The position numbers were made by a program, and so were the translations under genes. From IMG/VR virus record IMGVR_UViG_3300037247_000395, positions 1 to 58,914 of that record: a DNA stretch of 58,914 bases. One strand, written 5' to 3'. Positions 1-58,914 of the stretch are shown one piece after another; positions within the stretch are counted from its first letter, which is position 1; each line of letters opens with the position of its first letter. The notes below the pieces were generated by a model that was not told the DNA's origin, did not search any database, and was given only the letters and a program-made list of their open reading frames with translations. The DNA is from a virus (taxonomy: Duplodnaviria; Caudoviricetes).

Positions 1-223
1 CCCTTTTTTTAGTCCGTACGGTGATTTAGGGACATGACAATTAGCGTACAGGAGAAGCCCAGCGTGATCGGTAGGACGGAGGAAACCAAAGTGTCGTTCG
101 TGCGTTGTGTGGCGATAGAGACGTATTGCGCTCGGTGCCGCCACGAGATCAATGGCTGGTGGTGGCACCTGATCCGCCATCGCCATTGGCCGCGCCGGAG
201 CGAACCCCTGGTGCGAGTGAGTC

Positions 224-634
224 ATGGTTAGGGCCAAGTCCCCTGAGACGCGCCAGCGACGCAACAAGAGCGCGACGGCCGCGACGCTGGTGGCTGGCGC
301 CGGGGCGACCGAGGCGCCGAAGCTCCCAGCGGGAATCAAGCGGAAGGAAACGCGGGCGTGGTGGAAGGCCATCTGGGGATCGCCGATGGCGAAGGAATGG
401 CTGCCGTCGGACAGCGAGCCGCTGCTAAGGCTGGCCGTGTTGGTGGAGGACTTCTGGACGAAGCCGACGAAGGAGTTGGCCGCCGAGATCTCGAAGGCCG
501 AGGCGCGGTTCGGGCTGACGCCATACGACCGGCACCGAATGGACTGGAAGGTTGAGCAGCCTAGCGCGAAGCCAGCGGCGCGACCCGTTAGGAAAGGCAG
601 GGACCCGCGCGAGCTGTTGCGGGTAGTGAGATGA
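224..634 (+). CDS. terS: Terminase small subunit (P27-like)
   Basis: 136 aa; Trp-rich core and 'EARFGLTPYDRHRM' motif resembling P27-family TerS; upstream of TerL. Confidence 0.85.
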   Translation: MVRAKSPETRQRRNKSATAATLVAGAGATEAPKLPAGIKRKETRAWWKAIWGSPMAKEWLPSDSEPLLRLAVLVEDFWTKPTKELAAEISKAEARFGLTPYDRHRMDWKVEQPSAKPAARPVRKGRDPRELLRVVR

Positions 635-644
635 AGGAGGACAG

Positions 645-956
645 ATGAGAACGCTGCGATGGTATCTGAGACGAGAAGTGATCATGGAGCGGCTCTGGGA
701 GCCCGTTCGCCGTAGGCTTCACCGAGTCCGCCAGTTACGGATCGAACGCGACTACTATCAGGCGGCTGTGCACGATGATGGTGCTGCATATCGTGGGGCC
801 CTAAGGCGCATCATGCACGAACTCGGCGTACCTGGTGAGGGCTATCCAGCGCCCATCGCGAATGCTTGGTACATCGCTGACGCTGCGCTGAACGGTCATC
901 GTTTCGCGGTGGGCGACGAAGAACATGCGAGCAACGCCGTAGCCGTGGCTCGGTGA
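645..956 (+). CDS. Hypothetical protein
   Basis: Strong RBS (aaggagg), 103 aa ORF. Confidence 0.6.
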   Translation: MRTLRWYLRREVIMERLWEPVRRRLHRVRQLRIERDYYQAAVHDDGAAYRGALRRIMHELGVPGEGYPAPIANAWYIADAALNGHRFAVGDEEHASNAVAVAR

Positions 957-1105
957 CTACGCTGATCGTCCCAGCGCTACCTAAGATTATCGTCGAGAAG
1001 GGGAAGGCGTCTGTTTGGCATGTGATTGGTTTGGATGGTATCTGTAAGACGCCGCGCCCAGAAGCCATCTGCTCATGTGGTCGCCTCGCATTGGAGTGGC
1101 TATGA
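953..1105 (+). CDS. Small hypothetical protein whose N-terminus copies that of TerL
   Basis: GTG start overlapping upstream stop, ATGA overlap with TerL; begins MTTLIVPAL. Confidence 0.5.
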   Translation: MTTLIVPALPKIIVEKGKASVWHVIGLDGICKTPRPEAICSCGRLALEWL

Positions 1106-2751
1106 CCACCCTGATCGTCCCGGCGATGGAAGCCGAAGGCGAAGAGTGGCCCAGCCTCGGCTTCCAGGTATGCCAGTTCATAGAGCAGAACCTTGTGTTT
1201 GGCCCCGGCGACCTGCGGGGCCTACCTGCCAAGCTGGACAAAGAGAAAGAGTTGCTGATCTGGCGTGCGTATGAGGTGTATCCTCAGGGCCACCCCAAGG
1301 CTGGCCGGCGGCGCTTCCGGCGCGTCTGCTTCTCTCTCAGAAAAGGGGTGGCGAAAACAGAACTCATGGCGTGGATCGCTGCTGTCGAGTTGCATCACGA
1401 GGGGCCGGTGCGCTGCGACGGCTTCCGCGAGGGGCAGCCTGTCGGGCGACCCGTCACCGACCCCTACATCCCCCTGGTGGCCTACACAGAAGAACAGACC
1501 GAAGACCTGGCCTATCACGCCCTGTTTACAGTCATCACCGAGGGGCCGCTAGTGAATGACTTCGACGTGGGGCTAGAGCGCATCATGCGCGCGAAGGGCG
1601 ACGGTAAGGCGGTGGCACTGGCGGCTGCCCCCAACGCCCGCGACGGTGCCCGCACGACTTGGCAAGCCTTTGACGAGACTCATCATTGGACTTCGGCACG
1701 ACTCAAGAAGGCGCACTCCACGATGATGGCCAACTTGCCTAAGCGGTTCGCGTCCGACGCTTGGGCGCTGGAGACCACGACGGCATTCGCTATCGGTGAG
1801 AACAGCGTCGCCGAGGATACCATGAGCTATGCGCGGCAGATAGACGAGGGCAAGATCAAGGATCCTCAGCTCTTCTACTTTCACCGGCAGGCGTCGCCCG
1901 ATCTCGACATCACTGAGCCCGAGCAGTTGCGGACTGCCGTCAACGAAGCGTCGGGGCCGACGGCGGAGTGGTCAGACCTTGATGGTATCTTCGCTCAGTT
2001 CCAGGACCCGACCGCAGACCTGCCCTTGCTGGAACGCCTGTGGCTGAACCGTCCGATAGCGGGCGGCGGCCGCGCCTTCCCGGCTGGTCGCTGGGCCGAG
2101 CTCGTGAACGGCTGGGCCATTTGGACGGGCCGAAAAGAGCCGGCGGAGGGTAGGCTGATCACGCTTGGCTTTGACGGCTCACGCTTCGGTGACGCCACGG
2201 CCATCATCGGCACCGACGTCATGACGGGCTACCAATGGGTCGTGGGCATGTGGGAGCCCCCACCGACGCCGAAGGATGGCGGAGAGCGGTGGACGGTTCA
2301 GGTAGAGGACGTGAACGCCGCTGTGGCCGACGCCTTCACCCGCTGGCAGGTCTATCGGTTCTACTGCGACCCGCCGCTCTGGGGGAGCGAGATTGCGGCA
2401 TGGGCTGGGGAGTACAATGCGGATGATAAGGTGGTGGTAGAATGGTGGACGAACCAGTACCGCAAGATGGCTTACGCCCTCCAGGACTACCGGACGGCGA
2501 TGATCGACGGCGCGGTATCGCACGACGGCAACGAGGCGTTCGCCCGGCATGTCGCCAACGCCTGTAGGCAGGAGACGAACTTTCGTAACGAGGATACCGA
2601 CGAGTTCATGTGGATCATCAGGAAGGATCGCAAGGACTCGCCGTTCAAGATCGATGGGGGAATGGCTGGGTGCCTGAGCTGGCAGGCGCGTGACGATGCG
2701 ATAGCATTAGGGGTAGAGGCCGAGGAGCCTGCGGGTGTGTTCTTTGCGTAG
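1102..2751 (+). CDS. terL: Terminase large subunit
   Basis: Walker A-like RKGVAKTE, Walker B AFDETH, nuclease LGFDGS and C-terminal KIDG; start moved to ATG 1102 after ggag RBS. Confidence 0.95.
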   Translation: MTTLIVPAMEAEGEEWPSLGFQVCQFIEQNLVFGPGDLRGLPAKLDKEKELLIWRAYEVYPQGHPKAGRRRFRRVCFSLRKGVAKTELMAWIAAVELHHEGPVRCDGFREGQPVGRPVTDPYIPLVAYTEEQTEDLAYHALFTVITEGPLVNDFDVGLERIMRAKGDGKAVALAAAPNARDGARTTWQAFDETHHWTSARLKKAHSTMMANLPKRFASDAWALETTTAFAIGENSVAEDTMSYARQIDEGKIKDPQLFYFHRQASPDLDITEPEQLRTAVNEASGPTAEWSDLDGIFAQFQDPTADLPLLERLWLNRPIAGGGRAFPAGRWAELVNGWAIWTGRKEPAEGRLITLGFDGSRFGDATAIIGTDVMTGYQWVVGMWEPPPTPKDGGERWTVQVEDVNAAVADAFTRWQVYRFYCDPPLWGSEIAAWAGEYNADDKVVVEWWTNQYRKMAYALQDYRTAMIDGAVSHDGNEAFARHVANACRQETNFRNEDTDEFMWIIRKDRKDSPFKIDGGMAGCLSWQARDDAIALGVEAEEPAGVFFA

Positions 2752-4060
2752 TACGTTGCAATGTGGCAAGTGCGAGGCGGTGATTATCGCAGACTGGTGT
2801 CCTTGTGGTTTGGCGCAAGAGACGTTAGCGACGCCGTACGCCCCACCGCTACCGCCCAGAGGGACTAAGATAGACCAGATGCTCTTTGGCGCGCAGCGAA
2901 CGTCGGACGTGTCGAGCATCCCAGTCGGCGTGAAGTGTCATCTACAACTACCGGACTATGCGCCATGGGATGATGAGAAGTGGGGCTGGCCTATGCACCC
3001 TGGCGCTCGCCCCCCTGAAGTGCCGATGACAGATGAGGAGCGCCATCGATTCGCACTAGACGCGCGAGTTCGCAAGCTAGAGGGCCAAGCGCGCAGGCTG
3101 ATGAGAGAAGTAGCGGCGGTTGACGAAGAGCGGAGGTTAATGCATGAAGCTACCGCAACTGATGGACGCTGATGACTATCTTATCCTGGCACGGGGCGGC
3201 ATACTCTGTGTGCTGGCTCTCAGCCTACTAGTGGCCCTCGCGGCTGCCGTGGGCCTGGCCTGGCTGGTGTTCCAGTGGGCGGCGGGGGGGCTGTGATGAT
3301 AGAGCTTATCGAGCCGCTGAGTGTCGACGTGGACGTTAGGGTGCGTTGTCCCTGTGGCGCTAAGGCTGGCGGCCCAAGAGCAGACATCATACACCTTGAG
3401 GAGATATGGGGTATGCCGGGCTACGAGAAGATCACGCAGGAAGCGTCGCTCGGCGTAGACTGTCACTATTGTCACCGCACGTTTCGGCTGATCTGCCGGG
3501 TAGAGGCTGAGAAGTGATCGGCCTCGACCACTTGGACGCCCCGACATCCGGCACCATCTTGGTTGGCCCTGAGATAGTGCAGCCGACGAATTGCCCGGTG
3601 TGCGGTCTCTGGCTAGCGTTCAAGCGCAACACGCCAGAGGGTTGGCTGACGTACTGCATCAATGGCTGCAACGGAAGGCGGCTGGGCGTCAAGGGCCTGG
3701 TGACGGCATGAAGTACGCTGAGGCCGCTAACGCTTTCGCGCTAGCCGTTGCAACATACTGGCCGTCGGCCAATCCGATACGCCAGCGGGGCTGGCGGAAT
3801 ACCCTGATCTGGGAGCGGCTGCGCGGGATCGCGTGGGAAGGATGGGCAGCGTGATCACCCTCAATGCCCAAGTCGAAGTAAGCCCCGAAACCGCTGCGGC
3901 AATAGAGCGCTTTGGCTTATCGCGGTTCGGCGAGATGATCCACGAGCAGACGATCAAGATAGTGGGCGAGGCGATGCTTTTGGAGGCGCTCTATGGCTTG
4001 ACCACCGAGCAGGCCATGCAAGCCGCGATGTGCTTGGGGATGCGGGGCGATACGGCGTGA
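2735..4060 (+). other. Cluster of small hypothetical genes, several with CxxC Zn-ribbon motifs (2735-3172, 3296-3517, 3514-3711, 3851-4060)
   Basis: Overlapping start/stop codons, CxxC pairs. Confidence 0.5.
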
Positions 4061-4207
4061 CCTATATCGGCCAATCTCGCCGCTTGCGCCGGGCCGTGCT
4101 CATACTGCGCGAGCATATCCGGCGCGACATGATCAAGCGCCCCTGGCTGTACGTGGGGCTGGCGCTGGCGTACATTCCGATTCGGCTCCTAGTGGAGGTG
4201 CTGTAGC

Positions 4208-5809
4208 ATGACGACCCTATTCAAGAACCCGTTCGCCCCTACCAACCGGGCACCCTTCCAAGAGTTTCCGGTGTCTCACGGCACAGCGCTGCCTAGCCAG
4301 TACGGCAACTACGCCCGCGCCTACTCGGGGAATGAGATCGTCTTCGCTTGCATTAAGATGCTCGCAGACTCAGTAGGGGAGCCGCACATCGTGGGGCGGA
4401 AATTTCAGCGCAACAGCCCCGAGATCCGCAATGAGGAGAAACGGCTGCTTGATCGGGGCGTGTCCTTGCGCGACGCACAGGCCCGCATGATCCAGAATGG
4501 CTTCTTCAAGGACCTGCCTACACACCCGCTGATAAAGCTGCTCGACAACCCGAACCCGTGGATGTCGCGCGGCGATCAGTGGGGCCATGTCGTAATGGAC
4601 CGCGCCCTCGCTGGTAACGCTTATCTGCTCAAGGCGCGCTGGCCGGAAGGCCCACTGGCGGGCACGGTGGCCGAGCTCTGGCGCCTGCGGCCCGACCGCG
4701 TGAAGATCATCCCCAGCAAGACGGACTACATTGAGGCGTACGAGTACAACGCCGGGCGCGACACGGTGAAGTTCCCACCGGAAGACATCATCCACTTCAA
4801 GACACGCAATCCACACGACAACTATTACGGGATGCCAACGGTGCTACCCATCCTGAGCCGCGTGGCTATCGATGAGTACATGCGGGGATTCCTGCGAACG
4901 TTCTTCGAGCGCGGGGGTACCGGGCCTGGCGCTATCCTGACCGTCAAGCAGAAGGTCACGCCAGCAGACAAGGACGCAATACGCGAGCGCTTCGGGCGTC
5001 AGTTCGGGCTCCAGGGCGGCTTCCACGAGCTGATGGTGCTTGATCAGGCGGAGTCCAGCTATCAGAACCTCGGGCTTGACCGTGGACTACGCGACGCGCT
5101 GCCGAAGGAACTAGACGCAGTAACCGAGGCGCGCATCGCCATGGTATTCGGCATCCCTGGCAGCCTCGTGGGCCTGCTGATCGCCTACAATGCGGGCTCG
5201 GGCTTCGCCGGAAAACGATCCGACTGGCAGGTGTTCTGGAAGCTCACGATGACGCCGCTACTGGCGGACATGGCTGCCGATCTGAATCGCCAGCTTGTGC
5301 CGGACTTCGGAAACATTGACGAGGTGCTGTTCAACCTGGCCGACATCTGGGCGCTGCAAGAGGACGTTGACAAGCTGCACGAGCGGGCGCGGCAGGATTA
5401 TGCGGCCGGCGGCCTGGGCTTCAAGGAGTTCCGTGAGTTGATCGGCCGGAACCCGGCCCTCACAGATGACGTGCTCATGGTGCCGCGCCTGAGCGTGCCG
5501 ACGCCTGTTGAGCAACTGGGCGAGGTGTTGCTACCGGACGCGGCAGAGAGAGCGCCGAAGGTAGAGGTTGACGAAGAGGCCGAGCGGGTGCCCGAGGCGC
5601 AGGACTTCTTGGCCTCGCCGGTTCTTGCCGAGGTACATCACAAGTGCGGGCGCCTCATCGCCAAGGAGGTGATGGGCGACCCGGAACTCTATTGCGGCAA
5701 GTGCAAAGTTACCTTCAGGCCGCACGACGTAGAGCCGGGAACCGTCACTAAGAAGGTGCTGCGTGACGAAGAGGGCCGGATCGCTGAGGTAGTGGAGGTG
5801 AGATCATGA
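4208..5809 (+). CDS. Portal protein (HK97 family) with C-terminal extension
   Basis: 'HPLIKLLDNPNPWMS', 'GNAY', 'LRPDRV', 'IIHFK...YYGMP', 'IAMVFGIP' motifs; RBS ggagg. Confidence 0.95.
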   Translation: MTTLFKNPFAPTNRAPFQEFPVSHGTALPSQYGNYARAYSGNEIVFACIKMLADSVGEPHIVGRKFQRNSPEIRNEEKRLLDRGVSLRDAQARMIQNGFFKDLPTHPLIKLLDNPNPWMSRGDQWGHVVMDRALAGNAYLLKARWPEGPLAGTVAELWRLRPDRVKIIPSKTDYIEAYEYNAGRDTVKFPPEDIIHFKTRNPHDNYYGMPTVLPILSRVAIDEYMRGFLRTFFERGGTGPGAILTVKQKVTPADKDAIRERFGRQFGLQGGFHELMVLDQAESSYQNLGLDRGLRDALPKELDAVTEARIAMVFGIPGSLVGLLIAYNAGSGFAGKRSDWQVFWKLTMTPLLADMAADLNRQLVPDFGNIDEVLFNLADIWALQEDVDKLHERARQDYAAGGLGFKEFRELIGRNPALTDDVLMVPRLSVPTPVEQLGEVLLPDAAERAPKVEVDEEAERVPEAQDFLASPVLAEVHHKCGRLIAKEVMGDPELYCGKCKVTFRPHDVEPGTVTKKVLRDEEGRIAEVVEVRS

Positions 5810-6090
5810 TCTTGGCACGGTTCAGGCGGAGGAAGCCCGCCGAGAGGCCAGCGCGGACGAAGGCGCGCCAGGCGGTAGAGAAGCTGCAAGCTGGCAGGCC
5901 TTACGAAATCTTTCCCGGTGCCAACGGAGGGGGAGATTACTGCCCATCCTGTGGTCACGAGCGCCAGTCACGCGGCGAAGAGTGGCGCTTGCTCTCGGGT
6001 GAATGCAGGGGCCGCAAGCATGTAGGCCGGTGTCTGGGCTGTGGGCACTGTCAGCCATTCACGGCAGACCAAGCACGGTTATGGGAGTAA
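5806..6090 (+). CDS. Hypothetical Cys-rich protein
   Basis: ATGA overlap with portal stop, RBS ggagg, CxxC motifs. Confidence 0.5.
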   Translation: MILARFRRRKPAERPARTKARQAVEKLQAGRPYEIFPGANGGGDYCPSCGHERQSRGEEWRLLSGECRGRKHVGRCLGCGHCQPFTADQARLWE

Positions 6091-6094
6091 CATC

Positions 6095-6454
6095 ATGACG
6101 CTGATAAATGGTTTCGCAGCGGAAGTAAGAGACGGATGGCTCGCTGGCCTCTCAGGGCGCGGCCTGTTCCTGGGCCTCTTCGATGGGGAGGACGAACTGA
6201 ACGACCCGGAGTATGAGCGGCAGCCTATTGAGTTCGGGCCACCGCAGACTACGGAAGGCGATGTGCGGTTTGTGGCAAACGTGAACGAGGCTACCTTTCG
6301 GAAGATGGGAAGCGAACAGTCTATTGATGGCTGGGGCGTCTTCGATGAACGAGGGGAACACCTTGGGGGCGGGAGGCTCGAAGAGGCCCGCACGATTCTT
6401 GCGGGGGATCGCATCTTCTTCAACCCGGACTTCTTCACTCTCGGACTCCCGTAG
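6095..6454 (+). CDS. Putative virion structural protein
   Basis: 'LFLGLFDG...EL...YERQPIEF...N...F...WGVFD' pattern seen in phage structural proteins. Confidence 0.5.
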   Translation: MTLINGFAAEVRDGWLAGLSGRGLFLGLFDGEDELNDPEYERQPIEFGPPQTTEGDVRFVANVNEATFRKMGSEQSIDGWGVFDERGEHLGGGRLEEARTILAGDRIFFNPDFFTLGLP

Positions 6455-7212
6455 TGGCCACAGGCTGCGGCTTCTCGTCGGGCTTCGACCGTGGCTTTTG
6501 TGCCCCCGTCGCCGAGGAGGAGCGCCCGCCTAGTGGTGGTGGTGGCACAGGCGGCGGTGTAGCCCTACGCCGACGACGCCTTCGCCGAATCGAGATCAGG
6601 GGTGCGGCCCTCCAGTTCACGATAACGATAGGCCGCGTCCGCCTTCAGCAAAGGGTGGCCGGGGCGCTCATTGCGGGCATCGCAACGACGGGGCGCGTTG
6701 GTGTCCTACAGCGTCTCACTGGCGCGGCGGACTCGACAGCGAGCATAACGGGGCGGGCGGCTGTCGAGGCGCAGGTAGGCGGCGTAAGTCTAGCGCCAGC
6801 GCCGGCGGCGGTTGGGCGGGCGGCTGTTCAGGTCCAGGTAGGCGGCGTAAGTCTAGCGCCAGCGCCGGCGGCGGTCGGGCGGGTAGCAGTCCGAGCCGAA
6901 GTCAGCGGCGCAGTTGTCGCCCGTGCGCTAGTAGCGGGCAGGCTGGGCGTCCGCCCGGCGGTACAGCGGCGGGTCGCCATTGCGGGCGTGCTGCTGGCCG
7001 ATACCCCCGTCGCCTTCGGTGAGGTCCAGCGGGCTTTGGGTGTCGCTGGTAAGGCTTACGCAGTGCGTGCGGTCATGGCGGGCCAGGTCGGCGCGGTGTG
7101 CTCTGTGGCGGGCGGCGTAGCGCTCGTGCCTATGGTGATGGGGCGGGTTGAGGTAGATGACGAAGAGACAGCGTTGGCCATTCTGGGGCTGCCGAGCGAT
7201 GTTGTACTGTAG
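6454..7212 (+). CDS. Ala/Val/Gly-rich repeat protein, probably structural
   Basis: 252 aa, ~21-aa periodicity, internal 63-bp duplication. Confidence 0.5.
   Translation: MATGCGFSSGFDRGFCAPVAEEERPPSGGGGTGGGVALRRRRLRRIEIRGAALQFTITIGRVRLQQRVAGALIAGIATTGRVGVLQRLTGAADSTASITGRAAVEAQVGGVSLAPAPAAVGRAAVQVQVGGVSLAPAPAAVGRVAVRAEVSGAVVARALVAGRLGVRPAVQRRVAIAGVLLADTPVAFGEVQRALGVAGKAYAVRAVMAGQVGAVCSVAGGVALVPMVMGRVEVDDEETALAILGLPSDVVL
6772..6883 (+). repeat. Direct repeat with 63-bp period (caggtaggcggcgtaagtctagcgccagcgccggcggcggtYgggcggg)
   Basis: Copies start at 6772 and 6835, in frame in the 6454-7212 ORF. Confidence 0.9.
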
Positions 7213-7213
7213 A

Positions 7214-7222
7214 TGGTAGAAT
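7214..7222 (+). promoter_or_regulatory. Extended -10 promoter (TGgTAGAAT) for the tRNA cluster
   Basis: About 10 nt upstream of the first tRNA; near-identical to TGgTAGGATagag before the tRNA-like gene at 36365. Confidence 0.6.
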
Positions 7223-7231
7223 AGAGGTCGT

Positions 7232-7317
7232 GGAGACGCTAACATCGGTGTGTGTAGCGCTCTCGAAAAGCGTAGCCCGTAACAGGGTTGGGAGTTCGAA
7301 TCTCTCCGTCTCCGCCA
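7232..7317 (+). tRNA. tRNA-Ser(CGA)
   Basis: Acceptor GGAGACG/CGTCTCC, anticodon arm GCGCT-CT CGA AA-AGCGT, long variable arm, TTCGAAT T-loop, G73-CCA. Confidence 0.9.
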
Positions 7318-7324
7318 GCAGATT

Positions 7325-7401
7325 AGGGGCGTAGCCCAAATGGAAGAGGCGCTCGGTTTAAGCCCAGTCCAGTGCAGGTTCGAGCCCTGTCGCCCCTACC
7401 A
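7325..7401 (+). tRNA. tRNA-Leu(TAA), short variable arm, imperfect anticodon stem
   Basis: Acceptor AGGGGCG/CGCCCCT, T-arm GCAGG-TTCGAGC-CCTGT, loop TT TAA GC, A73-CCA. Confidence 0.75.
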
Positions 7402-7405
7402 TCGT

Positions 7406-7482
7406 AGCGCCGTAGCCCAACAGGTAGAGGCAGCGGTGTCAAGTCCCGTCCAGTGAGAGTTCGAATCTCTCCGGCGCTACCA
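7406..7482 (+). tRNA. tRNA-Leu(CAA), short variable arm
   Basis: Acceptor AGCGCCG/CGGCGCT, loop GT CAA GT, T-arm GAGAG-TTCGAAT-CTCTC, A73-CCA. Confidence 0.8.
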
Positions 7483-7485
7483 CGC

Positions 7486-7571
7486 GGAAATGATCCGGCT
7501 GGATGAGGAGCCTGGTTGCTAACCGGGTGGCTGTAAAAGGTTTGCAGGTTCGAGTCCTGCCGTTTCCGCCA
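7486..7571 (+). tRNA. tRNA-Ser(GCT)
   Basis: Acceptor GGAAATG/CGTTTCC, anticodon arm CCTGG-TT GCT AA-CCGGG, long variable arm, G73-CCA. Confidence 0.9.
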
Positions 7572-7585
7572 AGCCCCTCCACCTA

Positions 7586-7614
7586 TTGACATACCAGCTC
7601 GGCGGTTGTACCTT
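7586..7614 (+). promoter_or_regulatory. Sigma70-type promoter for the methyltransferase cassette
   Basis: TTGACA-17 nt-TACCTT. Confidence 0.7.
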
Positions 7615-7737
7615 CTAGGTACGACGATATGGCTACCCTCACACCGCTTTCAACTCGGGTTCCCGTCCCTGCCCTACCGCCATGTCGTCGCATCAACGTA
7701 GGCGGGGGCGGGGACCACTGTTTCTAAGGAGTAGCGC

Positions 7738-8607
7738 ATGGCCGACTGGGAAACATTAGTCAACGAGGGCATCGAGGCCCGCAAGCTGGGCGATCAGAGT
7801 GCCTGGCGACTGGGGGATCTGGCGGGCGACGTGCAGACCAGCTATGGCGAGGGCGACCTAGAGAAGTACGCGGCACGGGTCGGCGTCGTTGCGAAGACGC
7901 TGTATGACTACAAGCGGGTCGCCGCCAGATTTTCCGAACGTTCGGAAAATCTCACTTGGGGCCATCACCAGGTAGTTGCCGCCCAGCAAGGCGCTGAGGC
8001 GTGGCTGAGCCGTGCTGAGCTTGAGGGCTGGACAGTTGAGCAACTACGGCAGGCGATCCAGCCCCAGCCGGGCGAGGCTGGTCCGCTGCCAGCTGGCACG
8101 TATCAGGTTCTCTATGCTGATCCGCCTTGGGCTTACGACAACAGCGGATTCGAAACGAGCGCTGCCCAGCACTACCGGACTCTTACGCCAGACGAGATCG
8201 CCGAACTCAAAGACGACGACGGGCGCGGAGTGGCTACCATCGCGGCTGATTCCGCTGTCCTGTTCATGTGGGTGACGAATCCTCATCTGGAGGATATGTT
8301 CGTAGTCTTTCGCGGCTGGGGCTTCGTGTACAAAACCAACTTCGTCTGGGTGAAGACCCAGCAGGTGGCAGGCTTCTACAACTACGGGGCGCACGAGTTG
8401 CTGTGCGTGGCGACGAAGGGTTCATGCCTGCCCATCGAAGGCAGCCTTGTGCGGTCGGTCATTGAAGCGAAGCGCCGCGAGCACTCGCGCAAGCCTGATG
8501 AGGTGTATGCCTTGATCGAGGCGATGTACGATGGCCCGTACGTTGAGCTGTTCGCGCGCAACGAGCGGACAGGCTGGGCCTCGTGGGGTGACGAAATTGA
8601 TAGTTAA
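7738..8607 (+). CDS. MT-A70 family adenine methyltransferase with N-terminal LmbU-like HTH domain
   Basis: 'YADPPW', 'LFMWVT', 'WGFVYKTNFVWVK', 'EHSRKP', 'ELFAR...GW..WG'; N-terminal 'AWRLGD..YG..TLYDY..VA.RF..LTWGHH.VVA..WL..A...WT...LR'; RBS aaggag. Confidence 0.9.
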   Translation: MADWETLVNEGIEARKLGDQSAWRLGDLAGDVQTSYGEGDLEKYAARVGVVAKTLYDYKRVAARFSERSENLTWGHHQVVAAQQGAEAWLSRAELEGWTVEQLRQAIQPQPGEAGPLPAGTYQVLYADPPWAYDNSGFETSAAQHYRTLTPDEIAELKDDDGRGVATIAADSAVLFMWVTNPHLEDMFVVFRGWGFVYKTNFVWVKTQQVAGFYNYGAHELLCVATKGSCLPIEGSLVRSVIEAKRREHSRKPDEVYALIEAMYDGPYVELFARNERTGWASWGDEIDS

Positions 8608-8962
8608 GCCGGAGGAAATCACCTTTTACGCGAAGGGCGACGGCATGTATTGGGTGAGCGTCGCGTTCACCAATAGGGCAACCTGGGCTCCGGGCTTTGA
8701 GGATATCTGCCGAATGATTGTCGGGATCGGTGCCTGTGAGGATGCGAGGTATCCCGAGTCATGGCAAAAGGGGCGGAAGTTTATGGGGCCGTTGTTTGAA
8801 GCAGTGCTCCAGAAGCCGTTTAGGCAAGAGGCGACTTCATTGAACGGTGCTCAGTGGGATGCCTACTGGGCACCGATTGCGAAACGCTTCAACCTGAAGT
8901 ACAGGGAGAGCGGGGTGGCGGTGCCCGTTCAGGCGAAGCTGGATATAGGTATCCCCTCTTGA
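8588..8962 (+). CDS. Hypothetical protein coupled to the MT-A70 gene
   Basis: Overlaps the 3' end of the MTase gene; start uncertain. Confidence 0.55.
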   Translation: MTKLIVKPEEITFYAKGDGMYWVSVAFTNRATWAPGFEDICRMIVGIGACEDARYPESWQKGRKFMGPLFEAVLQKPFRQEATSLNGAQWDAYWAPIAKRFNLKYRESGVAVPVQAKLDIGIPS

Positions 8963-8987
8963 CAATCCCCCAGGACACCGTTAGCAT
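8959..8987 (+). promoter_or_regulatory. Sigma70-type promoter for the protease-capsid-tail operon
   Basis: TTGACA-17 nt-TAGCAT. Confidence 0.75.
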
Positions 8988-9075
8988 GTAGGCGACAACT
9001 GAATATGAGCGTTCTCGCGCTGCTCGCCAGCCAATGAGCGCCAGTTCCAGCGGGCCGTAGCGCCTTCAGCAGGCC

Positions 9076-9103
9076 AGCGCCCCTCAGGAGTGGGCGCTTT
9101 TTT
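9076..9103 (+). terminator. Intrinsic terminator-like hairpin in the capsid operon leader
   Basis: AGCGCCC/GGGCGCT stem followed by a T-tract. Confidence 0.7.
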
Positions 9104-9124
9104 CGTGCCTGCTGGGAGAGGCGT

Positions 9125-9919
9125 ATGAGCCTAAAGAGTTTCACAAGCCTGCGGCCGACGGCGGATCTCCCGCAACTGCTGGCGATACTAGGAACGAAGC
9201 GGGAGACACGAGGCCAGAAGCCTGGCGCGGGCTGGTACACCATCAGCAACGTCACCGAAGCCGAAGCCGAAATCTACATCTACGATGAGATCGGCGACCG
9301 GGGCGTATCCGCCAGCGACTTCGCCAGCGAGCTGCGCGAGATCAAGGCGAAGAAGATCGCGCTGCACATCAACAGCCTCGGCGGCAACGTCTGGGATGGC
9401 ATCGCTATCTTCAATGCGTTGCGGAGTCACCCGGCAGAGATCACCGTTTGGATCGACGGCATGGCCGGTTCGGCGGCCAGCTTCATTGCGATGGCTGGCA
9501 ACGAGATCATCATGGCGCCTCACAGCACGATGATGATCCACGAGGCTAGCGGGCTCTGCATGGGTCCCGCCGACGAGATGGCGCGGATGGCGGGGATGCT
9601 GAACCAGGCAAGTGACAACATCGCCGGCTTCTACGCCAAGCGAGCTGGCGGCACCATCCCTGAGTGGCGCGAGCGCATGAAGGCCGAGACGTTCTTCTCT
9701 GATCACGAGGCAGTCGCCATCGGGCTAGCTGACCGCGTAGACGGAGAGGACGAAGAGGACGTGGCAGCCAGGGCGGCTGAGCGCATCCAGAACAGTGATA
9801 CACCGATCCCCTTCGCTGTCCTGGACGCAGTACGCGCGAGCACCAGCGACGTCGTACGAAAGCAGGCGATCCCTCAGTTCGACCTCCTTGAAGCAATCAA
9901 GGAGGGGGTCGCTGCATAA
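9125..9919 (+). CDS. ClpP-like head maturation protease
   Basis: 'IYIYDEIG', 'LHINSLGG', 'GSAASFIAMAG', 'MMIHEA', 'A..IGLAD'. Confidence 0.95.
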   Translation: MSLKSFTSLRPTADLPQLLAILGTKRETRGQKPGAGWYTISNVTEAEAEIYIYDEIGDRGVSASDFASELREIKAKKIALHINSLGGNVWDGIAIFNALRSHPAEITVWIDGMAGSAASFIAMAGNEIIMAPHSTMMIHEASGLCMGPADEMARMAGMLNQASDNIAGFYAKRAGGTIPEWRERMKAETFFSDHEAVAIGLADRVDGEDEEDVAARAAERIQNSDTPIPFAVLDAVRASTSDVVRKQAIPQFDLLEAIKEGVAA

Positions 9920-9984
9920 GTAGGAAGCGCCCTAGGCCGGAACAAGTGGGCTGGCGCAGGGCTGAAGGTAAGAAGGAGAGACAC

Positions 9985-11544
9985 ATGAACCCATTGATGA
10001 CAGTACTAGTGGCCATGACCACAAGGCCGTACCGGGTACTTTCCAACCCCATGATCCAAGCATGGGCGCGCTTCAAGGCGAAGTGGCCGCGAAGCAGGGT
10101 GCTCCGCCTACTCGCGAGTGAGTACGGCGCGCTCAAGCTTGGCGACGGCAAGAAGATTGAGATCCCCGAGGGGGTCGACGAGCTCGAAGAGCTGATGAAC
10201 GATCAAGGCAAGGTGGGCGAGATACAGGCTGCCGGTCAGTTCCCTGCGCTGATCAAGGCGTATGCGAAGGCCACCGATGACCGGGGCTCCATCGCCGATC
10301 AGGTGGCGGAACAGGTGAAGGCTAACCTCGCTGGACAGGAGCAGATCGGCGCAAGCATCAAGGCCCAGGTCAAGGACGCGTTCGGGGAGTTCATGACCGA
10401 CCACGGCGTACCGAAGCGACCGCCGATGCTGGGGCCGGGCGATGCACCGAGTGGCGGACCTAGTGGCGCGGCAGCCAACGCTGCCTATAACCCGACGGCA
10501 CCGGGCATCGCAATGAACGATCTCGGATTCGTCAACATAGGCGACTTCGCCAAGACCATCTGGCACAAGAATCCCGCGCCCGATATGGAGAAGCTCAACA
10601 AGGTCAAGGAAGTTCAGAACGCCTACAGCTCCATCGATCCGGCGCTGGGCGGCTTCCTGATTCCCGAAGAGCAGCGCTCCGAAATCCTGCAACTCGCGCT
10701 AGAGAAGTCGATTGTGCGGCCTTTGGCGACGGTCATCACGATGAGTTCGCTCACTCAGTTGATGCCGTTCGTGGACTCGACCACCAACGTCGGCTCCGTT
10801 ATGGGCGGCATGATCTTCTACTGGACAGACGAGGCGGAAGAGCTGATTGCCACCGAGGCGAAGTTCGGGCGCGTCAAGCTGGAGGCCAACAAGCTGACGG
10901 GGCTCGCAGCTATTCCGAACGAACTCTGGGCCGACGCCCCCGCGCTCTCCAGCTTCCTCATGCAGGCCGTCCCGAAGGGGCTTGCCTTCTACGAGGATAC
11001 CGCCTTCATCAGCGGCACCGGCACGGGGGAGCCCCTAGGCTTCCTGAACTCGCCGGCCATCATCGCGATAACGAAGGAGAGCGAGCAGCTCGCCGACACC
11101 ATCGTGCTAAACAACGTGCTGAACATGTTCGCGCGGATGATACCCGGCTCGCACGACCGGGCAGTCTGGATTACGAACCAGAACACCTTCAAGGAGCTGA
11201 TGACGCTCTCGATTCCCGTCGGCACCGGCGGCGCCCCCGTGGCGTTGGTGGACATCAGGAGCGCGCCGCTGATGACGATGCTGGGCCGCCCGCTGATCAT
11301 CAGCGAGAAGGTGCCAACCCTCGGCGACCAGGGCGACCTCGTGTTCGTGGACCTGAGCTACTACCTGATCGGCGACCGCCAGGCGGTAAGCCTGGAGACC
11401 TCCGAGCACGTTTACTTCACGACCGACCGAACGGCCCTACGCGTCAAAGAGCGTGTGGATGGAAGGCCCTGGATTCAGTCGGCCTTCCAGCCCGCCAATG
11501 GTGACACCGTAAGCCCGTTCGTCGCGATTGAAGCTCGGACGTAG
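9985..11544 (+). CDS. Major capsid protein (HK97 fold) with N-terminal extension
   Basis: 'GGFLIPE', 'F.SGTG.GEPLG', 'LGRP', 'DLSYYLIGDRQ', 'RVDGRPW'; RBS aaggag before ATG 9985. Confidence 0.95.
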   Translation: MNPLMTVLVAMTTRPYRVLSNPMIQAWARFKAKWPRSRVLRLLASEYGALKLGDGKKIEIPEGVDELEELMNDQGKVGEIQAAGQFPALIKAYAKATDDRGSIADQVAEQVKANLAGQEQIGASIKAQVKDAFGEFMTDHGVPKRPPMLGPGDAPSGGPSGAAANAAYNPTAPGIAMNDLGFVNIGDFAKTIWHKNPAPDMEKLNKVKEVQNAYSSIDPALGGFLIPEEQRSEILQLALEKSIVRPLATVITMSSLTQLMPFVDSTTNVGSVMGGMIFYWTDEAEELIATEAKFGRVKLEANKLTGLAAIPNELWADAPALSSFLMQAVPKGLAFYEDTAFISGTGTGEPLGFLNSPAIIAITKESEQLADTIVLNNVLNMFARMIPGSHDRAVWITNQNTFKELMTLSIPVGTGGAPVALVDIRSAPLMTMLGRPLIISEKVPTLGDQGDLVFVDLSYYLIGDRQAVSLETSEHVYFTTDRTALRVKERVDGRPWIQSAFQPANGDTVSPFVAIEART

Positions 11545-11559
11545 TAGGAAAGCAAGCCA

Positions 11560-11622
11560 GCCGGGGCGAGCAATGAACCCCTCGCCCCGGCCATTCAACC
11601 GCAGGCAATAAACCCCCTGCGG
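11560..11622 (+). promoter_or_regulatory. Two tandem hairpins with near-identical 10-nt loops
   Basis: GCCGGGGCGAG-CAATGAACCC-CTCGCCCCGGC and CCGCAGG-CAATAAACCC-CCTGCGG. Confidence 0.75.
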
Positions 11623-11636
11623 AGGAGGAAAAGGAA

Positions 11637-12071
11637 ATGAAAGCACTAGGAAGAGTCATCAACGTCATCCCGCTTGCATCGGGCATTCATATCTCGCTGA
11701 AGAATGCGAGCGGCGTTACCTTCGTTCTCTACGAGAACGGCGGCGCGCAGTCAACCGACTTCAAGGAAAGCGTCGCTGGGGCGGACGAGCAGGCGCTCAC
11801 TGTCCTGAACAATTACCACGCTGGTGACGGTATAGGCGGGGTCTGGACGGCTGAGACGGACGATGCGGGCGGAACGCTGGATGATGACAGTAACTTCGTG
11901 AAGCTGGACACCACACCGTTCGACTGTGCCGTTATCTACATCGGGGCGAGTGAACTGTCGGATGGCTTCGACAGCGTAGAAGCCACTAGCGATGCGCCTC
12001 AGTGTACCGCCATTGTCCACGATCTGCTGGTGCAGCGGGCGCCGGAGAACCTCCCGGCATCGGGCGTCTAA
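11637..12071 (+). CDS. Putative capsid decoration/structural protein
   Basis: Directly after the capsid gene, strong RBS, acidic beta-rich. Confidence 0.6.
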   Translation: MKALGRVINVIPLASGIHISLKNASGVTFVLYENGGAQSTDFKESVAGADEQALTVLNNYHAGDGIGGVWTAETDDAGGTLDDDSNFVKLDTTPFDCAVIYIGASELSDGFDSVEATSDAPQCTAIVHDLLVQRAPENLPASGV

Positions 12072-12337
12072 TGGCTGACGTAAAAGCGGCGCAAGCAGCA
12101 CTCGACCGAATCGAGGGGATTCTGCGGAGACGCTATCACTACCCTCACCCGATCTTCGAGCATGTGGCGGCTGCTCGGGCGGCGCTAGAGGCGGCGGCCC
12201 CGAAGGCGAAGGTCGCGGAGGAACCGGCAGCGCCAGAGCCCGTGGCGACGACATCGGCGGGGCCGACCGGCAGCAGCGCTACCACGAGTGACGCTGGGCC
12301 TGCGAAGCAGGCGCAAGGGAAGAGAGGTAGCGCATGA
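12071..12337 (+). CDS. Hypothetical protein with low-complexity tail
   Basis: TAATG coupling with the upstream gene. Confidence 0.5.
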   Translation: MADVKAAQAALDRIEGILRRRYHYPHPIFEHVAAARAALEAAAPKAKVAEEPAAPEPVATTSAGPTGSSATTSDAGPAKQAQGKRGSA

Positions 12338-12813
12338 GCAACCCATCACAAGACGACGCAGTGCGGGCTCAGACGCTCGGGCGTCGCGTGGAGAAGCTTC
12401 TCGCTGCGGCGGCGGATGCGAACATCTTCACGACGTTTGGGCAGGTTCTTATAACCCTGCTCTATGGCCAGGTGACGGTGGCAGAGGCATCAGGCGCGAC
12501 GACCATCAAGCTGGTGAAGGAAACCGGCACGATTGACCTCTGTGCCGCGACGACAGTCACGACCGACCCGATTGGCACGCTGTACTTCCTGACCGGCGAA
12601 AGGGCCGTCATCCTGAACGGCACGGCTCACGTTCCTATCATCGATGTCGGTGCGAACAAGACAGGCATGCCGTCATCGCCGGTCATTCTCGGCCGCACAG
12701 CGACAGCAGACGCCATCGAACTTGCCCAGACCGGGACATCGGCAACGCTGGTCATTCTGTGGTCGGTGTTCTACATCCCGCTCGAAGAGGGCGCCTACAT
12801 TGAGGCCGCGTAA
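12334..12813 (+). CDS. Structural protein, paralog A
   Basis: 159 aa, highly similar to 12828-13307. Confidence 0.75.
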   Translation: MSNPSQDDAVRAQTLGRRVEKLLAAAADANIFTTFGQVLITLLYGQVTVAEASGATTIKLVKETGTIDLCAATTVTTDPIGTLYFLTGERAVILNGTAHVPIIDVGANKTGMPSSPVILGRTATADAIELAQTGTSATLVILWSVFYIPLEEGAYIEAA

Positions 12814-12827
12814 AGGAGGCAGATGAC

Positions 12828-13307
12828 ATGGCAAATCTAATTCCAGGCGTGGCCCTGCGGGAGACGAACCTCGGGATTCGCGTGGAGAAGCTCCTCGCTA
12901 CAGAATTCAGCGCGAACATCTTCACGACCTATGGCCGCAACCTGATCAAGTTGCTCTTCGGGCAGATCACGAACGTGTCCGACGCTGGCGCAACTACCAT
13001 CAAGCTACAGACCGAGACGAATACCATCGACCTGTGCGCGGCTACGACTATTGATGTCGATGCTGTCGGCACACTCTACTTCCTGACGGGCGAAGTCGCG
13101 GTGATTCTGAACGGCACCGGCAACGATCCCATCATTGACGTAGGCGCTAACTTCACGGGTATGCCGTCCTCGCCGATCATCTTTGGGCGGAAGGCGACAG
13201 CCGACGCCATTCAGCTTGTCCAGACCGGCGACGATGGAACTGGCGTGATTAGGTGGGTGGTGTTCTACGTCCCGCTCGATGACGGGTCGTACATCGAGGC
13301 CGCGTAA
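12828..13307 (+). CDS. Structural protein, paralog B
   Basis: 159 aa, shares 'TIDLCAATT', 'GTLYFLTGE', 'YIEAA'; RBS aaggagg. Confidence 0.75.
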   Translation: MANLIPGVALRETNLGIRVEKLLATEFSANIFTTYGRNLIKLLFGQITNVSDAGATTIKLQTETNTIDLCAATTIDVDAVGTLYFLTGEVAVILNGTGNDPIIDVGANFTGMPSSPIIFGRKATADAIQLVQTGDDGTGVIRWVVFYVPLDDGSYIEAA

Positions 13308-13319
13308 GGGAGCGAGTTC

Positions 13320-14099
13320 ATGAGCGAATACAATCCTGGCCTTGTGGCCAAGCTGAATTCGATTATGACGATCCTCGGGACGACCAAGGCCTCCCTGTGG
13401 CCGTTCTGGGAGAAGACGGGTACGCTAGTCAGTGGCATCGGTGTCGGTGACTTGATCCCTTCGGAGACTGCGGCGGCAGCAGAGGCGTTGGAGGATGACT
13501 TCGCGCCTTTGCTGCTGCCCGGCGGTCTCTACAGCTACCACTTCCACCCGACGGGGGACCACCACCTGGCCGGTATTGATGACACAGCGTACTCGTTCGG
13601 GGCCGGCGCGGCTGACGAGGCGTTTTCGGTGGGTTGTTGGATACGGCCCAACGCCATCGTGTCGAACACGCTCCTGTCCAAGTATTCCGCAACCGTGCGG
13701 GAGTGGCGGTTCTGGATCGACGCGAGCAGCCTGCTCAACCTAGAGCTCTTTGACGAGAGCGTGGACAAGACGGAGATTGCCGTCAGCGATAACGCGCTCA
13801 CGATCAATCAGTGGCAGTGGGTGGTCGCCACCTATGATGGCACCATCGCAACCCCGCAGGTCTTCCTGTACGTGAACGGGGTGGCGGTGAACGACGGCAC
13901 TACGGTCGAGGTCTCCGACTATGCGGGTATGGAGAACACAGCTACGCCGTTGCTCGTCGGCTCCTCAGGGGTTTCGGCCACGCCCGTCAACGAGTTCCAC
14001 GGACGGATGGCCTTGCCGTTCATCTGCGGAAAGGAATTGACTGCGGCTGAGGTGGTGACTCTCCGGGACATCATGCGCCCGATGGTGGGCATCTCGTGA
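13320..14099 (+). CDS. LamG/concanavalin A-like domain virion protein
   Basis: 'FSVGCWIRP', 'WQWVVATYDG', 'LYVNG'. Confidence 0.8.
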   Translation: MSEYNPGLVAKLNSIMTILGTTKASLWPFWEKTGTLVSGIGVGDLIPSETAAAAEALEDDFAPLLLPGGLYSYHFHPTGDHHLAGIDDTAYSFGAGAADEAFSVGCWIRPNAIVSNTLLSKYSATVREWRFWIDASSLLNLELFDESVDKTEIAVSDNALTINQWQWVVATYDGTIATPQVFLYVNGVAVNDGTTVEVSDYAGMENTATPLLVGSSGVSATPVNEFHGRMALPFICGKELTAAEVVTLRDIMRPMVGIS

Positions 14100-14287
14100 G
14101 CTGGACCGACTTCCTCGCGATTCGGGAGGAACAGCGCCAGTTGGCGGAGGATGAACGCACCGCGCCGCTGGTGGACTGCCCTATCGACGGGGAGAGGCTG
14201 GTCGAGCGGAATGGGGTGTTCAACTGTCCTTTGGGGAACTTCAGGACAAGGAACCCGTTGCGCCATCAGGCTGCCGTGAGGAGCTAG
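14096..14287 (+). CDS. Small Zn-ribbon protein of the head-tail region
   Basis: 'CPIDGERL...CPLG'. Confidence 0.6.
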   Translation: MSWTDFLAIREEQRQLAEDERTAPLVDCPIDGERLVERNGVFNCPLGNFRTRNPLRHQAAVRS

Positions 14288-15373
14288 ATGTCATCGGGAA
14301 ATGCGACTCGCTGGTACACGACCCGCGAAGCCGTGAAAGCGGCCGTCGGCATCTCAGGGCCGGATCTTAACGCTCTGATCGACGGTTACATTGAGGCGGG
14401 CTCGGAGGACGTTGAGGAGATTCTAAACCGCCGCTTCATTCCCGAGACGGCGATCAAGTATTTCCGCTGGCCTCAGCGTATAGGCAATGCCCTGGTGCTC
14501 ACGTTCCCAGACGAAGACCTGATTGCCGTGACGCTGCTACAGGCGGCGGCGCAGGACGATACGCCGACCACCATCGTGGCGGCCGACTACTTCGTGGAGC
14601 CAGTGAACCAGGGACCGCCATTCACCAGCATTGAGATCGACCTGTCTTCCTCGGCCGCCTTCGCGTCAGGAGAGACGCCACAGCGTTCAATCGCGGTCAC
14701 TGGACGTTGGGGCCTCCGTGAAGACACGATAGCCGCTGGCGCGGTGGTGGGTGCGGTGAACGATAGCCAGGTTACGTTGGCCGTGACGGATTCAGCCCTG
14801 ATCGGCGTGGGCAACACCGTCCTGATCGCGCCTGGCGCTGCTGCGGCTGCCGGCTCTGTGGCTGAGGCGATGTTCGTCTCCGCGAAGGCGCTGCTCGATA
14901 CTGGAACGAACACGAATGGAGCGCTGAATCCTAATAAGGCCGAAACCACGGTAACGGTGGTAGACGGCACAGCGGTGAAGCAGGGCGAGGTTATTACTAT
15001 CAACTCCGAGCGAATGCTAGTTGAGGACATCGCGGGCGACAACCTGATTGTGGCGCGTGCCTACGATGCCTCAGTGCTGGCAGCACATGATGACGTCCAG
15101 GACATCTATGCGCCACGGACGCTGACGCTGACGCGCGGCGAGAACGGCACCACGGCAACGGTTCACGATACCGCCACGGTGATTAACAAGTACACCCCGC
15201 CTGGGGACATCGCAGAGTACGTCACGGCCTACGCCATCGCACACCGGGAGCAAGGGCGGTCGGGCTGGACAGGCGTGGTAGGTGGCGACATGGGCAGCGT
15301 CGAAACCAAGATGTTCGGCCTGTGGGCACTACGCGAAGCGCTCAAGGTCAAGTATGGAAAGGTCAGCTTGTGA
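14288..15373 (+). CDS. Head-tail adaptor-like protein with inserted domains
   Basis: 'YTTREAVKAA...IEAGSEDVEEILNRRF' adaptor-like N-terminus; position. Confidence 0.7.
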   Translation: MSSGNATRWYTTREAVKAAVGISGPDLNALIDGYIEAGSEDVEEILNRRFIPETAIKYFRWPQRIGNALVLTFPDEDLIAVTLLQAAAQDDTPTTIVAADYFVEPVNQGPPFTSIEIDLSSSAAFASGETPQRSIAVTGRWGLREDTIAAGAVVGAVNDSQVTLAVTDSALIGVGNTVLIAPGAAAAAGSVAEAMFVSAKALLDTGTNTNGALNPNKAETTVTVVDGTAVKQGEVITINSERMLVEDIAGDNLIVARAYDASVLAAHDDVQDIYAPRTLTLTRGENGTTATVHDTATVINKYTPPGDIAEYVTAYAIAHREQGRSGWTGVVGGDMGSVETKMFGLWALREALKVKYGKVSL

Positions 15374-15544
15374 ATCTCGCTACTGAGGGGATCGTCTTCG
15401 GCCCGGATTGTCAGCACTGCCCGCATCCGGCCCACGGCACGGTGCGGTGCCCAACGTGGACTGCTAAGGCGTACGGCGGGTACCCCCGCCGAACCCTCGG
15501 CTCCTCGAAGCAGTGTACGTGTAGCGGGAAGGTGTCGCTCTAGG

Positions 15545-15895
15545 ATGGCTACGTTCGGGCGAGCTGATGATCCCGTACGCGTCAGCATCACTGGACCGAT
15601 GTTTGAGAAGCGTATCGACAGAGTGATGCAGCAATCGATTATCGAGCAGGCGATGCCGAAGTTTGAGAAGAGGCTACGCCGCAAGGGCCGCCGGATCGGT
15701 AGGCGAAACAACCCCATCCGCCCCGGTGAGTTGACGCTCGGGGGCGGTGTGACGCTGGTGATGACGAGCAGCTTGCACCATCCACGTAGGACTGGCCGCA
15801 GTTGGCAGGGGAAGAATGTCGCCATCGTCAAGGCGATGGCACCGAGGGTGCTGCGTTCGCTAGGGCGCAAGATGGTCGCGGAGTTGGGTGGCTGA
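15545..15895 (+). CDS. Basic neck/tail completion protein (putative)
   Basis: Position and basic composition. Confidence 0.45.
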   Translation: MATFGRADDPVRVSITGPMFEKRIDRVMQQSIIEQAMPKFEKRLRRKGRRIGRRNNPIRPGELTLGGGVTLVMTSSLHHPRRTGRSWQGKNVAIVKAMAPRVLRSLGRKMVAELGG

Positions 15896-15900
15896 CAGAC

Positions 15901-16378
15901 ATGAAAACAGCACGAACATGGCTGGCCGGGGAGCTTCGTCAGTTGGCCACGGATATTGAGCTAAAGCGCGTGTTGGCCTTCAGTTGGAGCCAGCCCCACG
16001 AGATTGTAGAGGTGACGCCAGAAGAGGGCGACACCGGCGTGCGCCGGGCCTTCACGGGCGTGCGTAGCCTCTTCGTCACCTACACGAAACACCCCTTGGT
16101 CACCGACCGCGTAGATCCGTACCTCGATGGTTTCCTATTAGGCCCGGAACGCCTAGAAGGGGAAGCTGATGGTGACTAGTGACATGACGGTTAGTGTCAA
16201 GGCGCGGATCCGTGGCCTGTGGCGCGTCAAGGTCGCCACCTTCGTGGCGCGCTGGGTGAGGCCGAAGCGGTTGGCTGCTTGGCTTGTGTGCTGGTTGGTC
16301 GATGGCAAGTTCGGCGCTGACGTGAAGGTGGGCGATGGTGAGTGGCAGCGCGGTCCCCGCGCAAAGGTGATGCGCTGA
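15901..16378 (+). other. Two small hypothetical genes (15901-16179, 16169-16378)
   Basis: Overlapping + strand ORFs. Confidence 0.45.
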
Positions 16379-16812
16379 TGGCTGTATCGGACAAGGCCGC
16401 CTGGCAGACGATGCAATCAAAGCTAATGGCTACAGGCTACACGCCCAACGCCATCATTGGCGAACCGCGCTCCAAGATGCAGAGCGGCACGGTGGCGATC
16501 ATCCCTAACGATGGCAACATAGATGAGACGACGCTGGTAGGTCCACGCGAAATACACCGCGTCAATCTGCGAATGTACCGGACCTGGCTAGAGGAATCCC
16601 AAGAGGAGATCGAGTTCCTACTTGACCAGTTTCGCGCCGACATCGCGGAGGACTTCTTCGGGGACTTTAACCTTGGGGGCAACGTGGCCTACGCGCTGCC
16701 GGTGGAGCTCGCTTGGCACTTTGACGAGGCCACGATTGAAAACACAGTGTACCGCTTCCTGAATATCGAAGTTGGGTACCGCATTGACGACAACGCAACC
16801 TTTGTGGAATGA
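16378..16812 (+). CDS. Putative tail terminator protein
   Basis: Acidic ~144 aa, 'GDFNLGGNV' motif, upstream of tail tube-like genes. Confidence 0.6.
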   Translation: MAVSDKAAWQTMQSKLMATGYTPNAIIGEPRSKMQSGTVAIIPNDGNIDETTLVGPREIHRVNLRMYRTWLEESQEEIEFLLDQFRADIAEDFFGDFNLGGNVAYALPVELAWHFDEATIENTVYRFLNIEVGYRIDDNATFVE

Positions 16813-16816
16813 GGTG

Positions 16817-17065
16817 ATGCCCATGCCCAAGAAGTACCGAGTCATGAATCCGCGCCGCACTCCTACCGGCGCTCTCGCTTGCCCGTCTGGGCGCGACCTG
16901 ATGATCCTGGACGGCGTGAAGTACAGCGAGGGCGACGAGTATGAGCCGCCGCCTGGCAAGGACATCGAGCACTTCGTCGCGCGCGGCTTCCTCAAGGAAG
17001 TGGGGGCGGGTAGCAAGCGCACTGCCAGGCCGAAAGTGGTCGAAGGGAAGGGGGTGACGGCGTGA
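16817..17065 (+). CDS. Hypothetical protein
   Basis: RBS gaggtg, overlaps next start. Confidence 0.55.
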   Translation: MPMPKKYRVMNPRRTPTGALACPSGRDLMILDGVKYSEGDEYEPPPGKDIEHFVARGFLKEVGAGSKRTARPKVVEGKGVTA

Positions 17066-17817
17066 GCAAGCAGACGGGAATGGCGCAGGCGCTATACGTT
17101 GGCGGGTTCGACCTCTCCGGCGATACAGGGGCAATCAACACGGCCAGAATGGGCCGCGCATTGCAGGAGGATACGGGTATCGACAAGAGCGCGATGGAGC
17201 GCATCTGCTTGCTAGCGGACGGGGAGCTTTCGTACAACTGCTTCTTCAACGATGCCACCGATAAGGCCCATGACGCCCACAAGGACTTGCCCATCACCGA
17301 TCGGCTGATGACGTGGCTGACGGGCTTGACCCTCGGGGACTCGGTGCTCTGCTTGCTGGCTAAGCAGATCGATTACAACTGGACTCGCCCCGCCGATGGG
17401 TCGCTGCTGGGCACGGTACAGGGCCTCGGATCGGGCTTCGGTCTGGAAGACGCCATACTCCTGATGGCGAAAGCTCAGCACACCGGGGCCACCGATGAGA
17501 CGGGTATTCAGGACGCGGCCGCTCAGACCGCCAATGGAGGCATCGGCTTCCTACAGCACTTTGTCGCTACCGGGAACACCGTCGAGTACGACATCTACGA
17601 TTCGGCGAATAGCACAACCGGCGATGATGGCGACTGGGTGAAGCTGATCGAGTTCAACGACGTCGCGACGCCCTGGGCGCAGATAGCGCAGCGCTTGGAA
17701 GTCACCGGCCCCGTAGACAAGTGGGTGCGGATCAGCACGGGCGGCGCCTTCACGACCGCCACGCTAGCCTGCGCCTTCCGGCGTGGCCTTGCCGTAGACG
17801 ATATTGATCGGACATAG
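17062..17817 (+). CDS. Tail tube-like protein with C-terminal extension
   Basis: Shares 'TGIDKSAMER..LLAD..FND' with 18210 and 18633. Confidence 0.65.
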   Translation: MSKQTGMAQALYVGGFDLSGDTGAINTARMGRALQEDTGIDKSAMERICLLADGELSYNCFFNDATDKAHDAHKDLPITDRLMTWLTGLTLGDSVLCLLAKQIDYNWTRPADGSLLGTVQGLGSGFGLEDAILLMAKAQHTGATDETGIQDAAAQTANGGIGFLQHFVATGNTVEYDIYDSANSTTGDDGDWVKLIEFNDVATPWAQIAQRLEVTGPVDKWVRISTGGAFTTATLACAFRRGLAVDDIDRT

Positions 17818-17827
17818 GAGGTAGCCG

Positions 17828-18220
17828 ATGCCAGAGATACAGCAGCAACGCTTCAGGGCGATCATGCCCTACGCGACGCACAGGCGTGAGGCGACTTGTG
17901 AGGAGGTGGACTGTACTCACTACCTCGGCGGCTGGAAAACGGTCGTGGGCACGGAGACCCAGCAGGCACTCTACATCCGCAAAGAGAGCGGGCGCGAGTT
18001 CACCGAGATGATTGAGGGTAGCCTCGTGAGCTTCATCTTTCCGCCGGGGCAGAAGTGCTTCCGCCCGCACAGCTTTCCGACAGGCCGGCCTCCGGTCTAC
18101 AAGCGCGAACGGACGGGCGAGTCGCCCTTTATCCACCAGCGCGGGGAGGACTGGATGGAGGACTTCGGCACGGAGTTGGAACGGGCAGAGCGGATGAGGG
18201 AGGTGGTCCGTGGCAAGTAA
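17828..18220 (+). CDS. Hypothetical tail-region protein
   Basis: 'ATCEEVDC...GW.T', 'F.F.PGQ.CF..H'; RBS ggagg. Confidence 0.6.
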   Translation: MPEIQQQRFRAIMPYATHRREATCEEVDCTHYLGGWKTVVGTETQQALYIRKESGREFTEMIEGSLVSFIFPPGQKCFRPHSFPTGRPPVYKRERTGESPFIHQRGEDWMEDFGTELERAERMREVVRGK

Positions 18221-18617
18221 AGAGAGCGGCATGGGGATGGCGGTGGCGGTCGATGATGATGGGGGCAACGCCCGCACGATCTCCAACGACATCACCAACC
18301 TCGCCTGGGGCACACCTCGCGGCGTACAGGATGTCACGGGGCTCGATAAGTCGGCGATGGAACGGCTGTTGTTGCTGGCGGACTTCAGTTGCGATCTGAA
18401 CGGCGTCTTCAACGACGCCGATGACATGAGCTTCGACGTGTTCAAGAGCCTGTGCAGCACGAGTGTAATTCGTACCGTCACGATCACCATCAGCGCGAAG
18501 GTACTTGCCGCTGAGGCGCGGTTCTCAGAGTTCGTGATGGTGCGAGCCCAGACGGCCGAACACACATGGAGCGCAAACGGACAGCTCGGGAACGGCACTG
18601 CCGCCGCCTGGGCATAG
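18210..18617 (+). CDS. Major tail (tube) protein, paralog A
   Basis: 'SNDITNL.WGTPRGVQD.TG.DKSAMERLLLLAD'; upstream of the chaperone. Confidence 0.75.
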   Translation: MASKESGMGMAVAVDDDGGNARTISNDITNLAWGTPRGVQDVTGLDKSAMERLLLLADFSCDLNGVFNDADDMSFDVFKSLCSTSVIRTVTITISAKVLAAEARFSEFVMVRAQTAEHTWSANGQLGNGTAAAWA

Positions 18618-18632
18618 GAAAGGAGATAGACC

Positions 18633-19058
18633 ATGGCTAGTAAAGAGAGCGGCATGGGGATGACCGTCAGTGTGGACGATGCGACGCCTACGCTACAGGA
18701 CCTCTCCAACGACATCACGAATCTGACCTGGGGCACGCCCCGAGGCGTGCAAGATACGACGGGAGTGGACAAGAGCGCGATGGAGCGTCTGCTCTTGCTG
18801 GCGGATTACAGCGTGGGGCTCAACGGCGTCTTCAATGATGCGGCGACTCAGAGCCACTTGGTATTCGAGTCTGTCGGTGACCCCGCGAACGATGCGACGC
18901 AACAGCGGACTGTGACCATTCTGATCAGCGGGCAGCAGGTTACGGGGGATTGCGTCTTCCCCGATTACCCGCTCACCCGCGCGGCCTCCGGTGAGGCCAC
19001 CTGGGCCGTAACCGGGCAGCTCGCCAGTGGTACGGCGGCCGTCTGGTCTACCCCGTAA
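18633..19058 (+). CDS. Major tail (tube) protein, paralog B
   Basis: Same motif, strong RBS aaggag. Confidence 0.75.
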   Translation: MASKESGMGMTVSVDDATPTLQDLSNDITNLTWGTPRGVQDTTGVDKSAMERLLLLADYSVGLNGVFNDAATQSHLVFESVGDPANDATQQRTVTILISGQQVTGDCVFPDYPLTRAASGEATWAVTGQLASGTAAVWSTP

Positions 19059-19067
19059 GGAGGGCAC

Positions 19068-19481
19068 ATGGGATATCAAGTACCGCGCAAAACAGCACGG
19101 CTGTCTTTCGAGGGCGAGGAGTACCAGGGCTTGGCCATCGAGGCTGCTATGGATCTCACCTTCGAGGCCCAGGAGCACTTCGAGAAGTTGCAGCGCGCAG
19201 AGGGCGAGGACAAGGGCAATCAGGCGATAGACTTCTTCGTTGAGAATTGCATCACCTCGTGGAACCTAGAAGACGAGAAGGGCGAGCCCCGGCCACTCAC
19301 CGGCGCAGCGCTTCGCAAGGAGCCTACCTGGTTCGCTGTACTCGTCATGAATACCTACACGGCGGCGGTGCGAAAGCTGTCCGAGGTGGACGCCCCTTTA
19401 GACGAGAAATCGCCGAATGGAAGCACGTCGATGGAAGCGCCGACGGCTGTCCCGGAGAACTCGCCCACGCCCGCTCTATAG
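19068..19481 (+). CDS. Tail assembly chaperone (G-like)
   Basis: Between tail tube and tape measure; 'SWNLEDEKGEP'. Confidence 0.8.
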   Translation: MGYQVPRKTARLSFEGEEYQGLAIEAAMDLTFEAQEHFEKLQRAEGEDKGNQAIDFFVENCITSWNLEDEKGEPRPLTGAALRKEPTWFAVLVMNTYTAAVRKLSEVDAPLDEKSPNGSTSMEAPTAVPENSPTPAL

Positions 19482-19621
19482 ACAATCTCTGTCGGCGCTG
19501 GTCGTGTCCGCCTAGCGTCGTGCTCCAGCAGGACATGCCCTCGGTTACGAGGATGCTGACCCTGATCGAACTGGGAAAGCCAACGGAGTCGGAAGAAGAA
19601 GATGGCCAGAAATACCGTTGA
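19394..19621 (+). CDS. Tail chaperone GT-like extension via -1 frameshift
   Basis: In-frame slippery heptamer C CCT TTA (19394-19400); -1 frame open to 19621. Confidence 0.8.
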   Translation, partial: PFRREIAEWKHVDGSADGCPGELAHARSIDNLCRRWSCPPSVVLQQDMPSVTRMLTLIELGKPTESEEEDGQKYR

Positions 19622-22598
19622 CATTCTGATCACGGCCAAGGATCAGGCCAGCGCCAAGCTCGACAAGATCAGCGGCAAGCTGAAGAAGCAGATGCCATTG
19701 GCGGCGGCGGCGGGCGCGGCTGCTATCGCGGGCATCGGTATCGCGGCTGTCAAGATGGCGTCGGACTTCGAGACGGCCTTCGCGGAGGTTACGACTCTCT
19801 TCGATGCACCCAAGGCCCAGGTAGACGAGCTACGCGCGGGCGTCCTTGATCTCTCAAAGGAGATGGGCGTAGATGCCACCGAGGCGACGCGGGCACTCTA
19901 CCAGGCCATTTCGGCCGGCGTTGCGCCGGACAACGCACTCGCCTTCCTGAATGAGAACGTCAAGCTGGCGGTCGGCGGCGTAACGGATCTAGCGACTGCG
20001 GTAGACCTCACCACCACGGTCATGAACGCTTTCGGACTAGCCGAAACTGAACTAACACGTATCAACGATGTCCTATTCGCTGGCGTTGTGGCGGGCAAGA
20101 CAACGATCGATGAGTTGGGGGCATCCATATTCAATGTGGCACCCGTCGCGGCTGCGGCTGGCGTAAGTATTGAAGGGGTTGTATCAGCGCTAGCAACATT
20201 AGCTGCCAGTGGTATGCCTACCAGTGTTGCTGCCACATCGCTGCGGACGGCTGTCGCTGAGTTGGGCAAGGAAGGCACAAAGGCCAATAAGGCGTTTACG
20301 GATATTGCTGGTGAGGGCTTCCGCGACTTCACTGCTGCGGGAGGCGATCTTGTGCAGGCCATGGAGTTGCTGAAGCAGAAGGCACAAGAGGAGAATAAAG
20401 CGGTTAGTGATTTGTTTGGCAGCTTAGAAGCTGGCGTAGCCATACAAGTGCTGGCGGGAGAAGGATTGCAAGCCTTCGGTACAAACCTCGATACTGCGCG
20501 TAACTCGGCGGGGATGAGTCAGGATGCCTTCGAGAAGATGAACGCCACCTTTGCGCGGCAGTTTGACATTCTGAAGGCCCAGGTGAACGTGGCCATGATC
20601 GAGTTGGGCAGTAGGATACTCCCAGCGCTGACGGACGCGATGCAGTTCCTCAGCGGAACGGCTGCACCAGCTGTGCGGGACATCTTCGAGGAATGGTTGC
20701 CGGTGCTGCGGCAAGCGGGCGAGGACATTCAGACCGTCGGCGACGCGGTGAAGGATTTCGGCAATTACGTTCTCGGGAATCAGTCAGCCATCATTGCCGC
20801 CATCGCTGCCATCGGGCTCGCCTTCGCCTGGGCGCTTCCTGGTCCGACAGGCGTGCTATTCGCCATTGGTGCCGTAGGGGCGGCAATCTTGCTTCTGCGT
20901 GCCAATGTTGAGGATCTTAGTCCTGCGATACTAGAACTTGAGCGAGCACTCCTTAAGAACATCGAGACTCTGGCCCAGTGGGCTCGCATTGGTGCTGGGG
21001 CTGCCGCTGTGGCCCTTGCGTTTACAGGGAACCTGACGGGTGCGGCGAAAGCGATTGCCTTGATGGTGGGTGCAAAAGTAGCGCTCGACGCCGCCAGTGA
21101 CCGATTAGATGATGTGAACACTGCGCTCTTTAAGGCGAATGCGCGGGCGGCTGCGGCTGACCTGTCCTTTATGGGTCTTAGTGAGGCTCTGGCCGACACA
21201 TCCGACAGCATGATCGCCGTCAATACGAGTGCGGGTGACTTTCCAGTCTTCATGTCACGGGCGGAGGCGAGCTTGACAGCTATATCGCTCGCTATGGACG
21301 AAGTCGCCAACAAGGGGCCGCAGGCCAGCGCAGCGCTGGAGCTCATGGCTGCTGTTGCGATAGCATCTGGGCAATCGTTCCGAAGCATGTCGATAGAAAT
21401 GCTCAGGACATCTGCTGTCATGAATGAAATGGCGCAGCAGTGGACATCGGTGAACGCTTCAATCCAGGGCTTCGGTACGCCGACAGACATTCAGGCTGCT
21501 ATCAACAGAATCATGGCTATCACACTGCCGAGCGCGACTGGTGGCGGCGGCGGAGGCGGGGGAGGCGGCGGCGGGGGGCTCGGCAGTAGCCTCGGCGTGG
21601 CCATCGGCGACAACATCATCGACGGTATCGAGACAGCCTTCCTAGACCGCCCGGCGGTCGGCCCGGAAGAGCTCAAGCGCATCATGGAGTTTCTGCTGGC
21701 GGCGGACTTCACCACTGTCGGTGATCAGCTCCGCTTCGTGCAGGCGCTAGCCGACCAGGCGGCGGCGGCGTTTGGCAATGCAGTGGATGCCCTAGCGCGG
21801 CTCTCAGGCATAAGCACGCGTGAACTTGAGCTACGTCTTGGCCTTCGTGACGAACTCGAAGAGGTGAACACTGCCCTCGCTATCGTGGCTGACCAACTGG
21901 GCATGACCGAAGCCGAAGTGCTGGCGTTGCTGGGGCCGACGCAGCAACTCACAGAGGCGGAAGACGAACTGGCAGAGGCTACCAACCGGGTGACGCGCAG
22001 CCTTGGTGAGCAAGTCTCAATTTACGAGCTTTTCGACGCTGCATTCGAAGAGCACCGCCGGCAGCTCGCTGCCCTTATACCGCCTATCAATGATGTGATC
22101 GGTGGCTTCTCCAGGTTCTTCGACTTGACGCGAGAGCAAGTAGAGGAATTCCTGCACTCATTTCCTCAGCTTGGCGACGCGATGGATGCCGCTTTCCTGC
22201 GAGGCATCGAAGACCTACGCGACATGCTCAAGTTCTGGGGGCTCAACAAGGACGCAATCGATCTGATCATAGAGGGGCTGACCGATATGGAGGCCGCTGC
22301 TAATGCTGACGCTGACGCAGTGGCGCGGATCAACGACGAACTCAACAATCTCACGAGTATCCTCGGCGGCTTGGAGCGGTTCTCTATGGGCGCATCCTTG
22401 CTTCTCCTTGAGCAGCTTGGCTTCAGCAGGCCGGGCACTGGTGAGGCGGGCGCGCTAGAGGTACCCAATCCTGTAGCGGCTCGTGCCCTGGCAGCGGGCA
22501 ACCCGGCCTCGACCATCGTCAACGTGTTCCCAGATCAGATCATCATTCAGGGCGATCCCCAGGCGGGGCTAGATGCACTAGGTGCCAGCTTTGTCTGA
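19602..22598 (+). CDS. Tape measure protein
   Basis: 998 aa, Ala-rich helical, 'ILITAKDQAS' N-terminus, TP901-like core 'ALYQAISAG...GKTT..EL'. Confidence 0.95.
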   Translation: MARNTVDILITAKDQASAKLDKISGKLKKQMPLAAAAGAAAIAGIGIAAVKMASDFETAFAEVTTLFDAPKAQVDELRAGVLDLSKEMGVDATEATRALYQAISAGVAPDNALAFLNENVKLAVGGVTDLATAVDLTTTVMNAFGLAETELTRINDVLFAGVVAGKTTIDELGASIFNVAPVAAAAGVSIEGVVSALATLAASGMPTSVAATSLRTAVAELGKEGTKANKAFTDIAGEGFRDFTAAGGDLVQAMELLKQKAQEENKAVSDLFGSLEAGVAIQVLAGEGLQAFGTNLDTARNSAGMSQDAFEKMNATFARQFDILKAQVNVAMIELGSRILPALTDAMQFLSGTAAPAVRDIFEEWLPVLRQAGEDIQTVGDAVKDFGNYVLGNQSAIIAAIAAIGLAFAWALPGPTGVLFAIGAVGAAILLLRANVEDLSPAILELERALLKNIETLAQWARIGAGAAAVALAFTGNLTGAAKAIALMVGAKVALDAASDRLDDVNTALFKANARAAAADLSFMGLSEALADTSDSMIAVNTSAGDFPVFMSRAEASLTAISLAMDEVANKGPQASAALELMAAVAIASGQSFRSMSIEMLRTSAVMNEMAQQWTSVNASIQGFGTPTDIQAAINRIMAITLPSATGGGGGGGGGGGGGLGSSLGVAIGDNIIDGIETAFLDRPAVGPEELKRIMEFLLAADFTTVGDQLRFVQALADQAAAAFGNAVDALARLSGISTRELELRLGLRDELEEVNTALAIVADQLGMTEAEVLALLGPTQQLTEAEDELAEATNRVTRSLGEQVSIYELFDAAFEEHRRQLAALIPPINDVIGGFSRFFDLTREQVEEFLHSFPQLGDAMDAAFLRGIEDLRDMLKFWGLNKDAIDLIIEGLTDMEAAANADADAVARINDELNNLTSILGGLERFSMGASLLLLEQLGFSRPGTGEAGALEVPNPVAARALAAGNPASTIVNVFPDQIIIQGDPQAGLDALGASFV

Positions 22599-25284
22599 GT
22601 ATACATACGCCCCACAGACGTTTGCTGGCGAAGACCTCACCGCCTCGCCGTTTACCGACGTCAAGTTTCGACCAGCCAACAGCCCCGTAACCTCGCGGCC
22701 CATGGCACCTGTCGGCGCGGCGGTTGTTTCACGTGGAACACAGGACGTTAGGGCGCAGCCTAGGCCGGCAGTCTGGGAATTGCACTGCATTCTCACGGGC
22801 AGTACCGACGCGCTCCTACTGGCCTTCCACAGGGTATTCAACGAGGATCGGGGCCTAGCTAACCTCGTGGCTAATGACGGCGATGGGAATGCTTGGAGGG
22901 TCGAGTGCCGCGTGATCGGCGTTGACCGCCACCCCGAAAACAGGGCGTACTTCATCGTCAGGCTCTACGTCCCCAATCCCGTCTGGGAGGAGAACGTCGC
23001 TGACACCGACACTGCGACGAACCCCATGACGGGCGACAGCGACACGATAGCCATCGTCAACTCAGGCAACCGCAAGGCGCGGCCCACCTTCACCCTCACG
23101 CCGCAGACGGTAAAGGACACGCTGGTCGATGACTTCGCCCTGTCGCTGCGCGGCTTCGTGGTGAACCGAAGTCCGTACCCCTTCAAGAACTATCCAGTGC
23201 AACTCTTCGCCACGGCGGACGGCGCAGGCGACTACGACACAGCGGCGCTGGTGAAGGTGGCCGCCGATACGGCGGCTCTGAATGGCAATATCAACGCCTC
23301 CATTACGAGCATCGCTTTCGATGGCGAGGCGGGCGCGGGGCTCGATAGCCCGGACGGCATGATCTTTATCGAAGACGAGCAAATCTATTACACGGGCAAT
23401 GACGGTAGTACGCTGACGGGCTGTGTTCGGGGTATCGGCGGCACCACGGCGGCGGGGCATACTGACCCCAACACAATCACCAGGAGCCGGATACTAGAGA
23501 ACGGCGACGACATCGTTGTGTGGATCAACGGCGTCCGAGTCGAGCGCTGGCTGCACGGCATGAACACCGCCAATACGAAACTCTGGGTCAACCTCTCTGG
23601 GCCTGCCCGCAAGAAGATGACAGCGCGGGCAGCCGTTGATGTAAAGGGCATCGAATCCAATGATCCTGCGGATGGTGGCACTTGGCGTGTTGAGGAAGAC
23701 ATTTCTGATATGCCCGAGAGCGGTCAGTTTGTTGTGGACGATGAACTGATCACCTACACGGGCCGCGACCTAGCGGGCAAGGGCTTCACCACAATCGAGC
23801 GCGGAGCCTGGGGTAGCACGGCGGCGGGCCACACGCCGGGCACCGATCCTGTCTACCGCTGCGACTACCTGTTCATCATCGGTGCGAGCATGGGCCGGGC
23901 TACGTTCTTCCCGCCGGAGGCGTCGATAGAGCGGCGACCCTGCATCCAGCTCGGAGCCAGCCTGCCCAACAAGTGGTACTACGGCGACGAGTCCGACGAT
24001 TCCGAGACGGCGTTCTTGGACAAGGCGCACCCGAACCGTAGCGCTCAATTCCGCGCCTTGAAGCAACAGGCCAGCGATGATCTCGCGCCCGCGTTGCGGC
24101 TTGAGCAATCCGAGGATCAGGTGGGCTTCAAGGATGCCGCCCCAGCTGCCGGCAAGCTCGACACCAACCAGCTCACGCTAAGCCTCGCCGTGCCGATTGA
24201 GGCGGCGGCGAACGCTATCACGTATGACGCGCAGCCGCGTCTCGCCACGCGCCTACTTATGAAGGCGCGGGACGAAGCTGGCCTAGAGGTCGATCTGGCA
24301 GACCTTCAGGACGTAGACGAAGGCCACCTAGCGGCTGAGCAGATCACCCCTGCGTCGCGGTTCCCGGAGCTGAGCCTTATGGCCGTGAGTGGCGTTATCA
24401 CCGGCAGCAAGACCGGCACTGACGCGCTTAGTATGGCGACGCCCGGCTATGCGATTCACCAGAAGTTTGTGCTGAATCAGGACAGCACTGTTACTGAGTT
24501 TCAACTCTCTCTACACCGAGCCAGTTCAGGTGATGACTTCACGTTTGATGTGGACTTAACGGACAATGCCGATCCAGATGATCCAGCTAATAATAATGTC
24601 TTGCTGAGCCTCGGGAGTGGCATTTCAGATGACACTCTGGAGGAGAGTCCTGCATACGCCTATGAGGGTTATCAGCCAGCAACCCCATTGCGCTTGGCTG
24701 CTGGCACATATGGGCTGCGGCTGACCTTGCTCAGCATCGTCAGCGGCACCCTCCGTTGGCGCACTGGTGTGGTGCATACGCCGAACGACCGTTGTTATTT
24801 CGAGGATGCCAGTCCCGCTTTTGAGGATGGCATAGCGGCCGTCTTCAACATCATCCACGACGGCACAGGCCCCGTCCAGGCGGAAGCTGAGAACCTTCGG
24901 CAAGAAACAGAAGCCGACTACGACAAGCTGATCCTCGACCTTGATGACGCGGCGGCGGACAACATGGTGCCCCAGGTGCGCCGCGAGGCCAGCTTCGGCG
25001 TTACGATGTACCACTTCAACGGCGTGCTCACCAACGACCTCAACTCCGACACCCTCACCTTCGACGTGTGGGTACCGCTCACGAAGGTGCTCACGATTGA
25101 CTGCGAGGATCAGGTGGTGACGCTGGTGGAGGGAAACCACTCCATGCAGCTCGCAGCGGCGGTGACGCCTACCGATATTACCGAGTGGGCCGCCGCAGAG
25201 CCCGGCACCAACACCTTCACCTGGACGGAAGCGGGCATGACGGATACTGATCTCGCGGCGTCGCACAGGGGGGTGAAGGTGTAG
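22582..25284 (+). CDS. Large distal tail/baseplate protein
   Basis: Follows tape measure; Dit-like N- and C-termini ('N.GN..A.P', 'PG.N.F') around inserted domains. Confidence 0.7.
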   Translation: MPALSEYTYAPQTFAGEDLTASPFTDVKFRPANSPVTSRPMAPVGAAVVSRGTQDVRAQPRPAVWELHCILTGSTDALLLAFHRVFNEDRGLANLVANDGDGNAWRVECRVIGVDRHPENRAYFIVRLYVPNPVWEENVADTDTATNPMTGDSDTIAIVNSGNRKARPTFTLTPQTVKDTLVDDFALSLRGFVVNRSPYPFKNYPVQLFATADGAGDYDTAALVKVAADTAALNGNINASITSIAFDGEAGAGLDSPDGMIFIEDEQIYYTGNDGSTLTGCVRGIGGTTAAGHTDPNTITRSRILENGDDIVVWINGVRVERWLHGMNTANTKLWVNLSGPARKKMTARAAVDVKGIESNDPADGGTWRVEEDISDMPESGQFVVDDELITYTGRDLAGKGFTTIERGAWGSTAAGHTPGTDPVYRCDYLFIIGASMGRATFFPPEASIERRPCIQLGASLPNKWYYGDESDDSETAFLDKAHPNRSAQFRALKQQASDDLAPALRLEQSEDQVGFKDAAPAAGKLDTNQLTLSLAVPIEAAANAITYDAQPRLATRLLMKARDEAGLEVDLADLQDVDEGHLAAEQITPASRFPELSLMAVSGVITGSKTGTDALSMATPGYAIHQKFVLNQDSTVTEFQLSLHRASSGDDFTFDVDLTDNADPDDPANNNVLLSLGSGISDDTLEESPAYAYEGYQPATPLRLAAGTYGLRLTLLSIVSGTLRWRTGVVHTPNDRCYFEDASPAFEDGIAAVFNIIHDGTGPVQAEAENLRQETEADYDKLILDLDDAAADNMVPQVRREASFGVTMYHFNGVLTNDLNSDTLTFDVWVPLTKVLTIDCEDQVVTLVEGNHSMQLAAAVTPTDITEWAAAEPGTNTFTWTEAGMTDTDLAASHRGVKV

Positions 25285-28200
25285 ATGGCCGACTGGCTTC
25301 CCGGCTATAACAAGCGACTTAGGCTTTCGGTTGATTCCAGCCTAGTATCGGCGGACGTTGCAGACTTCACATTGCATCTACGGCTCGCCTCCGATGCGGG
25401 TATCACTAGTGCAGACCTCACGACGATCTTCGATGATCTGAAGTACGTCACCGATGGTGAGTACAAGATCGCGGTAACGCTGGTAGATGGCACGACACAG
25501 ATCGCGGTCGAGATCGCCATGTGGGATTGGGCGAATGAGAAGGCACACCTTTGGGTTGGGCCGGTCGATCTAAGCGCGGGTTCCAGCGTCGCTCTCTATC
25601 TCTACTGGAACGCCTCTCGCTCAGCGAACACACTCTATGTGGGCGATGCCTGGAATAATGATCCGAGTGCACCCTGGGATGCTAGCTATCTAGGTGTCTG
25701 GCACATGGGCGATGGCCCCGCCCTTACCGAAAGAGCAGATGAGCTGAGCGGTCTGCCGACGGATGCCAGCGGTAGCGCAGTCTGGCAGGGCATCGCGGTC
25801 GATGAGGTTGGCGGTAGTTGGTACTTGATTTCAAGTGAGGGGCCTAGTGGCGCAGCAGGTGCCCCTTCGGCCAGCGATGAGAATGTACTACGAAAATATG
25901 GCATCGCTTCTAAGACGGAGCAGGAATACAATGATACTGCGTACACGCCCCAAGTAGATTTCAAATTCTCGACTGGCGCGGTGATTGACGGCAAGCTCTA
26001 CATCACAGTGCGGAGCAATTTGGGCGCGGAGCCAGAGACCTGGGCTCACGTCGCGTCATACAACTTGAGCACGTTAGCGCAGATTGATGATCAAGATGTT
26101 GCCTTCGGTAGCTATGCCTTCCCGGAGGGCGTGGCCAAGCATTCGATAGACGGTGCGACGACCTACTGGTGGGTGATGTTCGGCGGCAGAGGTTCTAGCG
26201 GCACCGCCGATGGTAAGAAATGTGTGTTGGTGCGCTACGACTACCCAGGCTGGGCAAATCCGGTCGCCTACGAGCTGTTCGACAGCATCCCCGCTAACAA
26301 GTTCGGCCTTCAGGATGTCAAATGGATTTCGGACACGGACTTCATCGGCACGATCCATGACTCCGGCCCGCCTCTGAGGCGTGGCTATGTCGAACAGTGG
26401 CATTGGAACGGGAGCGGCTTCGATCATGTCCGCCGCTGGGCAGTGCCGGTAGACTCTGGAGCCAATTTGCTCGGCCAGGGCTTGGTGGACTTGGCCGCTG
26501 ATGCTACTACGTGGTATCTCGCAGGCCGGCATTCGGATCGGCTTGTTGAATGCAAGATGGACCCCCACGTAACATTCGGTTCGCTGCACTGTCCCGACAC
26601 CTCTCCGAACACCGACAAGCCGGATGGACAGAGCTCGGCGGAAGCCACATCTCCGACGCAGCAGGCGGATGATAAGACGGGCTACGGGCAGGACTTCGAC
26701 TTTGCCGCTAGCGAGTACCTGGATTGCGGGCAGAGTTCCAACCTGAATCCTGCTGATGCCTTCACTATCGAGGTGGTGATCTCCGTTGACGCCTTCCAGG
26801 CAGCCGATGGTGGCAGGGATACACTAGTCTATCTGCAACGTGGCATCTATCTACAGGTGCGCGGTGACGGAGCTAACGCCAACAAGGTCGCTGTCTTTCT
26901 GACTGGCGCTGGGGACACGTATTGGTTTTCTAGCGCCCTAAGCACGAGCACGCGCTACACGATCAGGGTGACGTGGGATGGTACGACGGTGCGCCTCTAC
27001 ATCGATGGCGTTGAGGACACGGGCGGTGATTTCCCCGTAACGCAGTCGGGAACAATCAGCTACACGGGAACGGACAAGCATGGCATTGGGGCTGAATTGA
27101 TCCCGCCGAGTGCTCCGTATCGGTTCTTCGACGGTCAGCAAATGGAAGTGCGCGTCATGAATGAGGGGAGGTCCGATGCTGATGCGCTAGCGTCCTACCA
27201 CAACAATGAAGATACCCTGATCACGTGGGCGGCGCTTGAGATAGCACCAGTAATGCCAGGCGGCGGAGTCGTTATCAAGTTCCGCGACCCCTACTCGCCT
27301 CACCGCGAACTCGGCGAGGCCCGCGCCGTGGTAGGCTCTCTAGCCTACGGCTTCGTTCTAAACAGGGCAAGCAGGGCAACATTCAAGATCAGCCGTGGTG
27401 ATGCTCTGGTGAGTAGCAACCCTGACGCCCTGGCACTGGGCCGTATGGTCACGCTAGAGCGCTCAGATGGACTTCTGCCCTGGGTTGGCTACATCACACA
27501 GACGGATATGGATACCGCCGATCCAGAGGCGTCATTTATCTGTACCGATTGGGCGGGTACTCTCTTCGAGAGGGCGCGCACAGCTAAGGGCTGGGCAGCC
27601 CAAGAGCTATCATCGGGTGAGCTCATCAGGCGCGTCCATGAGGAGGCTGACGCTCGTGGCGAGCCGCCGCTACCCTGTGACCTCGATACTGAGGCAGGGC
27701 CGGCCGTTCCCTATACGCCCAAGATGGAAACCTTCTTAGCGTTTCTTCGGGACATGGCCGCGCGTACGGGCTGGGAATGGGCTATGCGTTACAGCGTGGG
27801 GGCGACAGTCGGCGCTACTCTAAAATGGACGGGCAGTATAGGCTTCGATCGAAGCGGCGAGGTGGCGTTTCAACAAGGGCGACACTTCCAGCGGGCAAGG
27901 CTCACGCGTAGCATAGAGGGCCACATCAGCGCAGCCGTGGCCGTGGGCGGCACAGGGGCATTCGGTGCTCGCCCAGCAGCGCAGGTGAACCAAGCGGGTC
28001 GACAGGACAGCGGCATCGCTGCACAGAAAAGCGGCTTCGGGCCTCCGAACTCGCCGGCGCTCGCTGGTACTCGGGTATTAGTGGACCCAGTTGTCACGAC
28101 TACGGATGCACTGCTAGCCTCAGCGCGAAGTACGTTTACCTCGCCGGATTACGTCAAGGAACGGCCAACCCTGTCCATTGTGGAATCCACCATCGACATG

Positions 28201-28341
28201 AAGAAGATCGAGCTGGGCAGCCGGTATAGCGTCAAGTTCACCAGCCTTGATCTGGGCCTGGGGTATGAGCGTGTCGTGCGCGTGGTGGCCATTGACCTCT
28301 CGGAATCGGGTATCATGCAGTTGGTTGTGGAGGTCCAGTGA
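25285..28341 (+). CDS. Tail tip protein (DUF2341-like N-terminus, LamG domain, Tal-like C-terminus)
   Basis: 'EIAMWD...AHLWV...LYLYW...YLGVWHM'; 'VTWDGTTVRLYIDG'. Confidence 0.7.
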   Translation: MADWLPGYNKRLRLSVDSSLVSADVADFTLHLRLASDAGITSADLTTIFDDLKYVTDGEYKIAVTLVDGTTQIAVEIAMWDWANEKAHLWVGPVDLSAGSSVALYLYWNASRSANTLYVGDAWNNDPSAPWDASYLGVWHMGDGPALTERADELSGLPTDASGSAVWQGIAVDEVGGSWYLISSEGPSGAAGAPSASDENVLRKYGIASKTEQEYNDTAYTPQVDFKFSTGAVIDGKLYITVRSNLGAEPETWAHVASYNLSTLAQIDDQDVAFGSYAFPEGVAKHSIDGATTYWWVMFGGRGSSGTADGKKCVLVRYDYPGWANPVAYELFDSIPANKFGLQDVKWISDTDFIGTIHDSGPPLRRGYVEQWHWNGSGFDHVRRWAVPVDSGANLLGQGLVDLAADATTWYLAGRHSDRLVECKMDPHVTFGSLHCPDTSPNTDKPDGQSSAEATSPTQQADDKTGYGQDFDFAASEYLDCGQSSNLNPADAFTIEVVISVDAFQAADGGRDTLVYLQRGIYLQVRGDGANANKVAVFLTGAGDTYWFSSALSTSTRYTIRVTWDGTTVRLYIDGVEDTGGDFPVTQSGTISYTGTDKHGIGAELIPPSAPYRFFDGQQMEVRVMNEGRSDADALASYHNNEDTLITWAALEIAPVMPGGGVVIKFRDPYSPHRELGEARAVVGSLAYGFVLNRASRATFKISRGDALVSSNPDALALGRMVTLERSDGLLPWVGYITQTDMDTADPEASFICTDWAGTLFERARTAKGWAAQELSSGELIRRVHEEADARGEPPLPCDLDTEAGPAVPYTPKMETFLAFLRDMAARTGWEWAMRYSVGATVGATLKWTGSIGFDRSGEVAFQQGRHFQRARLTRSIEGHISAAVAVGGTGAFGARPAAQVNQAGRQDSGIAAQKSGFGPPNSPALAGTRVLVDPVVTTTDALLASARSTFTSPDYVKERPTLSIVESTIDMKKIELGSRYSVKFTSLDLGLGYERVVRVVAIDLSESGIMQLVVEVQ

Positions 28342-28579
28342 TGCCGCCTGACCCGAACATGATCGCCAAGCCGGAGGGCTCGTTTCTGCGACTACTGGAG
28401 CGCCTGCGAGATGCTGCCCGAAAGGCTGAGCGCGAATGAGCCCCGAGCGCCCGATTCGAGTGGTAACGCCTAGGCGGTGGATACAGGTTGACCCAGTGCT
28501 CATAGCGCGGCCCGAGGCGCGTGTTGTGCGAGAACTGGTGGCTATCGCCGAGACGCTGGACAGAACGGCGCGAGAGTAG
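28341..28579 (+). other. Two tiny paralogous ORFs (28341-28439, 28436-28579)
   Basis: Translationally coupled; 'DPNMIAKPE' versus 'DPVLIARPE'. Confidence 0.55.
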
Positions 28580-29266
28580 ATGGTCGATACGGCTCGGACC
28601 CTTGCTGCGCTGCAAGCGCTCCTGGCTGACAACGTAACAGCCGATATCTCACCTCAGGATGTGCGAGACTTCCTCGCAAGTGTCTTCCCCCAGACCACCA
28701 AGGGAGACCTTCCGGGCATCGCCGCTACGGGTGTCATCGGGCGGCTCGGCATCGGTGCTAATGATACGATGCTGGTGGCGGACTCCGGGCAGGCGTTAGG
28801 GTTCAAGTGGGCGGCAATAGCGGTTTTGGTGGATGGCTCCCGGCCCCTCACAGGTGATTGGGATAACATCGGACGTAGGATTAGGAATACAGGTGTGGCG
28901 GAAGTGGCGGCGGCAGCCCCCGCGACCCCAGCTACAGGGCTGCTTTGGCTTGACACGGATGCTACTGGGACGGGGGGCCTCGGCGTCCTGAACGTCACGA
29001 CGATCACTTCAGACGACACGCTGACGACTTCTCAGACTGTCGTGTTGTGTGACGCCTCCTCTGGGGCTATCACGGTCACGCTGCCAGCGGCGTCCGGGAA
29101 CGATGGGCGGCACTACCACGTCAAGAAGATCGACTCCTCTGGGAACGCTGTCACGATAGACGGGAACGGGAGCGAGACGATAGATGGGGAGACAACACAA
29201 GTGATCACGATGCAATATAATTCCATCAACATCGTATGTGACGGAAGCGCTTGGTATATCTTATGA
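28580..29266 (+). CDS. Tail fibre/minor tail protein
   Basis: 'ISPQDVRD', 'ITVTLPAA...KKIDSSGNAVTI...ETIDG'. Confidence 0.7.
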   Translation: MVDTARTLAALQALLADNVTADISPQDVRDFLASVFPQTTKGDLPGIAATGVIGRLGIGANDTMLVADSGQALGFKWAAIAVLVDGSRPLTGDWDNIGRRIRNTGVAEVAAAAPATPATGLLWLDTDATGTGGLGVLNVTTITSDDTLTTSQTVVLCDASSGAITVTLPAASGNDGRHYHVKKIDSSGNAVTIDGNGSETIDGETTQVITMQYNSINIVCDGSAWYIL

Positions 29267-30735
29267 GCCATCTACTTGAACCCAACCTACAGAGAGCAGC
29301 TTTCGGTGAGTTGCTGGTAGCAGAGCCTTCACCAGTTATTCAAGTCCAATTCCCCTACAACATCAACAGCGACCTAATTGAGAGCCGGGAGAACAACGCG
29401 GGCACAATCACAGCGGCTGATGGCATGGCTGTTATTCAGAGCGGGGCGTCGGCCAACTCTGCGGCGCACATGCTCTCGATCGAGCCCTTGAAGTACGAGC
29501 CTGGGCAGGGAGCGCTAGTCAGGTTCACGGCGCTGTTCACTGCCGGGGTTGCCAACTCGACGCAACTTGCTGGGATTGGCGATGTAGGCGACGGGTTGTT
29601 CTTCGGCTTCAACGGCGATGCGTTCTCCATCCTTCGGCGAGAACTTGGTGGGCCGGAGGTTCAGACCGTCACCGTGACAAACGGGGCGACGACAACGAGC
29701 GGGAACATCACGATTACACTAGACGGTGAAACGCGGGTGGTAGCGGTTGTTGAAGATGATACGGCCCGCGAGGTGGCCGTGAAGATCGCAAACGCCGACT
29801 GGACAGACGTTGGTTTAGGCTGGACTGCCTACGTCAACAATGCGACGGTCATCCTGAAGTCGTGGAGCGATGGGGACAAATCAGGCAGCATGTCTTTCGC
29901 AGACACCGATACAACTGGAGTGGCGGCCAGCCTCGCTGAGACTCTGGCCGGTGCGTCCGTATCAAATGAATGGGTAGCACAAGCGTCATGGAACCTCGAC
30001 CTAGCCGACGGCACAGGTACTCTTCCATCCCTTGACCCGACAAAGGGGAACGTCTACCAGATTCAATATCAATGGCTGGGATTCGGCCTTCTGACGTTCG
30101 CCATCGAGAATCCCACTACGGGCAAGTTCATTGATGTCCACCAGATTCGCTATGCCAACGCTAATACCGTGCCGTCTTTGCAGAACCCCACGCTGCCGCT
30201 GCACATCATGGCGAAGAACACCTCGAACACATCGAACCTCACGGTTAAGACTAGCTCCATGGCTGGATTTGTGGAGGGAAAGATTGAGGAAGCTCCGCTT
30301 CACCGGGCTGCTACTGGCGTGAACGCAGCAGTAGCGACGACTGAGATACCCATTCTCTCAATCAGAAACGACGTTGTTCACCAGTCGAAGCTCAACCGTG
30401 TGCAGATAGAGGCAGAGGAACTCTCTGTGGCGACGGAGGGGACGAAGCCTATTATCCTTCGCGTCAGGCTCAATCCTACGCTCACGGGGACGCCCGCCTT
30501 CGCCGCGTATGATGCTGCTGTGTCTGTTGCGTCGGTTGATGTGGCTGCTAGCGGTATTGTTGGTGGTGAGGCCATTCTAACCTTCGCCTTGGGTAAGGCA
30601 GACTCGAAATTGATCAGCCTTAGTGCGCTAAAGGAGAGATTGCATCCAGGGAGCATGGTCACCCTTACCGCTGAAGCCACTAGCGGAAGCGGCCATGAGG
30701 TGGATGTCGCGCTAAGTTGGGGAGAGTTGTTCTAG
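29263..30735 (+). CDS. Putative virion/receptor-binding protein
   Basis: Beta-rich, 'YEPGQG', 'QYQWLGFG', 'NPTLP'. Confidence 0.65.
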
Positions 30736-30736
30736 T

Positions 30737-31657
30737 ATGGCTGTCCTGAAGCTGTGGGATGGAAGCACTTGGTTTGAGGTCCCAGTCGGACCTACCGGCG
30801 CGACCGGCCCTACAGGCCCCCAGGGCACGGCGGGGACGGCTGGTACGGGGCCTACGGGGCCGCAAGGCACAGCAGGCGCAACGGGAGCCCAGGGTCCTAC
30901 AGGGCCAACAGGTTCTCAGGGAACCGCAGGATCGCAGGGCACAATAGGAGCGACGGGCCCAACAGGGCCTACGGGTGCCCAAGGAACGGCTGGCGGGCAG
31001 GGAACTGCGGGGGCCACAGGAACCACCGGCCCCACCGGCGCACAGGGTACGGCAGGTAGTCAAGGAACGCAAGGCACCGCTGGTAGCACAGGTGCCACGG
31101 GGCCAACTGGCGCGCAAGGTACCGCCGGAGCGCAAGGGACTCAGGGAACGGCTGGTGCCACGGGTGGCACAGGGCCTACAGGAAGTCAAGGAAGCCAGGG
31201 AACCGCCGGCTCACAGGGCACCCAGGGAACTGCGGGGGCAACTGGCGCTGCTGGGCCAACTGGCCCTACCGGATCACAGGGAACGGCAGGCTCTAGCCAG
31301 CGCAAGATTCTCATCATGATGGATGGTGGCGGCGAGGTTCTTGCTACCGGCCCACGGCCAGCTATCGATATGCCAAACGTGGCGCTCACCTTGAAGCGTG
31401 GTCGGCTCCTGGCCGACGTGACTGGTAGTATCAAGGTGGACATCTTCGTTGATAGCTATGCCAACCATCCGCCCACCGATGCCGATTCAATCTGTGCCGG
31501 CCACGAACTGGAAATCTCCGGCGCCGACAAGGATGAGGACCAGACGCTCACAGGATGGACAACGACGATGGCGGCGCGTGCTGTCATGCGGATCAACGTG
31601 GATAGCGTTTCAACCATCACCCAATGCACCGTGACGCTGGAGGCCGACCCTACATAA
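30737..31657 (+). CDS. Collagen-like fibre protein (Thr/Gln-rich)
   Basis: About 56 Gly-X-Y triplets (GPT, GAT, GTA, GSQ) plus globular C-terminal domain. Confidence 0.92.
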
Positions 31658-33261
31658 TGAAAGACGCCGCCTACTATGACAAGGTCTACCGGGGCGACTA
31701 CGCGGTGGATGAGCAGCGCGTCCAGTTCGTCGCCGAACTCTGCCGAGGTCGGGTGCTGGACATCGGATCCGGCGATGGAGCCTTGGCAGTGGCGCTGGGC
31801 GACGGGCGGCAAGACTTCTACGTGGGCCTAGACTTCTCACGAGAGGCGTGCCTTCGCGCCCAGAAGCGCGCTCCAGGCTTCCCATTCGATGTCCGCGACT
31901 TCCTAGGCAACCGAGGGCTGCCTACGCCGGATGGCCCGTGGGATACCATCGTCCTGGGCGAACTGCTGGAGCACCTAGACGACGCCGCTGAGACCAAGCT
32001 GCTCAAGAAGGTCAAGCGCGCACTGGCACCGGACGGTCGCCTGATCGTCACGACCCCCAACGGCGACGCGGTGCCGGACGCCGCGCACGTCCGCACCTTC
32101 CACCTGAACGGCATGAGCGAAAAGCTACAGCCTCTCGGTGAGGTGTGCGGCCACGCCTACTCGGAACGGTACGTGATCGCCTCGGCTCACCCAGCCGGCC
32201 GGCCCAAGCTCACCGTCGTACTCATCACGAAGAACGAAGAGGAGCTGTTAGGCCAATGCCTAGAGTCGCTACAGGGCGTCTGGGATGAACTCGTGGTCGT
32301 GGACACGGGCTCGACGGATAAGACTATAGAGATCGCCGAGTCCTTCGGTGCCAAGATTGGCCGCTTCCCCTGGATAGATGACTTTGCGGCGGCCCGCAAT
32401 TACGCCGAGAGCCTATGCTCGGGTCACTACCTCTACTGGCAGGACGCTGACGAGATCTTGCTAGAGGGCAAGGAGGCGATGCGGAGGATCGTTGAGGAGG
32501 GCAAGGAGGATGGCCTGTCGCCCAAGCTGATCTTCAAGCGTGACGCGGCTGGCAATGTCGAAACCGACTTCATTCGCCAAGAGCTGTTTCACAAGCATAA
32601 CGGGGCGTGGCGATGGCACGGTGCCGCTCACAACTGGCTGAGCGGGCCTATCAGAACAGCAGCGCCGCAAATCGTAGTCGAGCACCTGAACCGCCCCAGT
32701 GGCGACCGCCCGAACCATAAGGACATCTTCGTGGCGCTGCGAAGCAATCTGAGCAAGGAAGCGCCGGACGAACGGAACCTCTTCTACCTAGCGCGGGAAC
32801 ACCACAATAAGGGGCACCATCACGAGGCGATAGGACTGATCGGGCTCATGCTACAGACGCCTATATCCTGGCCCGTCCAGCGGGCGCGGGGTTGCGTTAT
32901 CGCTGGCATGTGCTGGCAGGCGCTCGGCGACCCAGATGCGGCGGCGCAGGCATACCTCAAAGCCATCGAGATATGCCCGACCGTGGTGGAAGGCTTCTAC
33001 TATCTAGGCAAGTTGCGTTACGAGCAACAGCGGTATGCGGAAGGAGCCACATGGTTCAAGGCCGCGACTATCCCCGAGCCGGGGGGCTTCTTCGTGGACC
33101 GGGACATCTACGAGTGGCGGCGGTACGATCTCCTGGCCGTCTGCCTTCACAAGATAGGGCGCTCAGGGGAGGCGCGGCTGTATGGGGCCAAGGCGCTTTC
33201 GGCCCGTCCGAATGACGAGCAGTTGAAGACAAACATGGCGTATTACGAGGGGGCAGCATGA
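31657..33261 (+). CDS. SAM methyltransferase-GT2 glycosyltransferase-TPR fusion
   Basis: 'VLDIGSGDG', 'ELLEHL'; 'ITKNEE', 'VVDTGSTD', 'DFAAARN', 'DADE'; TPR-like helices; TAATG coupling with the collagen gene. Confidence 0.92.
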   Translation: MKDAAYYDKVYRGDYAVDEQRVQFVAELCRGRVLDIGSGDGALAVALGDGRQDFYVGLDFSREACLRAQKRAPGFPFDVRDFLGNRGLPTPDGPWDTIVLGELLEHLDDAAETKLLKKVKRALAPDGRLIVTTPNGDAVPDAAHVRTFHLNGMSEKLQPLGEVCGHAYSERYVIASAHPAGRPKLTVVLITKNEEELLGQCLESLQGVWDELVVVDTGSTDKTIEIAESFGAKIGRFPWIDDFAAARNYAESLCSGHYLYWQDADEILLEGKEAMRRIVEEGKEDGLSPKLIFKRDAAGNVETDFIRQELFHKHNGAWRWHGAAHNWLSGPIRTAAPQIVVEHLNRPSGDRPNHKDIFVALRSNLSKEAPDERNLFYLAREHHNKGHHHEAIGLIGLMLQTPISWPVQRARGCVIAGMCWQALGDPDAAAQAYLKAIEICPTVVEGFYYLGKLRYEQQRYAEGATWFKAATIPEPGGFFVDRDIYEWRRYDLLAVCLHKIGRSGEARLYGAKALSARPNDEQLKTNMAYYEGAA

Positions 33262-33842
33262 TCCGCCGCCTACGCTTCGACCCTGAGCGCGAGGACGGCG
33301 GGCCTGATATTGTCATGGCCGCTCGGCTCATGGGCACCGTCCCCAACCCAGCTTACTACCCCGACGCAGTCAGCCTGGGGGCCTACCTTACCGACCCCAC
33401 CGTAAGTGTCTTCCTAGACGACGAGACAGAGCAGTTAGTGATACTGACGTTCCTAGAAAAGCGTAGAGAAGTGCGGCTTAGTCAGGGCCTACCGATACCC
33501 GCGAAGATCAACAGCGTAGGCGGGAAGCCTGTCGTCTCCCTGGCAACTACAGTAGCCGCTACGGCCTCTTTGACGGCGCTCAGGGCGGTTGCTAGGGCGG
33601 CTGAACTCGACATGCTAGCCAAGCACCTCGAGGCGCGAAATTGGCGCTACTGGGGCAAGTTCCAGATCACGAACGCGAACGGGGACACGGTCACCTCGGA
33701 CGGCGGGGAGGCGCTATGCCGTGGCTGGAAGTTGTACGGGTATCCAGACGTGCATATCGGCATAGGCAGCGACGGGCAATTTTCAATGTGGACAACCCTG
33801 GCAGAGGCCACGACCTCTGTGCTGCCGGGGGTGACGCCCTGA
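33258..33842 (+). CDS. Hypothetical protein
   Basis: ATGA-coupled 194 aa ORF. Confidence 0.6.
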   Translation: MIRRLRFDPEREDGGPDIVMAARLMGTVPNPAYYPDAVSLGAYLTDPTVSVFLDDETEQLVILTFLEKRREVRLSQGLPIPAKINSVGGKPVVSLATTVAATASLTALRAVARAAELDMLAKHLEARNWRYWGKFQITNANGDTVTSDGGEALCRGWKLYGYPDVHIGIGSDGQFSMWTTLAEATTSVLPGVTP

Positions 33843-35023
33843 TGGCATACGTCGAGCGGGCTGGGTTGGGGCCGACGTTCCTGGAAGTGCAGATGCTCAA
33901 GAGCGATGCCCAGACTACGTCAGCCCTGATTGTGGCGACTACTGACGACGATGCCGAAGCACCTCCTGTAACCAACTGCTACTGGATTAAAGAAGCACCG
34001 GGCTTGGCTGCCCATGCGTTTACTGTAGGACCGGGGGCGCTGCCAGTGCCAACCCCTCTCAACTTTGAGTGGCCCGTCTGTGCGGCGCACCGGATCGAGG
34101 CGGTAGTAGATTTCGGGTTGGGGCCGGAGGAGAACGTTTGCAGATTTGACATGGATGGCGGGGGCGGCTTCTGCACCACAAAATACGACCCGCAAAGCAA
34201 CACCACATTCCGGTATCGGCTCACGCAGCAGGGCGGCAATAACGCTTACGGCTCAGCACGCGACACGAATGTAAGTCGCAGTCTCCGCTGGCAGTTCGAT
34301 GGAACCAACTACAAGCTCTGGGTAGATGGTGTCTTGGACATCTCGATTGGCGTCACTGATATGCCCCTCAACTTCCTCCATGTCGGCACCAACATTGTCA
34401 ACGCAAAGCAATACTGGTGCGGTCTTGGCTGGCGGGGTAGTGACGATGAAGCCGACCGGCCCAACACGACGCCAACAATCGAGGGCTCTAACCCGAAGGG
34501 CGACAACGAATCAGCCTCCTTCTCGGACGAGAACTGCAACGGCGCGGACGGGGCTGGTACTTGGCCGGACTGGGATGATGACGGGGCCGACGACAGCAAC
34601 ACCGCGATTGCTATGTGCGACGATGCCAACACGGCTGCGTCCGAGACCTCGGACATGGACGACATTGTAATGGACGACCCCGATCTTGTTGTCCTACGCC
34701 AGTTGGGCGCAGCAATCTTTGGTGGAAAGACTGGCGCAACCTTCGCTCGAATTATCAATGGCGATATGACGCCTAAAATCTCTGAGGCCGTGCACACCAA
34801 CGTCTCCAACACGAGCTTTCGTGGCTACTCTCGCGCGTTCCCGCTTGACGCGAACGGAGACGCCTGGACGAAGCTGCGGGTAAACGACACGAACGCGGGT
34901 ATCCGTGCCCTCGGTACTAACGACGAAAGCACCGCTTGGGCGATGAACCGGATGGAGACGTTCAAGTGGGGCGACGACCCGCCAGCAGTGGGCAAGCCAT
35001 CTACGCAGGCGTTGATAATCTGA
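33842..35023 (+). CDS. Putative acidic virion protein
   Basis: TGATG coupling; 'YKLWVDG' lectin-like strand. Confidence 0.6.
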   Translation: MAYVERAGLGPTFLEVQMLKSDAQTTSALIVATTDDDAEAPPVTNCYWIKEAPGLAAHAFTVGPGALPVPTPLNFEWPVCAAHRIEAVVDFGLGPEENVCRFDMDGGGGFCTTKYDPQSNTTFRYRLTQQGGNNAYGSARDTNVSRSLRWQFDGTNYKLWVDGVLDISIGVTDMPLNFLHVGTNIVNAKQYWCGLGWRGSDDEADRPNTTPTIEGSNPKGDNESASFSDENCNGADGAGTWPDWDDDGADDSNTAIAMCDDANTAASETSDMDDIVMDDPDLVVLRQLGAAIFGGKTGATFARIINGDMTPKISEAVHTNVSNTSFRGYSRAFPLDANGDAWTKLRVNDTNAGIRALGTNDESTAWAMNRMETFKWGDDPPAVGKPSTQALII

Positions 35024-35127
35024 TGACCTGGCGCGAGAAGGCGCTGCTATTTCTAACAGGGTTGGCCATTATGGCCGTACTCTTTGGCGCTGCCCTGGTA
35101 ATCGGGGTGCTGCTCTGGATAAGCTAG
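35023..35127 (+). CDS. Small membrane peptide (lysis module?)
   Basis: 34 aa, one hydrophobic helix. Confidence 0.45.
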   Translation: MTWREKALLFLTGLAIMAVLFGAALVIGVLLWIS

Positions 35128-35139
35128 GAAGGACGAAGC

Positions 35140-35403
35140 ATGGAGAATGAGATAATCGCCAGCCTCGGAACGATCATCGTCGCCCTCGGTGGTGCGCTAG
35201 GCTGGCAGCAGCGGCGCAACGGAAAGAACGGCAATCCAGGTATCGGTGCCCATCTCGCGCGGCTTGAAACCTTGGCAGAGCAACAGGTGAGAGCGACGGA
35301 GCAAGCCAGCATAGCTCTCACGGCCATCCAGGTGACGCTCGCCACGCTTGAGGCAACGGTGGGGACCTGCGGTGCGGTTCAGGTGAGACAGCGAGGAGGT
35401 TGA
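35140..35403 (+). CDS. Putative holin-like membrane protein
   Basis: N-terminal TM helix plus coiled coil; upstream of the amidase. Confidence 0.5.
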   Translation: MENEIIASLGTIIVALGGALGWQQRRNGKNGNPGIGAHLARLETLAEQQVRATEQASIALTAIQVTLATLEATVGTCGAVQVRQRGG

Positions 35404-35479
35404 CCATGCTGTGCTGGTGGATCGCGGTGGCCTACACAGTGATGATGCTCCTGCCTGAGCTGCTGGCGTGGGGGGTGCT

Positions 35480-35956
35480 GTGAAGCTACAGATCACACCG
35501 ACCCTGCTCTACATGGACCGGCGTGAGTGGGGCGCGGACGTGACGCTGCCCCGCCTGGGCTGGCCCGTCGCCCGCGACCGGCGCACTCACGCGATTCTAC
35601 ACCACACGGTTATCATCGACAATGACGCTACGCCGAACGTCTGGGAACACCTAGACGAGATCGAGGCGAAGATGCGCCAGCTACAAACGATCCGCCCGGA
35701 CCTTGGACTCGATGTGCCGTACAACGATGTGGGCTTCCTCATGGCAGGCGGCAAGCTCGTCGTCTGCGAGGGCCGAGGACAGGACAGGACGGGCGCCCAC
35801 ACTCACGGCCACAACACCGAGGGGTACGCGCTGGCGCTGGAAGGCAACTTCATGCTGGCCCGCGACATCCTGCCATGGGTACCGCCGCTCTCTCGCTACT
35901 GGGGCTGGCTGAAGTACGACAGAGGGATGCGTAACCTGGGGGTGGTGACGCCATGA
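35480..35956 (+). CDS. N-acetylmuramoyl-L-alanine amidase (PGRP/Amidase_2-like), N-terminal part
   Basis: 'RREWGA', 'ILHHT', 'EGRG', 'GAHT.GHN'. Confidence 0.85.
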   Translation: MKLQITPTLLYMDRREWGADVTLPRLGWPVARDRRTHAILHHTVIIDNDATPNVWEHLDEIEAKMRQLQTIRPDLGLDVPYNDVGFLMAGGKLVVCEGRGQDRTGAHTHGHNTEGYALALEGNFMLARDILPWVPPLSRYWGWLKYDRGMRNLGVVTP

Positions 35957-36237
35957 GGGTGATCTTCGGGCACCAGGACTTCCGAGATCAAGACGACCGC
36001 CGGACTTGGACAGCCTGCCCTGGCACGCAGGTCATGGCCCGCATCGCGCTGATCACATTCGACAAGGGAGAGGAGGCCGACATGGTATCGCAGGCAGACT
36101 TCGACGCCTTCGTGAAACAGCAGAAGGCGATCAACGAGTTCCAGAACGAAATCCTGGTGGGGCAAAAAGCTGCCATCGACCTGCTGGCTGGAATCGCGGT
36201 CGACCACGAGGCGCGGATCAAGGCGCTCGAGGGGTGA
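35953..36237 (+). CDS. Amidase C-terminal part (carries the remaining Zn ligands)
   Basis: 'GHQD...TACPG'; -1 frame relative to the upstream ORF. Confidence 0.8.
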   Translation: MRVIFGHQDFRDQDDRRTWTACPGTQVMARIALITFDKGEEADMVSQADFDAFVKQQKAINEFQNEILVGQKAAIDLLAGIAVDHEARIKALEG

Positions 36238-36296
36238 GTGTGCTAGAATGGAGATGGATAGGAACCTGAGCTATCTCAGGGGAGGATTCCAGCCTC

Positions 36297-36324
36297 GGCC
36301 CCCGGCAACGGGGGCTTTCCCTTT
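36297..36324 (+). terminator. Intrinsic terminator after the lysis module
   Basis: GCCCCCG-GCAA-CGGGGGC followed by TTTCCCTTT. Confidence 0.65.
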
Positions 36325-36364
36325 GCGGCACCCGCAATCCGTGGTAGGATAGAGACTGTGCCTG

Positions 36365-36437
36365 GGGCCTGTAGCTCAGCGGTAGAGCGCCCGGCTTTAA
36401 CCGGGTGGGCGCAGGTTCGAATCCTGCCAGAGGCCCA
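36365..36437 (+). tRNA. Aberrant tRNA-Lys-like gene (pseudo-tRNA or tRNA-like RNA)
   Basis: Clean D-arm and T-arm; 6-nt anticodon loop CTTTAA; 2-nt insertion in the 3' acceptor strand; no CCA. Confidence 0.7.
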
Positions 36438-36542
36438 GGCGCTACCACCGTTACCTCCCTAGTCGTCTCGATGGCTAGGAGGAGAGCCGCCGACGGGCGG
36501 CTTCTCCATTTCGGACGAGCCGAAAGGATTTCTGGCGGGGGG

Positions 36543-36572
36543 TTGACAAACCCTAGGGTACTATGCTAGGGT
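36543..36572 (+). promoter_or_regulatory. Promoter with palindromic operator candidate
   Basis: TTGACA-18 nt-TAGGGT with TG extension; palindrome ACCCTAGGGT (36550-36559) in the spacer; ATG 7 nt after the -10. Confidence 0.6.
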
Positions 36573-36579
36573 AGGTATC

Positions 36580-36732
36580 ATGCCTACGAAAACACTGCCC
36601 GACGGTAAGGTTCAAGCCAACTGGATCATCCTCCGGGAACTCAAGGAATGGGTGGATGCTGAGGCCCTGAAAGCGGGGCGTCGGCCGGCTCATGTCGTAG
36701 AGGATATCATCAAGGCGGTCAAAGGTGCCTAG
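36580..36732 (+). CDS. Ribbon-helix-helix (Arc/CopG-like) regulator
   Basis: MPTKTLPDGKVQANWIILRELKEWVDAEALKAGRRPAHVVEDIIKAVKGA; below the ORF-track cutoff. Confidence 0.7.
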   Translation: MPTKTLPDGKVQANWIILRELKEWVDAEALKAGRRPAHVVEDIIKAVKGA

Positions 36733-37050
36733 CCCCAACAGCCAGCGCGAGTGTGGCTGCCCGGCGTGGGCGAAGCCTTGCGTTCACTTCGATGGGCAAG
36801 TGCTCTGGTTGGTAGACAGGGACTTGGCCGAACAGGACGCAGCTATGGCAGCCTGTAGCAAGTCCCCTGGGGACGCGTATCTTATCGGCGTGGGCGAGCT
36901 CAGTACTTGTAGTGGCTGTGGCGCGCATCCCGTTTTGGCGTGTCCTGATTTTGCTTCGACTTCGCAGTTCTCCGCTCTCCCCGCCGCCGAAGCCGAGTTC
37001 GACCGCCGCAACGCCGCCATGCTAGGGCGGGAGGATAGCCCGTGAGTACC

Positions 37051-37270
37051 GAGCTGCTGCCCAGAGTCGCCGCGCCTACTTCCCCCGGGCTGCGCGACAA
37101 CGCCACCAGCCTGGGCAGCGGCTCCGTGTTCATGAGCGCCGTAGATCGCAGGCCAGGAGTTCCCGAGTCGCGTTTCCTTGCGTCACTTGGCCCCGTGCTC
37201 CTGGCTTGCGACCCGCGACGCTCGCATGGATGCAGGCAAGGATGGGGCATGGATGCCCCGTCGCGGGGCC
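37051..37270 (+). ncRNA. Structured RNA candidate (two long G-U-containing stems plus a hairpin)
   Basis: 14-bp stem 37051-37064/37111-37124; 13-bp stem 37147-37159/37198-37210. Confidence 0.45.
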
Positions 37271-37297
37271 AATAGGGACTAGCGAAAGGAGAGAACG

Positions 37298-39797
37298 ATG
37301 TGTTGCCGAGACAAGCACGATTACCAGTATTGGCTACGCCAGCAGGGCCAGACGGTGAGGATCACGCGCGGGGCACTGGCGGGCACTTCAGGAAGGCTGA
37401 CCGGCATCTGCCATCAGTACGGCATGGTCTTCCTGGGTGAAAAGAAAACGGTCGATGTCGTGTGGGGCGACCTCGAAGTAACGCCCTAGCTTCAGCATGG
37501 AGACGGATCGGTGAGGTGTGATGTCTGGAGACGGCCCGCTAGCAGGGCTAGGCGTTCGACTCGGCCTATCCAAGTGCGCTGCCTCCCCGGTCCTTCCCCG
37601 TGCTGATAGCGCGGAAGACTGGAAGGGAGAATGTGGTGATGTTCTAGGATAGGAGCGCCAGCCCAAAAGCGCGCGGCCCCTCAAGCCGAGGTGGCCTGGG
37701 GGGCCGTGCAGGCCGATTGGAACGCAACTGAAAGGTACACGAAATGAAGCAATACTACAAGGTGGTGAGGCCAGACGGGAAACGGCTGATGTCGGCGGTC
37801 ATGGGTAAGGGGATTGGCCGTTCTCTGGAGTGCGTCTACAGCACGACGCAGTGGACCGAGGGTGTAGAGGGAACGCCTGTTATAGCCTTCGAGGATCGAG
37901 CCAGTGCCGCCCATTGGGCACCGCCAGGATCGGAGACCTGGGAGGCGCAGGCCAAGCGGCCTCGCAAGATCAATCGACTTTCTTACTACGAGAATGGCAA
38001 GCAAACCCTGGTGGCCTTCTGGAAAAGCATCGAAGGGAAGCGTTGGTCTGCCCTTTCCTCTACCCATAAGGGTCAGCTGGCGCCACAGGGCACCGTCGCC
38101 TGCGAGGCCATCCGCCTAGTGCGGCGAGTCCCCACCCGGAGGCGGTCATGATCGAGCCCCAAGCAAGCAAGGCAGAGCTACAGGTGCCGCCCGACAAGGA
38201 CGCGCTGGCGCTGGTGGAGGCGATCCGTAAGCAGGCGAAGTACGACGCAACGAGCCTTGACTGTCATTGGGCGCACCTCGCGACCAAGCTGGGCGTGATC
38301 GAGAGCGACGCCGAACGCCTGAAGGTGCTGCTGGCTGAGCGGGACGCGGAGCGCGAGGCTGGACGGGAGGCACTAGAGGCGCTTCTCGCCGTGATCGATG
38401 AGTCGGTGGGCGTCGAGGGCTGGCATCTCAACGGTGCCATCGCTGAGTGGGGCGAGTTTGAGTGGATAGAGGACTTGCGCGCCCTCGCCCGCGTGAAGGG
38501 AGACTCGTGATGGAGTGCGTCTGCAAGATCGTCCGCCGTGGCAACGAGTTAGACATAGAGCACTGCCCCAAGCACGCGGAGGTGGACAACCTGCTGGCGG
38601 CGCTGGCGTGGGCGGTGCCCTACTTGGCTGAGGTACCTCTTCCGCCAGATAACCAGAGGCACCGAGACTGGTATGCCAAGAAGCTCGACGCAGCAGAGCA
38701 AGCAGTCCGCACCGCCTCGGGCTGCGCGGCATGAGCGAGCACCAACGCCGTGCCTTCTACCGTGGCTACAAGACTGACCTTACTGATCTCGCCCGCGCCC
38801 TGTTGGGAGCCTACGAAGAAGACTGGATGCCCGAGGGTGACGAGTGGGAAGCCCAGGTGCAGGCGTTCGCTGACAAGCTGGACGGCGCTATCGAGGACCG
38901 CGTGCATGAGTGGCTAAAGACCCAGGAGCGGGAGCGGGCCGAGCGGGCGATGGCCGAAGCGATGATGCCGCGATGACCTGTCCAGGTTGCGGGCACATCC
39001 ACCTCTACGCAAGCTGGTGTGGTGAGTTTCTGCTCGAGCCGGTGCACTACATGCAACGTGGAACTTGGCCGCGCTGTTGGTGTGGCCGCAAGGAGGCCCC
39101 TGATAACACCGCCAGGTTCGCCGTGTTGATGGCCGACATACAGGAGGAAACTCATGGAGATTCTGTGACCGACGCGGCGGCGCGCATGAGAGGAGAGAGG
39201 TAATGGGCGAAGAGACGATATTCAACGCCTGCCTTGCAGCGCTGTTTGCGGCTGGCGCAATGGTGATGATGCACCACAACGAAGTGACGGTGATACTGCC
39301 GCCCGAGTCAGCCTTCAGCGATGACGATGACGAGGTAGTGGATATGAGCCTTGCCCATTTCAAGTTGCTGTGCTTCAAGACCTGCCAGGAAGTGGCCGCG
39401 TCATGACCATGCAGACCGAGCCCGTCGCTACCGAGCCGCGCCACCAGGAGGCGCAGTCATGAGCGGGTTTGTCGAGACGCAGATGGATGATGCTGACCGC
39501 GCCGGGGTGGATTATTCACTCGCTACCGAGTGGGTGTCGCACGCCCACGGGCCCATGTACCCCGACAGCACGGCGTGCGGCCTGATGCGGTACGAGATGG
39601 AAGCGCGGCGCGAATACTACGTCGTCAGCGAGCGCGTGACGTGCCAGCCGTGCCTTGCAGCCGTCGAGCGCCGGCACCGAGAGCGGGAGCGTGAGGAGTT
39701 CTACGCGCTGGACCTAGAGCACGACCAGGGCGACCCCCTCTGGGGCGACCGAGGCTACCGCTGGGTCGCCCGCAAGCACCGGGAGACGATTGACTAA
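37298..39797 (+). other. Run of small hypothetical genes (e.g. 37298-37489, 37744-38151, 38148-38510, 38731-38976, 39203-39406)
   Basis: RBS-led or ATGA-coupled + strand ORFs. Confidence 0.55.
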
Positions 39798-39810
39798 GAC
39801 TGGAGGAACA

Positions 39811-40533
39811 ATGAACGACCCGCAAGGCATCCACGAGACTACACAGAACGCCGCAATCGCAATGGCCGAGATGGCCGTGAAACAAGACGACGAAATCAGC
39901 GTGGCGATCCTTTCAACGGCGGACAGCCTAGAGATCAAGAACGCCGAGGAGATGGCGGCCAGCGGCGTGATGCTACAGACCATCAAGGGCCGGCAGAAGG
40001 CACTCGCCGATGCGCGCCTATCGATCACGCGCCCGATGGACGCGGCCAAGAAGCGGGTCATGGAGCTATTCCAGCCCGCAGTGGACCGGCTGGCCAAGGC
40101 TGAGACGACCATCAAGGGCGCTGTGCTCACCTACACCCGAGAGCAGGAGCGCCTACGGCGGGAAGCGCAGGCAGAGCTCGATGCAGCGGCGGAACGCACG
40201 CGGACCCAACTCATTGAGCAAGCCGAGACGCACGACGAGACAGGGCGACATTCCCGCGCTGAGACGCTAAGGGAGCGCGCCGACACGGTGCAGGCGCCGA
40301 CCGTAGCGCCCGCAGAGGTACCGAGGGGTGCCGTCCATGTTCGCGTTACCTGGAAGGCCGAGGTGACAGATCTCCAAGCGCTGGCACGAGCCTACGCCGA
40401 GGGGCAGCGGTCAGTCGAGTTGATCCTGCCCAACATGCCTGTCTTGAACGAACTAGCGCGGACCCTGAAGGGCGACCTCACGATCCCCGGCGTCGAGGCG
40501 GTGGCGGAGGAAGGCGTAACGGCGAGAGCATGA
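39811..40533 (+). CDS. Coiled-coil protein of the recombination module
   Basis: RBS ggagg; long helical protein 'RLSITRPMDAAKK'; adjacent to the annealase. Confidence 0.65.
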   Translation: MNDPQGIHETTQNAAIAMAEMAVKQDDEISVAILSTADSLEIKNAEEMAASGVMLQTIKGRQKALADARLSITRPMDAAKKRVMELFQPAVDRLAKAETTIKGAVLTYTREQERLRREAQAELDAAAERTRTQLIEQAETHDETGRHSRAETLRERADTVQAPTVAPAEVPRGAVHVRVTWKAEVTDLQALARAYAEGQRSVELILPNMPVLNELARTLKGDLTIPGVEAVAEEGVTARA

Positions 40534-41231
40534 CAGAGAAGGCGGAGAAAGCCGCCAAGCCATTTGACCCTAGCAAGCACCTGACCGATATCGGCAACAA
40601 GCAATACCTGGAGGTCAAGTGGCGCCTAGTGTGGCTACGCGAGAAATACCCCAACGCCCAGCTCACGACGGAGATGCTTGAGCACAGCGACTCGCACGCC
40701 ATCTTCAAGGCCACCGTCTGCGTACCGGCTGAGCCGCCGGGGGGAATGGGCGCTCTGGCCACGGGCTACGGTAGCGAAACCGAGAGCGACTTCGTCGACT
40801 TCATTGAGAAGGCAGAGACGAAGGCCATAGGCCGTGCCTGCGCCGCGCTGGGTTTCGGCACCCAGTTCTGTGACGACTTCGCAGAAGGGGATAGCGTGAC
40901 GGACTCGCCCGTTAAGCGGCGGGCACCAGCGCAGCGTAAGCAACCGGCGACTCAGGCGCAACAGCCCGAGAGCTATGGCGGACGGCAGGCGGCGGCCGCA
41001 GCGACCACGGGCGCGCCCATGAGCGACAACCAGCGCATTGCCATCCGCGCCAGCATCGGCGATCTTTTCGGCCAGGACGAACGGGCCGCCTTCGAGTGGA
41101 TGCAGGCGATGCAGGCGAAGGCCGTCCAGGGCACGGCGATACATCTGACGGGGCTCTCCACCGCTGAGGCTGCTGGCATCATCCAGGCGGCGAAGAAAGC
41201 GATAGACGAGAGGGATCAGCGAGCGCCATGA
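40530..41231 (+). CDS. Rad52/Sak-like single-strand annealing protein
   Basis: 'KQYLEVKWRLVW', 'ATGYGSE', 'EKAETKAIGRA.A.LGFG'. Confidence 0.75.
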   Translation: MTEKAEKAAKPFDPSKHLTDIGNKQYLEVKWRLVWLREKYPNAQLTTEMLEHSDSHAIFKATVCVPAEPPGGMGALATGYGSETESDFVDFIEKAETKAIGRACAALGFGTQFCDDFAEGDSVTDSPVKRRAPAQRKQPATQAQQPESYGGRQAAAAATTGAPMSDNQRIAIRASIGDLFGQDERAAFEWMQAMQAKAVQGTAIHLTGLSTAEAAGIIQAAKKAIDERDQRAP

Positions 41232-41373
41232 AGCCGAACCAGGGCTGTTATATCTGCGGCGAGCCCAGCACCGCGCCGCGTAGTAGAGTTAGTGGCGACT
41301 GGTTGTGTCACCGGAAAGACTGCCTAGAGGAGGCGCTGAAGAGGAAGGCCAAGGAGCCGAAGGAGCCGAAGGA

Positions 41374-41724
41374 ATGAGCAAGGTGCTGATCTGCGGCAAC
41401 CGCACGTGGACAGACTGGGAGCCCATCTACGAATACGTGCGGGCCTTATCTGAAGACACAATCGTAGTCCAGGGTGGTGCCCGAGGCGCGGATCACATCG
41501 CGGCAGCCCTTGCCCAAGACTTCGCTCTTGAGGTGCGGACTTACCCTGCCAACTGGAAGAAGTTCGGCAAGCGGGCGGGCGTTCTCCGCAACGCTGAGAT
41601 GCTAGAGAAAGAGCATCCCGATCTGGTAGTGGCCTTCACCCGGAACCTCGCAACCAGCAAGGGTACGCGCGATATGGTAGAGCGGGCGCGCCGTGCTGGC
41701 ATCCCCGTGGAGGTGCGCCCGTGA
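41374..41724 (+). CDS. SLOG/YspA-like (DUF2493) protein
   Basis: 'VLICGNR', 'GGARGAD', 'ANW...G..AG..RN.EM', 'SKGT.DM'. Confidence 0.85.
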   Translation: MSKVLICGNRTWTDWEPIYEYVRALSEDTIVVQGGARGADHIAAALAQDFALEVRTYPANWKKFGKRAGVLRNAEMLEKEHPDLVVAFTRNLATSKGTRDMVERARRAGIPVEVRP

Positions 41725-42473
41725 CCGACGAGTCCGCCCCATGTCTACGCTGCTGGATGCCTGCGAAGCCCCAGGTCCACCACGGGCGGCCTGAGAACAC
41801 GGCTCAGGGCCGGGGGATGGGCGGTGACCCCACGGGCGTCCTTGATCATGAGCGGTACGACCTCTGCGAGCCGTGCCACACTGGCCCTGACGGAATCCAT
41901 GCCAAGCGGTGGACCTTCACGGTAGATGAGAACCGCTGGGTTGAGGGCGTCAACGCCAACGGCACGACGTTCAGCCACCCGCTGGTGATCGACAACGACT
42001 CGCCGAGCCCGGCGGCTTGGGATGATGCGAAGCTCGGCCTCTACTGGGAGAAGGCGGGTGCTGCGCTGATGGAAGACAGGGCTACCATCGCCAACATCTA
42101 CCAGCAGCGATGGGGCTGGGGCCAGGGCTGGGCCAAGAGGGCGGCTGACGCGATGGGCGGCGGGAAGGATGGCACCGGCCTGCAAATCAGCACCCGCAGC
42201 GTCCGCCGGGCAGCTAACCAGTGGGCCTTGTGGAAGGGCAACTGGGAGACGATGAAGAGGCTCGGTTCTCTCACGGTAGCCTACGCCATCGCCAGCGCAG
42301 ATGACGCCCCGGCGGCGCTTGTCATAGCCGAGAAAGAATTGGCCGACGGCAAAAAGGCGCATGAAGTCGTGCGGCTGATCGAGGGGAAACCGGCCAAGGT
42401 TGACCAAACTGAGCAGTGTGTCTGCGGCCAGGGCGAGGGCTGCGGGCACGTTCACACACGAAAGGAAGGCTGA
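41721..42473 (+). CDS. HNH-like domain protein
   Basis: CxxC, 'HH', 'LCEPCH...H'. Confidence 0.6.
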   Translation: MTDESAPCLRCWMPAKPQVHHGRPENTAQGRGMGGDPTGVLDHERYDLCEPCHTGPDGIHAKRWTFTVDENRWVEGVNANGTTFSHPLVIDNDSPSPAAWDDAKLGLYWEKAGAALMEDRATIANIYQQRWGWGQGWAKRAADAMGGGKDGTGLQISTRSVRRAANQWALWKGNWETMKRLGSLTVAYAIASADDAPAALVIAEKELADGKKAHEVVRLIEGKPAKVDQTEQCVCGQGEGCGHVHTRKEG

Positions 42474-42477
42474 ACGC

Positions 42478-42894
42478 ATGGGTTACCGATGCACGAGTTG
42501 CAATCTGCTATGTGGCGTGGAGTTGGCGCAGCCTGAGGCGGGCTTTGATGTTGACGACCAGGGCGTGGTATCTGGCAGCCTAGAACTCCAACTGGACAGC
42601 GCGTGTTGCAGCGACCCTGTGGCCACAGCATACCTAGATGTCGAGTTGGACACGGGCCTGCAACACAAGGACGGGTGCAAAGAACCGAACGTGTTGCTCG
42701 ACAGTGAAAGCGCCGAGCCGACCGACTGGTATCAGGCTAAGGACCGGCACGGCAAGCCGATCAAGTCGATGCGCTACCAGAAGCACTTCTATGGAGCCGA
42801 CATCTCAGTCCAGGTGCGCTGCGAGAGTTGCGGCGCCGAGACGTCGGGTGACGAACAGGTGGGAGAGCAGGCCAGCTACTTTGAGCAATACTGA
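42478..42894 (+). CDS. Cys-rich hypothetical protein
   Basis: CxxC pairs at both ends. Confidence 0.55.
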   Translation: MGYRCTSCNLLCGVELAQPEAGFDVDDQGVVSGSLELQLDSACCSDPVATAYLDVELDTGLQHKDGCKEPNVLLDSESAEPTDWYQAKDRHGKPIKSMRYQKHFYGADISVQVRCESCGAETSGDEQVGEQASYFEQY

Positions 42895-43179
42895 CCGCCC
42901 GGCGCGAGCGCCTAGCGGGGAGGGAGCCTGAGCATGGCAAAGCGCATGAGCATCGGAAGGGTGGAGTTCTCGGCGGAGTATCACCGTTCCCGGCCCCGGT
43001 ACCCCCTGTGGGCAGCCTGCCAGCGAAGACTGCTATACGAGCGCGCATCGCCAGACGAGGCACGGCTGCTAGAGGAGCGCGGCCTGAAGCCGTGCCCGAA
43101 GTGTTGGCCGCCAGTACCAGAAGGCGTGATCGTGCGAGTCGATGGCCGCGCAACCGCCAGATCGAAAGGCGGCTAACCC

Positions 43180-43746
43180 CTGAAACGCGCTGCCCTTGCG
43201 GTCTTGGTGATCGCATTGGGCTTAGGAGGAGACGATGGACTTTCTAGTAGTAGCGACAACGCTGGGAATCGTAGCGGCAGTATGGGGCGGGGTGTTAGTC
43301 CTGCTAATCGCATGGCGCGGGGTTGGCCGACGCCGGCCCGAGTGCATACACCCGTCGCTAGTCCGCCTCCTGGAGAGCGACGGGGCCTTCTCGGAGGTGG
43401 TGATGTGCCTGGCTTGCGAGGACGAGATGGTGGCGCCGCTGAATGGCGCGAGTTCGTCCGGGGCTACCGGGACTTCGGGGGACGTGAAGAATGGCTGAGG
43501 CACTTCGTTGAAGACATTCTACCGTGCGAATCTTCGTATTGGGGAGGATGGTATTCAAACGGGTACGTTTCTCGTGCCCAGTTCCATGTACTTTCCTGGG
43601 CCGCCGCTGTTGGGGCTACCCACCTTGACCGGCCCGATGACCCTTATTCAGTGGGCGCAAACGTCGCATGGTGGAGCAATGCTATCGAGCATCCTGGCGG
43701 AACTGGCGGGTGGCCGGGATGCTGGTGGGTAGGGAGGGTGCCATGA
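43180..43746 (+). CDS. Secreted lysozyme-like/transglycosylase (SLT/Rpf-like) protein
   Basis: Probable CTG start giving signal peptide MKRAALAVLVIALG; 'CES', 'QF...W', 'DP', 'WPGC'. Confidence 0.6.
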   Translation: MKRAALAVLVIALGLGGDDGLSSSSDNAGNRSGSMGRGVSPANRMARGWPTPARVHTPVASPPPGERRGLLGGGDVPGLRGRDGGAAEWREFVRGYRDFGGREEWLRHFVEDILPCESSYWGGWYSNGYVSRAQFHVLSWAAAVGATHLDRPDDPYSVGANVAWWSNAIEHPGGTGGWPGCWWVGRVP

Positions 43747-44330
43747 CCGCCCCCCAATGCGTAGTCCCCACCCCGCGACAGCGTTGCTCCGGCTGCCACA
43801 CGGCATTCGGCTACATCACCGAGGAGGACCCGGTGACGCAGTGCAAGTTCTGTGAGCGGTGGCTGCACGAGGACTGTCAAGGGCGCTACGTATGCCCCCA
43901 GCATATTCGCGCCGACGCCGCCAAGCTGGTTGCCTGGGAGCTGGCCTGCGCGGACGGGAGGAAGTGATGGTTAGGCCCAGCGCTGAGCGACGAGCACGCC
44001 AAGCAGTCTATGATCGGATATTCGACGAGATGGCGCATGCCTTCTACACCAGTCCGCCGACGAAAGGCGTTGTTGTCTGGCCGACCTTGGCCCAGGCCCT
44101 ACACTTCGGTCTTTGCTGGGGGCTACGGCTGAACGCAGAGCAGGAGAAGAAGCCGGAGGAGAAGTGATGGCTGACCTAACCGCAGAGCAGGAGAAGGCGC
44201 TCATCGAGGCCGTGACGCAACGGCTGAGCGGCTGGGTGGACGCCTGGGAGCGCGGCACCACCGACGAGGAGCGCGAGGAGTACGCCTACTACTTCCTCGC
44301 CGGGGTGCGCTGGGCGCAGAAGGAGAAGCG

Positions 44331-46277
44331 ATGATCCTACAGGGCCACGTCCTGGACAAGCTGGCCGAAATGGAGGCCGAGTCGGTGTCGTGCTGCGCGA
44401 CCTCACCGCCCTACTGGTCGTTGAGGAAGTATGAGGCGGGCGACGTGGTGTGGGGAGGGAGAGCGGGCTGCGAGCATGAGTGGGGCACCGTTGCCAAGGG
44501 TGGCGCGGCTGTCGAGGGATACGCAGGCAAGAAGAAATGGCAGCACACCGTCAACGGGCGCGGCGAGGATCATCCCGAGGCGCGGCACCGGCTAGAAAAC
44601 CCCGACGACTGGACGCGCATCACCCGCGAGACGTCCACCTGTGCCCGTTGCGGCGCGTGGCGTGGCCAGTACGGCCTTGAGCCCACGCCCGAACTGTACG
44701 TCGAGCATACGCTGGACGTGCTGCGGGCCATACGCCGCGTGCTGCGCCCGGATGGCGTGGTGTGGTGGAATATCGGGGACGGGTATGCAGGGGGCAACGG
44801 CACAGGTGGCGGCCCAGGCGACAAACAGTTCACCAACGTCGGAAGTCGGGCTCCAGCGACAGGTCGCGTTGTCGGCCTCAAGCCCAAAGACCTCGTGCTC
44901 ATGCCGTCCCGCGTGGCGCTGGCGGCACAGGCCGACGGCTGGTGGGTGCGCTCGGTGATCGTCTGGTCGAAGCCCAATGCCATGCCGGAGAGCACAAAGG
45001 ACCGGCCCACGACAGCGCACGAGTACGTGCTCCAGTTAGTCAAGGGGCAATGGAGTACGCGAGTCATTCAAGCTGCGAACTTCCCTGACGAGCGCGTTCA
45101 TTTCGGCAAGGACTTCGGGCTTTCGGGTGCGGACTCGTGGTGCGGTCAGTTCTGTATTCGCCTTGCGACCGCGCTCTTTGATTTTGCGCAGCGCCAAGAG
45201 GAGTTCAGCCTGCCGCCGTTTTATGCGGAGGAGTGGCAAGAGTTTTCGGACAACGCCGACGGCGGCGCGGTTGCGTCTGTCCCAGCGGTAAAGCGGGCGG
45301 CGGCGCTCGCCTCTCGGCTGCTCACGGATGATGTTTCCACCAAAGAGTTTCTGTGCCAGATGCACAGCCTGTGGATCGCATTGGGTGACGCTGATGATTT
45401 CCTGAAACGCTGGCGAGCGTCCCTTGCGTTCACGCCATCGGTCTACAGCGATGGAGATACATCCGTCGCTGTCAACGACTCCGGCCAGATACGAAAGTTC
45501 GATCTGCTTCATAACCTAATAGTACATGAACGGCCCACTACTTGCAACTACTGGTACGACCAGGAGGCGGTGAGGGAGGCGCACGGTTCAACGGCATGGG
45601 CTCATCAGCTAGAAGTTTATGAGCGCCGACACGGAGCGGAAAAGCATACGGGCATGAAGCCGCCAGAGGAGGGCATGAAACGCTTCGGCACAACAACGGC
45701 TGAGCGCTACAACAACCCCGCTGGCCGCAACATGCGCTCCGTCTGGGAGTTCCCGACAGCGCAGACGCCGGAGGCACACTTCGCCACCTTCCCAGAGGAG
45801 CTGCCCCGACGCTGCATAGAGGCGTCGTGCCCCCGCGAGATATGCGCCAAGTGCGGAATGGCCAGGGTGAGGCTGGTGGAGAAGACAGACGAGCCCGATA
45901 CACGAGCGAAGGGTAGCCGCTTCGACTCGGGTAAGACAGGCGTGAACGGTGAGGGCCGCACACAGGGCGGTGAACGCTTCCTAGATAGCACTACCGGCTG
46001 GACCTCCTGCAGCTGCACCGAGCCCGACTACCAGCCCGGCATCGTACTGGATCCCTTCGCCGGCATCGGAACAACCGGCATCGTGGCCAAGCGCCTCGGC
46101 CGCCGCTTCGTCGGCATTGAGCTATCGGAGAAATACGCGGAGATGGCGCGGGCCAAGCTGGCCATGTGGTGGCGCCGGACGGAGATGGTTGCTAGCGAGA
46201 CGCAGGACGGGCAATCCGTGCTGCCGCTGGAGACTACGCCGCAGGAAGTCGCTGCCGCCACGCGAGAGGAGGAGTGA
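44331..46277 (+). CDS. N4-cytosine/N6-adenine DNA methyltransferase (beta class) with ~167-aa in-frame insertion
   Basis: Motif IV 'TSPPYW', '[19 protein letters not shown]', 'HFATFP', motif I '[10 protein letters not shown]'. Confidence 0.93.
45036..45512 (-). CDS. Single-motif LAGLIDADG homing endonuclease, antisense inside the MTase gene
   Basis: '[14 protein letters not shown]', 'VTQ', 'LFGG', 'YRW', '[12 protein letters not shown]'. Confidence 0.92.
45519..45547 (-). promoter_or_regulatory. Promoter for a leaderless LAGLIDADG transcript
   Basis: Minus strand TTGCAA-17 nt-TACTAT, ATG 6 nt downstream. Confidence 0.8.
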
Positions 46278-47290
46278 TGCCGATCAGCTACGCGCCCACG
46301 TCCTGGAATCCCGTGGTAGGCTGCACGCCCGTGAGCGAAGGGTGCAAGAACTGCTGGGCCATGAAGCTGCACAATCAGCGGCACGAGGCGAACGTCAAAC
46401 AGGCCAAGTTTTACTCTGGCCTAGCTGAGCCAGCAGGAAAGCGGCGTCTTCGCAGCTACGAGGGCTGGAGGGAATGGGTTACTCGCGTCGGGGCGCCGCC
46501 TGGTGGGTGGGCCGCACGAGCGCGGCAACTTGACGTTCGCCTGCCCATGCCGCCGCAGTACGACCAACCCTTCGAGGAGATCCAGCTCTTCCCCGATCGC
46601 CTCTCCGAGCCCCTACGCTGGCGCAAGCCGCGCACCGTGGCCGTCTGCTTCATGGGCGACCTGTGGCACCCCGAAGTACCGGACGCGTTCATTGACGAGG
46701 TGTTCGCCACCATGGCCCAGGCTGAACGGCATAAGTTCCTCGTGCTGACGAAGAGGGCGGAGCGCATGTATTCCTACCTGAGCAGTCAGACCCGCCGCGT
46801 GGATGTCGCGCTGACGATACAGATCAGAGCTCGCACAGGTGAGAACTCGTTAGTTCCCTGGCCTCTCCCCAACGTGTGGCTGGGCGTGACGGCGGAGAAC
46901 CAGCGCATGGCCGACGAGAGGATACCGCTGCTGCTGAAGACACCGGCCGCGCACCATTGGGTGAGCCTGGAGCCGATGCTGGGGCCGGTGGACCTAGCTC
47001 ACATTCCCCTGTCCGGCGAGACTGGACTTGATACGTTGCGGGGGCTTGGATACCACCATGAGCCGGGGGTGGGCACGAATCGCTGGCCCCACCTCGACTG
47101 GGTAGTGGTGGGCGGTGAGTCCGGGCCCGGGCATAGGCCGATGGACTTACAGTGGGCGGCGGATATCTACGCCCAGTGTCGGGCCGCCAACGTGCCGTGT
47201 TACTTTAAGCAACGCGCAGCATCCCGTCCGGGCCAGCCTTCGGGCGTGGCCGCGCTGGATACCGCCAAGGAGCTGCCATGGACACGATAG
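46277..47290 (+). CDS. DUF5131 (phage Gp37/Gp68) family protein
   Basis: 'WNPVVGCTPVSEGCKNCWA', 'MGDLWH', 'LTKR', 'SLEPMLG', 'WVVVGGESG', 'FKQ'. Confidence 0.92.
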   Translation: MPISYAPTSWNPVVGCTPVSEGCKNCWAMKLHNQRHEANVKQAKFYSGLAEPAGKRRLRSYEGWREWVTRVGAPPGGWAARARQLDVRLPMPPQYDQPFEEIQLFPDRLSEPLRWRKPRTVAVCFMGDLWHPEVPDAFIDEVFATMAQAERHKFLVLTKRAERMYSYLSSQTRRVDVALTIQIRARTGENSLVPWPLPNVWLGVTAENQRMADERIPLLLKTPAAHHWVSLEPMLGPVDLAHIPLSGETGLDTLRGLGYHHEPGVGTNRWPHLDWVVVGGESGPGHRPMDLQWAADIYAQCRAANVPCYFKQRAASRPGQPSGVAALDTAKELPWTR

Positions 47291-47668
47291 AGAAGGCGCA
47301 CGCTGAGGTGCGCGTCATGGTGGGGGCCGCGCTGGACCGGAGAGCGTTCACCGCCGAGGAGATCATGGAGTCCGTCCGCGACGCCATGCGGGTCGTCCAC
47401 ATCGAGGCTTGCTGGGACTGTGCTCCTGGACCGGAAGGCTGTCCAGATCGTGCCCGGATCGACGCCCTGGCCCAGGATGGCCGAGAGCAGGCGCAAGAGG
47501 AGGTTCCGTGACCCCGATAGATGGACACTGCGGAAAAGCCTGGCCCCACAAGCCGCACGAGTGGCTGCCCGATTACCCACACGCCCTCTGGGAAAGCTGT
47601 CCTGGCAGTCCTGAGCCTGAGAAGCCCGAGCCCCAGGATGCCCGAGAGGCGCCGCAAGAGGAGGGGAC

Positions 47669-48079
47669 ATGACACCGCAAATGTCGCTGGCGTCCTACGC
47701 GAACACTGGCGTCCCGCCGGGGCGCTCTAAGGAACAGATCGAGGAGCTGCTGATCAAAGTCGGTGCGGTCGGGTTTCGCTGGTCGAGCCGCACGACGCTA
47801 CCAGGCGAGGAAGTCCTGGAGGCTGGGCTAGAGTGGCAGGGCCGCGAGGTCGCCTTCAGGCTGAAGGTCACCTATGAGGACGAGCGCGAACGCAAGCAGC
47901 GCCTTCGTGCTCTGTACTGGTATCTCAAGGCTAAGGTGGAAGCGATCATCTTCGGCTTAGTGGACTTGGAGCGTGAGTTCCTGCCGTACATGCTGACGGC
48001 ATCCGGCGAGACAGTCTTTGACCACCTTGGGGGCCAGAACATGCGGCTGCTGGCCGCGCCGGAGGTAGAAGAGGCATGA
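47669..48079 (+). CDS. Conserved-looking phage hypothetical protein
   Basis: 'LKAKVEA...EREFLPY....GETV'; RBS gagg. Confidence 0.65.
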   Translation: MTPQMSLASYANTGVPPGRSKEQIEELLIKVGAVGFRWSSRTTLPGEEVLEAGLEWQGREVAFRLKVTYEDERERKQRLRALYWYLKAKVEAIIFGLVDLEREFLPYMLTASGETVFDHLGGQNMRLLAAPEVEEA

Positions 48080-48665
48080 GCCGCCGTGATGGTGAACCGT
48101 GGGTTGAAACCGTCCGGATCGCGTTCCATGTATGCGATTCCTGTAGTCGCGCCATTCTCAGAGGTGCGAAGGCTAGAATGCGAGTCGAGGTAGTCGGCAA
48201 GCATGAGGGGCGACCGCTGGGCGTACTCCACATCGAACACCCGGCTTGCCCGCAGGAGGGAGATAGATGCTAGGCAAGAGACGAACGTGCTCACACTGTA
48301 AGAAGCGCCGCAAGATCATCACGTTCTGGGAAGATACGCGGGTAAAGCTCTGCCGTGAATGTGCCCTGAGTGAGAGCGTGGCTTTCTTCTATAGCATTCG
48401 GGGAGGAGCGCAGCGATGAGCCTCACCATCCGCCTGCGCTGGCCGCTCAGGGAGCTGAGTCTATGAAGCTGGAGCGCTTGGGAGGCTACCCGCTTTGGGA
48501 GTGGGGCTGTAATGATTGTACTTCCCTCAGCTCTGGAGGGACTTTGCCCATCGTAGAAGAGGGGGGCGAAGCCCGCGCTGTCGTCGCGGCGGCGAGGCGC
48601 CACACGCGAACAACGGGACACGCCACATGGGTACACAACATCCTGATGTGGGACATCTGGGCACC

Positions 48666-48968
48666 ATGACGCGCCGGCGCGAAGACGCCGACTTCCAGGC
48701 CAAGATACTCAAGCTGGCCAAGGCGACGGGATGGCTGTGTTATCACACCTACGATTCTCGGCGGTCCAAACCAGGCTTCCCAGACTTGGTGCTAGTTCGC
48801 GGCGCATCCATGCTGTTCCTGGAAGTGAAGTCCGAGGATGGCAAGGCGAAGCCTGAGCAGGAAGCGTGGATCGCTCGGCTGAAGCAAGTCAAGTTCGTGT
48901 CCGCCGCAATTTGCCGGCCCCAGAACTGGGACGAAATCGCTGAGATGCTGAAGGGAGCCGCCCGATGA
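48666..48968 (+). CDS. VRR-NUC domain nuclease
   Basis: 'GFPDLVL', 'FLEVK', 'Q.AW' PD-(D/E)XK motifs. Confidence 0.85.
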   Translation: MTRRREDADFQAKILKLAKATGWLCYHTYDSRRSKPGFPDLVLVRGASMLFLEVKSEDGKAKPEQEAWIARLKQVKFVSAAICRPQNWDEIAEMLKGAAR

Positions 48969-51624
48969 AACCGGACATTCGAGAACTAGCGCGAGCCAAC
49001 AAGGTGATGGTTGACGCCGACCGTGGCGATTGCGAGCGCTTTCGAGTTCGTGGTTTCCTCGGCACCTTCTACCAGTCCATGTCGAGGGAGGAAGTCCGCG
49101 AGGTTATAGCGGCGATAGAGTGCGACTGCCGGGGGTGCTGCCGATGACCAACCGTATCAACGAGGATCGAGCCCAGGCCGTGCGCGAGCTGCTAGAGAAG
49201 CGCTTATGGGTGGGCCGAGACGATAGGCGCTGGGATAGCTACAGCGCCGAGAGAATGATCCGAGAGGCCCAGGAGGAGATGGCAGACGCGATGCTCTACC
49301 TCGAAGTCCTGAAGGACAAGTTGCGATGACGGACAAGCCTGACCAAACCGCCCTAGAGGCCGTGAGGGCGCTGGGGGAGCTGGCAAGCCCGAGGCCGTGG
49401 CCAGCCATACGGGAACGCTCTAGGCGCGGGACAGCAGACAGGGCCTACGCCGCCCTGGCCGTGAACAGCATCGACGCGGCGGTGGAGGCGTTGGAGTGGA
49501 TCGAAAGCAACTGCCGGTGGGGCCATGAGTCCATTAATGAGGCCTGGGACGATCTTCATACGATTGTTGCGATAGCCCGCGAAGTCCTTGCCGCCATCAA
49601 GGACGCCGCGCAGGAGGCGACGTGATGGACGCGAAGATGGTTCATCTCTCCACTGCTCAGGATGTGCTACGGGCCGCCAACAGGCGCATCGCCGAGCTGG
49701 AGGGGGTACTGAAGTACGCACTAGAGCACCTAGGCCCGCCTAGGGGCCATGTTGGGTGCTCTTGTACTGCGTGTATCGAGTGGAATGAGTTCAAGCACCG
49801 CGCCGCCCTGAGAGGAGAGTGAACGATGGCTGCCCACCCTATCGAGGAAGCGTACGCGGCGCTATGCCAAGAGGGCCAGGATATTGCCCTGGGTGGAGTG
49901 TGGCCTCCGCCAACACCCGACAGCTTTGAGCAGAAGGCCCGCGCCCTGGCCTTGGCGGTGCTGGAGGAGGTGGAGGGGATGGCGGCTGGATTTGCCAGCG
50001 CCGAGGTCAACGAGGTGTTTGTGGAGGACTCAATCGTGCCGCTCCGCGCCGAGATCGAGAGGCTTGGACGTGAACGGGTTTCCTAAGGCTGGCTGGGGGA
50101 GCTGGGCGCAGTGGAGGCGGCGACACCTAGAAGCATACCGGCAGGGCCGAAGTCGGTTCGTTGCGGATTGCCGCCCTGACCACCGCCATGTACTCTTCTG
50201 CGAACTCTGCGACGTAGCGACGGACGAATGGGCTGATAGGCATAACCCATATCGCAGCAAAGAGGCAGAAAATCGAAGCAGGTATGAGACGATCAGCCAA
50301 ATCACACATGCAACGGCCAGCCGATGACCTGCCCGCCCCACCGCTGGATACTCAAAGCCCCCAACGGCCCGATTGTGCCGGGTATATGCCGGCGCTGCGG
50401 GGAACGCAGGAAGTGGCCGGCCTCACCCCTGTCAGGTGTTCTCGGCAAAGGAAAAGGGAAGGGCGCCGGCTGGATCAGGGCCGCCAAGGCGCGGCTAGCA
50501 GCAAAGGAGAAGGTGTGAGAAGTCTGATCCGGTGGACAAGCGGTAGGACGCTGGTGCTTGGGCGGCAACATAGAATGCGCCGATGGTTGTTAGTTGACAC
50601 TTCGTTTGGGCCGGTCACGAAACTCTCGTTTATCTGGTACCGGCCGCTTGGTGTCACGCTGTCTGCCCTGATCGTGGGGAGGAGAATCAGCTATGTGCGC
50701 GACTAGCATGACCGCCACAGACCGAGCCCGCGCCCTGCTGCTGGCGGCGACGATACCGAAAGGATCAAGTGATCCGCAACAGTGGCGGGACTGGGCCAAG
50801 GCCAATCAGGAGCTAAACCGCCTCGGCTTCAACAAGCCCGCCACCCTGGCCGTGGCAGCTCAAGGCTTCGAGGCGCTGTACGTCGCGCATGACTTCTGCT
50901 GTGACTTCGAGGACGACCAGCCCTGCACCACGGAGAACTGCCAGGTGCAGAAGGCCCTCGCCGCCTGGGAGGCGCTTTTCAAGAAGGAGGAAACCAATGT
51001 GTGAGCAACAGCCCAAGTTTAAGGAAGGGGCGAAGGCCGAGCACCGGATCAGTGAAGATGTCTGGGAGCGAGTGGCCATTCTCTCGCTACCGCTCCGCCA
51101 TGCGGACCCACGCATTACGGTGGGCAACCTCTATCTCGTTGGCGACGGCAAGGTGCGGTTCCTCACGAATGAAAACAACCTCCGCCCCGTCGAGCGCTGG
51201 GTGAAATGCGACGGCAAGCACCGCTTTGCAGACCGGCCGGAGGGGGGGCAGCCGACCAACATGGAGCGGCTGGTGGAATGAGCTGTACGATCTGTGGGCG
51301 TTTCGTGCCCTACGATTCTGATTCCGCAACGGACTTTGGCGACAGCTCCGATTATGAGCCGCCGGACCCGCGTTTCTACTACGCCACCTGTGCTGAAGCT
51401 GAGGAGCGGCGGGCGATTGAGACTGGCAGGTGTTGCCGTATCACTGGATACCGGCTGCCTGGGAGCGACGAGCGGCGAAGGCGCTGGGCTATGTGCGAGC
51501 GGGACCGAAGTCGGCAGCCTGGGGGCACTGGTACGCGCCGGACAAGCTGCCGGAGGGCTATGTTGTCCACGAAACACAACGGCCCAGCAACCGCAGGGTT
51601 GACAGGCCGAAGGCGGAACAGTAA
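48965..51624 (+). other. Run of small hypothetical genes
   Basis: Consecutive overlapping + strand ORFs of about 60-100 aa. Confidence 0.5.
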
Positions 51625-51627
51625 GAT
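51599..51627 (+). promoter_or_regulatory. Sigma70-type promoter
   Basis: TTGACA-17 nt-TAAGAT. Confidence 0.8.
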
Positions 51628-51633
51628 GTCCCT

Positions 51634-51980
51634 AAGATGCGTTACCCAGATTATAGCACACTGGCCGTTCTGGCGTACGCCTCTTCGAGAGGACAAGGCC
51701 ACCTCTATAAAAACTGACCCGTACCCGGAGGGAAGACCTGGGAGCGCGGGCGACGTAACCCCAGGAACGGGGAGCCGAAAGGCTATGCGCCGGCCACCAG
51801 CGTCATTGGGCCGCTGTGAACAAAGCGCGGTGCGGGAGGGGTTGGGCCACGGCCCGCACCCGCCGACAGAGGGAAGCTCCAGGTTCCATAGTCCCGACTG
51901 CTACCCTGGAGTTGGCCTTATCGGTGTCATGCCGGGATCTAAGATGGGGCAGGGCAACCTGCCGATGGCCCCCCGCGCCC
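51634..51980 (+). ncRNA. ~350-nt structured RNA/leader of unknown class
   Basis: Consecutive stems including GAAA- and GCAA-capped hairpins directly after the promoter. Confidence 0.6.
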
Positions 51981-51992
51981 TGAAAGGAGACG

Positions 51993-52085
51993 ATGATGGA
52001 TAGGTACTATGTGGGAGTCTTACTCGGATTCTTGGTGACGTTCGTTGTGATGTACGCCTACGACTTGTTGTGGGGGCTAACGTAG
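51993..52085 (+). CDS. 30-aa hydrophobic peptide
   Basis: RBS aaaggag; MMDRYYVGVLLGFLVTFVVMYAYDLLWGLT. Confidence 0.6.
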   Translation: MMDRYYVGVLLGFLVTFVVMYAYDLLWGLT

Positions 52086-52339
52086 ATGGCCCGGAAAGGT
52101 AAGTGGAAAATGGCTGCGACCCCCATCAGGGAGGCCCGGAGGTTCTGCCAGTGCGGCCACCACCTGATAAGCGGCGATGGAGCCTGCCTGTCATGTCCTA
52201 TTACAAGTGCAGGCCAGTCAGCGTGTACCCGGTTCGCCGAGGGCGCGGAGTAAGTGGGGGTACGGGGGCTCGCTGTCCCCGTCTCACCACCCTGGTAAAT
52301 CCTGCGAGGCCCTGAAGTGAAGCGAAAGGAGCGCGTGAC

Positions 52340-52618
52340 ATGAAGTGGTTTGTAAGTAGCAAGAACATTGACGAGATAGTCGAGGCGGCTGATCGATGGG
52401 AAGCCTTCGATACTTTACGCAATCGTCCTGCTGACGATTTCGGCCTCATCGTCGAGGTTCAGCCCGTTCGGGAGACTCAGGAAGAGGCAGTAGCGATTCG
52501 CACGTCAGCCCTCTTTGGTAAGCGGTGGGGCAGACCGCAGATAGCGGAGCGCTTCATTGCTGCGGCGGTTGCCCAAGGATTAGGGGATACGACTGAAGAA
52601 GACTTGTGCCAAGGGTGA
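52340..52618 (+). CDS. Hypothetical protein
   Basis: RBS aaaggag. Confidence 0.6.
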   Translation: MKWFVSSKNIDEIVEAADRWEAFDTLRNRPADDFGLIVEVQPVRETQEEAVAIRTSALFGKRWGRPQIAERFIAAAVAQGLGDTTEEDLCQG

Positions 52619-52663
52619 TCTCTGCCCAATCCGGATTGGTTCTTCAGGGAGAGGAGTGACGCG

Positions 52664-52945
52664 ATGGACAAAGTACACACGGTGCATGAGTTGAAGACAT
52701 GGCGTGCCCCGTTCAGGATGATCGTACGCGGCCACAAGCGTGCGGAACTGCGCTGGAATGATCGTGGCTTCAAGGCGTGGGACTACATGCTCCTGCAAGA
52801 GTGGGACGAGGGGAAAAACACCTACACCGAGAGCGCCGTCATGTGCCAAATCACCCATGTTGTGGGCGCGGCCACGGACTTTGGGGCTCTAGCCGATGGC
52901 TTCGTGATGCTCTCGTTCAATGTGCTGGAAACAAACACCAGCTGA
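52664..52945 (+). CDS. DUF3850/ASCH (PUA-like) domain protein
   Basis: 'HELKTW...F...G.K..ELR.NDR.F..D...LQEW'. Confidence 0.85.
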   Translation: MDKVHTVHELKTWRAPFRMIVRGHKRAELRWNDRGFKAWDYMLLQEWDEGKNTYTESAVMCQITHVVGAATDFGALADGFVMLSFNVLETNTS

Positions 52946-53566
52946 GCCCCTAGCGGTTCCGGCAGTAAGGAGTGAAGCGATGGCTAACGTAACCTGCGGC
53001 CTGTGTGGCGGTGACTTCAAGGAATGCAACACGGCTGGGGCCTTCCAGGCAGCAATGGAGAACGCGGCGAGGCCGGCAGGGATCACTATCCAGCACGGTG
53101 ATCTGCTCTGGCGTGTCGGCCTGGCCGCCTGGGAGGCCGCTGTGGAACACGCCATGGGCGGCCCGCCTAAGGAGGAACGCGATGACTGACGAATCTGCCA
53201 ACCCTGTCCAGGAAGCGTGGGAGCGGCTTGAGGCTGAATTGCTTGAGCTGATGGACGGGCAGGGGTCGTCTATTGACGCCGAGGATGCTGCCCGCGCCCT
53301 GGCTCTGGCCTCAGCGAAGGCGATGCTGCCACCACGAAGCCATCGTGGCGCTAAGACGGGGATCGAGCGCCGCTACTTGGCCCTCCGCGCCCAGATCGAG
53401 GGGCTGGGTCGGTGAAGCCGCCTAAGTGCCGAGAGTTGCAGCACGATCCGCTCAAGGAGTGCGTCAAGCCTGCCGGCCACCCGCCGCCGCACGAGTTCGT
53501 TAGGATACGCCCATGGGCCGGCAACTCGGCATCGACTGAGACGCGCTACCACCTGGGAGAGCGTCG

Positions 53567-53890
53567 GTGATCACCTGCCGTGACTGCGGCAAGAAGCGCC
53601 TCGTCTGGGTGACGACAGACAACGGGGAGGACGTGCTCTATGAGCTGGGGGCGCCGCACTTCGTCCACTGCCCGGCCACGCGGAAGAACGGGGCGAAGGC
53701 CCCGCGACAGCCCCGAAAGTCCGGCGACAGCCCGGCGACGGAGGCGCACGAGCTGGCCGTGGCTGGGCTCATGGCCTTGCGGTACAAGGTGACGGAGGCG
53801 CGGGACATGCTCAAGGACATACCAGAAGGCGAACCGGCCGAGATGGTGAAGCGCGCCCTACAGAAGATGGGCGCCGATGCGCCTTCTTGA
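53567..53890 (+). CDS. Zn-finger protein with RuvA C-terminal-like domain
   Basis: CxxC...HxxxC; 'AVAGLMALRYK..EA..ML.......EMVKRALQ'. Confidence 0.6.
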   Translation: MITCRDCGKKRLVWVTTDNGEDVLYELGAPHFVHCPATRKNGAKAPRQPRKSGDSPATEAHELAVAGLMALRYKVTEARDMLKDIPEGEPAEMVKRALQKMGADAPS

Positions 53891-54496
53891 TCTGTTCTGT
53901 GGCGCTGGTGGGGCAGGGATGGGCTACCACCGTGCGGGCTTCGAGGTGGTGGGCGTCGATCATGTTGCCCAGCCGCGGTATCCCTTCGAGTTCCACCAGG
54001 CCGACGCCATGACGTACTCGCTGGAAGGCTTCGACGTGATCCACGCGAGCCCGCCATGCCAGGCGTACTCGTCACTGAGGGCTCTAGCGCCTCGGAAGCT
54101 ATACCCGGACCTGCTTGCGCCCACCAGGGATCGCCTGGGCGCCACAGCGATGACGTGGGTTATCGAGAACGTGCCTGGAGCCCCGCTGCACCATTGGTTC
54201 TTTCTCTGCGGCGGGATGTTCGGCCTTCGGACCTACCGGCACCGCCGCTTCGAGAGTTCGGTGATGCTCATGCAACCCCACCACCCGCAGCATGTGGCCC
54301 TCACCAGCACCAAGAAGCGCAGGCGGGACTTCGACGCGGGGATGCACATCAGTATCACGGGTGACGTGGGCTCATGGCTAGGTCCAGCCTGCATGGGCAT
54401 CGACTGGATGACGGGCAACGAGCTATCCCAGGCCATCCCGCCAGCCTACACGGAACTGATCGGACGCGCCCTCATGGCCGCCCTACAGAAGATGGG
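53854..54496 (+). repeat. 18-bp direct repeats flanking the C5 methyltransferase
   Basis: CGCCCTACAGAAGATGGG at 53854-53871 and 54479-54496. Confidence 0.9.
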
Positions 54497-54506
54497 AGAG
54501 GACTGA
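53877..54506 (+). CDS. Short C5-cytosine DNA methyltransferase
   Basis: 'LDLFCGAGG', 'HASPPCQ', 'IENV', 'RHRRFE', 'AIPPAY'. Confidence 0.9.
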   Translation: MRLLDLFCGAGGAGMGYHRAGFEVVGVDHVAQPRYPFEFHQADAMTYSLEGFDVIHASPPCQAYSSLRALAPRKLYPDLLAPTRDRLGATAMTWVIENVPGAPLHHWFFLCGGMFGLRTYRHRRFESSVMLMQPHHPQHVALTSTKKRRRDFDAGMHISITGDVGSWLGPACMGIDWMTGNELSQAIPPAYTELIGRALMAALQKMGED

Positions 54507-55397
54507 TGCGAAAGCTAGAGACGACGAAAGAGGAGCGGGCAGAATCGCTACGGCTACTAGAGGCACTGCCCAACCTGGGCTATTGTGTGGAGCCGGACTT
54601 TACCGCCCGTGTCATCCGCGACGTGGACACGGCGGTGGCGCTGCTACAGGACGGGGTGCTCTCGCTGGACCCCAACGAAGAGACGGCGTGGGCCAAGGCG
54701 GTTCGTGAGCTATTGCAAGATCCGCCCAGACGGGCGGGCGCCGGCCCGCAAGCGGCCTCCGCCCAGGCCGACGCTGGCGTTACCGTCAGTGTTGCACCGG
54801 GTAAGGCCAAGGTGGATGGCGTAGAGGTAGAGGAAGCGCCACCGCCCGTCGCGGCGACATGCCGGGACTGCGGCTGGAAGTTCAAGGAGCGCGCTGATCC
54901 GCCGTATTCCTGGCTGGTCGTTAGCTGCGAACCCGAACACCATTTGCTGCGTCTCTTCCATGGTTCGTTGGGCTCAGGTGCCCCAGGCGTGCCGGTCGCC
55001 TCTGTCGCCATCGACAAGGTGGCATCATGAGCATCACAGGCTGGCTGTTCCGCCTCGCTCGCCTAAGCGCCGACGTGGGGGCCCTGAAGTCGGGGAAGCC
55101 CAAACGCATCACCCGAAGGGTGAAGAACAAACTCACAGGCCGCGTGCTCAGCCGGACAGGCTTCTGGGCAAGGCTCTGGAAATGAAGATCGCGCATGGCT
55201 AGAAAGAACAAGATGCATCCCGCGACATGGCCCTGCCACGATTGCGAGGAGAACATACTTGAGCCGCCTCTGTTCTGTGTACCAGCAACATCAGCGGAGC
55301 TCAACGCACTGGCTCAGGGCCTACACATACCGTTGTCGCGTCTATGCTATCGCTGTTGGGCCAAACGAACGCATCCGGTGTAGTGAAAGGAGATCTC

Positions 55398-55586
55398 ATG
55401 GCCAAGAAGAGCGAGCATAATCAGGTGACGATCAAGCTGGACCCCGAGGACTACAAGAGCCTCTGCAAGTTCGCCGAGGATGGCGACCGGAGCACGTCGG
55501 CTCAGGGCCGGCGCATGTTGAGGCGGGCCATCGAGGAACGGCGAGCGGCAGAGCCAGCTCTGCCGGAGGGCGACGCGGCGCCTTGA
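55398..55586 (+). CDS. Ribbon-helix-helix (Arc-like) regulator
   Basis: RBS aaaggag; 'VTIKLDPEDYKSL.KFA....RS.SAQ.R.ML'. Confidence 0.75.
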   Translation: MAKKSEHNQVTIKLDPEDYKSLCKFAEDGDRSTSAQGRRMLRRAIEERRAAEPALPEGDAAP

Positions 55587-56008
55587 CAGAGAAGTCCGCC
55601 AAGAAGGGAGAAGGAGAGAGATGCCGAAACCGAAGAAGCCGCTAATTCACCATCGTAACAGAGGGGTTCAATTCACAGCCTGTGGAATGGACACGCAAGG
55701 AGAAGCACGGGAAGCAAGGCGATCCCCTAGGCGCATTAAGGCGACGTGTCCGGCGTGTGTCGCCGTTTTGCAGGCCAGGGGGCTTCTGGGCTAGCGCTCG
55801 TGCCTCACGTCGTCCAGCAGTCGCGTCAGCGCCTCATCGACGGCGCGACAGGTACAGAAGGCTGGATGCACCCCACAGTGGCAGACCACCATCGCCTTGA
55901 GGACGATCACGGGCCGGCCGCATTTGCAGAACTGGTCTGGCTTCATGCTCACGCTCCCTTCTATGTCTGTTATCGGCCAGTGGGGTAGCATTCTGAAGGG
56001 GAGTCGCC

Positions 56009-56037
56009 TTGACAGCTCTCATATCTAGGAGTAGCCT
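56009..56037 (+). promoter_or_regulatory. Sigma70-type promoter (leaderless ORF 56044-56223; may run on into HNH/terminase genes)
   Basis: TTGACA-17 nt-TAGCCT, GTG 6 nt downstream. Confidence 0.65.
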
Positions 56038-56043
56038 GTAGGC

Positions 56044-57681
56044 GTGATGAATCGGTTCACATACCGCCTCTGCCACCAGCACGACACCTATTACGTGGTG
56101 GAATGTCCGGCGTGCTTCCTCGCATACTTCAGGCAGCGGGAACGTCAGACGGGCGAGGCCGAAATCGTGCCGCTACAGCATGTCGCCTACCTGGCTAGTA
56201 CGAGCTACCCCGTGGTGCCGTGATGGTGAGGGTGAAGCGCCCCAGGCACACTCAATACGAACGCAACGGCCTATCACCCGAGGAGACTCTGGCGGCGGTT
56301 GTCGTCAAGGGTGGCCTACGAGCGTGGGGCTCGAGGTACGCCCTATCGCCGAATGGCCGGTGGTGGCTGGGCATCATGGGGCTAGAGCCACATGCAGTTC
56401 GAGATCAGGCCGTGCGGGAGCGGCAAGAGAAAGCCGCGTTGATGGAGGTTTCATGAGGGATGATGATGCGCTTTGCGAACAGCGTGCCCGTGAGGCGCCA
56501 GCTGCGTTGCGTGACTACTGGAAACTAGAGGGGTGGACGCCGTTCAGCCCTGAGCAGTTCTATGTTACTTGGGGCGGGCTCTGGCGATACGCCGCGTCGC
56601 TACTGATCTGCGAGTTCCTGGGCCACAAGTGGAGCGACTCGGGTTACTGCCTGAGCGGCGAACCTAGCGATTACCGCGACTGTGAGCGCTGCAACAGGAA
56701 TGAGGTGCTAAGGGAGGCTCAATGACGAACAGCAAGCAGGAGGAAAGCGTATGAAAGAGTTACTAAAGCGTCTATTCGGACGTAGCGAGCGTTGCCCGAA
56801 GGCCAGGCTTGCTGCTGAAAGCATGTGGCGAGAACTCCAAGGGGAGAACGATACCGAGATCGCGGCTATCATCGTTGGTTCAGATGGCACATGGGGAACG
56901 CCCATAGATATGCCGCCGCCTGGTGCCGGTAGGGATGAGCTGATGGCGGAGCTCACCGCTATCAGGGTTGCGGGGCATTAGCCGTGCCTGAGAAGCCCCT
57001 AAAGCACTATACCTATTTCGCCCGGAACGAGCAGGGCCAGGTCCAGCAGCTTCCGATCTCAGGCTGGGGGCCGACACCCCCAACACCCGAGATGGTCGAG
57101 CAGATGTACCAGGCGATGTGTCAGCAGGCGGCCGCGAAAGGGAACTTTAACGTGCCGCGCCCTACGCACGTCAAGGTGGACGTGCTGCACGAGCTTCCGC
57201 CGGCGAAGGACGCACCGAAGCACCCCCTGATCGTCGTCCCGCGTGGCCGGAACGGGGCGAAGTGATGGCTGACTCCGAAGACATGAGTCGCTTCGTGAGT
57301 GACCAAGAGATTGAACTGACGCCAGAGGCCGTAGAGAACCTGTTCGTGGATGGTCGTAGGGTCACGCTGGCCGGCACCTTCGACGACACGCCACCCACCC
57401 GGCAAGAGCGCATCCGCCGGTACTACACTGGCTGGGCCAAGGCCCGGAGGAACTAGGAGGAAGTGATGCGGTGTGAGGTGCGAGATGGCGCTACCACCGT
57501 GGCCCAATGGCGCGACGGGGACATCAGGCCGGGGCTGACGGTAAAGCCCCTGGTGTGGCCTATCGTCATGGTGGGTGACTTCCCCTACCAAGTGAAGGCC
57601 GAGAAGCTCGTCTACTATGAGGACGGTGAGGCGATATTCGACATGGGCCGCGAGACGACTATCACGCTGGGGGGGCGATGA
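56044..57681 (+). other. Run of small hypothetical genes
   Basis: Coupled + strand ORFs (56220-56456, 56751-56981, 56984-57265, 57262-57456, 57463-57681). Confidence 0.5.
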
Positions 57682-58046
57682 CTCAGCCCGTCCGTCTTTG
57701 CCCGACGCCGCGCTGCCCGAACCTACAGCGATGCGCTGACCACCCGCGCATACCGTTCGCCAACGCGAGGCGGTCCACCACTCTCTACAGCACGGCACGC
57801 TGGAAGCACGAGTCCCGGGCGTTCCTGATAGCCAACCCATTCTGCGTGGAGCGGCAATGGGGCACATTCGTGTCGCCGGAATGTGGCGCCGTGGCCACCG
57901 TGGTCGACCACCGCATACCCCACCGAGGTAACGAGGCGGCGTTCTGGGATCGCGGCAACTGGGCTGCCCTTTGTAAGCCACACCATCAGGCGAAGACGGG
58001 GCGGGAGGTACGCTACCGCAAAGGAGGGCTGAAACGGGTGCGCTGA
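57678..58046 (+). CDS. Terminase-associated HNH endonuclease (HK97 gp74-like)
   Basis: 'NPFC...ATVVDHRIPHRG...FWD..NW..LCKPHH..KT'. Confidence 0.9.
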   Translation: MTQPVRLCPTPRCPNLQRCADHPRIPFANARRSTTLYSTARWKHESRAFLIANPFCVERQWGTFVSPECGAVATVVDHRIPHRGNEAAFWDRGNWAALCKPHHQAKTGREVRYRKGGLKRVR

Positions 58047-58062
58047 AGGCGTTAACACACCA

Positions 58063-58878
58063 ATGACTGCACCAACTATGGCCCCACTAATGCACGAGCT
58101 CACCTGCAAGGGGTGTAGCAAGGCGTTCGACGCTGAGCGCCGAAGGGCGTACTGCGTTCCCGATTGTCGCCTAGGACAATACGATGCTTGCTTGGACTGT
58201 GGTACGCGGATTACCAGGGTTCACTCGAACAACAAGGGGCGATGTAAGGCGTGTGCGGGGTATGGCCCCCGGCAATCCCGCGCCTGCCGTCGGTGTGGGG
58301 CGATATTCATGAGGCGTGGTCATGCCCGGCAAGGGTATTGCTCGCGCGCTTGCGTCGGGATACCAGAGGGTCAGCGGGCTAATCGCGGGAAGCGCCGGGA
58401 TATGCCAATCGACAAGATCGGCGCGCGGGACAACTGGCGTTGCCACCTATGCAAGAAGAAGGTTGTTAGGCGGCAGGCCAGCGTGGATCACCTGATACCA
58501 TTCGCTATGGGTGGGTCCGACAACGAGACGAATCTAGCGCTCGCGCATAAGCGCTGCAACTTCTCTCGTGGTGCCGGTCGCCTTCCAGCCCAACTACGGC
58601 TGGGTGCCACGGATGTGAAAGTGATGATGATCGCGATATGCCGCTACTGCGGAGAGGGGTTCACGAAGGCAGGTCGGCGAGGCTACTGTGACGCTGAGTG
58701 CGCACGGGCAGCCCAGCGCGTGGCGAGTCGGAGCGCCCAGCACGCAAGCTATGCGCTAGTGATGGCCATCCACCGATGGGAGCGCAGGGCGAAGGGCGGG
58801 AGTCGTACATGGTGGCGGAATGTGACGACAGAGGGATGGGCAAGGGCAAAGGGCGGCTTCTCGCGGGCCTCGGCATGA
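58063..58878 (+). CDS. HNH endonuclease with multiple Zn-finger repeats
   Basis: 'RDNWRCHLC...SVDHLIP...GG.D...NL..AH..CN'; repeated CxxC...YC..xC. Confidence 0.88.
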   Translation: MTAPTMAPLMHELTCKGCSKAFDAERRRAYCVPDCRLGQYDACLDCGTRITRVHSNNKGRCKACAGYGPRQSRACRRCGAIFMRRGHARQGYCSRACVGIPEGQRANRGKRRDMPIDKIGARDNWRCHLCKKKVVRRQASVDHLIPFAMGGSDNETNLALAHKRCNFSRGAGRLPAQLRLGATDVKVMMIAICRYCGEGFTKAGRRGYCDAECARAAQRVASRSAQHASYALVMAIHRWERRAKGGSRTWWRNVTTEGWARAKGGFSRASA

Positions 58879-58914
58879 ATTCTCAGAATTTTGACGCCGC
58901 CGAAGCTTTGGAAT

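Follow-up and report, generated by a model that had tools for sequence, protein, structure and literature searches.

How can a homing endonuclease gene lie inside another gene and leave the reading frame of that gene unbroken? The usual view is that homing endonucleases survive within genes solely inside self-splicing introns or inteins. The DNA considered here (the window) is a 58.9-kb record of an uncultured phage (58,914 nucleotides), and all results on it are computational. It holds a DNA methyltransferase gene on the plus strand (44331..46277, 648 aa, beta-class N6/N4), the ORF of which continues without a stop through an insert whose minus strand encodes an endonuclease. The preliminary description of this locus proposed an antisense homing element that does without splicing, and that overall reading is supported, since its structural claims and its comparative predictions held. 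It is quite probable that an antisense, in-register endonuclease cassette is tolerated here without splicing, the methylase being translated through it.

The host gene has the features of its class. PF01555 matches the protein in three stretches (Pfam, E 1.1e-40, 140 bits), and the DNA methyltransferase family phrog_67 matches it at E 9.5e-56. The motifs follow the beta-class order, with the SPPY catalytic motif before the FxGxG AdoMet motif, and all 12 invariant columns of an 84-row alignment (A3) map to residues in the window methylase. The AF2 model has a Rossmann-like methyltransferase fold and resembles CcrM, M.BceJIV, M.MboIIA and M.RsrI (TM by target up to 0.79). The N-terminal part (aa 1-239, 44331..45047) runs from SPPY to the '..L.K-G' motif, and the C-terminal part (45549..46277) carries YWYD, a GRNxRSVW motif and the AdoMet motif DPFAGIG. 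Among the related loci, 23 of the 39 read-through ORFs keep SPPY and DPFxGxG together; at least one of the two is missing from the remaining 16, which is put down to contigs ending within the gene, an attribution made without a locus-by-locus check. The next plus-strand gene (46274..47290) matches phrog_2045 (E 1.8e-82), which assigns no function; its start and the stop of the methylase overlap, an arrangement that would allow translational coupling of the two genes.

The claim that a methylase motif is split is borne out by the homologues: the gap between '..L.K' and 'YYYD' is 3 residues in 80 of the best 120 methylase homologues and 168 in the window. The same loop carries unrelated inserts of 53-92 aa in nine other homologues. 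Alignment with insert-free homologues gives a net insert of about 165 codons (about 495 bp, 45048..45542), so that the proposed insertion stands as to its size, while each of its edges is fixed only to within a few bases; the nearest insert-free alleles are of the P0003 and P0004 type. As described earlier, the methylase ORF is unbroken over this insert, and the antisense gene is complete, lies codon for codon in the methylase register and ends in the host flank; ORFs and coordinates agree on this. Methylase codon 236 begins at position 45036, since (45036-44331)/3 = 235. Read in reverse complement, the TTA codon of methylase Leu236 (45036..45038, plus strand) gives the endonuclease stop TAA on the minus strand, which places the two frames in exact register and the stop within the host motif. 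Most of the 39 distinct loci likewise end the endonuclease with the complement of a CTA or TTA host Leu codon just before the conserved K. At the matching Leu positions of the empty alleles, compared over 18 DNA stretches, mostly CTG or CTC is found, with TTA or CTA in 3/18 and 2/18.

Only one sequencing run was found to contain this stretch, a metagenomic DNA run that may be its source sample, and no RNA run was listed with it. That run contains one contig that skips 45047-45531 (485 nt, side 29) and a second that skips 44994-45547 (side 36), and others that skip the entire methylase gene. Given a likeness of 85% within the metagenome, the insert-skipping contigs probably come from related phages, and they are a weak hint of co-occurring empty alleles.

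The minus-strand ORF (45036..45512, 158 aa plus TAA) is the complete LAGLIDADG gene that had been suspected, as seen from its match to phrog_5046 (E 2.8e-20) and its I-CreI-like fold. The score of the window protein against Pfam LAGLIDADG_1 (PF00961) is 15.7 bits (E 0.03), below the gathering cut-off of 23.1 bits; two homologues, P0124 and P0132, carry a precomputed match to this family. In the PDB the family profile finds chains of I-MsoI, I-CvuI and I-CreI, with E from 1e-15 to 1e-6. The AF2 model (pLDDT 94.9, pTM 0.87) has the alpha-beta-beta-alpha-beta-beta-alpha fold, and with it Foldseek returns the same three enzymes at probability 1.00, TM 0.65-0.73 and 20-26% identity. There is one LAGLIDADG motif per chain, near the N-terminus, which aligns with that of the I-CreI-derived and I-MsoI chains, and its acidic residue is presumably equivalent to the catalytic Asp of I-CreI. 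D14, D16, G17, G58, G59, A84 and K98 are invariant across 62 sequences. By its sequence and its model the endonuclease looks real and intact.

The endonuclease is predicted to form a homodimer through the motif helix. The dimer model reaches 0.77, where the best of three controls is at 0.00; its interface is formed by residues 3-16, 44-52 and 94-97, and at least 90% of contacts are common to the runs at a partner pLDDT of at least 86. The mark used is reached by 20 of 30 proteins solved as same-chain pairs and, among those solved as single chains, by 1 of 23, and because similar complexes have already been solved, the pass may reflect the memory of the model.

The endonuclease may also have its own promoter, a suggestion that rests on conservation. 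On the minus strand a -10-like TACTAT (45519..45524) lies 6 nt upstream of the ATG (45512-45510), and a -35-like TTGCAA (45542..45547) lies beyond a 17-nt spacer, where it overlaps the methylase codons T-C-N just before YWYD. In 30 of 38 loci a TANNNT precedes the start codon by 5-8 nt (background 0.0045 per position), and in the aligned upstream regions TTGNNN joins this box at 16-18 nt spacing in 20 of the 38. The promoter of the preliminary description is therefore present as sequence, with a conserved -10 box, but it does not pass a sigma-70 consensus scan of 44200-46400, which finds no promoter at a threshold of 9/12; TTGCAA and TACTAT together reach 8/12. The same scan returned no terminator either. 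With the -10 box 6 nt from the ATG, a leaderless or near-leaderless mRNA is implied.

An endonuclease that avoids the codons TTA, CTA and TCA has a reverse strand without stops in register. By the genetic code, each in-register antisense stop corresponds to one endonuclease codon that has synonyms, and thus transparency of this kind comes at no amino-acid cost. Codon counts were made on 43 embedded loci (39 distinct), found by endonuclease homology alone. L011, L018, L034, L075, L127 and L136 were dropped beforehand, their endonuclease gene being cut by a contig end or lacking a start codon; in L008, L116, L125, L126, L141 and L158 the ORF extends beyond the true stop, and the surplus codons were counted, none of them being forbidden in the S1 rows. 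The in-register antisense frame is open over the entire endonuclease gene in 43/43, including copies at GC3 0.46-0.56. Forbidden codons are 0 of 1128 (772 Leu and 356 Ser), when about 124 stops would be expected from the codon usage of the flanks; the loci are mutually related, so that a product probability of zero stops overstates their independence. The endonuclease gene of the window alone would be expected to have about 5.0 antisense stops from the codon usage of its methylase flanks, and the probability of none is about 0.004.

Relatives in other settings do contain these codons. They make up 46 of 453 in 16 relatives that adjoin a same-strand methylase (GC3 0.65 vs 0.63) and 412 of 2341 in 93 others. 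L006, 53% identical to the window endonuclease, lies outside any ORF beside a terminase gene and has 2 forbidden codons. In the embedded copies the antisense frame runs on into the methylase, with both flanks in one ORF in 36 of the 43; in the remaining 7 one flank failed strict containment, and where these were inspected the flank match overran the ORF end. Length modulo 3, register and codon avoidance in other alleles are all as the preliminary description had predicted.

After duplicates were merged to the 39 distinct loci, the pattern of substitution was compared between the two strands. Pairwise differences at endonuclease codon positions 1, 2 and 3 are 0.38, 0.26 and 0.56, and the most variable of these, the third, is the first position of the methylase frame. 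Of 741 pairs, 740 have a lower pN/pS when read in the endonuclease frame (median 0.47) than when read in that of the methylase (median 0.88), and in the closest pair the values are 0.06 and 0.77. These data show that protein-level selection acts on the endonuclease strand, and that the peptide read from the methylase strand of the insert (the mirror peptide) is almost neutral, with a median pN/pS of 0.86-0.88 over the 39 insert-bearing loci, yet free of stops. In the same loci the median is 0.42 for methylase residues 100-238 and 0.60-0.71 for the C-terminal part, the regions of which align poorly. With both flanks below 1, its motifs kept and a methyltransferase fold in the model, the host gene looks alive, and its product may well be an active methylase.

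Several other explanations of the open frame have to be weighed against this. In GC-rich DNA in-register antisense frames are often long, a caveat raised in the preliminary description, and 14 of the 93 relatives in other contexts have no forbidden codon; the frame might then be open by chance and the methylase dead and disrupted. This is scarcely credible, since every embedded copy is open, even at the lower GC3 values, no stop is seen where so many are expected, an open frame is improbable even for the window gene taken singly, and the methylase flanks are under purifying selection. The contrast between no forbidden codon in the embedded copies and 46/453 beside methylases contradicts the caveat, and the comparative data reject chance. 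It is also highly improbable that the mirror peptide is a real domain and the antisense ORF its by-product. phmmer finds the insert peptide in 19 of 119 methylase homologues and in 81 library representatives, and the AF2 confidence for the insert within the methylase model, middling as a whole (block means 47-87), exceeds a pLDDT of 80 in parts. Against this, the greatest variability falls on the third position of the endonuclease and the first of the methylase, the endonuclease family occurs free-standing elsewhere with the same motifs, its fold is confidently I-CreI-like, and a Pfam search with the mirror peptide, carried to E 10, finds no family.

Very improbable, too, is removal of the insert by some unrecognised RNA or protein splicing, or by ribosomal bypassing, with the open frame serving that alone. 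No intein/Hint family of Pfam matches the whole methylase protein at E up to 0.1, nor does any match the insert peptide when the limit is raised to 10. The insert begins with G-Q-W and not with Cys, Ser or Ala, and the residue after it is Tyr, where an intein would have Cys, Ser or Thr. An Rfam scan of 44000-46600 on both strands gives no group I or II intron family, its single match being a chance microRNA (E 0.49). Pfam, Rfam and terminal residues are thus all negative, in line with the absence of intein and intron signatures reported at the outset. The endonuclease ORF leaves about 35 bp of the insert uncovered, and with 158 of the roughly 165 codons taken up by its antisense a Hint domain would not fit; a near-neutral mirror peptide is, moreover, a poor fit to a catalytic splicing domain. 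What speaks for removal is that antisense LAGLIDADG genes do occur in inteins, where, in the parts of the preprint covered, the sense frame is open so that the intein can splice (bioRxiv 10.1101/2025.01.02.630785).

The open frame could instead keep ribosomes on the message, preventing premature termination, polarity or loss of downstream coupling, in a methylase that is perhaps impaired. The overlap of the methylase stop with the start of the next gene fits such a role. In 18 related cassettes at methylase 5' ends the mirror frame is open (2/455 codons forbidden), though read-through gives only a short N-terminal fragment plus mirror peptide and stops just before a fresh methylase start, so that stop avoidance may there serve ongoing translation or coupling and not methylase integrity. 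After SPPY these cassettes have a stop or an insert of 3-7 nt. The endonuclease of L004 is transparent although its methylase has an in-frame TAG after SPPY. The purifying selection on both flanks of the embedded copies, the retained catalytic and AdoMet motifs, and the tolerance of the loop for unrelated inserts in nine homologues argue against an impaired enzyme, and this explanation is judged unlikely. It is compatible with the one from methylase integrity.

The distribution of the insert is patchy. The change count used all 120 rows of the host tree, on which the insert-bearing methylases need at least 8 changes; AU tests used 60 of the 120 (20 insert-bearing, and 40 insert-free chosen across the tree) and reject a single clade of insert-bearing methylases (p 5.6e-58). 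The insert of the window is sister to that of P0002 (support 100), and the host data reject a clade of these two methylases (p 7.8e-6). Repeated gain and precise loss both fit this pattern and cannot be told apart. At E up to 1e-10 the mirror peptide is found in 70 cluster representatives of 1.84 billion, nearly all of them in proteins of 300-700 aa. Some of the free-standing relatives of the endonuclease directly adjoin methylase genes, and P0049 has a sense-strand LAGLIDADG insert of 171 aa in the same loop, with 33% identity over 46 aa to the window endonuclease (E 2e-7). From cultured phages came only 4 distant endonuclease matches, at 32-36% identity, and no methylase surrounds any of them. 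In a search for other host genes, ten long mirror-frame ORFs that cover more distant endonuclease relatives were compared with Pfam; nine have no family and one has a marginal match to AAR2, and so transparency is seen so far in methylases only.

For the pair L115 and L120, the pS of the endonuclease (0.39) is below that of the flank (0.59), which is no more than suggestive of transfer.

The endonuclease resembles I-CreI, I-MsoI and I-CvuI in size, in its single motif, in its fold, in the aligned acidic and lysine residues and in the predicted dimer through the motif helix. Those enzymes (20-26% identity) are encoded on the sense strand of self-splicing group I introns, whereas the window gene is antisense and has no intron. 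Free-standing homing endonucleases of T-even phages home without introns, and in phage Aeh1 an endonuclease insertion reportedly splits a ribonucleotide reductase gene. As is proposed for the window element, these have their own expression signals and spread into or beside the target gene without splicing; they differ in that they lie between genes or split the host into two ORFs, whereas the host ORF of the window is continuous.

Among the closest parallels are the ShiLan domain and the Pacc40 insert, described as 'hidden' HNH endonucleases in actinobacteriophage DNA methylases (Arsenault, Gosselin, Gogarten 2025, PMC11855218; Gosselin et al. 2023, PMC9957025); a later preprint of the ShiLan authors places actinophage N-6/N-4 methylases under PF01555. 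As far as the covered parts of these sources go, ShiLan and the window share a patchily distributed insert at a conserved site of a phage methylase, an open host frame, no detected intein or intron, a homing endonuclease in another reading frame, and a proposal that the insert is retained as a loop and the endonuclease expressed without a leader. The ShiLan endonuclease is of the HNH type and lies on the same strand in frame 3, whereas that of the window, a LAGLIDADG enzyme of the I-CreI kind, is encoded antisense to its host in exact register and with a putative promoter of its own. PMC11855218 nowhere uses the words antisense, reverse strand, opposite strand, complementary strand or reverse complement, and the sections covered give no codon-avoidance statistics. 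Cluster-F actinophage methylases are reported to have a 'lone' in-frame LAGLIDADG domain with no intein or intron (PMC9957025, parts covered); it is sense, translated within the methylase and reported as vertically inherited, and the window insert is antisense.

Antisense LAGLIDADG genes inside inteins are described in the covered parts of bioRxiv 10.1101/2025.01.02.630785, which cites Gorbalenya 1998 and Gogarten 2002. They share with the window an antisense LAGLIDADG gene in an open host ORF, and the inteins show signs of continuing invasion. There, however, a Hint domain encloses and excises the endonuclease region, and the window has no splicing domain; the hosts are DNA polymerase, minor capsid, terminase and thymidylate synthase genes, and in the window a methylase. 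In the literature searched, no antisense endonuclease without an intein was found to be read through by its host gene; the supplementary tables of the bioRxiv preprint and the survey repository of the ShiLan paper may list more insert types.

In the splicing-free reading preferred here, a cassette of about 0.5 kb would sit antisense and in register in a variable methylase loop between '..L.K' and 'YYYD'. It would bring its -35/-10 promoter, a leaderless ATG and a 158-aa homodimeric enzyme, and a host Leu codon would supply the stop. Ribosomes on the methylase message would pass through some 165 mirror codons, adding a loop to the protein, before they finish the enzyme. The cassette probably spreads by cutting empty methylase alleles, into which it would be copied during repair; the phylogenetic signs of such mobility are the patchy distribution and the conflict of insert and host trees.

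A broader proposal is that 'mirror-frame transparency' is a general third way beside introns and inteins, taken by one recoded I-CreI-like lineage that uses several sites, switches state and supplies new loops; the chances of this seem about even. At least 3 sites in phage methylases would then be in use: the K/YYYD loop, a site after YYFD..AVR, and the 5' end at SPPY. The lineage would move among free-standing, antisense-embedded and sense-embedded states, and new protein loops would arise steadily from the mirror peptide.

In annotation by gene callers such a methylase appears as a single long protein and its endonuclease is overlooked. The dual-strand constraint (0/1128 forbidden codons) is a signature that can be searched for genome-wide. 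The locus is also a natural long in-register antisense overlapping gene pair of known origin, and its endonucleases are new I-CreI-like scaffolds with a predictable target. The window and its roughly 40 relatives suggest that splicing is dispensable, and that synonymous recoding alone can make such an element harmless to the frame of its host gene.

The window is about 80% complete (CheckV), and the one run that contains this stretch comes from a marine sediment metagenome. Its + strand carries nearly all of the long ORFs, including the terminase, portal, major head and tape-measure genes. The methylase ORF (44331-46277, + strand) encodes 648 aa and matches the N6/N4 DNA methyltransferase family PF01555 in three stretches (E 1.1e-40). 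The endonuclease ORF lies antisense inside it (45036-45512, - strand). Its 158-aa product has a LAGLIDADG-type motif; the match to phrog_5046 has E 2.8e-20, that to Pfam LAGLIDADG_1 only E 0.03. Methylase codon 236 begins at 45036 and reads TTA, complementary to the TAA that stops the endonuclease; the codons of the two genes are therefore exactly in register, and the endonuclease gene finishes inside host sequence. The preliminary description of a complete minus-strand LAGLIDADG gene, with its stop in the methylase flank and in register with an unbroken methylase frame, is thus borne out. The next gene encodes a phrog_2045 protein of unknown function; its start (GTG 46274 or ATG 46277) overlaps the TGA that ends the methylase (46275-46277), and translation of the two may be coupled. 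The Pfam profile passes over two other methylase stretches with many paired cysteines (residues ~48-113 and 508-556), which may be zinc-ribbon-like inserts. Contigs of the one matching public run join 44304 to 46276 and 44328 to 46267, skipping the whole methylase gene; these single contigs, at 85% likeness, are a weak hint that related phages in the sample may lack it.

The junctions were set with a motif pattern on the 120 best methylase homologues. The gap between '..L.K' and 'YYYD' is 3 residues in 80 rows, 6 in one, 53-92 in nine that have an unrelated insert in the same loop, and 168-171 in 19, with 12 rows giving no match. Since most homologues have the 3-residue gap and the window a long one, the net insert is ~165 codons, roughly 45048-45542, the outcome of the comparison with insert-free homologues proposed earlier. 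The unrelated 53-92-aa inserts in the K|YYYD loop (P0003, P0010, P0016, P0025, P0044, P0070, P0100 and P0110) indicate that this loop tolerates added sequence. A phmmer search with the 166-aa insert peptide of the window found 19 homologues besides its own fragment P0001 (E 3e-76 to 7e-20). In one row, the methylase P0049, a 171-aa insert at the same site carries its LAGLIDADG motif in sense orientation and is no intein. This domain is a distant relative of the window's endonuclease (E 2e-7), and in the host tree P0049 is sister to P0024, a carrier of the antisense form (support 93). Another homologue, P0021, has a precomputed Pfam hit to the intein-splicing domain PF14890 as well as to PF01555.

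The endonuclease alignment served as query to retrieve the DNA of related loci (79 viral, 19 genome and the best 80 of 190 metagenome loci), a sampling that is independent of the state of the methylase frame. Classes were assigned from tblastn searches with the two methylase flanks, together with a frame scan. Six were dropped because the endonuclease was cut by a contig end or had no start codon in the stretch searched, leaving 173. The endonuclease is antisense inside the methylase in 43 loci (S1; window included, 39 distinct), antisense at the methylase 5' end in 18 (S2), beside the methylase on the same strand in 16 (U) and in other contexts in 93 (O), with three unclear. The in-register antisense frame is open over the whole endonuclease in all 43 S1 loci, and the other two antisense frames are short. 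Both methylase flanks are in the same open ORF in 36 of these; in the other seven one flank falls outside strict containment, its match running past the ORF end in those inspected. Free-standing distant endonuclease relatives (L011-L015, L017, L019, L163-L165, L169-L171, L056 and L047) adjoin same-family methylase genes directly up- or downstream on the same strand, suggesting that the endonuclease family has long been associated with this target gene. Among 1.84 billion cluster representatives, the mirror peptide, which is the methylase-frame translation of the insert, has 81 matches at E <=0.001 and 70 at E <=1e-10, nearly all within 300-700-aa proteins. No close relative turned up among the cultured phages of the collection searched.

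TTA, CTA or TCA in the endonuclease each gives a stop in the methylase frame. These codons are absent from the 1128 Leu and Ser codons of S1 (772 Leu, 356 Ser; mean GC3 0.63), and make up 46 of 453 in U (0.65), 412 of 2341 in O (0.52) and 2 of 455 in S2 (0.71). In the S1 methylase flanks TTA and CTA are 10.2% of Leu codons and TCA is 10.1% of Ser codons. From this usage 124 antisense stops are expected in the 39 distinct copies and none is observed; for the window alone 5.0 are expected, giving P(0) of 0.004. The S1 loci are not independent because of common ancestry, despite which endonuclease synonymous sites are close to saturation (median pS 0.68). A free-standing endonuclease 53% identical to the window's (L006, 1307-1783), outside any ORF and adjoining a terminase large-subunit gene, has two forbidden codons that put stops in the mirror frame. 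The open mirror frame is not chance. The earlier caveat that such frames open by chance in GC-rich DNA does not hold, given the difference between S1 and U at similar GC3, and the proposed search for other alleles found register and codon avoidance kept in 43/43 S1 loci. The avoidance may nevertheless serve continued translation of the message only, rather than the methylase itself.

Selection bears on both genes. Across 39 sequences and 149 of 179 codon columns, pairs differ on average by 0.382, 0.263 and 0.563 at the first, second and third endonuclease codon positions. The endonuclease frame has a median pN/pS of 0.47, against 0.88 for the methylase frame, and has the lower value in 740 of 741 pairs; the closest pair (L115/L120) has 0.06 against 0.77. 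The methylase flank has a median of 0.42 (residues 100-238) and the C-terminal part 0.60-0.71 (two stretches, more poorly aligned), compared with 0.86 for the insert read in the methylase frame. These contrasts indicate that the endonuclease protein and the surrounding methylase are conserved, and that the mirror peptide is constrained mainly to be stop-free. The 12 columns that are invariant in an 84-row alignment are all present in the window's methylase. The AF2 model of this enzyme averages pLDDT 75; its core is of the beta-class MTase type and matches CcrM, M.BceJIV, M.MboIIA and M.RsrI, and the insert region has block means of 47-87 with strands at both ends. The mirror peptide (45048-45545, + frame) exceeds pLDDT 80 in parts under AF2, with predicted helices and strands. 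This could come from covariation of the endonuclease on the other strand, without a real fold.

The endonuclease appears to be a real family by sequence and model. A search with the 158-aa protein gave 14 homologues, whose profile matches PDB chains of I-MsoI, I-CvuI and I-CreI (E 1e-15 to 1e-6), with the motif helix and a 'P.L.IK..QA' segment in alignment. D14, D16, G17, G58, G59, A84 and K98 are invariant in a 62-sequence alignment. The AF2 model has pLDDT 94.9, and Foldseek places it at TM about 0.7 to the same three enzymes. A two-copy model scores 0.77 (best of three controls 0.00), a mark reached by 20 of 30 proteins solved as one-chain pairs and 1 of 23 solved as single chains. Its runs share at least 90% of contacts with partner pLDDT of at least 86, and the interface is via the motif helix. 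This pass may reflect likeness only, because I-CreI dimers are already solved.

On a tree of the 120 methylases built with insert columns left out, insert-bearing rows need 8 changes, 6 of them forced by starred branches. The window is the sole carrier in a starred set of 41 rows, and its nearest methylase relative (P0003, 77% identity) is without the insert. An AU test on 60 rows, all 20 carriers plus 40 chosen non-carriers, rejects a single carrier clade (lnL difference 632.5, p 5.6e-58). The inserts of the window and P0002 are sisters (support 100*), yet the host data reject a window+P0002 clade (p 7.8e-6). The patchiness together with the insert/host tree conflict fits homing between diverged methylases, though repeated precise loss of the insert could also account for the patchy carriers.

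Upstream of the endonuclease ATG the - strand reads TTGCAA, 17 nt, TACTAT, 6 nt, the two boxes and their spacer being as the preliminary description had them. Counted from the endonuclease stop up to the -35 box, the functional cassette occupies 45036-45547. TANNNT lies 5-8 nt before the start codon in 30 of 38 loci with enough upstream sequence (background 0.0045 per position), and 20 of these also have TTGNNN at 16-18 nt spacing. In several of the others the -10-like box is 9-11 nt from the start, and in L138 a Shine-Dalgarno-like sequence takes its place. A consensus promoter scan of 44200-46400 found none at the tool threshold. In most loci the endonuclease stop is complementary to a Leu codon, CTA or TTA, that lies in the host motif immediately ahead of the conserved K, whereas 18 empty alleles mostly have CTG or CTC there. 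It thus seems that the flank codon is brought in or imposed by the element itself. An Rfam scan found no intron, Pfam found no Hint/intein domain on the whole methylase protein or the insert peptide, and the residue directly after the insert is Tyr, in keeping with the earlier reading of no intein termini or group I intron core.

Six loci (L004, L121, L131, L137, L138 and L140) have an in-register antisense endonuclease after 'YFFD..AVR' and before 'GRNxRSVW', with the K...YYYD loop empty, so related endonucleases are found at more than one position within this gene family. The methylase of L004 has an in-frame TAG between SPPY and WGLRDY (4020-4260, minus strand), with its transparent antisense endonuclease lying downstream of that. 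The endonucleases of the 18 5'-end loci are 34-44% identical to the window's. Examples are L016:2760-3060, L010:2740-3060, L143:1270-1580, L151:1130-1450 and L007:2740-3060, on the minus strand of each locus. In the loci inspected, an old N-terminal methylase fragment of varying length, ending at SPPY in some, reads in frame through the endonuclease mirror to a stop, after which a new start opens a second, recoded version of the first ~30 codons. Directly after SPPY(W) of this copy, L151 has an in-frame TAG, L016 and L143 a 4-nt insert with TGA, and L010 a 7-nt insert with TAA; L007 is uninterrupted. The interruptions could be a cleavage-site scar, a broken gene or recoding.

The ShiLan domain paper (PMC11855218) describes an insert in actinophage methylases that is read through in the host frame and conceals an HNH endonuclease encoded on the same strand in a different frame; the authors propose a retained loop and leaderless expression, and antisense arrangements go unmentioned in the paper. 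From the same group come reports of a lone LAGLIDADG domain in sense orientation within related methylases (PMC9957025) and, in a preprint that cites Gorbalenya 1998 and Gogarten 2002, of inteins with LAGLIDADG genes on their antisense strand (bioRxiv 10.1101/2025.01.02.630785). The present endonuclease differs from ShiLan's same-strand HNH in being antisense, and from the antisense-endonuclease inteins, whose orientation it shares, in having no splicing domain. It thus merges two known ideas, a combination not found in the literature searched, supplementary files lying outside that search. The element is probably a homing endonuclease cassette that does without splicing and is tolerated because its mirror frame is read by the host ribosome; stop avoidance, the selection pattern and the lack of splicing machinery support this first reading of a translated-through antisense element. 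The arrangement is a new variant of a recently described insert type, and is directly testable.
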